Part shown: one piece after another, positions 1 through 24,220 of the stretch
Layout: every line of letters begins with the position of its first letter
Position numbering within the stretch: position 1 is the first letter of the stretch
Source: an uncultured Candidatus Saccharibacteria bacterium
GTDB taxonomy: Bacteria; Patescibacteriota; Minisyncoccia; UBA6257; GWB1-50-10
Reading direction: 5' to 3'
Assembly (NCBI GenBank): GCA_964621575.1
Contig: CAZUMB010000002.1
Coordinates: 1 to 24,220, forward strand
DNA length: 24,220 nucleotides
The notes under the pieces: model-generated
Databases searched by the model: none
The model's input: only the letters and a program-made list of their open reading frames with translations
Told to the model about the DNA's origin: nothing
Translations under genes and position numbers: made by a program

Positions 1-328
1 AAACATTCAAAAATTGCGGGAATTCGTCTAACCGGAACTTCCGCAGGAACTTTCCCGCTCTTGTAAGGCGCGGGTCGTCTTTGATTTTAAAAAACGGGCC
101 GTCCCGTTCGTTCAAGTGAGCCAGATTTTTCTTCAACTCACGCGCCCCCCGGACCATCGACCGAAACTTATAAACCTTGATAACTTTTCCTTTGCTCACC
201 CGGTCAAGTTTCACGATAACCGGAGAACCGCTCTCGAGAACGATGGCAAGCGCAATAAAGGGCGTAAACGGCAAAATGAAAATCAATCCGAAAATTGAAC
301 CGACAACATCGAATAATCTTTTAATCAT
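1..328 (-). CDS. Sugar transferase (Bac_transf family, polyprenyl-phosphate phosphoglycosyl transferase), runs off the left window edge
   Basis: Not in the ORF track; translated by hand from ATG at 328: MIKRLFDVVGSIFGLIFILPF...VYKFRSM...FFKIKDDPRLTRAGKFLRKFRLDEFPQFLNV. Has the KRxFD, YKFRSM, DPRxTxxGxFLRK and LDExPQ motifs of the family. Starts 6 nt after the rsmI stop. Confidence 0.92.
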   Translation of the reverse strand, partial: MIKRLFDVVGSIFGLIFILPFTPFIALAIVLESGSPVIVKLDRVSKGKVIKVYKFRSMVRGARELKKNLAHLNERDGPFFKIKDDPRLTRAGKFLRKFRLDEFPQFLNV

Positions 329-334
329 TGAAAT

Positions 335-1006
335 TTACGGAATTATTAAAACGAATTCGCCTCTTTTGCGCTCGCCGGTGAAATGCTCCTTCGCCTCCTC
401 CACGCTCCCCTTCCAAACCTCTTCGTAAATCTTGGTAAGTTCGCGGGCGACGACGATTTCCCTGTCTTTGCCGAAAATCTCGGCCAGGCTTTCAAGGGTT
501 TTCTGCAAGCGGTGCGGCGATTCATAAAGTACGAGCGGCCGGACTTTGATACCGAGCATCTCCCCGAAAAATTTCTGCCTCCCCTTTTTATGGGGCGGGT
601 AGCCCAGAAAGGTAAATTCATCGGCGTTCAAACCGGAAGCCGAGAGAGCCGTCACAAGAGCGGCCGCGCCCGGAATAGGAACGATTTTGAGGTCGGGAAG
701 CCGGCTTTTCAAAAACTCAATGAGGCGCGGCCCGGGGTCGGAAATGCCCGGCGTGCCGGCGTCAGAGACCAGAGCGACGGATTTCCCAGCCGCCAAAACT
801 TCCGCCACTTCGTCGTAAACTTTCGGGCCAACGTGCTCATCGTAACGCAAAACTCTCGTCCTTATGCCGTAGTGGTTCAGAAGTTTCTTAGTCACCCGGG
901 TGTCCTCCGCCGAAATCAAGTCGGCGTCGCGGAGCGTCTCGAGCGCCCGAAAGGTGATGTCTTTAAGATTGCCGATTGGCGTTGCGACGACGTATAGAAT
1001 ACCCAT
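335..1006 (-). CDS. rsmI: 16S rRNA (cytidine1402-2'-O)-methyltransferase
   Basis: Motifs LYVVATPIGNLxDIT, AEDTRVT, VSDAGTPGISDPG, YESPHRL, RELTKxYEE. Confidence 0.96.
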   Translation of the reverse strand: MGILYVVATPIGNLKDITFRALETLRDADLISAEDTRVTKKLLNHYGIRTRVLRYDEHVGPKVYDEVAEVLAAGKSVALVSDAGTPGISDPGPRLIEFLKSRLPDLKIVPIPGAAALVTALSASGLNADEFTFLGYPPHKKGRQKFFGEMLGIKVRPLVLYESPHRLQKTLESLAEIFGKDREIVVARELTKIYEEVWKGSVEEAKEHFTGERKRGEFVLIIP

Positions 1007-1127
1007 GTTTTGTTTGAACGTGTTTCCGGTAACGGAAGGTTGCCGACGTGCGGTAAGCCGGCCTGCCCGGTTTGTTCCCGACCTTAGAATGCTTTTTCAT
1101 CTTACTGTTTTATTATAAGATAAAACG

Positions 1128-1784
1128 ATGAAGAAAGGAGCAGTCTTCGACCTGGACGGTACTCTGATTGATACTTCCGCCTTACACACAAAGGCGTGGA
1201 TAAAATTGTTCTCAAAATATGGAATTGAGTTGTCTAAAGAAGAAATAGAGGAACACAGCGGCAAGAAGAATATCTTCTTTATAGAACTGGTTACCGGGAA
1301 AAGGAACAGGAATAACCTCGATGCCCACGCTTTGAGCCGCGAAAAAGACAGTATCGTGATGGATATAATCCGCAACGAGCCGCCGGTCCTTCAACCTCAC
1401 GCTCAACAACTGCTTACAATGCTCAAGGCCCAGGGCACAAAACTAGCCTTAGCCACATCGGCCACTAAAAGCACCGCCGAACTTCTTGCTAAAGACCTCT
1501 TGGAAATTTTTGAGGTAGCCGTTTTCGCCGATGACATAACCTTAAGCAAACCAAACCCGGAAATATTTTTACTGGCGGTTCAAAAATTAAACCTCAAACC
1601 GGAGGAATGTGTCGTTTTTGAAGACGCTGAAAGCGGCGTTAGAGCCGCCAAAACAGGTGGGTTCTACTGTGTAGCCAAAAACAATCACCTCGGCCAAAAT
1701 CTCACCGGTGCCGACTTGATTATTGAGGAATACAAACCTGAAGAACTGATTAAACTTTTTAGCAGTTCCGGGAGAAACTTCTAA
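1128..1784 (+). CDS. HAD-superfamily phosphatase (beta-phosphoglucomutase-like, subfamily IA)
   Basis: Motif I FDLDGTLIDT, motif II ATS, KPNPEIF, motif IV VFEDAESG. Confidence 0.92.
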   Translation: MKKGAVFDLDGTLIDTSALHTKAWIKLFSKYGIELSKEEIEEHSGKKNIFFIELVTGKRNRNNLDAHALSREKDSIVMDIIRNEPPVLQPHAQQLLTMLKAQGTKLALATSATKSTAELLAKDLLEIFEVAVFADDITLSKPNPEIFLLAVQKLNLKPEECVVFEDAESGVRAAKTGGFYCVAKNNHLGQNLTGADLIIEEYKPEELIKLFSSSGRNF

Positions 1785-1793
1785 ACAATCCAA

Positions 1794-1822
1794 AATCTAT
1801 TGACGTTTGACGTCAATAGATT
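1794..1822. repeat. REP-like palindrome, copy 1 (perfect 13-bp stem, TTG loop)
   Basis: aatctattgacgt-ttg-acgtcaatagatt, ending 13 nt upstream of the transposase ATG. Confidence 0.9.
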
Positions 1823-1827
1823 AAGAT
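1800..1827 (+). promoter_or_regulatory. Putative sigma70 promoter of the RAYT-like gene, -35 inside the palindrome
   Basis: TTGACG (1800-1805), 16 nt, TAAGAT (1822-1827), then 8 nt to ATG 1836. Confidence 0.55.
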
Positions 1828-1835
1828 GAAAATAC

Positions 1836-2555
1836 ATGGCGAGAATAGAAGTTTATCATGTTTTAAACCGGGGAACTGATAAGAGAAAAATTTTTCTCGA
1901 CGACAAAGATCATTTGCGTTTTATTCACAACTTATTTGAATTCAACGACGAAAAACCCGCGTTCAATGTGGGCTATAATTTCAAAAACGAATATATTGAC
2001 GTCAAACGTCAATATATTAGACAGAGAGAGCCAAGGAAACTGTTAGTAGAAATTCTAGCTTTCTGTTTAATGCCAAATCACTACCATCTCCTCTTAAAAC
2101 CGAGGAGAAAAAATGGTTTGTCGGAATTTATAAAAAAGTTAAATGGCGGGTATGCTAAATATTTCAACAATAGATATAAAAGATCAGGAAGATTGTTCGA
2201 GGGAAAATATAAATCTGTATTAATAAAAGACGAAGCCTATTTTATTCATCTCCCTTACTATATTCATCTAAATCCTTTGGATTTAGCTGCACCGGAGTGG
2301 CGAAAAAGAATATTATCGACGTCTAACATCAATAAATCTATAAATTTGCTGGAGAAATATCGATGGAGTAGTTACTTAGACTACATTGGTAAGAAAAATT
2401 TCCCATCGGTAACGCAAAGAAAATTTCTAGAAGAGTTTTTCGATGGACCGGAACAATACAGAAAAGACACAATGAAGTGGTTGAAAAATCTATCGACGTC
2501 AAACGTCAATAGATTAAAGGAAATAAAAACCTTAACTTTAGAAAAGGTAGATTAG
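1836..2555 (+). CDS. HUH Y1 tyrosine transposase, REP-associated (RAYT-like; IS200/IS605 TnpA superfamily)
   Basis: N-terminal YHVLNRG, HUH motif in FCLMPNHYHLL, GRLFEGKYKS, catalytic Tyr in YIHLNP, YRWSSY. About 35% GC in a sampled line. Confidence 0.9.
   Translation: MARIEVYHVLNRGTDKRKIFLDDKDHLRFIHNLFEFNDEKPAFNVGYNFKNEYIDVKRQYIRQREPRKLLVEILAFCLMPNHYHLLLKPRRKNGLSEFIKKLNGGYAKYFNNRYKRSGRLFEGKYKSVLIKDEAYFIHLPYYIHLNPLDLAAPEWRKRILSTSNINKSINLLEKYRWSSYLDYIGKKNFPSVTQRKFLEEFFDGPEQYRKDTMKWLKNLSTSNVNRLKEIKTLTLEKVD
1990..2018. repeat. REP-like palindrome, copy 2 (inside RAYT ORF, perfect stem)
   Basis: aatatattgacgt-caa-acgtcaatatatt; encodes YIDVKRQYI. Confidence 0.9.
2310..2338. repeat. REP-like palindrome, copy 3 (degenerate, inside RAYT ORF)
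   Basis: atattatcgacgt-cta-acatcaataaatc; encodes LSTSNINK. Confidence 0.65.
2487..2515. repeat. REP-like palindrome, copy 4 (inside RAYT ORF, one mismatch)
   Basis: aatctatcgacgt-caa-acgtcaatagatt; encodes NLSTSNVNRL. Confidence 0.9.
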
Positions 2556-2565
2556 TCTTTGTTTG

Positions 2566-2638
2566 TGCTCTCACGGGGAATCGAACCCCGGTTTCTAGGA
2601 TGAGAACCTAGTGTCCTAGGCCACTAGACGATGAGAGC
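2566..2638 (-). tRNA. tRNA-Glu (anticodon CTC), CCA not encoded
   Basis: Reverse complement folds as a cloverleaf: acceptor GCTCTCA/TGAGAGC, anticodon arm CTAGG-TTCTCAT-CCTAG, T-arm CGGGG-TTCGATT-CCCCG. Confidence 0.96.
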
Positions 2639-2643
2639 AAACA

Positions 2644-2674
2644 CAATTTTCAATTTCTAATTTCCAATTTTCAA
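2644..2674. repeat. Heptamer tandem repeat (YAATTTY x4)
   Basis: caatttt caatttc taatttc caatttt caa, just upstream of the tRNA-Glu 5' end. Confidence 0.8.
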
Positions 2675-2711
2675 ACACGAAACTCAATTGGTGTGGGGCT
2701 GGGAGCTATTT

Positions 2712-4019
2712 CTATCCATATAACCCGCGCTTCCGGAACCAGACGGGACTCTGGCGAACGAGGAGTTCCCCCGCTTTTTGGGGTTCCAACATCACCTCCT
2801 TCACAACTTTTTCCATTCGGACCGACTGCGAGCCCTTGACCAAAATCAAATCCCCTTTCTGCATCTTCCGCTGGAGTTCCAGGCCGGCTTCGCCCACATC
2901 CATAAAGGTCATTATCTTTTTCTTGGAAAAACCGGATTTTACCGCCCGTTCAGCGATGAATTTCGCCCGACTGCCGACGGTAATCAAGATGTCGGCGTTC
3001 TTGGGAATGAGCTTACCCACGCTCTCGTGCGCTTCCATCGTGTACTTACCAAGCTCAAGCATATCGCCCAAAACGGCTACCCTCCGTTTTGCTTTTAGCC
3101 CGCCCAAAACACGGAGAGCTTCATAGGCGGCGGCGGGCGAAGAATTGTAAGTGTCGTCAATAAGAAAGGTTTCTTTTATGCCGGGGACGAGACAGAGCCG
3201 GCCCGGCACGGGCTTGTATGCCGAAAGTGCTTCCGCCATTCTACCGAGATTCATACCGTAAATCAAACCGGCGGCGCAGGCGGCGGCGGCCGCATAAGCG
3301 TAGGATTTGCCGAAAACTCCCTCGATTTTCACCGGCACGCTCTCACCGCCGTAAGAGAGTTTGAAAGAAAGACCTCTGAAATTTTTATCGAGACGGTTTT
3401 GCAGACCGGAAACGCGCATCTCGACCCCGCGGGAAAAACCGAAAGTCAGAGGATGAGCCCGCGTTTCCGTTTTCATTTCCATGACCGCCGGCTCGTCGCC
3501 GTTTAGAATCGCAAAACCGGTGACGGGCAGGACGCCGACCATCTTCGCTTTTTCGCGGCGCACCGCTTCCGGTCCGGTGAAAAACTCGACGTGGACGGGA
3601 ATGTCTCCCAAGGCGCTCACGATACCTATCTGCGGTCGGGCAATGCGGAGGAGATAATCCATGTCGCCGGGCCGGTCGACGCCGTATTCCAAAACGATGA
3701 TGTGGGGATAAAACGGATTTTTAACGATAAGCTGCGCAATTCCCGCTATTAAAACTTTCGGCCAGAAAAACAAACCTTCAGTCGATTCCCAATCGCCCAA
3801 AACGGTAAGGGGCAGCCCCAGCTCATTGTTAAAACTCTTGCCGGAGGCCCGCACCCGGCGGTCACTCCCCAAAACCGCCTTCACCGCCGCCTTGATCGAA
3901 GTTTTACCGACACTGCCGGTAATGCCGACAATCCCCGGTTCATAACGGGCAAGGGTGAGCTCGGCGAGCCACCGCATCAAGAATTTTAACATCGGCAAAA
4001 AGATAAATTTCATATCCAT
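2712..4019 (-). CDS. murF: UDP-N-acetylmuramoyl-tripeptide--D-Ala-D-Ala ligase
   Basis: GITGSVGKTS P-loop, SFNNELGLPLT, IDDTYNSSP, VLGDMLELG, LVKGS. Confidence 0.92.
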   Translation of the reverse strand: MDMKFIFLPMLKFLMRWLAELTLARYEPGIVGITGSVGKTSIKAAVKAVLGSDRRVRASGKSFNNELGLPLTVLGDWESTEGLFFWPKVLIAGIAQLIVKNPFYPHIIVLEYGVDRPGDMDYLLRIARPQIGIVSALGDIPVHVEFFTGPEAVRREKAKMVGVLPVTGFAILNGDEPAVMEMKTETRAHPLTFGFSRGVEMRVSGLQNRLDKNFRGLSFKLSYGGESVPVKIEGVFGKSYAYAAAAACAAGLIYGMNLGRMAEALSAYKPVPGRLCLVPGIKETFLIDDTYNSSPAAAYEALRVLGGLKAKRRVAVLGDMLELGKYTMEAHESVGKLIPKNADILITVGSRAKFIAERAVKSGFSKKKIMTFMDVGEAGLELQRKMQKGDLILVKGSQSVRMEKVVKEVMLEPQKAGELLVRQSPVWFRKRGLYG

Positions 4020-4022
4020 CTT

Positions 4023-5609
4023 CTATTCTACCCTGTCTGGGGCGATATGATAATAATTCAAGACAAACTCGGTAAGTTTCCGAAAAGCCGGCACGACGGT
4101 AATCCCCGCGAGCGGACTTTTCGGCTTATCGATTTTGATAAGGATAACGAACCGCGGATCCGAAGCCGGGGCGAAACCGACAAAGTTGTGAATGAGTTCG
4201 TCACTGTAGCCGCCTCTCTCGAAATCCGGCACCTGGGCCGTGCCGGTCTTGCCGGCTATCCGGTAACCCTTAATTGCCGCCACTTCGGCCTTATCCACCG
4301 CCGACTCCATCATTTTAGTCACCTGCTCAGCCGCTTCTTCGCTTATCACCCGTCTTATCACTTCCGGTTCGTCCGTTGCGTCAACGTAAGGACGCATCAG
4401 CACCCCGCCGTTTGCTACCGCCGCATAGGCGTTTACAAGCTGAATGGGAGTTACCGCCGGCCCCTGACCGAAAGAGGCAGTGGCAAAATCGATTTCCCGG
4501 ACATCTTTCCGTTCCAAACTTCTCAAACTTCCAATCGCCTCGTCCGGCAAATCTATACCGGTTACTTCCCCAAAACCGAATTTCTTAATATACTCCAGAA
4601 AATTTTCGTGACCGATTTGGCTTTCGGCAAAAACAGCGCCGGTGTTTACGGAACGCTCAAGGACGTTCGTCATCGTGATTTCACCGTAGGCCTTTTTGTC
4701 CCAATTCTCGATGGTTTTACCATTCAAGGTAATTTCCCCCTTGTCGACATAGACCGTCTCGGGCGTGATGACGCCAAGGTCGATACCGGAAGCCATCGTA
4801 ATCACCTTAAAAACCGAGCCGGGCTCGTAAATGCCGGAAACGCCCGGGTTTAGAAAATTTTTCACCGGATATTCGCTGTAAGAGTTGGGATTGAAGTCGG
4901 GCGCCGAAGCAAAAGCAAAAATTTTCCCGGTCATGGGTTCTTCCACAATCACCGTCCCGCCGACCGCTTCAAATTCCCGGACAAGGTCGCCGAGAACTTT
5001 TTCCGATTCGCGCTGAAGATTGACGTCAATCGTGAGATTGACGTCTTTTTCGTCGAGAAGCTCGCTGTTCTTTAATCGCTCAATACCATAAAGACCGGTC
5101 GGCACGGCGGCATTTTCATTCACGCCGACAAAACCCAAAACATGAGAAACTAAGTTGTTTAGCGGATAAAAACGATATTGCCTTTCGTTGACGTAAACTC
5201 CTTCAAGTTCCAAATTTTCCACCGCTTTTACCTGTTCCTCAGTCGCTCTGTCAATGAGCGGATAAAACTGGCTTTCCTTGTTTTCGAAAGCCGCCGCGAG
5301 TTTCGCCTTGTCCTTGCCGACGATGGGAGCAAGGAGCTCGGCGGCTTCCGCCGCATCCTCGATTTCCTTGGGTGAGGCAAAAACAGCCGGATAATTCCGG
5401 TTTTGGGCAATGGCAGTCGGCTCACTCTCCCGGTCGGTCAAAAAAATCTGGCCGCGCCTTAATTCAAGTTCTTTTTGAAAATTGCTTCGCGCTTCGGCTT
5501 TCTCGAAGTAATAATCCCTCTTTAAAATCTGATGATTGTAGAGATTGTAGCCCAATACGCCGTAGGAGACGAAAAAGAGCGTTATTAGCGCGAGGAATCG
5601 GAAAGCCAT
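4023..5609 (-). CDS. ftsI: Class B penicillin-binding protein (FtsI/PBP2-type transpeptidase)
   Basis: N-terminal TM anchor, RRGQI, RFYP, YEPGSVFK (SxxK), SVN (SxN), AGKTGT. Position in the mraZ-rsmH cluster. Confidence 0.88.
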   Translation of the reverse strand: MAFRFLALITLFFVSYGVLGYNLYNHQILKRDYYFEKAEARSNFQKELELRRGQIFLTDRESEPTAIAQNRNYPAVFASPKEIEDAAEAAELLAPIVGKDKAKLAAAFENKESQFYPLIDRATEEQVKAVENLELEGVYVNERQYRFYPLNNLVSHVLGFVGVNENAAVPTGLYGIERLKNSELLDEKDVNLTIDVNLQRESEKVLGDLVREFEAVGGTVIVEEPMTGKIFAFASAPDFNPNSYSEYPVKNFLNPGVSGIYEPGSVFKVITMASGIDLGVITPETVYVDKGEITLNGKTIENWDKKAYGEITMTNVLERSVNTGAVFAESQIGHENFLEYIKKFGFGEVTGIDLPDEAIGSLRSLERKDVREIDFATASFGQGPAVTPIQLVNAYAAVANGGVLMRPYVDATDEPEVIRRVISEEAAEQVTKMMESAVDKAEVAAIKGYRIAGKTGTAQVPDFERGGYSDELIHNFVGFAPASDPRFVILIKIDKPKSPLAGITVVPAFRKLTEFVLNYYHIAPDRVE

Positions 5610-5896
5610 TTGTCGCTTGATAAAAATTTGGGGTTTTTCTCGAGAATAAGACCGTTATCTCTGGCGAAGGATTGGAGTTTTTCCGGTTCAACCGCCTCAT
5701 AAAGATTGTTTTTTAGGTCGGCGTTTGCCGCTTCCAATCCGACAATACTGTCCTTCAAAGAGCTTATCTCAAACCGAACATCGACAAGGGCGTTGTATTG
5801 AAAAATATAAAAAATACCGCCGGAGAGAAGAATGCCGAAAATGATGGCGAGAAACCTGACATATCGGCCGTATTCCGATGGTTTGATAATCGTCAT
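5585..5896 (-). CDS. Small bitopic membrane protein with coiled coil, positional FtsL-like
   Basis: One TM segment then a heptad-rich helix (ISSLKDSIVGLEAANADLKNNL). Lies between rsmH (ATGA overlap) and ftsI, the usual ftsL slot. Confidence 0.7.
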   Translation of the reverse strand: MTIIKPSEYGRYVRFLAIIFGILLSGGIFYIFQYNALVDVRFEISSLKDSIVGLEAANADLKNNLYEAVEPEKLQSFARDNGLILEKNPKFLSSDKWLSDSSR

Positions 5897-6765
5897 AAAA
5901 GCTTCATTGCTCTTAGTTTGGCCGATCGACTTCGGGGATTTAGACGAACCTCCTCGGCCTCCGCGGTTATCGGTTTCTTAGTCAAAAGCTCGGCGAGACC
6001 CTCGTTCTTGAGATCACGGAAACGGTTTTTGACAACCCGGTCTTCCAGGGAATGAAAAGATATTACCGCGAGCCGGCCGCCGGGATTCAAGATTAAAGGA
6101 ATTTCTTCCAAAACGGTTTTCAGGCTTTCCAGCTCCCGGTTCACAAAAATTCTCAAGGCCTGGAATGTCCGCGTCGCCGGATGGATTCTCCCCCGCTCGT
6201 AATTTTTCGGCACAACGCTCGCAACGACCGCCGCCAACTTCCCGGAAGTCAAAATCGGCAAATTCTTTTTTATCGCCTTGGCAATTCTGCCGGCGAATCT
6301 TTCCTCGCCGAACTCCTTGATTATTTGTTTGAGATTAAATTCGCTCTCTTCGCTTAAGACCCGATAAGCCGGCTTCGTTTCTTTGGAGTAAGTCATAAAA
6401 AGAGGTTCATCGCGGAGAAAACTGAAACCCCGTTCCGAACTTTCGAGGTGTTCGGAAGAAAAGCCCAAATCCAAAAGCAACCCATCGGCTTTTTTAAATT
6501 TCTTTTCTTTCAATATCATCGGAATGTTTTTGTAGTTATCGTTTACCAAAATGACGGATGACCTATGACTAATGACTGATGACCTAAATTTCTCAATCGC
6601 CGTTTCGTCCCAATCGACGCCGAGAAATTTTCCGTTTGGTTCGATTTTGTTAATGATTTCTTTCGCATGACCGCCGCCGCCCAAGGTACCGTCTATGAAA
6701 AATTCTCCGGACTTGGGGTCTAAAACTTTTATTACTTCTTCTAAAAGAACCGGCTGATGCGACAT
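5893..6765 (-). CDS. rsmH: 16S rRNA (cytosine1402-N4)-methyltransferase
   Basis: Start re-called at 6765 (MSHQPVLLEEV, TAATG overlap with the mraZ stop). DGTLGGGGHA, DLGFSS, IHPATRTFQALRI, ISFHSLEDR, NPRSRSAKLR. Confidence 0.96.
   Translation of the reverse strand: MSHQPVLLEEVIKVLDPKSGEFFIDGTLGGGGHAKEIINKIEPNGKFLGVDWDETAIEKFRSSVISHRSSVILVNDNYKNIPMILKEKKFKKADGLLLDLGFSSEHLESSERGFSFLRDEPLFMTYSKETKPAYRVLSEESEFNLKQIIKEFGEERFAGRIAKAIKKNLPILTSGKLAAVVASVVPKNYERGRIHPATRTFQALRIFVNRELESLKTVLEEIPLILNPGGRLAVISFHSLEDRVVKNRFRDLKNEGLAELLTKKPITAEAEEVRLNPRSRSAKLRAMKLL
6549..6583. repeat. Heptamer tandem repeat (NNATGAC x5) inside rsmH
   Basis: aaatgac ggatgac ctatgac taatgac tgatgac; encodes RSSVISHRSSVI on the minus strand. 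Confidence 0.8.
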
Positions 6766-7196
6766 TATATTCCCAGCTCTCCCAGTTTTTCCGCTATTTC
6801 GTCGGAAGCGGCTTCCGTCTTCGACTTGTATTGCCTCCAAACATCCGCGTCCCAAATCTCAATCCGGTTATAAAGACCGGCAACGACCGCCTGTTTCTTT
6901 AAGCCCGCATATTCCCGCAGATAATCGGGGATAAGAATCCGACCTTGGCTATCAAGCGCAACATCGCTCGCCCCGGCGAGCATCAACCGGACAAAAGCGC
7001 GGGAATTCGCTTGGGCAAGCGGCAGTGAAGTCAGTTTCTTGACCAGATTTTCCCACTCACCCGTTCCGAAAACGAAAAGCGACCGGTCGAGTCCGCGAGT
7101 GATAATCGCTCCACTCGACAGGTCACTGCGGAATTTCGCCGGTATCGCCAGCCGTCCTTTCGTATCCAAATTGTGTTTGTATTCTCCTAGTAGCAT
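6765..7196 (-). CDS. mraZ: Division/cell wall cluster transcriptional repressor MraZ
   Basis: GEYKHNLDTKGRLAIPAKFR and LDSQGRILIP (two DxxGR repeats), GLYNRIEIW. Confidence 0.96.
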   Translation of the reverse strand: MLLGEYKHNLDTKGRLAIPAKFRSDLSSGAIITRGLDRSLFVFGTGEWENLVKKLTSLPLAQANSRAFVRLMLAGASDVALDSQGRILIPDYLREYAGLKKQAVVAGLYNRIEIWDADVWRQYKSKTEAASDEIAEKLGELGI

Positions 7197-7234
7197 GCCG
7201 AATTTATTTCTGAACGAAGTGAAGAATTTTAAAT

Positions 7235-7263
7235 TTGAGCACTCTGAGACTCATCGAAGAGTT
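7235..7263. repeat. 29-nt dispersed repeat (27/29 identical to 16120-16148)
   Basis: ttgagcactctgagactcatcgaagagtt versus ttgagcactctgagacttgtcgaagagtt. Confidence 0.85.
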
Positions 7264-7302
7264 GCCTCCAGGGGTCTCTTATCCCCAGATTTGGGGGTTA
7301 TC

Positions 7303-7348
7303 CCCATACTTATCCACAATTCCCCACTTTCATTAAATACTAACCCAC
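7303..7348 (-). promoter_or_regulatory. Putative MraZ operator (GTGGG-type boxes at 10-nt period)
   Basis: Minus strand GTGGG (7344-48), GTGGG (7323-27), GTGGA (7313-17), ATGGG (7303-07). MraZ is known to bind TGGGN repeats with 10-bp periodicity upstream of its own gene. Confidence 0.7.
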
Positions 7349-7364
7349 TTCCCTTTTAAGTCAA
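7337..7364 (-). promoter_or_regulatory. Putative sigma70 promoter of the dcw cluster
   Basis: TTGACT (7364-7359), 16 nt, TAGTAT (7342-7337). Confidence 0.55.
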
Positions 7365-7389
7365 AAACAAAAATCCGCCCGACCGGCGG
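7363..7389 (-). terminator. Intrinsic terminator downstream of the ABC operon
   Basis: Minus strand ccgcc-ggtcg-ggcgg followed by atttttgttttt. Confidence 0.6.
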
Positions 7390-7461
7390 CATCAAAAACC
7401 TTTTGTTTATGCGGATTGTTTAATTTCTGGACCCTAAGTTTTCAACAGTTTACCCCCACAC

Positions 7462-8679
7462 CTATTCATACCTTAATGCCTCAATAGGATTCAATCGCGA
7501 AGCTCGGCGAGCGGGATAATAACCGAAAACGATTCCTATTACAGCCGACACTCCGAAAGCGAGAAACACCGACCGCACTGAAATCTTCGTGGGAATATCC
7601 GCAAAATGAGAAACAAGCATCGCAATGACCCAGCCCAATCCAACGCCGATTATTCCCCCTAAAAGAGTGAGCATGACCGCCTCGGTGAGAAACTGAATCG
7701 AGATATCGCGACCCTTTGCGCCGACGGCCTTGCGAAGACCGATCTCGCGTGTCCGCTCGGTAACGGTCGTGAGCATCATATTCATAATACCAATGCCCCC
7801 GACAAGAAGTGAAATACCGGCTATCGCGGCAAGAAAAGCGGTGAAAGTGTCGGTAACCTCCGTGAGCGATTCGAGAATATCCTCTTGAGAAGTAATCGAA
7901 AAATCCGGCAACTCCGGCGAAATCCGGTGTCTCCCGATAAGCAGTGACGTCGATTCTTCTTTGACGAAATCCATCTGCTCTTTTTCCGAAACCGAAATCG
8001 CGATGCTCGAAAGGTAGTCGGCGCCGGCAAGAACCTTTTGCATGGAGGTGAGAGGAACAAAAACCATATTGTCGGAACTCTGAAAAGAAGAACCGCCCTT
8101 GGTTTCCAAAAGACCGATAACCTTAAAGTTGGTTTTGTTTATACGAATCGTTTTCCCCAGCGGATTGTCTTCCTTAAAAAGGTCCTGCGCCACAGTGAAA
8201 CCGAGCACCGCAACGCGGCCCAAGCTTCGAACCTGCTGGTCGGTGACGAACGAACCCTGTATAACGGAGATGTTGTGGACCGAAACATATTCGGCCGTGG
8301 CGCCGACAACGGTCGCGTTAGTGTTGTTTCCGGTCTGAGAAACGATCTGGAACCGCCCCTGATATTCCGGCGAAACGGAGGCAACGCCTGAAATACCGCG
8401 AAGCGCATTGGCATCATCTTCGGTCAGACTTTGCACCGAGCCGCGACCGAGAGAAACAAATCCCCTATTTCCTTGCGCCGCGCCCGGAGAAACAGTGAGT
8501 AAATTCGAGCCCAAGCTCGTAATGTTTGCTTCAATCGAGCCGGCCGTCCCCTCGCCGATGGAAACCATAGCGATGACGGAACCAATACCGATAACAATAC
8601 CAAGAACGGTGAGAGCCGACCTTACCTTGTTGGCAGTGAAAGCGGTATACGTTTCTTGTGCGATATCTTCCAATTTCAC
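7462..8679 (-). CDS. MacB/YknZ-type ABC transporter permease (MacB_PCD + FtsX domains)
   Basis: RSALTVLGIVIGIGSV, GGIGIMNMMLTTVTERTREIGLRKAVGA, YPARRASRLNPIEALRYE. GTG start. Confidence 0.95.
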   Translation of the reverse strand: MKLEDIAQETYTAFTANKVRSALTVLGIVIGIGSVIAMVSIGEGTAGSIEANITSLGSNLLTVSPGAAQGNRGFVSLGRGSVQSLTEDDANALRGISGVASVSPEYQGRFQIVSQTGNNTNATVVGATAEYVSVHNISVIQGSFVTDQQVRSLGRVAVLGFTVAQDLFKEDNPLGKTIRINKTNFKVIGLLETKGGSSFQSSDNMVFVPLTSMQKVLAGADYLSSIAISVSEKEQMDFVKEESTSLLIGRHRISPELPDFSITSQEDILESLTEVTDTFTAFLAAIAGISLLVGGIGIMNMMLTTVTERTREIGLRKAVGAKGRDISIQFLTEAVMLTLLGGIIGVGLGWVIAMLVSHFADIPTKISVRSVFLAFGVSAVIGIVFGYYPARRASRLNPIEALRYE

Positions 8680-8681
8680 AA

Positions 8682-9416
8682 CTACTGCAAATAATTTTTT
8701 ATAAGCCGGCTGTTTCTAACCGTGCTGTCGTCCATAATTTTTCCGTCGCGAACGTGAATGATGCGCTCGGCGTGCTCGGCGATATACAGCTCGTGGGTAA
8801 TGAGAATAATGGTCCGGCCTTGTTCCTGATGAAGCTTCTGAAACGCGCCGAGAACGATCTCGCCGGTTTCGGTATCGAGGTTCCCCGTTGGTTCATCGGC
8901 CAAAATAAGTTTTGGGTTGTTGACGAGAGCCCGGGCGATAGCAACTCTCTGCATCATCCCGCCCGAGAGCTCGTTGGAGCGATAATTCCAAAACTCTTGA
9001 GGAAAGGCGGAATCGCGCAACGCCCTAGTCGTTTCTTCTTCGCGTCTCTGCCCTGAAACACCGGCATAGATGAGGGGGAGCATTACGTTGCGCACAACGG
9101 TCGTCCGCGGCAAAAGATTAAAGGCCTGAAACACAAAACCGATTTTTTGGCTGCGAATGTCAGCCAACTCATCGTCGGAAAACCCGGAAACGTCGCGGCC
9201 ATCCAAAAAATACTTGCCGTCCGTCGGCGTATCGAGACAACCGATAATGTGCATCAGCGTCGATTTGCCCGACCCCGACGGCCCCATAATGGCCACGAAT
9301 TCCCCGTCCTCAATGGTAAAACTTACGCCTTTCAGCGCGGGAGTTTCTATTGTTTGGGCGGAGTTTTTCGAGGAAACCGTCCTGTAAACTTTCGTGATGT
9401 TTTCCGTCCGAATCAT
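8682..9416 (-). CDS. ABC transporter ATP-binding protein (LolD/MacB-type)
   Basis: Walker [11 protein letters not shown]-loop [15 protein letters not shown], Walker [16 protein letters not shown]. Confidence 0.96.
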
Positions 9417-11146
9417 CTCAAAATCCTGATTCCGCCTTCAAACGAAGGAAGGCCACCGCTACCATTTTGCCGGCTCACGGAGTTTGTTGTCTGTGAAACG
9501 CTTCCTTGTACCGTCCGGACCACGATGGCGTCTCCTTCGTTCAAGCCGGAAACGATTTCGATGAACTCATCGTTCGAAATGCCCGTTTCGACACTCTGAC
9601 TACGGGGCACCCCCGAAGCATTATCTCCGGCCAAAACTTCCACAAAAGACCTGTTGTTCTGAATCTTAACCGCCGAATTCGGAACTACGAGGATGTCAGC
9701 CTTGGTTTCGGTAATAATGTCCGCTGAAACGCTCATCGCCGGTTTTACTCTCTCGTCCTGCGCGTCAAAAACAATCTTGACGATATAAGTGACAACGCCT
9801 TGGGAAACCGTGCCGACCATATCGACTTCCGCAACCTCACCGGTAACAGTAAGGCCGGGAACGGCATCAAAAGTAAGGATGGCCTTCTCGCCGGCTTTCA
9901 CCTGAGCTACGTCGACTTCGTTTAAGGATATTCCGGCTACCTTGTTCTTGGTAATCAGCGTTCCCAACGTTGAAGCAGAAGAAACGGAATCGCCTCTTTT
10001 CACGCTCAAGCCCGTTATGACGCCGTCAAACGGCGCCCGGACGTAGTAATCGGCAAGTTTTTCTTTCGCATCCAGAAGCGAATTCTCACGCTGTTTGACG
10101 GAAAGTTCCTGCGATTGCAGATCGAAACCGGCCTTCACAAAAGCGTCCTTAGCGTTCTGAATCGATTGAATTACGGAAAACAGACTCAGGAGGTGATTAC
10201 TGGCTTGACCGGTGTAGGTATTCAAACCGGTGATGTGGGTGCCGGATAAAGATTGAGGCATAATATTGCGCTCGGTAAGTTTATCCCGATAAAATTGAAT
10301 CAAATCGGTGGCGCTCTTCACCGCCTCGGCAACGAGTTTGGTTGTATCGTAGGTTTTACCAATGAGCAATTCGATCGCGCTGGCTTCGGAAAACCTGGTT
10401 TCCGATTTGTAATTTTCGAAGTTGGCATCGTAAGCGGTCCGGGCAGTTTGATAAGCCTCATGGGCGCTATTGCGATAAAGCGACGCTTTCTCGTCATAGG
10501 TCGAGGCCGAACCGGAATAATAATCGATGTTGGACTGGCTGGTGTTGAAATCGCTGTCGAAAAGAACATCCGTAAGCCCCGACATTATCACGGGTAAATC
10601 AAGAAAAGTATTGGCGACAACGTTGAAACCGTCGTCGTAAGTCTTGGTTAAGTCGGACTCCATTTTCCCCTCGGAGTTTTCGAACTTGAATTTTTCGAGA
10701 GCGAGCTTGGCGCTTTCCAGGCTCATCTCGGCATCCCTCACGGTTTTCTGCGCCTCCCCGGCATCGATTTGAGCGATAAGCGAACCGGCTCTAACTTCCG
10801 CGCCATTTTCTGCCCCAACATAGACTATATCGCCGGAGACCTTTGGCGTTATATTCACTTCGTTCGAAGCCGAAACCTGACCGCTACCCGAAACCGACAC
10901 GGTAATCGTCCCTCTCTTCGCGGTTGAAAGAATATAACGAGAACCGCCGGAATCGTCCGCAAGAAACCCATAAACTTGATAGCCCGCGGCAACAACCGCA
11001 ATTGCAATTACTCCGCTTATGATTTTGTGCGCAACAATGAATTTTTTAACTTTGCGCAAAAATGGCTTAACGTCGCGCAACGCAAACTTTCCCCGCGTGG
11101 TGCGGGGAAAGTTTGCGTCCTCGTTTATTATCCTAAAACCGGCCAT
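9413..11146 (-). CDS. Membrane fusion protein / periplasmic adaptor (MacA/HlyD/YknX-type) with long helical region; start uncertain
   Basis: RGTITVSVSGSG, V..GAEVRAGSLIAQID, RAPFDGVI, VNEVDV-like NEVDVAQVKAG, VKPAMSVSADI, LVVPNSAV, GLNEGD. Candidate starts: ATG 11146, TTG 11080 or 11059. Confidence 0.88.
   Translation of the reverse strand: MAGFRIINEDANFPRTTRGKFALRDVKPFLRKVKKFIVAHKIISGVIAIAVVAAGYQVYGFLADDSGGSRYILSTAKRGTITVSVSGSGQVSASNEVNITPKVSGDIVYVGAENGAEVRAGSLIAQIDAGEAQKTVRDAEMSLESAKLALEKFKFENSEGKMESDLTKTYDDGFNVVANTFLDLPVIMSGLTDVLFDSDFNTSQSNIDYYSGSASTYDEKASLYRNSAHEAYQTARTAYDANFENYKSETRFSEASAIELLIGKTYDTTKLVAEAVKSATDLIQFYRDKLTERNIMPQSLSGTHITGLNTYTGQASNHLLSLFSVIQSIQNAKDAFVKAGFDLQSQELSVKQRENSLLDAKEKLADYYVRAPFDGVITGLSVKRGDSVSSASTLGTLITKNKVAGISLNEVDVAQVKAGEKAILTFDAVPGLTVTGEVAEVDMVGTVSQGVVTYIVKIVFDAQDERVKPAMSVSADIITETKADILVVPNSAVKIQNNRSFVEVLAGDNASGVPRSQSVETGISNDEFIEIVSGLNEGDAIVVRTVQGSVSQTTNSVSRQNGSGGLPSFEGGIRILR
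11080..11118. other. Perfect 17-bp inverted repeat
   Basis: acgcaaactttccccgc-gtggt-gcggggaaagtttgcgt. Confidence 0.9.
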
Positions 11147-11564
11147 GAAAACCCTTTCCAAAGCCGCACGGCCCAAGCGTGCGTGCCTCATTCATAAATT
11201 GCAGCCGCTCATCCGCTTGCGTTTGGGTAATAACGCCGCTATCAACCAAAATCTTCATATGCTCCTGCATCTGTGTTTTTCTCGCTTCTTCCGTTCTTGC
11301 CCGCAGTTCTTCGTCGGTAATACCTCTCTCGCCTGCAATATCTCTCAACGACTTTCCTTTCGCCCAGGCAGTTTTCATTTCATCCACGTTTATACCGAGC
11401 AAACCGGCTTGATACTGAAACACAGCCGCCTGCCGTTCGGCAATCTGCGCCGGTGAAGCACCGGCGGAACCGCCAAACCAGCCGTGGGCCGAAACAGTGC
11501 TCACGCCGACAAGACCGAGAAGCATCGCTGACAAGACAGTATAAAAGAATATTTTCTTCTTCAT
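11133..11564 (-). CDS. Secreted alpha-helical protein (signal peptide; resembles DUF2680/YckD-like proteins)
   Basis: MKKK plus hydrophobic stretch plus VSA|HG cleavage site; GKSLxDIAxERG and LVDSGVITQTQAD segments; Gly-rich ends. Confidence 0.7.
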   Translation of the reverse strand: MKKKIFFYTVLSAMLLGLVGVSTVSAHGWFGGSAGASPAQIAERQAAVFQYQAGLLGINVDEMKTAWAKGKSLRDIAGERGITDEELRARTEEARKTQMQEHMKILVDSGVITQTQADERLQFMNEARTLGPCGFGKGFHGRF

Positions 11565-11604
11565 AAGAATTTAATTGGATTTTAACTCTGCCGACCTTTG
11601 CTTA

Positions 11605-11635
11605 TTAATACAACCGGTCGACAACTTTTATTTCA
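11605..11635 (-). promoter_or_regulatory. Putative ECF-sigma promoter of the secreted-protein/ABC operon
   Basis: TGAAATA-N12-CGGTTGTA-TTAA; -35 overlaps the TGA stop of the upstream gene. Same motif at 12981-13010. Confidence 0.7.
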
Positions 11636-12403
11636 AAACTCAAACGAGCGAGGCTGTAAAGGAAGCGAATTCCGCGACGGACGCGGCCGGAAAGTAACAT
11701 TTTTATCTTCGATTTTCCGGATGCCAAATGCATCAATGACATTGCCTTTCATATCTCCGAACACCACAATATTGTCCCCGGAAACGAATTCGGCGCCAAA
11801 GGGAAAACGCGTGCGAGGAGATAATTTCACCGTGAAAGTTCTCCCGTTTACATCGGTCAACTGAAAACCCTCGGTAGTAGTGGCGACGAAAGTTCCCGGA
11901 TAAATGTCTTTGAAATCTCGCATGACATATCTTTCGTAGAGTGCTCCGCCAATCGGCAACCTTTTTTCTTCGGCCAGTCGGAAAAACTTTTCGTGAATAC
12001 CGACGCGCGACACGAAAAAGCCGCCGGCCAAGACAATCACTACTATGCCGATTAAAGAATAAAGAAGCGGCTTTCGATAAACAAACGAATATCTTCTTGC
12101 TAAAATTTCCAAAATTGCCACGAAAACGACACCTGAGATGATAATAACCCACGGAAGAGACGCGAAAAACCGGCCAATCCCGCGAGAGCCGAAAACCGTA
12201 ATGAACCAAACGCCGTTTTGCCGGAGAATGAAAAGAGAAAAACTTATAAGATAAAGCAACGCCAAAACGATAATCGTTATTCCCACAACGGCCAAAAGGG
12301 TTTTGAGAATAAAATGCCACCGCGGCCGCATGTGTACCTCGCCGCTTTTTATTTTCTCTATGATGTTTTCTCTTATTGTTTTTTCTTTCTTTTCTTTTTC
12401 CAT
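11633..12403 (-). CDS. Membrane protein, putative anti-sigma factor (about 3 TM helices plus C-terminal OB-fold/DUF5666-like region)
   Basis: Starts 2 nt after the ECF sigma stop; charged N-terminus, hydrophobic helices, beta-rich C-terminus (FTVKLSPRTRF...GDNIVVFG). Confidence 0.6.
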   Translation of the reverse strand: MEKEKKEKTIRENIIEKIKSGEVHMRPRWHFILKTLLAVVGITIIVLALLYLISFSLFILRQNGVWFITVFGSRGIGRFFASLPWVIIISGVVFVAILEILARRYSFVYRKPLLYSLIGIVVIVLAGGFFVSRVGIHEKFFRLAEEKRLPIGGALYERYVMRDFKDIYPGTFVATTTEGFQLTDVNGRTFTVKLSPRTRFPFGAEFVSGDNIVVFGDMKGNVIDAFGIRKIEDKNVTFRPRPSRNSLPLQPRSFEF

Positions 12404-12405
12404 AA

Positions 12406-12948
12406 TTAAGTCATGGATTTTTTTAGAATTTGCCGGCCCCGCATCAATCGGACGCCAACCGTCGAAACCGGTACCTTAAGCACCTCGGCAATTTCTTGAT
12501 AACTCATTCCTTCAAAGTAGTGCAATATAAGCGGTTCCCGATAACGAATATTTATTTTGTCGAGCGACCTATTTAGAACATCCTTTATTTCCTGCTTCAC
12601 TGCTTCGTTATCCGTGCCGCCTTCCGGCAGCGAATGCGGTAAAATACTATCAAAAGAAAAAAATAAAAAATGTTCCCGGTGCTTTTTCTTAATCACGTTG
12701 ATAAACTCGTTGTGAGCTATCCGATAAAGCCACGGGGAAAAGCTTCTTTTCACGTCAAAATCGCGGATATTCGCGTAAGCCTTTAAAAAAACGTCTTGGA
12801 CGGCGTCTTCCGCATCCACCCTGTTGAGAAAAAACTTATTGGCGTAACGCATCATTTTTGCCTCGTAACGCTTAACTAAAAGAGCGAAGGGTTCGGCGTC
12901 CCCTCTCTGAACCGCTGAAACAATCTTCTCGTCACTCCTGTCATCCAT
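12406..12948 (-). CDS. ECF-family RNA polymerase sigma factor
   Basis: 180 aa; region 2 DAEDAVQDVFLKAY and FSPWLYRIAHN; region 4 GMSYQEIAEVLKVPVSTVGVRLMRGR. Confidence 0.95.
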   Translation of the reverse strand: MDDRSDEKIVSAVQRGDAEPFALLVKRYEAKMMRYANKFFLNRVDAEDAVQDVFLKAYANIRDFDVKRSFSPWLYRIAHNEFINVIKKKHREHFLFFSFDSILPHSLPEGGTDNEAVKQEIKDVLNRSLDKINIRYREPLILHYFEGMSYQEIAEVLKVPVSTVGVRLMRGRQILKKSMT

Positions 12949-12980
12949 ACGTAACGTGGTAAACGCGCCTCCTCATATGC

Positions 12981-13010
12981 TTAGTACAACCGAAAGGCCG
13001 AATTATTTCA
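12981..13010 (-). promoter_or_regulatory. Putative ECF-sigma autoregulatory promoter
   Basis: TGAAATA-N11-CGGTTGTA-CTAA upstream of the sigma gene. Confidence 0.7.
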
Positions 13011-13015
13011 ATTGT

Positions 13016-13090
13016 TGGTGGGCTCAGGAGGATTCGAACCCCCGACTTCTTGCGTGTGATGCAAGCACTCTACCACTGAGTTATGAGCCC
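13016..13090 (-). tRNA. tRNA-Val (anticodon CAC), CCA encoded
   Basis: Acceptor GGGCTCA/TGAGCCC, D-arm ACTC/GAGT, anticodon arm CTTGC-ATCACAC-GCAAG, T-loop TTCGAAT, ends ACCA. Confidence 0.95.
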
Positions 13091-13109
13091 TTCCTATTAA
13101 GGTAAAACA

Positions 13110-13184
13110 AAAAAGGCGCTGTTTGCAATCCTCCGCCAGAAGCGGACAGGCCTCACTCCTTCGGACTGCTGACAGCACCTTTTT
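13110..13184 (-). other. Nested stem-loop in the tRNA-Val leader, containing a TCCGCC-N3-GGCGGA-type palindrome (13132-13146)
   Basis: Outer arms aaaaaggcgctgt / acagcaccttttt; inner pair gcaatcc / ggactgc. Confidence 0.6.
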
Positions 13185-13193
13185 GTAATGAAT

Positions 13194-13202
13194 ATTATAG
13201 CA
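13194..13202 (-). promoter_or_regulatory. Extended -10 promoter (TGcTATAAT) upstream of tRNA-Val
   Basis: Minus strand TGC TATAAT. Confidence 0.55.
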
Positions 13203-13315
13203 TATGAGAGCAGAAAATATAGGTGAGAGAGACCAAGAGTTAGATTGAACAAACTTGAATCCAGCAAGTCACAAAATCCATGGCCACGTCTCTCGAAACT
13301 ATTTTTTATGCTCGC

Positions 13316-13684
13316 TTATTGCAACTCAACCGTTGCGCCGGCTTCCTCCAATTTCTTTTTCAACTCTTCCGCTTCCTCTTTCTTCAGTCCCTCCTTTACC
13401 ACCTTCGGCGCTCCCTCAACCAAGTCCTTCGCTTCCTTCAAGCCGACACCGGCGGCTTCTTTCACTATTTTGATGACGTTTATTTTCAAGTCGCCGCTGG
13501 ATTTCAAGAGAACATTGAAAGAAGTTTTTTCTTCCTTGCTCCCTGAAGCATCGCCCGCAGCGGGCGCCGCCGCCATCGCCGCCGAAACTCCGAATTTCTC
13601 TTCGAGCGCCTTCACCAGTTCGGCCAGTTCAACAACCGTCAACTTTTCGATTTTTTCGATTATGTCGCTGAATTTATTTTCCAT
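13316..13684 (-). CDS. rplL: 50S ribosomal protein L7/L12
   Basis: Start re-called at ATG 13684 (MENKFSDII). [40 protein letters not shown]. Confidence 0.97.
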
Positions 13685-13712
13685 AAATTTACTAATTATC
13701 ACTAACACCTAA

Positions 13713-13748
13713 CGAATGAACACTAATACACCAATTAGTGCGCATTCG
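13713..13748. other. Intergenic hairpin between rplJ and rplL
   Basis: cgaatgaacactaat-acacca-attagtgcgcattcg; 13 Watson-Crick pairs of 15, the other two G-U on the minus-strand RNA. Confidence 0.7.
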
Positions 13749-13755
13749 TAGAAAT

Positions 13756-14244
13756 TCACGACCTTTTCGCCTTTTCGTTCAACGCCTGCATAAACATCTT
13801 CAAAGGAGCGGCAATCATACCAACCAACTGACCCAAAAGCACTTCCCTACCAGGCAGCCGGCCAAGTTTGACAATCTCCTCGCCCTCGATGAATTTTTTT
13901 CCGCCAATGTCGAAACCGCCGAGAAACTTGAAAGTATCCGTGCCTTCGACGCTTTTATAAATCAAAGAAGACGTTTCATAAACCTCCTGGGGCGAAAAAA
14001 CAACTCCGGCTTGGCCTTCGAAGTTCTTGGGCTCGAAGTCGATATTTTCTTTGCCGAAAACAAGCTTCAGAAGGCGCTTTTTGACGACCCGAAAAACTCC
14101 GCCCGCCCCCCGAGCCGCCCTTCTTAAATCGTTGAGGCGGCCGACCGGCGTACCGGTAAAGTCAAGAACGAGGACGGTTTTGCTGTTTTTTAAGTCGGCC
14201 GTCCCTCTCTCGATGTCCCTGATTTTCTGTTCCTTTGTCTTCAT
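13756..14244 (-). CDS. rplJ: 50S ribosomal protein L10
   Basis: DFTGTPV..LNDLRR, VVKKRLLK, LGRLPGREVLLGQLVGMIAAP; upstream of rplL. Confidence 0.93.
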   Translation of the reverse strand: MKTKEQKIRDIERGTADLKNSKTVLVLDFTGTPVGRLNDLRRAARGAGGVFRVVKKRLLKLVFGKENIDFEPKNFEGQAGVVFSPQEVYETSSLIYKSVEGTDTFKFLGGFDIGGKKFIEGEEIVKLGRLPGREVLLGQLVGMIAAPLKMFMQALNEKAKRS

Positions 14245-14250
14245 GAACCG

Positions 14251-14287
14251 CTGATTTATGCTGATTTTGACCGATTAATGCCGATAA
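14251..14287. repeat. Decamer tandem repeat (CYGATT...) in the rplJ 5' UTR
   Basis: ctgatttatg ctgattttga ccgattaatg ccgataa. Confidence 0.7.
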
Positions 14288-14305
14288 CTAAAAACGGCCT
14301 TCTGG

Positions 14306-14360
14306 CCGCAGACATTCGCGTGCTCCTCGGCAGGCCTTATTGAATGCCTACTGTCTGCGG
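14306..14360 (-). promoter_or_regulatory. L10 leader (rplJ autoregulatory RNA element)
   Basis: Minus strand ccgcAGACAGTAGG-cattcaataagg-CCTGCCGAGG...tgtctgcgg matches the AGAC.GUAGG...CCU.CCGAG core of the L10 leader as recalled, with a 9-bp closing stem. Confidence 0.8.
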
Positions 14361-14369
14361 ATTAACTCC

Positions 14370-14397
14370 ATAATACTACCGCCAATGTAAATGTCAA
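14370..14397 (-). promoter_or_regulatory. sigma70 promoter of rplJ-rplL
   Basis: TTGACA (14397-14392), 16 nt, TATTAT (14375-14370), directly before the L10 leader. Confidence 0.7.
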
Positions 14398-14427
14398 GGG
14401 GCGTTCCGACCGTGGCCGGAACGCCCC
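14398..14427 (-). terminator. GC-rich hairpin downstream of the orphan ORF, probable terminator
   Basis: ggggcgttccg-accgtggc-cggaacgcccc (perfect 11-bp stem); only a weak U-tract follows. Confidence 0.5.
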
Positions 14428-14451
14428 TCCTTTGCGGGTGCGGAACCGCCG

Positions 14452-14838
14452 CTAGTGGGCGGCCGCCTTGATGAGGCGATTGACTTCCTCGAGGTCCTCC
14501 TTTTTGTCCCGGACGGTGAAATCCGTGACTTCGAGGACCTGAACAGTTCCACCCGCGTGCAGGTAGAACTTCAGGCCGCTTCCCGTCACGATGCGACCCG
14601 GCAGCGGCTTCAGGTTCGGGAAGGTGGCGAGGGTTGCGCACCACGGCCGCTCGTTTCGTAGACCGACCTTCCCCTCCACGACGACCTCTCCATCCTCGGG
14701 AGAAGTGACCACCACCTTGTAGGTGGGGTTATCGTTGCCTGTGAAGAGATCGATGACGGTTCCCGGTTCGAGCTCCGCGATAGCGACGCTGTCAGTTTCT
14801 ACCGTCAGCGTCCCGAGTGTCACGGCTTGCTTGTCCAT
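14452..14838 (-). CDS. Hypothetical protein, 128 aa, beta-rich, no family recognised
   Basis: ATG preceded by a strong SD (AGGAGGT, 14844-14850) and a TTGACA at 14906-14911. About 58-68% GC in sampled lines. Confidence 0.75.
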   Translation of the reverse strand: MDKQAVTLGTLTVETDSVAIAELEPGTVIDLFTGNDNPTYKVVVTSPEDGEVVVEGKVGLRNERPWCATLATFPNLKPLPGRIVTGSGLKFYLHAGGTVQVLEVTDFTVRDKKEDLEEVNRLIKAAAH

Positions 14839-14974
14839 CTCCCACCTCCTCGTAGGTCGGAGTATGCGTTGCGCTACTTCTATTTTTAAATTATTTTGGC
14901 GGACTTGTCAATAAAAATACTTTCCCCACTTACCTTGCGATAGCAATGTAGGTGGGGAAACGGAAAAAGAACGA

Positions 14975-16066
14975 TTAGAGCTCTTCCTCCAGCTCGCCGA
15001 GAAGTTTTTTCGCTTTTTCGGAAAGTTTTTTCGGCGTCTTTAATGTAAAAGAAATATAAAGGTCGCCCCGGCTGGAGCTGAAACCGAAAATCGGCATCCC
15101 CCGCCCCGGCACCCGCAGCTTGTCCTTGAAATTGAAATCGCTGGGAATCGAAACATTGAAATTCTCGCCGTTTATATCCTTGATTTTGATTTTCCGCCCA
15201 AGAAGAGCATCCGTAACTCTTACCTCTTTCGTCATGTAAAGGTCGTTTTTGATTCTCTCGAAAACGGGGTGGGGCTTGATTTTGACCGTTACGTAAAGGT
15301 CGCCGCCGGAACTCTCGCGCTCGCCGGCTTCACCCGCTCCTTTCACTTTGATAATCTGGCCGTCCTCAACGCCGGGATTAATGCCAATATCCACTTCCTT
15401 TTCACCGACAACCCGGCCCAGGCCCTTGCAATCCCGGCAAACTCTGTTCGGCGCCTCTCCCCTCCCACGGCAGTCGGGACAGGTCTTAACCTGAGCAAAA
15501 TGACCGAAAAACGTTTTCTTTTCCTCCTTTATTTCACCCCGCCCCTGACAGAGAGAGCAACCGGAGAAGCCGGCGCTCTCGTCATAACCCAAGCCCTTAC
15601 AGGAATCGCAGGCAATCATCGTTTTGAATTTCGCTTTTGACTTCGTTCCCGAGAACGCCTCCTCAAGCGATACCTGAACCGAAAACTCGATATCCGCACC
15701 CTGGGTATAAGTTTGGCGCCGCGGCCCGCCGAAGTGAACGAAAAGATTTTCCAACATGTCACCCAAATCGAACATGTCCTCGTCAAAACGCCAATTGAAA
15801 CCGCCGGGAAAACCCTCAAATCCAAAGCCATCTCCGCCATAGGCGGGTCCGCCTCCGACGGAAAAAACCCGGCCGAAGCGGTCGTACTGGGCCCGTTTTT
15901 CTTTATTGGAAAGAATCTGGTAGGCCTCGTTTATTTCCTTGAATTTCTGCTCGTTCCCCTCCGGCTTATCCGGATGATATTTGTGAGCCAGCTTCCGGTA
16001 AGCTTTCTTGATTTCGTCTTCGCTCGCACTCTTTGTTACACCCAATGTTTTGTAGTAATCAGTCAT
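14975..16066 (-). CDS. dnaJ: Chaperone DnaJ (class A)
   Basis: J-domain with HPD, G/F-rich linker, four CxxCxGxG zinc-finger repeats, C-terminal substrate-binding domains. Confidence 0.97.
15833..15862. repeat. Tandem pair of TCCGCC-N3-GGCGGA-type palindromes inside dnaJ
   Basis: tccgcc-ata-ggcggg + tccgcc-tcc-gacgga; exactly 10 codons, [10 protein letters not shown]. Confidence 0.8.
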
Positions 16067-16068
16067 GC

Positions 16069-16122
16069 CAATGTTGTTAAAATTTACGAGCCCAATGCGA
16101 AGTAAATTTTACCACAACATTG
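16069..16122. other. 19-bp AT-rich inverted repeat immediately upstream of the dnaJ start
   Basis: caatgttgttaaaatttac / gtaaattttaccacaacattg, perfect apart from a 2-nt bulge; 14-nt loop. Confidence 0.8.
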
Positions 16123-16128
16123 AGCACT

Positions 16129-16182
16129 CTGAGACTTGTCGAAGAGTTACATTAATTTATTGTAATCCTTCGACAGGCTCAG
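16129..16182. repeat. REPIN-like hairpin of two inverted CTGAG...CGAAG units
   Basis: ctgagacttgtcgaagagttaca-ttaatttat-tgtaatccttcgacaggctcag. Confidence 0.75.
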
Positions 16183-16228
16183 GATAATGCTTAGTAATGA
16201 AAAATTCTAACGCTGAAGCTTGAATTTT

Positions 16229-17263
16229 TCAACTAAGCATTATAAACTCCCGGCTTCGCGATTCCAAGCTGACGTAAGCAAAGCCGGTAACAATCAAAAG
16301 TTTGAACATAAGGAAAGCAACGAGCTCCGGGATAAAGTAAAGGAAAAAAGCGATGCCTCTCGCCGAGAAAAAGAACAAAACGGCGAGGACGACGCTGAAA
16401 ACCGACTTCGTCGCCGGCGGAATCCCGTCAACGTAATCTTTGACGATTCTGAAAACTTCCGCGTTCATTTTGCTTTTGGGATTCAACGGTCCAAAGATTT
16501 TCTCGGCCTGCCCCTGAAGAGTCAGGGAAATTTCGCCGATTATTTTTTCCTGCTCGGCCAGCAAAAGTTTCTCGAACTCGACCGCCGCCTGCTCGCCGCC
16601 GCTTCCTACCTTTATTTTCCGAAGTTCGTCCCCGGCAATATCCCGGAAAAACTCATCAACCGTACCGTCAAAGGAAACGTCCGCGAGAACGATTCTCACT
16701 ATCGGTTCGGAAGCGGCGAGCGCGTCGTTGACGAGACGCCTCGAAAAACTCTCGTTAAAACCGCCCCAGACGAAATAAGTGAGATAAAACTGGAAAGAAA
16801 AAGCAATGAGAAGACCGGCTACCGCCCGGCTCAAAATACCCTTGGCGACCGGGAAAAATCGGACGGTCAGACCGTTTGCGATATTCTCTCTCCCTCTTGA
16901 GGCCGCCGCGGCGAGAAAAATGAAAAAAAGACCAATCCCGACAATAAGCAAAACCGATGGGGAGGGAAAAAGTCGTTCGATAAAAAGAAGGAGGGGCGCA
17001 AGCGCCTGAATCAGAGAAAGAATTATGATTTTCGCCCGGCTCTTCGTAAAGAAAACCTGAAGAACAAACAAGGCGAGAAAAACGAAGGTGAAGATAACGC
17101 TGCCCAGCAGCCGCGTGAGATTCCCCTCGATAAGGAATTTATCAAAGAGAAAAAACGACAGAAAAACCGAGCCGGCGCCCAGCACCGCCAGAATCAAAAC
17201 TTTCCAAAAACTCCTGTCTTCCTCGGATTCTTCCGACCGCTTAATTACCGTCGGGTTTGCCAT
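16229..17263 (-). CDS. Multi-pass membrane protein of unknown function
   Basis: 344 aa, about 6 N-terminal hydrophobic helices, a soluble helical region, further C-terminal TM segments; overlaps the dnaK 3' end by 23 nt. Confidence 0.85.
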
Positions 17264-19094
17264 CTTTCTGATTATACAAAACCTGACCTATTTTTTGGAG
17301 CTCGGCGGAGAGTTCGGCCGTTGCTTTCTTTATCGCTTCGGCATCACCGCTTTCCATGATTTTCTTCAGGTTTTCCGACTTATCACCGACGCTTTTTTTA
17401 ATGTCGGCCGACACCTTATCGCCCGCGTCCTTCAAGCTCTTCTCGGAAAGATAGACGAGCGACTCGGCCTGATTCTTCGCGTCAATAAGCTCTTTCTTTT
17501 TCTGGTCCTCGGAAGCGTGTTCGGCCGCTTCTTTTCTGAGCCGTTCCACTTCCTCCTTGCTCAAGCTGGTAGTCGCTTCGATTCTCACCGATTGGCTTTT
17601 GTTGGAGGCCTTATCGGTCGCCTTGACGTTTAAGATGCCGTTGGCGTCGATATCGAAGGCAACCTCAATTTGAGGCACACCCCGCGGCGCGGGCGGAATG
17701 CCGTCCAAAATGAAACGAGCGAGAGTTTTGTTGTCGACGGCCATCGGCCGCTCGCCCTGTAAAACATGAACTTCAACCGAGGTCTGGTTGTCGGCGGCAG
17801 TCGAGAAAATCTGGGTTTTGCCGGTCGGAACGGTGGTGTTCTTTGAAATCATCGGTGTCGCCACGCCGCCTAATGTTTCAATCGACAAACTAAGCGGCGT
17901 CACGTCAAGAAGAAGAACGTCTTTGACGTCGCCCTGAAGAACGCCCGCCTGGACGGCGGCGCCGACCGCCACCACTTCGTCGGGATTGATACCCTTGTGC
18001 GGCGCCTTGCCGAAAACTTTCTGGACGGCCTCCTGAATCGCCGGCATCCGCGTTTGGCCGCCGACCAAAACTATTTCATCGATGTCGGAAAACTTGAAAC
18101 CGGCCCCCTTGGGTGGAGCGGTGGTAACGGTTTCCTCAACGAGCTTGATCGATTTTTCAATAAGGTCTTTTACCAAATCCTCAAGCTTGGCCCGGGTAAG
18201 CTTCATTAAAAAGTGCTTGGGGCCCGAAGAATCGGAAGAAATGTAAGGAAGGTTGATTTCGGTTTCAAGAACGGTCGAGAGTTCGTGCTTGGCCCGTTCG
18301 GCCGCCTCCTTCAAGCGCTGGAGGGCCAGAGCATCCTTGGAAATGTCCATCCCTTCCCGTTTCTTGAACTCCTTAACGAGATACTCGATAATCCGCCGGT
18401 CGATATCGTCGCCGCCCAAATGCATGTCGCCGCCGGTCGCTTTCACCTCAACCGTTCCATCGCCCACTTCCAGTACCGAAATGTCAAAAGTGCCGCCGCC
18501 GAAGTCGTAGACGACTATTTGTTCGTTTTTCTCCCTGTTTAAGCCGTAAGCGAGGGCCGCCGCCGTCGGTTCGTTGATGATGCGGCGGACTTTGAAACCG
18601 GCGATCTCACCGGCGTTTTTGGTCGCCTGCCGCTCGGAATCGTCAAAATAAGCCGGCACGGTTATGACTGCTTCCTCTATTTTCTCGCCCAAAGCGGCTT
18701 CGGCGTCGGCTTTCATTTTCTGCAGGACCATCGCCGAAATTTCTTCCGGTTTGTACCATCCGCCGGCCGGCGGATCGGCCATCTTCATTTCGACGCCGCC
18801 CCGGTCCGATTCCTTCATCTCGAAGGGCAACCACTCCCGGTCGTGAACCACCTCTTTATCGCCCCACTTCCGGCCGATCAGTCGTTTAACCGAAGAAATC
18901 GTGTTCTGGGGATTCACCACCGCCTGCCGCTTGGCAAGAAGACCAACGAGGCGCTCGCCCGACTTCGAAATGGCCACGACCGACGGCGTCGTCCGCGCCC
19001 CTTCGCTCGACTCCAAGACTCTCGGCTCGCCACCTTCAACGACGGCCATCGCCGAGTTCGTCGTCCCTAAATCTATTCCTAATATCTTTGACAT
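17241..19094 (-). CDS. dnaK: Chaperone DnaK (Hsp70)
   Basis: [65 protein letters not shown]. Confidence 0.98.
18758..18775. repeat. Perfect 18-bp palindrome inside dnaK
   Basis: atccgccggccggcggat; covers the codons for DPPAGG. Confidence 0.85.
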
Positions 19095-19096
19095 AG

Positions 19097-19124
19097 TTGT
19101 TAGTGTTTAGTTGTTAGTTTTTAG
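19097..19124. repeat. Heptamer tandem repeat across the grpE stop / dnaK start
   Basis: ttgttag tgtttag ttgttag tttttag. Confidence 0.8.
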
Positions 19125-19631
19125 TTGACCTTTGGATAAGTTGACTCTTGCCGGTCTTATCACCCTGCCGTTCAAAGCATAACCCGGTTCGATTTCTTCC
19201 GTTATCTTCCCGGGCGGCTCGGCCGATTCCACCTCGCCTAAACCCTCATGAAGCGCCGGATTGAAATCGTCGCCCGGCTTTACGGCAATCTTCTCCAACC
19301 CGTATTTCTTGAGCGTGTCCTCGAGCTGACTCCTGATAAGCCGCATTCCTTTTTCGGCCGGGTTATCGTCTTTGAGTATCGTTATCCCCAAGTCAAAACT
19401 GTCCAAAACCGCGAGTAATTCCAAAATGAGCGACTCGTTGGAAAGTTTTGCGAATTCCTGAAACCGTTCGGCCTCTTCCTTCCTGTAATTTATGAAATCG
19501 GCCTTGGCCCGTTTCCAGCCGTCCAAATATTCATCCCGTTCTTTTTCGCACTTTTCCAAACCCTTCTTCAGCTCTTCCCCCGTTTTTTTATCTCGTTTCT
19601 TTTCCATCCCGTTGGAAATTTGACCTTTCAT
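19107..19631 (-). CDS. grpE: Nucleotide exchange factor GrpE
   Basis: RAKADFINYRK, LLAVLDSFD, FNPALHE, GYALNGRVIRPARV. Confidence 0.96.
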   Translation of the reverse strand: MKGQISNGMEKKRDKKTGEELKKGLEKCEKERDEYLDGWKRAKADFINYRKEEAERFQEFAKLSNESLILELLAVLDSFDLGITILKDDNPAEKGMRLIRSQLEDTLKKYGLEKIAVKPGDDFNPALHEGLGEVESAEPPGKITEEIEPGYALNGRVIRPARVNLSKGQLKTNN

Positions 19632-19634
19632 TTT

Positions 19635-20330
19635 TTAAAACTCTCTTTCAAGCGACCTTAAAACGCCGAGCGATTTTTCATAATCCATTCTCTTCGGCCC
19701 TATCACCATCACGAAGAAATCCTGATTGGCCGGCCGGAGACGGTCGACCATAACCGCAAGGTGAGGACTTCTCGTAATCCGGTTGCGGCCCAGGAAAACC
19801 TGCGGCCACTCCTCCTCGCCGCGCCACTTCTCCGCCGTTTTCATAAGCCGGCTCGAAAGATTTTCGAAATCGTCGACCACTTCCAAAATCTCGTCGCGGT
19901 CGGTAAGGGCAAGACACTCGAGCATGTTTTTGAAACCGCTTTTCATGAACCAGTCGGTTTCCGGCTCATAACCGACGCTCAAGGCCTTAAGATACCCGGC
20001 CATGTTCTCAATCAGCCGAGCTCGCTCGCCCTCAAAAAAGCTTTCAATCAAATTTTCAAACCGGCCGAATGTTCTTCCGCTCTCTTCTCTTTCTAAAAGC
20101 TCCCTGATAAAAAGGCGGTAGGCCTTGTCGGTCGGAATCCGGCCGCCGGAGGGATGATTCTGATAAAAATAGCCGTCTTCACCCAAAGCGCAAAGCTCCG
20201 CTCTTATCATCGCCGGTTTAATGCCGAAATCGTACTTCTCGAAAAGCGACTCGGAAGTGGCCGGCCGGCCGGTCAAAATGTAATCCCTGATAGCCGTATC
20301 CAAAACGAGTTTCGTTCTCTCCTTAAGCAT
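19635..20330 (-). CDS. hrcA: Heat-inducible repressor HrcA, shortened form
   Basis: N-terminal wHTH with YI.TG.P..S and GRIPTDKAYR; C-terminal VIGPKRMDY; first gene of grpE-dnaK with a CIRCE upstream. Confidence 0.88.
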   Translation of the reverse strand: MLKERTKLVLDTAIRDYILTGRPATSESLFEKYDFGIKPAMIRAELCALGEDGYFYQNHPSGGRIPTDKAYRLFIRELLEREESGRTFGRFENLIESFFEGERARLIENMAGYLKALSVGYEPETDWFMKSGFKNMLECLALTDRDEILEVVDDFENLSSRLMKTAEKWRGEEEWPQVFLGRNRITRSPHLAVMVDRLRPANQDFFVMVIGPKRMDYEKSLGVLRSLEREF

Positions 20331-20338
20331 TAGGAGAA

Positions 20339-20366
20339 ATTATATTTCAGCACTCAAGTTTGTCAA
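20339..20366 (-). promoter_or_regulatory. Consensus sigma70 promoter of hrcA
   Basis: TTGACA (20366-20361), 16 nt, TATAAT (20344-20339), 8 nt before the ATG. Confidence 0.85.
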
Positions 20367-20373
20367 GTGCCAA
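20347..20373 (-). promoter_or_regulatory. CIRCE operator
   Basis: TTGGCACTT-N9-GAGTGCTGA versus consensus TTAGCACTC-N9-GAGTGCTAA (3 mismatches), overlapping the -35 and spacer. Confidence 0.88.
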
Positions 20374-20377
20374 TTTC

Positions 20378-20518
20378 CCCCGAGCGGAGCGAGGTTGGAA
20401 AATTGAGCATCCCGCCGGAGGCGGGGATACAGTTTCAGTAATGTAATTCTTCGCTACGCTCAGAATAAAGGTTTTGTTCCTGAAATTTGTTCGGTTCTGT
20501 CTCCAAATTTCAGACAAA
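20378..20518. repeat. Cluster of short intergenic repeats and hairpins
   Basis: ccgagcggagcgagg (20380-94), cccgcc-gga-ggcggg (20411-25), cttcgctacgctcag (20449-63), hairpin ctgaaatttg/caaatttcag (20480-20513). Confidence 0.7.
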
Positions 20519-20523
20519 GCCCT

Positions 20524-21297
20524 TTACGGGCAGGCGGCGGTGGAGGTGGCGGGGTTGCCGGAGTTATCAAGATAAAACTTGAAACAGGACCCGCCGGGCG
20601 CGACGAAGATAATGCCGGCCGAGGAACTGGCAAAACCGATGTCGCCGTTCGATTTAAGCCTCACGGCCGAAACCGGCCCCGTCCCGATTCCAACCTTCCC
20701 CGAAAAGTAGGCATCTTTCCAGTTATAGGACGAGTTGCCAAGATCGTAGGAATCACTGGAATTCGGCAGGATGCTCGAATCGAATGTCGCCGCCGAAATT
20801 TTCGTCACCGCCGTCCGGAGAGTCCGCACCGCCTGGGCCTGGGGATTAGTCGCGTTGAATTCGAGCGTCAGGTCAACCTGAACGATGGTCGGTCCGCCGG
20901 GATTTTCATATTTCGTGACCAGGAAATTGTTGACCGTGACATTCGAATCGGTAAGGGCTTGAGCGCCTCCTTCGCCTTCCTGAAGATAAATGGCGGTATT
21001 CCCGTCATCAACATAAACGAGGGTCGGGTCGAGAGTGGACGAGGCCATTCGTAATTTAAGCGTCGTCGTTGCTTCACCGGCCTCCATATCGACTAAGCTT
21101 GCCTCTCTCACCAGCCGCTGAATGACCTTGTCGACGAACGTGATTTGGGCATTCACTTCGTTCACCGACGACTGCCGGCTCTGGACCCGGGTAATGGCCA
21201 TTAAAATCCCCACCAGAAAAACGGCGCTTACCGCGAAGATAACCGTGTAAATCAAAACTTCAACTAAGGTGAATCCTTCCCGGGACTTATAATTCAT
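20524..21297 (-). CDS. Type IV pilin-like protein (prepilin N-methylation domain) with C-terminal extension
   Basis: Start re-called at ATG 21297: MNYKSREG|FTLVEVLIY, a class III signal with Glu at +5 and a hydrophobic helix. Confidence 0.88.
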   Translation of the reverse strand: MNYKSREGFTLVEVLIYTVIFAVSAVFLVGILMAITRVQSRQSSVNEVNAQITFVDKVIQRLVREASLVDMEAGEATTTLKLRMASSTLDPTLVYVDDGNTAIYLQEGEGGAQALTDSNVTVNNFLVTKYENPGGPTIVQVDLTLEFNATNPQAQAVRTLRTAVTKISAATFDSSILPNSSDSYDLGNSSYNWKDAYFSGKVGIGTGPVSAVRLKSNGDIGFASSSAGIIFVAPGGSCFKFYLDNSGNPATSTAACP

Positions 21298-21303
21298 GTT
21301 TAC

Positions 21304-21317
21304 GTTATAATTATAAC
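21304..21317. promoter_or_regulatory. Palindromic bidirectional -10 element
   Basis: gttataattataac is a perfect palindrome giving TATAAT on both strands, within a 24-nt gap between divergent ATGs. Confidence 0.7.
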
Positions 21318-21321
21318 ATTC

Positions 21322-23070
21322 ATGAATAGAAACAAAACGATCCAAATTGTTTTGCTGTTCGCGATTCTTGGCATCTCTTTCGGACTAATGTGGAACGCCG
21401 CCAAACTCGAGACCGCCATTTTCGACGAAACTGCTCACATCCCCGCCGGCTACGGCTACCTAAAATATCTCGATTACCGCTTGAACCCCGAGCACCCGCC
21501 GCTCGTAAAGGCGCTTTCGGCCATTCCTCTCGTCTTCATGGACCTCAATTTCCCCCTGGGCCACCCGGCCTGGACCGATGACGTAAACGGCCAGTGGGAA
21601 ACCGGCAGCCAGTTCTTTTACGGCGTAGGGAACGACGCCGACAAACTGGTTGCCAATTCCCGGATTTTTCCGATAATCCTCACCCTCCTTACCGTAATTT
21701 TGATTTTCGTCTGGTCGCGCGAACTTCTGGGAAACTGGTGGTCGCTTCTGCCCGCTTTTCTTTTCGGTCTCTCGCCGACCGTTCTCGCTCACGGCCACTA
21801 TGTTACGACCGACGTCGGCGCCGCCCTGGGCGTTCTCTTTGCCGTTTTTGGCTTCACTAAGTTTCTTGCAAAACCGAAAACCGGTACTGTTCTCCTTGCC
21901 GGTTTTGCTTTGGGCATCGCTCTTCTTGCCAAGTTTTCCAACAATCTCCTTATCCCCTACTTTATAATTCTCGCCGCCGTTTATTTTGTCTTTCTGAACC
22001 GCAAAAACTTTTTTAAATATTTGAAGGGTGTCGTCGGAATATTTCTGATTGCTCTCGTTTTGATTTACGCCGTCTATTTTGTCTTCACTTTTAATTACCC
22101 GGCGGAGCGGCAGCTCTCCGACGCAACCGCCACTTTGAGCGGCTTTACACCGCGCTCTCTCGCCGATTTCGACATTGCTCTCATCGAAAATCCGGTTCTC
22201 CGACCCATCGGTCAATATCTTTTCGGCGTCCTCATGATTCTCCAGCGGGCCTCGGGCGGCAACACCGCTTACTTTTTAGGCGAACTCTCGGCCAACGGCT
22301 GGTGGTATTACTTCCCCGTCGTCTTTCTTCTTAAGGAGCCGTTGCCGTCCCTGATTCTGATTTTTCTCGCTCTCGGCCTCGGCCTCCGGAAAATTTTAAA
22401 AACTAAAAACTATAAACTAAAAACTATAAATAACTACCTCGGCACCCACTTCCCCGAATTCGCGATGCTCCTTTTTGTCGTCATCTACTGGGCTTACAGC
22501 ATTCAAAGCTCCTTGAATATCGGCGTCCGGCATCTTCTACCTACCCTTCCTTTCATTTATATTCTCTCGACCGGGGCCGTAAAGTCGTGGTTTTCAAGCC
22601 ATAAAACGGCCGGGAAATCCGCCTTCATAAGCGTTCTCCTTGTTTGGTTTATTGCCGAAACCGCCATTGTCTCTCCGCACTTCCTCTCTTATTTCAACGA
22701 GCTCGGCGGCGGCACGAAAAACGGCTACGCTCTGGTAACCGACTCCAATTACGACTGGGGTCAGGATTTGAAATTCCTGAAAAAATTCGTTGACGAAGAA
22801 AATATAAACAAAATCGCCGTCGACTATTTCGGCGGCGGCAGTCCCAAGTATTACCTTGGCGAAGAAAAAGTGGAGAATTGGTGGTCGGCCCGCGGCAACC
22901 CGAAAGACATCGGCATTGAATGGCTCGCCGTATCCGCGAACACCCTCGAGGGCGCCTGGGCTCGCCTTGATCCTGACCTCGAGCGCAAATCCGAAGACGA
23001 GTACTCTTTCCTTCGCGGTATAAAACCCTACGCCCGCGCCGGCGCTTCAATATTCATTTACAAATTCTAA
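21322..23070 (+). CDS. GT-C fold glycosyltransferase (ArnT/PMT-like, GT39/PMT_2 family)
   Basis: First-loop acidic motif FDETAH, NPEHPPLVK, many TM helices, LAKF, GVRHLLP, DSNYDWGQD. Confidence 0.85.
   Translation: MNRNKTIQIVLLFAILGISFGLMWNAAKLETAIFDETAHIPAGYGYLKYLDYRLNPEHPPLVKALSAIPLVFMDLNFPLGHPAWTDDVNGQWETGSQFFYGVGNDADKLVANSRIFPIILTLLTVILIFVWSRELLGNWWSLLPAFLFGLSPTVLAHGHYVTTDVGAALGVLFAVFGFTKFLAKPKTGTVLLAGFALGIALLAKFSNNLLIPYFIILAAVYFVFLNRKNFFKYLKGVVGIFLIALVLIYAVYFVFTFNYPAERQLSDATATLSGFTPRSLADFDIALIENPVLRPIGQYLFGVLMILQRASGGNTAYFLGELSANGWWYYFPVVFLLKEPLPSLILIFLALGLGLRKILKTKNYKLKTINNYLGTHFPEFAMLLFVVIYWAYSIQSSLNIGVRHLLPTLPFIYILSTGAVKSWFSSHKTAGKSAFISVLLVWFIAETAIVSPHFLSYFNELGGGTKNGYALVTDSNYDWGQDLKFLKKFVDEENINKIAVDYFGGGSPKYYLGEEKVENWWSARGNPKDIGIEWLAVSANTLEGAWARLDPDLERKSEDEYSFLRGIKPYARAGASIFIYKF
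22399..22436. repeat. Heptamer tandem repeat (WAAACTA x4-5) inside the glycosyltransferase
   Basis: aaaacta aaaacta taaacta aaaacta taaataa; encodes KTKNYKLKTINN. Confidence 0.8.
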
Positions 23071-23105
23071 ACACCATGAATATAAGCGGCCGCTTATATT
23101 CATGG

Positions 23106-23336
23106 TTAAGGTGTTTTTTTATCGATTTTGAAAACCTTGTTTTTCGAACGCAGACCAGAGACGATCTCAACCCCCGAAGCCGGCAAACCGAAATGACCGG
23201 CAAGCACTTTCAAAATCGCCCGGTTGGCTTTCCCTTCCCGCGGCGGTTCTTTCACATTTACTTCAAAATGCAAACCGTCAATCCGCCGAACTTCTTCTTT
23301 CTTGGAGCCCGGTTTGGCTTTAACGAAAATCTTCAT
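23106..23336 (-). CDS. DUF167 / UPF0235 (YggU-like) protein
   Basis: VKAKPGSK, VKEPPREGKANRAI, IVSGLRSKNK. Confidence 0.9.
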   Translation of the reverse strand: MKIFVKAKPGSKKEEVRRIDGLHFEVNVKEPPREGKANRAILKVLAGHFGLPASGVEIVSGLRSKNKVFKIDKKTP

Positions 23337-23343
23337 CGCAAAA

Positions 23344-23571
23344 TCAGGCCGCCCACTTCTTCTTGCTTAAGAAGTAAATGTAGAAAATCTCCAGAATCCC
23401 AACCGTGTTCACGAGAAGCAAAACGACGAACCAGGCCTTGTGGCTTTCCCGGGCGGCCTTCCAGAGAGCCAATCCTTTCCAAACAAGCGACCAGGCGATG
23501 AGAACGACAAAAATCAGTCCGCCGATTCCCCAAAACCAGCCGTCCATGGGATAACCCCATCCCCAATACAT
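23344..23571 (-). CDS. Small membrane protein, DUF5652-like
   Basis: WSLVWKGLALWKAAR...WFVVLLLVNTVGILEIFY. Confidence 0.8.
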   Translation of the reverse strand: MYWGWGYPMDGWFWGIGGLIFVVLIAWSLVWKGLALWKAARESHKAWFVVLLLVNTVGILEIFYIYFLSKKKWAA

Positions 23572-23598
23572 AAAATTTATAAAATTGAATTTTGATTT

Positions 23599-24009
23599 CT
23601 ACCGAGCGACCTTTTCCGTTGTTCTCCCGTCAAAATGCTCGTCGTCCCTCTCCGCCTCTTCTTTCGTTTTATGAACCACCCCGTCGCGGTGGTGGGGCGG
23701 CGAGTAGATGGTGTAGAGTTTCATCGGCCGGTCGACCGAAGTATTCAAAATATTGTGCCTAGTGCCGGCCGGGATGACCACCGCGTAGTCATCGACAATT
23801 TTGTGCTCCACGCCGTCCAGAATCGCTTTTCCCTCGCCTTCCTCAACGCGGATGAATTGGTCGCCGTCTTCGTGAACCTCCTCACCGATGTCTTCATCCG
23901 GTTTTAAACTCATCACCACGAGCTGGCTCGATTTTGCCGTATATAAAACCCGCCGGAAGTTTTCGTTTTCCTTCGTCTCCTTGTTTATATCCCCAACGTA
24001 GCCTTTCAT
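23599..24009 (-). CDS. Cupin-domain protein
   Basis: IGEEVHEDGDQFIRVEEG and VIPAGTRHNI cupin motifs; LYTIYSPPHH. Confidence 0.92.
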   Translation of the reverse strand: MKGYVGDINKETKENENFRRVLYTAKSSQLVVMSLKPDEDIGEEVHEDGDQFIRVEEGEGKAILDGVEHKIVDDYAVVIPAGTRHNILNTSVDRPMKLYTIYSPPHHRDGVVHKTKEEAERDDEHFDGRTTEKVAR

Positions 24010-24016
24010 AAGAATA

Positions 24017-24025
24017 ATTTTAGCA
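24017..24025 (-). promoter_or_regulatory. Extended -10 (TGcTAAAAT) 7 nt before the cupin ATG
   Basis: Minus strand atgcTAAAATtattcttATG. Confidence 0.55.
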
Positions 24026-24065
24026 TGTTAATAGCTCACAATCATCTTTATTTTTATTTCCTGTA

Positions 24066-24220
24066 TTAGAGTTTGTAGTGGCTTTTTATTGCTTGAGCGA
24101 CTCTCTTCGGTGACGACTTCGTGTTGTCGATAACCAAACTCCTGCCGAAAGGAATAGTGGCGCCAAGGTCATACTTTTTCCTGATTGATTGCATGAGCTT
24201 GATATTGCGTATTTTTTTGA
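24066..24220 (-). CDS. 3' end of a gene running off the right edge; possibly a P-loop kinase/AAA-like C-terminus
   Basis: Hand translation KKIRNIKLMQSIRKKYDLGATIPFGRSLVIDNTKSSPKRVAQAIKSHYKL*. The IDNT..SP..VA..I ending resembles NMP-kinase-like C-termini; the function is weakly supported. Confidence 0.55.
   Translation of the reverse strand, partial: KKIRNIKLMQSIRKKYDLGATIPFGRSLVIDNTKSSPKRVAQAIKSHYKL

Follow-up and report, generated by a model that had tools for sequence, protein, structure and literature searches.

Class 2 of the TnpA-Y1 enzymes, which is RAYT or TnpA-REP in the wide sense, is defined by a Y-x-x-x-N-P motif (Quentin 2018, PMC6006769). REPtrons such as that of E. coli YafM (PDB 4ER8; PMC3333891, PMC3479197, PMC8266576) combine a Y1/HUH nuclease carrying this motif with a hairpin that brackets the gene, mostly in inverted orientation; hairpin families differ from one paralogue to the next, and solo hairpins are scattered in the genome. 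Subclass 2.1 (Bertels group 1, with the TIRYT genes of De Nocera et al. [quoted passage not shown] For subclass 2.4, REPs lying in frame within tnpA-REP genes have been published (Quentin 2018, PMC6006769). The IS200/IS605 insertion sequences (IS608, ISDra2) share the Y1/HUH fold and carry subterminal hairpins that are recognized as single-stranded DNA, one of the end hairpins being close to where the transposase gene begins. Here we compare these systems with the locus at positions 1794-2555 of the window, that is, of the whole 24,220-nt stretch of a Candidatus Saccharibacteria contig that was analyzed. We conclude, with a probability of about 0.65, that this locus is a compact REPtron-like cassette, consisting of a RAYT-like Y1/HUH nuclease gene together with the DNA hairpin that its product recognizes, and that the hairpin copy at 1990-2018 (copy 2) is a functional site in cis. 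The cassette is a variant within the known REP/RAYT units, not a new system.

The open reading frame at 1836-2555 on the plus strand encodes a 239-aa nuclease of the RAYT kind, and the identity given in the initial annotation, a RAYT-like transposase, agrees with Pfam, catalytic motifs, structure prediction and Foldseek. The protein matches PF01797 (Y1_Tnp) with E 2e-11 and 44.5 bits, above the curated cutoff of 23. Its HUH motif, H82-Y-H84 (2079-2087), lies on strand 82-89 of the AF2 model, with H82 and H84 invariant in 93 sequences. The catalytic tyrosine stands in Y142-I-H-L-N146-P147 (Y142 codon at 2259-2261), of the Y-x-x-x-N-P type that defines class 2; Y142 is invariant in the alignment, N146 and P147 are conserved at 90% or more, and W177-S-S sits in the protein tail. 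The AF2 model was built from 93 diverse sequences (pLDDT 89.4) and replaced an earlier one from 31 close sequences (pLDDT 60.6). The best structural match by Foldseek is E. coli TnpA-REP (4ER8), followed among the PDB matches by the ISDra2 and IS608 TnpA proteins, with a probability of 1.00 for the TnpA structures 4ER8, 2XO6 and 2VJV. The codons of the catalytic motif also overlap an 11-bp hairpin (about 2265-2289), which we treated as a chance product of codon sequence; a strict scan found it in this locus only, and a weaker hairpin is seen over the same codons in the relative L102.

Within class 2, the catalytic-motif neighborhood of the window protein (NHYH, LFEG, YIHLNP, W-S-S; LFQG in most relatives) and its length of 239 aa correspond to the published entries for subclass 2.1. 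Further likenesses to subclass 2.1 are the few, divergent paralogues and the low-copy repeats, some of which overlap the gene ends. The clade is very large in Patescibacteria: a word-indexed search of 90%-identity clusters matched 5,641 proteins, and at 50% identity 7,842 clusters were matched (E ≤ 1e-10). The correspondence with subclass 2.1 is incomplete: TIRYT units have terminal inverted repeats with a GGGG[AT][CG]A[CG] motif (PMC3733652) in place of the 13-bp hairpins found here, and the classical proteobacterial members of subclass 2.1 lack both the loop at residues 36-70 and the segment that carries palindrome copy 3. In the AF2 model, residues 36-70 form a coil with the lowest pLDDT, and this loop is hypervariable among relatives, including in length. 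The protein also differs from that of REPtrons: it scores 44.2 bits against the REP_Tyr_transpos equivalog NF047646, below the cutoff of 80, and its 239 aa include a helical tail, two clade-specific inserts and a hairpin built into the reading frame.

A 29-nt palindrome had been annotated at 1794, 1990, 2310 and 2487, and a repeat finder returned the same four copies, each with a 13-3-13 architecture. Copy 1 (1794-1822) has a 13-bp stem and the loop TTG. Copy 2 has the loop CAA and is translated as YIDVKRQYI (aa 52-60). Copy 3 (2310-2338; loop CTA), 67% identical to copy 1, is decayed and is translated as LSTSNIN (aa 159-165), while copy 4 (2487-2515; loop CAA) has one C/A mismatch and encodes NLSTSNVNRL (aa 218-227). 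When folded as single-stranded DNA, copies 1, 2 and 4 yield energies of -12, -10.8 and -7.4 kcal/mol (z-scores of -8.3, -6.9 and -4.9); copy 3 yields no hairpin (0 kcal/mol), so that four copies stand but only three of them fold. As had been described, copies 2-4 carry the loop in the orientation opposite to that of copy 1, and the two reading frames that had been reported are borne out by the translations, with copies 3 and 4 sharing one frame. Copy 1 (TTG) and copy 4 (CAA) thus bracket the gene in inverted orientation, in the manner of REPtrons. Window hairpins and family consensus alike have AAT[AC]T / A[GT]ATT at the feet and lack the GT[AG]G tag of REPtrons.

The core motif has no occurrence outside the RAYT-like gene locus in the 563,693-bp genome, and its total is 4 copies, a lower bound, as are all hairpin counts in this 72-contig assembly. 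Four copies in one locus are far above chance, yet they do not make a dispersed repeat in the host genome: with zero copies found outside the gene, we rejected the term REP in its dispersed sense, which the initial annotation had overstated. Dispersal is seen for the paralogues instead. The host genome holds three RAYT-like paralogues with a mutual identity of 51-57%, and all three show a palindrome upstream, inside and 3' of the gene, each with its own hairpin, just as each REPtron paralogue has its own hairpin family. For one paralogue the hairpin is found at 11 sites spread over 8 contigs and for the second in 5 copies, and some of these lie in frame inside genes for an M17 aminopeptidase, a LigT-like protein, a SpoU methylase and a cobalamin adenosyltransferase. 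Signs of mobility are seen for the paralogue hairpins but not for the window hairpin, all of whose copies sit at the gene. Other genomes have 0-13 hairpin copies away from the gene, with totals of 2-18. Compared with REPtrons these copy numbers are tiny: 4 for the window hairpin and 5-18 for others examined.

The gene lies in a compact, AT-rich cassette. Copy 1 begins 10 nt past the stop of the upstream neighbor, a HAD-like gene, and ends 14 nt ahead of the RAYT-like ATG; on the right, a tRNA-Glu (CTC) gene on the minus strand (2565-2638) begins 10 nt past the RAYT-like stop and bounds the AT-rich cassette. The GC content is 26-38% over about 1750-2560 and 45-56% outside, and the cassette is the most AT-rich 720 nt in the genome (32.9% GC versus 50.2 ± 4.2%). 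The RAYT-like gene is AT-richer than its own flanks in 76 of 77 loci, and the family is patchy, being present in 9 of 31 related genomes. None of 11 homologous loci of relatives shares a neighbor with the window, nor is there a tRNA gene at these loci. The HAD-like neighbor has no close homologue in three other searched genomes of the same genus; it is present in one family member, in a different context. Because of this, and because no neighbors are held in common, a synteny search yielded no pair of empty and filled sites from the relatives compared.

The AT-richness, the patchy distribution and the lack of common neighbors are what would be expected of an ordinary IS200/IS605-type insertion sequence that transposes as a whole, with the upstream and 3' hairpins as its ends; the predicted recognition of hairpins in single-stranded DNA and the position of an end hairpin near the gene start are further likenesses. 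We nevertheless consider this improbable. IS200/IS605 elements occur as identical multi-copy members, whereas identical copies are absent here and the paralogues have diverged to 51-57% identity. Their tyrosine motif is Y-x-x-x-Q, in contrast to the Y-x-x-x-N-P type with N146, and the window protein scores 18 against the IS200 family NF033573, below the cutoff of 55. Moreover, the end hairpins of the present family are mostly inverted, while those of IS608 are direct; solo hairpins are dispersed without the gene; and the IS200/IS605 tnpA contains no hairpin.

The arrangement in the window recurs across the family. A locus-specific palindrome is found upstream, inside (at about +160 of the reading frame) and 3' of the gene in 52 of 83 homologous loci. 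The inner, loop-coding DNA has a median exact match of 21 nt to its own flanks, compared with 8 nt to other loci; this test is free of reference-selection bias and measures matching, not pairing. The covariation expected of a conserved stem is strong: in 52 inner-copy sequences, chosen by likeness to a palindromic reference and hence biased toward pairing, 86.8% of cells are paired versus 65.3% in shuffles, and the covariation score of 0.484, versus 0.121 in shuffles, is reached by none of 500 shuffles. Both sides have changed in 11 of 13 stem pairs, G·U pairs are few, at 0-4 in each pair column of the 52 sequences, and the G-C pair at stem position 6 is preserved in 190 of 193 copies. Changes within loci comprise 68 compensated, 81 double unpaired and 460 single-sided cases, mostly at the feet, an uninformative tally. 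The hairpin core class has changed 36 times among 61 tips. The loop orientation is biased by only about 2 to 1 (upstream versus inner, 34 inverted and 18 the same; inner versus 3', 32 the same and 19 inverted; upstream versus 3', 37 inverted and 23 the same), and we rejected a strict orientation rule. Taken from sequence comparison, the palindromes appear to behave as cognate hairpins of the nuclease, and we infer the link between enzyme and hairpin from this co-evolution and by analogy with TnpA-REP and IS608.

The evidence is strongest for copy 2. Its site is a coil that connects helix A to the strand ahead of the HUH motif, and an inner copy is found at this position in 56 of 83 loci, in codon phase 0 in 54 of the 56. 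This single phase, the match to the own flanks and the strong covariation establish copy 2 as a site that was built into the gene long ago, co-evolves with the flanks and lies in a disordered loop missing from proteobacterial homologues. It is not a fresh paste, since flank copies read in the inner-copy frame carry a stop in 75 of 113 cases. The same is true in the window, where the arm found in copies 1 and 4 would give CAA-TAG if read in the copy-2 frame; copy 2 has instead T at 2015 and A at 1993, which preserve both the codon and the base pair. The proposed stop-avoiding compensatory change is thus real in the window and stop avoidance is general, but the exchange of the C-G pair for A-T is no family rule: at this stem position the inner copies have a C·T mismatch in 16 cases and an A-T pair in 11, and the position is unpaired in 23 of 52. 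Selection on the 1993/2015 pair is therefore not borne out across the family; the outer pair is often sacrificed to the Tyr codon.

Could the inner copies, including copy 2, be passive passengers, neutral in surface loops and kept like their flanks by short-tract gene conversion or re-insertion? Several observations agree with this: the loop is disordered and of hypervariable length, the outer bases of copy 2 frequently do not pair across the family, copy 3 has decayed, copies 3 and 4 fall in gap columns, and the paralogue hairpins lie in frame in unrelated host genes. We regard it as unlikely, given how copy 2 is maintained. Free insertions such as copies 3 and 4 use the sole frame that is open without change, whereas the inner site keeps to one codon phase and to a frame that is a stop for most flank copies. 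In addition, ten inner pairs remain paired and follow the flanks in loci whose proteins are only 55-65% identical, and repeats of 29 nt, spaced about 200 and 500 nt, would rarely undergo conversion unless a dedicated enzyme took part.

The other two inner copies have different histories. All three inner peptides occupy gap columns relative to canonical homologues, as had been predicted, but the copies are not equivalent. At the site of copy 3, which has two extra residues in its subclade, the relatives L101 and L103 form a stem of 9-10 bp, perfect in the latter, that encodes I[SL]TSDVNK; copy 3 is thus what decay has left of an orthologous hairpin that the closest relatives retain intact. Copy 4 adds 6 aa in frame, 13 codons ahead of the stop, with gap columns in common only with the homologue P0019 and with an insertion at the same site and frame in L102. 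In relatives the 3' copy is located 10-50 nt past the stop, for which the window has no room because the tRNA gene starts 10 nt after it; copy 4 is, on comparison with these loci, a lineage-specific in-frame insertion that stands in the place of their post-stop copy. Selection of the inner hairpins as structures, the initial interpretation, accordingly holds for copy 2 as a family-wide conserved site, and not for copy 3, which is not under selection here because it has decayed. The alternative label of insertion scar suits copy 3, in-frame insertion suits copy 4, and copy 2 is probably no scar.

Upstream of the gene, copy 1 overlaps a promoter-like sequence, TTGACG-16-TAAGAT (1800-1827, plus strand), with 9/12 matches. 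Promoter-like sites in the window are no more numerous than chance, and this one is not above chance by itself. The end of TAAGAT lies 8 nt from the ATG and a Shine-Dalgarno sequence is absent, suggesting that the gene start is probably leaderless. Across the family, a -10-like hexamer 5-8 nt ahead of the ATG occurs 35 times versus 5.8 expected (33 of 83 loci, a six-fold excess), and the hairpin center lies mostly 15-31 nt upstream of it; support for the promoter comes from this family-wide position test, not from the scan of the window.

This overlap of the upstream copy with the promoter region raises the question of whether the palindromes are double-stranded operators, symmetric duplex sites for a dimer of the helical C-terminal domain that regulates transcription. 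Symmetric half-sites would likewise stay complementary, and HTH-like C-terminal domains have been described in subclass 2.1 by Quentin et al. (PMC6006769). However, profile searches detected no HTH family in residues 150-239, the copies inside the reading frame, those past the stop and those within host genes lie away from promoters, and a perfect 13-bp stem with a 1-3-nt spacer is typical of the hairpin substrates of Y1 enzymes. We consider operators very improbable as an account of the whole set; for the upstream copy, the duplex-operator and hairpin readings are compatible. The chance is fainter still that the palindromes act as RNA elements, with an upstream insulator or terminator, a post-stop stabilizer and a translational brake within the reading frame. 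REPs do stabilize mRNA (PMC3733652), the 3' copy of relatives lies directly past the stop, and a T run stands behind copy 2 on the minus strand. Yet the upstream copy lies ahead of the -10 box of a probably leaderless mRNA and hence would not be co-transcribed, the coding strand has no T run after the copies, and G·U pairs are rare.

The REPtron-like reading can be put as a sequence of steps. By analogy with the characterized enzymes, the nuclease would bind its cognate hairpins in single-stranded DNA, and cutting and rejoining at the hairpin feet would occasionally copy a hairpin to a new site. Inside genes, solely the copies that leave the frame open would survive, which would explain the frame shared by copies 3 and 4. 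Copy 2 may stem from an ancient insertion that made the disordered surface loop, and would since have been kept recognizable to the enzyme, which makes it a functional cis-site rather than a scar. As copy 1 overlaps the -35 and spacer of the putative leaderless promoter, binding of the enzyme there would act as feedback on transcription of its own gene. The function that we infer for the inner copy is the least certain step: most likely copy 2 acts in cis, either in feedback on expression or as a third strand-exchange end that keeps the copies matched. A stronger version, in which the inner hairpin is an obligatory site through which the gene addresses its own nuclease, serving DNA-level feedback or as a strand-exchange hub that matches all copies, is possible but tentative, and we would not bet on it at even odds.

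Two published situations come closest to a hairpin translated within its own unit. As in subclass 2.4, a cognate hairpin is translated in its own nuclease gene, in a peripheral variable region and with the frame intact. The positions of copies 2, 3 and 4 nevertheless do not correspond to the subclass 2.4-type in-frame REP insertion: the conserved site here is N-terminal of HUH (aa 52-60, before H82), the extra sites (aa 159-165 and 218-227) are C-terminal of Y142, the motifs are NHYH, FE (FQ in relatives) and YIHLNP, and the inner copy occupies one homologous, clade-wide position and co-evolves with the flanks. The second comparison is with the Rickettsia RPEs and the intragenic GTAG/CGTC REPs (PMC3733652), palindromes that are translated in frame in loops or linkers of host proteins. 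The paralogue hairpins in the four host genes resemble such intragenic repeats; the difference is that here the palindromes are tied to a specific neighboring nuclease gene, of which one copy is a conserved part.

Taken by itself, the window is a modest result, one more member of a family. It shows that REP-like repeats are found in Patescibacteria too, whose streamlined genomes leave so little intergenic space that the repeats settle within genes. The clade as a whole bears on the cellular role of RAYT-type nucleases and on the basis of their hairpin choice: it carries the matching hairpin three times per gene at fixed places, and the hairpins change quickly. Through this close pairing of enzyme gene and substrate on a short piece of DNA, it could reveal which residues read which stem positions, and a gene that contains the target of its own enzyme is a simple system for tests of self-regulation. 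If the inner hairpin is indeed a site by which the gene addresses its own enzyme, thousands of CPR genes pair a hairpin with the enzyme that reads it, and would provide a data set for the recognition code of Y1 nucleases.

The RAYT-like ORF of the window (1836-2555, plus strand, 239 aa) has as neighbours a HAD-like hydrolase gene (1128-1784) and tRNA-Glu(CTC) (2565-2638, minus strand), and one palindrome occurs here four times: copy 1 (1794-1822) with a 13-bp stem and loop TTG, copy 2 (1990-2018) with loop CAA and translated YIDVKRQYI, the degenerate copy 3 (2310-2338) with loop CTA and translated LSTSNIN, and copy 4 (2487-2515) with loop CAA, one mismatch, and translated NLSTSNVNRL. Copies 3 and 4 share a frame that differs from that of copy 2. 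Folding energies as single-stranded DNA are -12, -10.8 and -7.4 kcal/mol for copies 1, 2 and 4, values unmatched by any shuffle; copy 3 has lost its fold. In the frame of copy 2, the corresponding arm of copies 1 and 4 would read CAA-TAG; copy 2 has TAT there, and the base pairing with this stop-avoiding T is also altered (C-G to A-T). The initial annotation had described these copies, frames and paired changes, and was right in all details of sequence and repeats. The core motif of the palindrome has no further occurrence in the 563,693-bp, 72-contig genome.

On the minus strand, the site of copy 2 (1990-2018), with CGTTTTTGAA after it, has a terminator-like score; it could stop antisense transcription arriving from the tRNA-Glu side, or could be due to chance. 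An 11-bp hairpin (2265-2289, loop TTT) covers the catalytic-motif codons IHLNPLDLA; a strict scan of 83 loci found it at the window's locus only, with a weaker one over the same motif at the locus of protein P0019 (L102), and it is probably a chance product of the codons used.

The encoded protein is a Y1_Tnp member by Pfam (E 2e-11), scoring 44 against a cutoff of 80 for the NCBIfam RAYT equivalog and 18 against 55 for the IS200 model. Its HUH motif is H82-Y-H84 and its tyrosine motif Y142-I-H-L-N-P; H82, H84 and Y142 are invariant across 93 diverse relatives. E. coli TnpA-REP (4ER8) is both the first match in a PDB profile search and the structure closest to the AF2 model (93 sequences, pLDDT 89.4), followed by the ISDra2 and IS608 transposases. 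In motifs and length (NHYH, F-E/Q, YIHLNP, W-S-S tail, 239 aa) the protein agrees with TnpA-Y1 subclass 2.1 (Quentin et al. 2018, Table 1, PMC6006769), for which those authors found no REP-like sequences. The nearest plasmid-borne homologues, on Iodobacter and Pseudomonas plasmids (L109 and L110), are 27-31% identical with motifs NHVH / WE / YIELNP / WSS, and have neither of the segments that house hairpins in the CPR clade.

Patescibacteria account for nearly all members of this very large family: a word-indexed search matched 5,641 proteins, and among clusters at 50% identity a second search matched 7,842 at E ≤ 1e-10. The comparison of loci covered 80 fetched homologous loci and this genome's two paralogues (n = 83 in the counts). 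In most loci a perfect palindrome, specific to the locus, is present at three places: ∼20-60 nt 5' of the ATG, within the ORF at ∼+150 to +225, and just 3' of the stop. All three copies are present in 52 of 83 loci and the inner copy in 56, its centre falling on a codon first base in 54 of these. Stems vary between loci while complementarity is kept: inner stem positions are paired in 87.5% of cases (193 copies), compared with 55.4% for arms taken from different loci. When only the 52 inner copies are considered, 86.8% of cells are paired (65.3% in shuffles), both-sided change occurs at 11 of 13 stem pairs, and the covariation score is 0.484 (0.121 in shuffles), a value reached by 0 of 500 shuffles. 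The G-C pair at stem position 6 is retained in 190 of 193 copies. A second test, in which the loop-coding DNA was placed by protein homology with no selection for palindromes, agrees with the covariation: the median exact match of this DNA is 21 nt to its own flanks and 8 nt to those of other loci.

The compensatory change of copy 2 extends only in part to the family. The stop-avoiding T is general, because Tyr60 is nearly invariant; compensation in the opposite arm is not, since the inner copies have C·T at the stem position concerned in 16 cases, A-T in 11, C-G in 10 and T-A in 8, and 23 of 52 are unpaired. C·T is almost absent from the flank copies (upstream and 3'); thus coding constraint usually beats pairing at this outermost position, and the window's C-G to A-T double change argues weakly for structural selection.

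Closer comparison reveals that copies 2, 3 and 4 are three different kinds of thing. Copy 2 lies within residues 36-70, a coil where the AF2 model is least confident; in distant relatives this loop is hypervariable, in sequence as well as in length, and retains hairpin-coded motifs (e.g., EVGL, EVQP, IDVxR), and is entirely missing in classical proteobacterial subclass 2.1 proteins. Read in the frame of copy 2, flank copies are interrupted by a stop in 75 of 113 instances, indicating that copy 2 was not freshly pasted in; copies 3 and 4, as free insertions, lie in the sole frame that is open without change. Copy 3 is the decayed orthologue of a hairpin that persists at the equivalent position in the closest relatives, with a perfect 10-bp stem in one locus (L103) and 9 of 10 pairs in another (L101), encoding I[SL]TSDVNK. 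Copy 4 is a 6-aa insertion seen elsewhere only in P0019, and takes the place of the copy that relatives have after the stop, for which the window has no space because the tRNA gene starts 10 nt past the stop. The P0019 locus (L102:1400-2400) itself has three distinct hairpin families around and inside its gene, among them an in-frame insert at +529 (8 aa, YGLAKTID) and a window-type hairpin at the C-terminal site of copy 4.

Upstream, an AT-rich spacer separates the hairpin from the ATG, and a Shine-Dalgarno is recognisable in few loci. A -10-like hexamer lies 5-8 nt 5' of the ATG in 33 of 83 loci (35 occurrences, 5.8 expected), with the hairpin centre mostly 15-31 nt 5' of it. This arrangement fits a leaderless mRNA with the hairpin covering the -35/spacer region; the window's TTGACG-16-TAAGAT is not above chance and is compatible with this reading.

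The genome's other two RAYT-like genes (G000:C45:3763-4511 and G000:C32:606-1428; 57% and 51% identical) show the same layout, with a hairpin upstream (loop inverted), in the ORF and after the stop. The hairpin differs for each of the three paralogues, and thus one small genome holds three enzyme-hairpin pairs. The C45 hairpin occurs 11 times on 8 contigs and the C32 hairpin 5 times. Outside the window, several of these lie in frame within four host genes (C9:4365-4407, C10:10051-10093, C57:1271-1313 and C4:1085-1127), encoding NIRVSQTLI in an M17 aminopeptidase, NFRVSQTLR in a LigT-like phosphoesterase, NIRVCETLK in a SpoU methylase domain and SLEVKPLK in a cobalamin adenosyltransferase. Five other genomes contain the core GACGTC-N-GACGTC 2-18 times each, with 0-13 of these copies lying apart from the gene; reversing the pattern, as a control, gave zero.

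The cassette (1750-2560) looks foreign: its GC content of 32.9% (genome, 50.2 ± 4.2%) makes it the genome's most AT-rich stretch, within the bottom 0.07% of 720-nt windows. In 76 of 77 homologous loci the gene exceeds its flanks in AT content, and this bias points to horizontal movement or compositional constraint. The gene is found in 9 of 31 related genomes, where its loci share no neighbours with the window. On a protein tree with hairpin-coded columns removed, the hairpin core class changes 36 times over 61 tips (minimum possible 22, shuffled mean 46.9), indicating some inheritance with fast turnover.

REPs beside RAYT genes are classical. The rival readings considered were passive scars subject to conversion, operators acting as duplex DNA, elements acting as RNA, and an ordinary IS; we find the locus best read as a REPtron-like cassette (a RAYT/TnpA-REP gene plus its REP hairpins) whose Y1 nuclease belongs to a subclass 2.1-like clade of the CPR. 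Its hairpins would be the enzyme's cognate single-strand sites, with one copy built into the gene. We infer this enzyme-hairpin link; the upstream copy may act in feedback, and the inner copy may have a role as well. REPs translated within host genes are known (PMC3733652), as are in-frame REP insertions within tnpA-REP genes of subclass 2.4, between HUH and Y (PMC6006769). Our literature search found no description of this clade, which combines subclass 2.1-like motifs with hairpins of non-GTAG type and an inner copy that is conserved, co-evolves and lies N-terminal of HUH. The window's feature is real, and to this family it contributes a four-copy case in which one copy has decayed and one has been relocated.

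What the first reader, a model, noticed from the sequence alone, without database searches (positions are those of the whole stretch)
20524..20800. Type IV pilin-like protein fused to a phage-tail-fibre-like C-terminal module
Seen: after a pilin-like domain ending ...LRTAVTKISA, about 85 more residues read ILPNSSDSYDLGNSSYNWKDAYFSGKVGIGT...CFKFYLDNSGNPATSTAACP, with a terminal Cys pair. The P..xYDLG....W...Y and GxVGIGT patterns resemble beta-stranded trimeric tail-fibre/adhesin repeats (from recall, not a search). Established: CPR bacteria use type IV pili for host attachment. Inference: a pilus-tip adhesin determining host specificity.
Basis: partly seen in the sequence, partly recalled or inferred. 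Interest (0 to 1): 0.65.

Follow-up and report, generated by a model that had tools for sequence, protein, structure and literature searches.

The report
Pilin carrying a phage-fibre-like tip
An ultra-small (Patescibacteria) bacterium encodes a pilus subunit whose complete pilin body is followed by a short piece that matches the far end of phage tail fibres; relatives keep the same pilin and junction but swap in other fibre ends, lectins and fibre-folding chaperones, so this looks like a pilus-borne version of a phage's host-recognition fibre.

Summary
The gene (20524-21297, minus strand, 257 aa) is a prepilin. Its pilin fold ends at residue about 171 and is most like GspJ/XcpW-type minor pilins. 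The last 89 residues are an added module, not a pilin beta-domain. They comprise an invariant AATFDS junction, one copy of a fibre repeat (P..D..YDLG....W...YFSG), a GxVGIGT segment, and a 35-residue three-stranded cap with two nearly invariant cysteines.

The repeat occurs up to 27 times in large proteins that match phage tail-fibre and tailspike families. It is 42% identical over 38 residues to the C-terminal end of a Klebsiella phage tail protein.

Across 80 related loci the pilin and junction are constant, but what follows ranges from 72 to 619 residues. It includes lectin, phage tail-collar, discoidin and dockerin domains, and the S74 and G2 trimer-folding chaperones of phage spikes.

The window's own short form is not hypervariable. 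It defines one large clade and is about as conserved as the pilin. The tip-adhesin reading is therefore plausible but inferred, and host specificity is not shown for this clade.

This is a new variant of the known "modular pilin" kind. Trimer modelling could not be run.

The parts
20524..21297 (-). Whole gene: 257-aa prepilin-type modular pilin (stop codon at 20524-20526)
   Evidence: ORF and translation. There are 193 full-length homologues at E<=1e-3, mostly 250-280 aa and named prepilin or pseudopilin by their sources.
21274..21297 (-). Class III (prepilin) leader MNYKSREG, with predicted cleavage after Gly8
   Evidence: Pfam N_methyl 23 bits against a cut-off of 21.2. Gly8 is >=90% conserved and Glu13 (+5) invariant. 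A prepilin peptidase gene is present in the genome.
20794..21273 (-). Pilin module, residues 9-168: long alpha1 helix (11-65) plus a beta-sheet head of the GspJ/XcpW/PilW type
   Evidence: AF2 pLDDT is about 90 over this part. VIA-align gives TTHA1219 Z 10.3, XcpW Z 9.9, S. sanguinis PilB pilin module Z 8.4, EpsJ Z 8.2 and GspJ Z 7.9, all ending at model residue 170-171.
20776..20793 (-). Invariant junction AATFDS (residues 169-174) between the pilin and the added module
   Evidence: A169, A170, F172 and D173 are invariant in 117 sequences. The junction is kept in nearly all 80 loci whatever follows it. pLDDT is below 50 in the monomer model.
20701..20775 (-). One copy of the fibre repeat (residues 175-199, pattern P-x2-D/N-x3-D-L-G-x5-W-x3-Y-F)
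   Evidence: It is repeated up to 27 times in large proteins that match End_tail_spike positions ~128-155 and PHROG tail fibre/spike families. It is 42% identical over 38 aa to the C-terminal end of phage FBKp24 tail protein gp105. Shuffle control. P178, G187 and W193 are invariant.
20632..20700 (-). GxVGIGT segment (residues 200-222), with an indel hotspot just before it
   Evidence: The same motif precedes the S74 chaperone in relative L049 and recurs in the long relatives' modules. 348 inserted residues across homologues fall after residue 199.
20527..20631 (-). Cap (residues 223-257): three-stranded beta-sheet ending in Cys-Pro. Cys238 (20584-20586) and Cys256 (20530-20532) are a probable disulfide.
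   Evidence: pLDDT is about 90 with strands 228-232, 238-243 and 249-254. Both Cys are >=90% conserved. The cap is specific to this pilin family, with no significant match elsewhere. The disulfide is inferred, not measured.
21298..21321 (.). 24-bp divergent intergenic region shared with the GT-C (PMT_2) glycosyltransferase gene at 21322-23070 (+)
   Evidence: ORF map and PMT_2 hit E 8.5e-10. The same divergent neighbour is present in 16 of 80 related loci. Its promoter function was not tested here.

Best explanation
The gene encodes a modular type IV minor pilin.

Shown:
- It has a prepilin leader and a complete GspJ/PilW-like pilin module (residues 9-168).
- An invariant AATFDS junction follows, then an 83-residue module built from two sequence elements typical of phage tail-fibre ends (the P..D..YDLG....W...YF repeat and a GxVGIGT segment) and a small Cys-bonded beta cap.
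- The genome holds a full type IV pilus machinery and a prepilin peptidase elsewhere.
- Relatives keep the pilin and junction but carry other fibre ends, lectins and trimer-folding chaperones.

Inferred:
- PilD cleaves the leader after Gly8.
- The pilin module enters the priming (tip) complex of the pilus, as GspJ/PilW-type subunits do, perhaps as an alternative to the operon-encoded paralogue.
- The flexible junction then lets the fibre-like module project from the pilus tip, where it binds a conserved ligand on the surface of the partner (host) cell or a substrate.
- Because the repeat and the relatives' S74 and G2 chaperones belong to obligate homotrimeric fibres, the module may fold only as a trimer, as in the CofB/TcpB tip pilins. 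That would explain its low monomer confidence.
For: - Prepilin motif.
- Pilin fold ending at residue 171, with GspJ/XcpW/EpsJ and modular PilB as top structural matches.
- Machinery in the own genome (pilM, pilB, pilT, pilC, pilD, a major pilin and four minor pilins on contig C5). The window protein is 36% identical over 61 aa to one of those minor pilins.
- Fibre nature of the module. The nearest ESM Atlas clusters, by features and by structure, are all viral (Uroviricota), though the scores are lead-level only.
- Same pilin and junction with Laminin_G_3 + Collar, F5/8-C, Dockerin, Laminin_G_3 + Peptidase_S74 and Peptidase_G2 in relatives.
- Three relatives lie directly upstream of pilM-pilB-pilT.
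- Junction and repeat have low pLDDT as a monomer, while the cap is confident.
- Precedents: modular pilins, including a pilin-S74 architecture in Wolfebacteria (PMC8179133); the CofB trimer at the pilus tip (PMC6048534); and Saccharibacteria PilX2, which has a C-terminal domain and is needed for host binding (PMC11623550).
Against: - No binding, localisation or expression data exist.
- The gene is an orphan, away from the pilus operon. It sits between a glycosyltransferase gene and hrcA-grpE-dnaK.
- A GspJ-type subunit is normally present once per tip in a heterotrimer, which conflicts with homotrimerisation.
- The window's module has only one repeat and no chaperone domain. It is small for a binding domain and gave no fold match.
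- Within its clade it is as conserved as the pilin, which is not what a host-range determinant under diversifying selection usually shows.
- Single-copy matches to solved fibres are marginal (E 0.001-0.013).
Confidence: 0.6

Rival explanations
1. The module is structural rather than an adhesin. It is a minimal fibre stub that caps or primes the pilus (an initiator, as with TcpB/CofB), or that serves as a docking platform for a separate secreted or fibre protein. It does not bind the partner cell itself.
For: - The module is short, has one repeat, and is as conserved as the pilin.
- In phage fibres this repeat is a shaft element, not the binding tip.
- CofB acts as an adaptor for secreted CofJ (PMC8179133 discussion; PMC6048534).
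- The CP-cap has been stably inherited in one large clade.
Against: - Relatives place recognised binding domains (lectin, discoidin, tail collar) at the same position.
- No partner gene is conserved next to it apart from a glycosyltransferase and the heat-shock operon.
Confidence: 0.2
2. The pilin part is used only as a membrane anchor, or as part of a short pseudopilus (type II secretion- or competence-like). The fibre stub is then displayed at the cell surface or within the wall, not on a long pilus.
For: - The fold and weak NCBIfam hits are to type II secretion pseudopilins (GspJ, XpsI).
- The gene is an orphan outside the pilus operon.
- A 147-aa protein (P0259) joins the same junction and module to a plain N-terminal hydrophobic segment with no pilin head.
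Against: - Glu+5 and the cleavage-site Gly are conserved, as expected for subunits that polymerise.
- Some relatives sit beside pilM-pilB-pilT.
- All NCBIfam hits are far below their cut-offs.
Confidence: 0.12
3. The resemblance to phage fibres is a chance or compositional artefact, and the tail is just a lineage-specific extension of the pilin beta-domain.
For: - Pfam finds no fibre family directly in the protein.
- Fold searches with the isolated module found nothing.
Against: - No hits in the shuffled and reversed controls, against 648 real domains.
- 42% identity over 38 aa to a phage tail protein's terminus.
- All pilin structures stop aligning at residue 171.
- Relatives at the same junction carry unmistakable fibre domains.
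Confidence: 0.03

Closest known systems
Modular type IV pilins (S. sanguinis PilB with vWA and PilC with lectin; the InterPro survey of 264 architectures that includes pilin + Peptidase S74 in Candidatus Wolfebacteria) - PMC8179133, PMC9934059
   Same: A small pilin module is linked by a short loop to a grafted module. The PilB pilin module is a top structural match (Z 8.4). Relatives of the window protein have the pilin-S74 architecture listed in that paper.
   Different: No domain signature in Pfam, NCBIfam or PHROGs detects the module here. It is a minimal fibre end (one repeat plus cap). The family shares an invariant junction behind which modules are exchanged. The paper read the S74 case as a peptidase, not as a fibre-folding chaperone.
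Distal ends of phage tail fibres and tailspikes (endosialidase-type stalk, Pfam PF12219 End_tail_spike positions ~128-155; Klebsiella phage FBKp24 gp105; cyanophage fibres, PDB 8i4m; tailspike 6eu4; T5 pb1, PMC4690869)
   Same: The same P..D..YDLG....W...Y motif is followed by a short C-terminal cap. Relatives add the Collar, S74 and G2 domains.
   Different: The module is fused to a pilin instead of a virion-attachment domain. It has one repeat only and no chaperone domain. The setting is chromosomal and housekeeping, not a prophage. The trimeric state is unknown.
CofB / TcpB, the homotrimeric tip minor pilins of type IVb pili (PMC6048534, PMC5207764)
   Same: Both are minor pilins with beta-rich C-terminal domains joined by a flexible linker. 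In CofB/TcpB a homotrimer at the tip primes assembly and mediates binding. That is the working model for how a trimeric fibre module could sit on a pilus.
   Different: There is no sequence or fold match. The pilin class differs (type IVb against GspJ-like). Trimerisation of the window protein is untested.
GspJ/XcpW/PilW core minor (pseudo)pilins of the I-J-K tip complex (PDB 3nje, 2ret, 3ci0; PMC12918778)
   Same: Best fold matches to the pilin module (Z 7.9-9.9). Glu+5 is present.
   Different: NCBIfam GspJ models score far below their cut-offs. The gene is not in an I-J-K gene order. It carries an extra C-terminal module.
Saccharibacteria PilX1/PilX2 minor pilins with C-terminal accessory domains (PMC11623550)
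   Same: These are Patescibacteria minor pilins with an added C-terminal domain. PilX2 is needed for host binding.
   Different: Their accessory domains are a jelly-roll and a beta-propeller, not fibre-like. They lie in pilus loci and belong to a different class of Patescibacteria.

Membership tests
Type IV pilin / prepilin (class III signal peptide) | Short leader ending in Gly, then a hydrophobic segment with Glu at +5 | tested here: met
   Pfam N_methyl 23 bits against a cut-off of 21.2. Gly8 is >=90% conserved and Glu13 invariant in 117 homologues.
Type IV pilin / prepilin (class III signal peptide) | Lollipop fold: long N-terminal helix packed on a beta-sheet head | tested here: met
   AF2 helix 11-65 plus strands to residue 166, pLDDT about 90. 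VIA Z 10.3 to TTHA1219 and 9.9 to XcpW.
Type IV pilin / prepilin (class III signal peptide) | Prepilin peptidase and assembly machinery in the same genome | tested here: met
   PilD, PilB, PilT, PilC and PilM are on contig C5, and a second ATPase/platform pair is on C51.
Type IV pilin / prepilin (class III signal peptide) | Incorporation into a filament | not testable with these tools
   This needs purified pili or imaging.
Modular pilin (sensu Raynaud et al. 2021) | A complete pilin module followed, via a short linker, by a module that also exists outside pilins | tested here: met
   Pilin matches end at residue 171. The linker has low pLDDT. The repeat occurs in hundreds of non-pilin proteins. 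The whole module also occurs on a non-pilin N-terminus in P0259.
Phage tail fibre / tailspike stalk (End_tail_spike-type repeat) | Sequence match to the stalk repeat | tested here: met
   There is no direct Pfam hit in the protein itself. The evidence is transitive: the repeat-bearing proteins pass PF12219 (up to 44.6 bits against a cut-off of 25) and PHROG tail fibre/spike families. Direct evidence: 6eu4 E 0.001 and 8i4m E 0.013, and phage tail proteins at E ~1e-3.
Phage tail fibre / tailspike stalk (End_tail_spike-type repeat) | Homotrimeric, intertwined beta-helical fold | not testable with these tools
   Only monomer prediction was available. The repeat region has low confidence as a monomer. 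That is compatible with a trimeric fold but is not evidence for it.
Phage tail fibre / tailspike stalk (End_tail_spike-type repeat) | C-terminal intramolecular chaperone (Peptidase_S74 or G2) | tested here: not met
   Absent from the window protein. Present in relatives L049 (S74, E 1.4e-12) and L055 (G2, E 8.1e-17).
Phage tail fibre / tailspike stalk (End_tail_spike-type repeat) | Encoded among virion genes | tested here: not met
   The neighbours are hrcA-grpE-dnaK, a glycosyltransferase and cell-wall and division genes. The module occurs only once in the genome.
GspJ / PilW core minor pilin | Family-specific sequence model above its cut-off, and I-J-K gene order | tested here: inconclusive
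   Fold similarity Z 7.9-9.9. NCBIfam GspJ models score 15-16 bits against cut-offs of 64-295, and the gene stands alone.

The most novel reading that the evidence does not exclude
A lineage of Patescibacteria (Paceibacteria: Jorgensen-, Brenner-, Harrison-, Wolfe- and Liptonbacteria-type genomes) has turned a GspJ-like tip pilin into a carrier for phage receptor-binding fibres. An invariant AATFDS-plus-repeat junction acts as a splice point behind which fibre ends, lectins and self-cleaving trimer chaperones are exchanged as cassettes, as in phage host-range switching. Three pilin subunits would trimerise through the fibre at the pilus tip. The window's gene would be the minimal, fixed version of this device.
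Probability: 0.35. Interest if true: 0.8.

Novelty: new variant of a known kind. Interest (0 to 1): 0.55.

Why it matters
How ultra-small episymbiotic bacteria recognise their partner cells is largely unknown outside a few cultivated Saccharibacteria. This family suggests that another large branch of Patescibacteria mounts phage-type recognition modules on pili. It also gives concrete handles for testing: a conserved carrier pilin, a fixed junction, and a catalogue of swapped ends (lectin, collar, discoidin, S74 and G2).

The finding re-reads the published "pilin + S74 peptidase" architecture as a pilin-tail-fibre fusion whose chaperone implies trimerisation. That raises a structural question: how does a trimeric fibre sit on a one-start pilus or on a heterotrimeric tip?

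For the window's own gene the practical value is more modest. It is the short, conserved member of the family, and a small, tractable target for expression, oligomer measurement and ligand screens.

Tried and rejected
- Sequence search of the whole protein against PDB: no hit.
- Foldseek PDB search with the whole model: only weak pilin hits.
- Foldseek PDB and VIA-align wide search with the isolated C-module model: nothing usable. The model is confident only for its last ~30 residues, so this says little about the fold.
- phmmer of a repeat protein (P0126) against PDB: nothing.
- Word-index search for longer proteins with residues 169-257: nothing. The exhaustive search shows this was a sensitivity limit.
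- tblastn of the cap alone against phages: best E 0.3, not significant.
- Cap-only profile against the repeat proteins: only a family member scored. Two 8-bit matches lie at the extreme C-termini of fibre-like proteins and are not significant.
- The profile hit of the cap to a 99-residue chain of the Listeria monocin structure (9j1k_M, E 0.043) is kept only as a lead.
- Hypervariability of the module within close orthologues: rejected.
- Co-transcription with the heat-shock operon: unlikely, because hrcA has its own perfect sigma-70 promoter overlapped by a CIRCE-like inverted repeat.
- A prophage setting: rejected from the neighbours.

Full report
**What is there.** The finding lies in a 774-nt gene on the minus strand (21297 to 20524, stop included), giving 257 residues from the ATG. 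The quoted C-terminal sequence and the two cysteines (Cys238, Cys256) are exactly as described.

The window is a whole 24.2-kb contig of a 564-kb, 97.5%-complete genome. The closest homologues are labelled Patescibacteria, Paceibacterota, Jorgensenbacteria and Brennerbacteria by their sources.

**The N-terminal part is a real pilin.**
- Pfam N_methyl passes its cut-off.
- Gly8|Phe9 and Glu13 (+5) are conserved in 117 full-length homologues.
- AlphaFold2 with that alignment (mean pLDDT 86) gives a helix at 11-65 and a beta-sheet head ending at residue 166.
- An exhaustive structural comparison puts minor pilins and pseudopilins on top: Thermus TTHA1219 (Z 10.3), XcpW (9.9), the pilin module of the modular pilin PilB of S. 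sanguinis (8.4), EpsJ (8.2) and GspJ (7.9). Every one of them aligns only to model residues ~40-171.
- The genome has the machinery to process and assemble it. Contig C5 carries pilM, pilB, pilT, pilC, a 130-aa major pilin, pilD and four minor pilins. A second ATPase/platform pair lies elsewhere.
- The window protein is 36% identical over its first 61 residues to one operon minor pilin. It may be an alternative version of that subunit; this is an inference.

**The C-terminal 89 residues are a separate, fibre-like module.** An exhaustive phmmer search with the last 90 residues found 1177 proteins at E<=1e-3. The top hits are not pilins. They are proteins of 500-5000 residues in which the first ~40 residues of the query recur up to 27 times (best E 3.8e-58). 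One example (P0126) is visibly a tandem array of the P-x2-D/N-x3-DLG-x5-W-x3-Y unit.

- As a control, a 26-residue profile made only from the pilin family's segment (leaving out AATFDS) found 648 domains of >=15 bits (maximum 47.9) in 140 such proteins. It found none in shuffled or reversed copies. These proteins had been selected with the same query, so the multiplicity is the informative part.
- The repeat proteins match Pfam End_tail_spike at profile positions ~128-155, several above the curated cut-off. They also match PHROG families annotated as tail fibre or tail spike. From my own knowledge, not tested here, that part of the endosialidase stalk is a triple beta-helix just ahead of the chaperone cleavage site.
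- Direct links from the window protein are weaker but all point the same way:
  - The family profile hits a solved tailspike (6eu4, E 0.001) and a cyanophage fibre (8i4m, E 0.013) at this motif.
  - tblastn against 50,697 phage records hit nine records. Five rows are annotated tail fiber, fiber or tail protein. The four "hypothetical" rows include the GenBank duplicates of annotated RefSeq records.
  - The C-terminal end of tail protein gp105 of Klebsiella phage FBKp24 is 42% identical (74% similar) over 38 residues, including the F-x-x-S lead-in.
  - The nearest ESM Atlas clusters, by features and by structure, are all viral, at lead-level scores.
- The GxVGIGT segment that follows is the motif that precedes the S74 chaperone in a relative.
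- The final 35 residues form a confident three-stranded sheet with two nearly invariant cysteines. This cap has no significant match outside the pilin family. A marginal profile hit to a 99-residue chain of the Listeria monocin tail structure is only a lead.

**What the family shows.** A pattern scan of one genome per species returned 233 confirmed relatives, of which 80 were kept.
- Reading the ORFs shows a constant pilin module and a constant (R)(I/V)SAATFD junction plus repeat. Behind the junction the modules range from 72 to 619 residues. They include:
  - the window's Cys-Pro cap;
  - a 72-residue cysteine-rich cap;
  - a ~105-residue cap ending Y-x-W-x-x-I-Y;
  - a cap with L-Y-V-C that is also the end of the FBKp24 phage protein;
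  - long fibre-like tails.
- Pfam finds the following in the long tails:
  - Laminin_G_3 plus the phage tail Collar domain (L065);
  - F5/8 type C (L064);
  - Dockerin (L074);
  - Laminin_G_3 plus Peptidase_S74 (L049);
  - Peptidase_G2 (L055).
- PHROGs assigns several of them to tail fibre or tail collar fibre families, with E down to 2e-30.
- S74 and G2 are the intramolecular chaperones of homotrimeric phage spikes and fibres (PMC4690869, PMC8326128). Their presence on the same pilin argues that these modules fold as trimers.
- The pilin-S74 architecture was already listed, for Wolfebacteria, among the commonest modular pilins, and was read there as a peptidase (PMC8179133).
- Three relatives sit directly upstream of pilM-pilB-pilT.
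- In a sample of 200 genomes of the class, 21 besides the window's own had a match at E<=1e-15. Many of these are plain 170-210-aa pilins without the extension. The carrier pilin is therefore older than the fusion (inference).

**Where the window's gene stands in the family.** A maximum-likelihood tree of the pilin modules (68 rows, quick search) places the Cys-Pro cap in one large clade that contains the window gene.
- Within that clade there is one clear replacement (L041).
- Three rows that the script labelled "other" (L021, L025, L071) are in fact Cys-Pro caps by eye.
- The sister clades mix module types among close relatives. One member (L071) combines another clade's stalk with the Cys-Pro cap.
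- Within the close family the module is about as conserved as the pilin: 46-56% against 53-60% mean pairwise identity. There is an indel hotspot after residue 199.
- So cassette exchange is a property of the wider family. The window's version is a fixed, minimal form, which weakens "host-specificity determinant" for this particular gene.

**Setting.** The gene is an orphan.
- In about 30 of the ~42 closest loci it lies just upstream of hrcA-grpE-dnaK on the same strand. In 16 loci a GT-C (PMT_2) glycosyltransferase gene is divergent upstream.
- hrcA has its own perfect TTGACA-16-TATAAT promoter overlapped by a CIRCE-like inverted repeat, so the linkage is positional rather than a shared transcript.
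- The module occurs once in the genome.

**How it most likely works.** Steps that are shown and steps that are inferred are listed under Best explanation. In short:
- It is a PilD-processed, GspJ-like minor pilin that enters the pilus priming complex and displays a fibre-like module from the tip through a flexible junction.
- Whether one copy sits in a heterotrimeric tip or three copies trimerise through the fibre (as CofB does, PMC6048534) could not be tested.
- The low monomer confidence of residues 169-222 fits the trimer idea but does not prove it.
- Experimental precedent for Patescibacteria minor pilins with added C-terminal domains acting in host binding comes from Saccharibacteria PilX2 (PMC11623550).

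**Novelty.** The kind (modular pilin) is known, and a pilin-S74 architecture has been catalogued. A full-text search for Patescibacteria + pilin + tail fiber gave only two unrelated papers. I found no description of three things:
- the family as a whole, with its invariant junction and exchangeable phage-fibre ends;
- the reading of the S74 and G2 domains as fibre chaperones implying trimerisation;
- this minimal Cys-capped form.

I rate it a new variant of a known kind.

**Limits.**
- The genomic context of the large repeat proteins is unknown (closed).
- Single-copy sequence matches to solved fibres are marginal, and the tree is a quick search with many unsupported forks.

Noticed in passing
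window 20339-20373 (-): A perfect sigma-70-type promoter (TTGACA-16-TATAAT) is overlapped by a CIRCE-like inverted repeat (TTGGCACTT-N9-GAGTGCTGA). It lies just upstream of hrcA, so the heat-shock operon has its own regulated promoter.
   Followed up: partly
window 17241-21297; loci L001-L042: The gene order pilin -> hrcA -> grpE -> dnaK, all on the same strand, is kept in about 30 related genomes, down to ~40% pilin identity. It is lost in the more distant relatives that carry other C-modules. The reason for this persistent linkage is unknown.
   Followed up: partly
window 21322-23070 (+): A GT-C glycosyltransferase gene (PMT_2) is divergent from the pilin gene with only 24 bp between the start codons. 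The same neighbour is present in 16 of 80 related loci.
   Followed up: partly
protein P0259 (147 aa): The same junction and Cys-Pro module sit directly on a plain N-terminal hydrophobic segment with no pilin head. The module can therefore exist on a different anchor.
   Followed up: no
locus L071:3531-3830: A chimeric C-module: it has the stalk sequence typical of the clade whose caps end in Y-x-W-x-x-I-Y, but ends in the Cys-Pro cap of the window's clade. This suggests exchange of caps alone.
   Followed up: partly
locus L041:1176-1538: At the orthologous locus (glycosyltransferase - pilin - hrcA - grpE - dnaK), the Cys-Pro module is replaced by a 121-residue module with a P-S-F-T-F-G-x-D-T-x-x-G-I motif and a cysteine-rich end. 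The same motif is inserted in L042 and present in L064 and L080.
   Followed up: partly
genome contig C5 (locus L081) and C46 (locus L082): C5 holds a complete type IV pilus cluster: pilM, two small membrane genes, pilB, pilT, pilC, a 130-aa major pilin, pilD and four minor pilins. C46 holds two tandem ~195-aa pilin paralogues. A second ATPase/platform pair is on C51.
   Followed up: partly
locus L084:3971-4246 (Klebsiella phage FBKp24 gp105): The phage tail protein ends with the fibre repeat followed by a ~45-residue cap containing L-Y-V-C. This is the same cap type as in pilin relatives L076, L077 and L080. Whole repeat-plus-cap ends are therefore shared between phage fibres and this pilin family.
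   Followed up: partly
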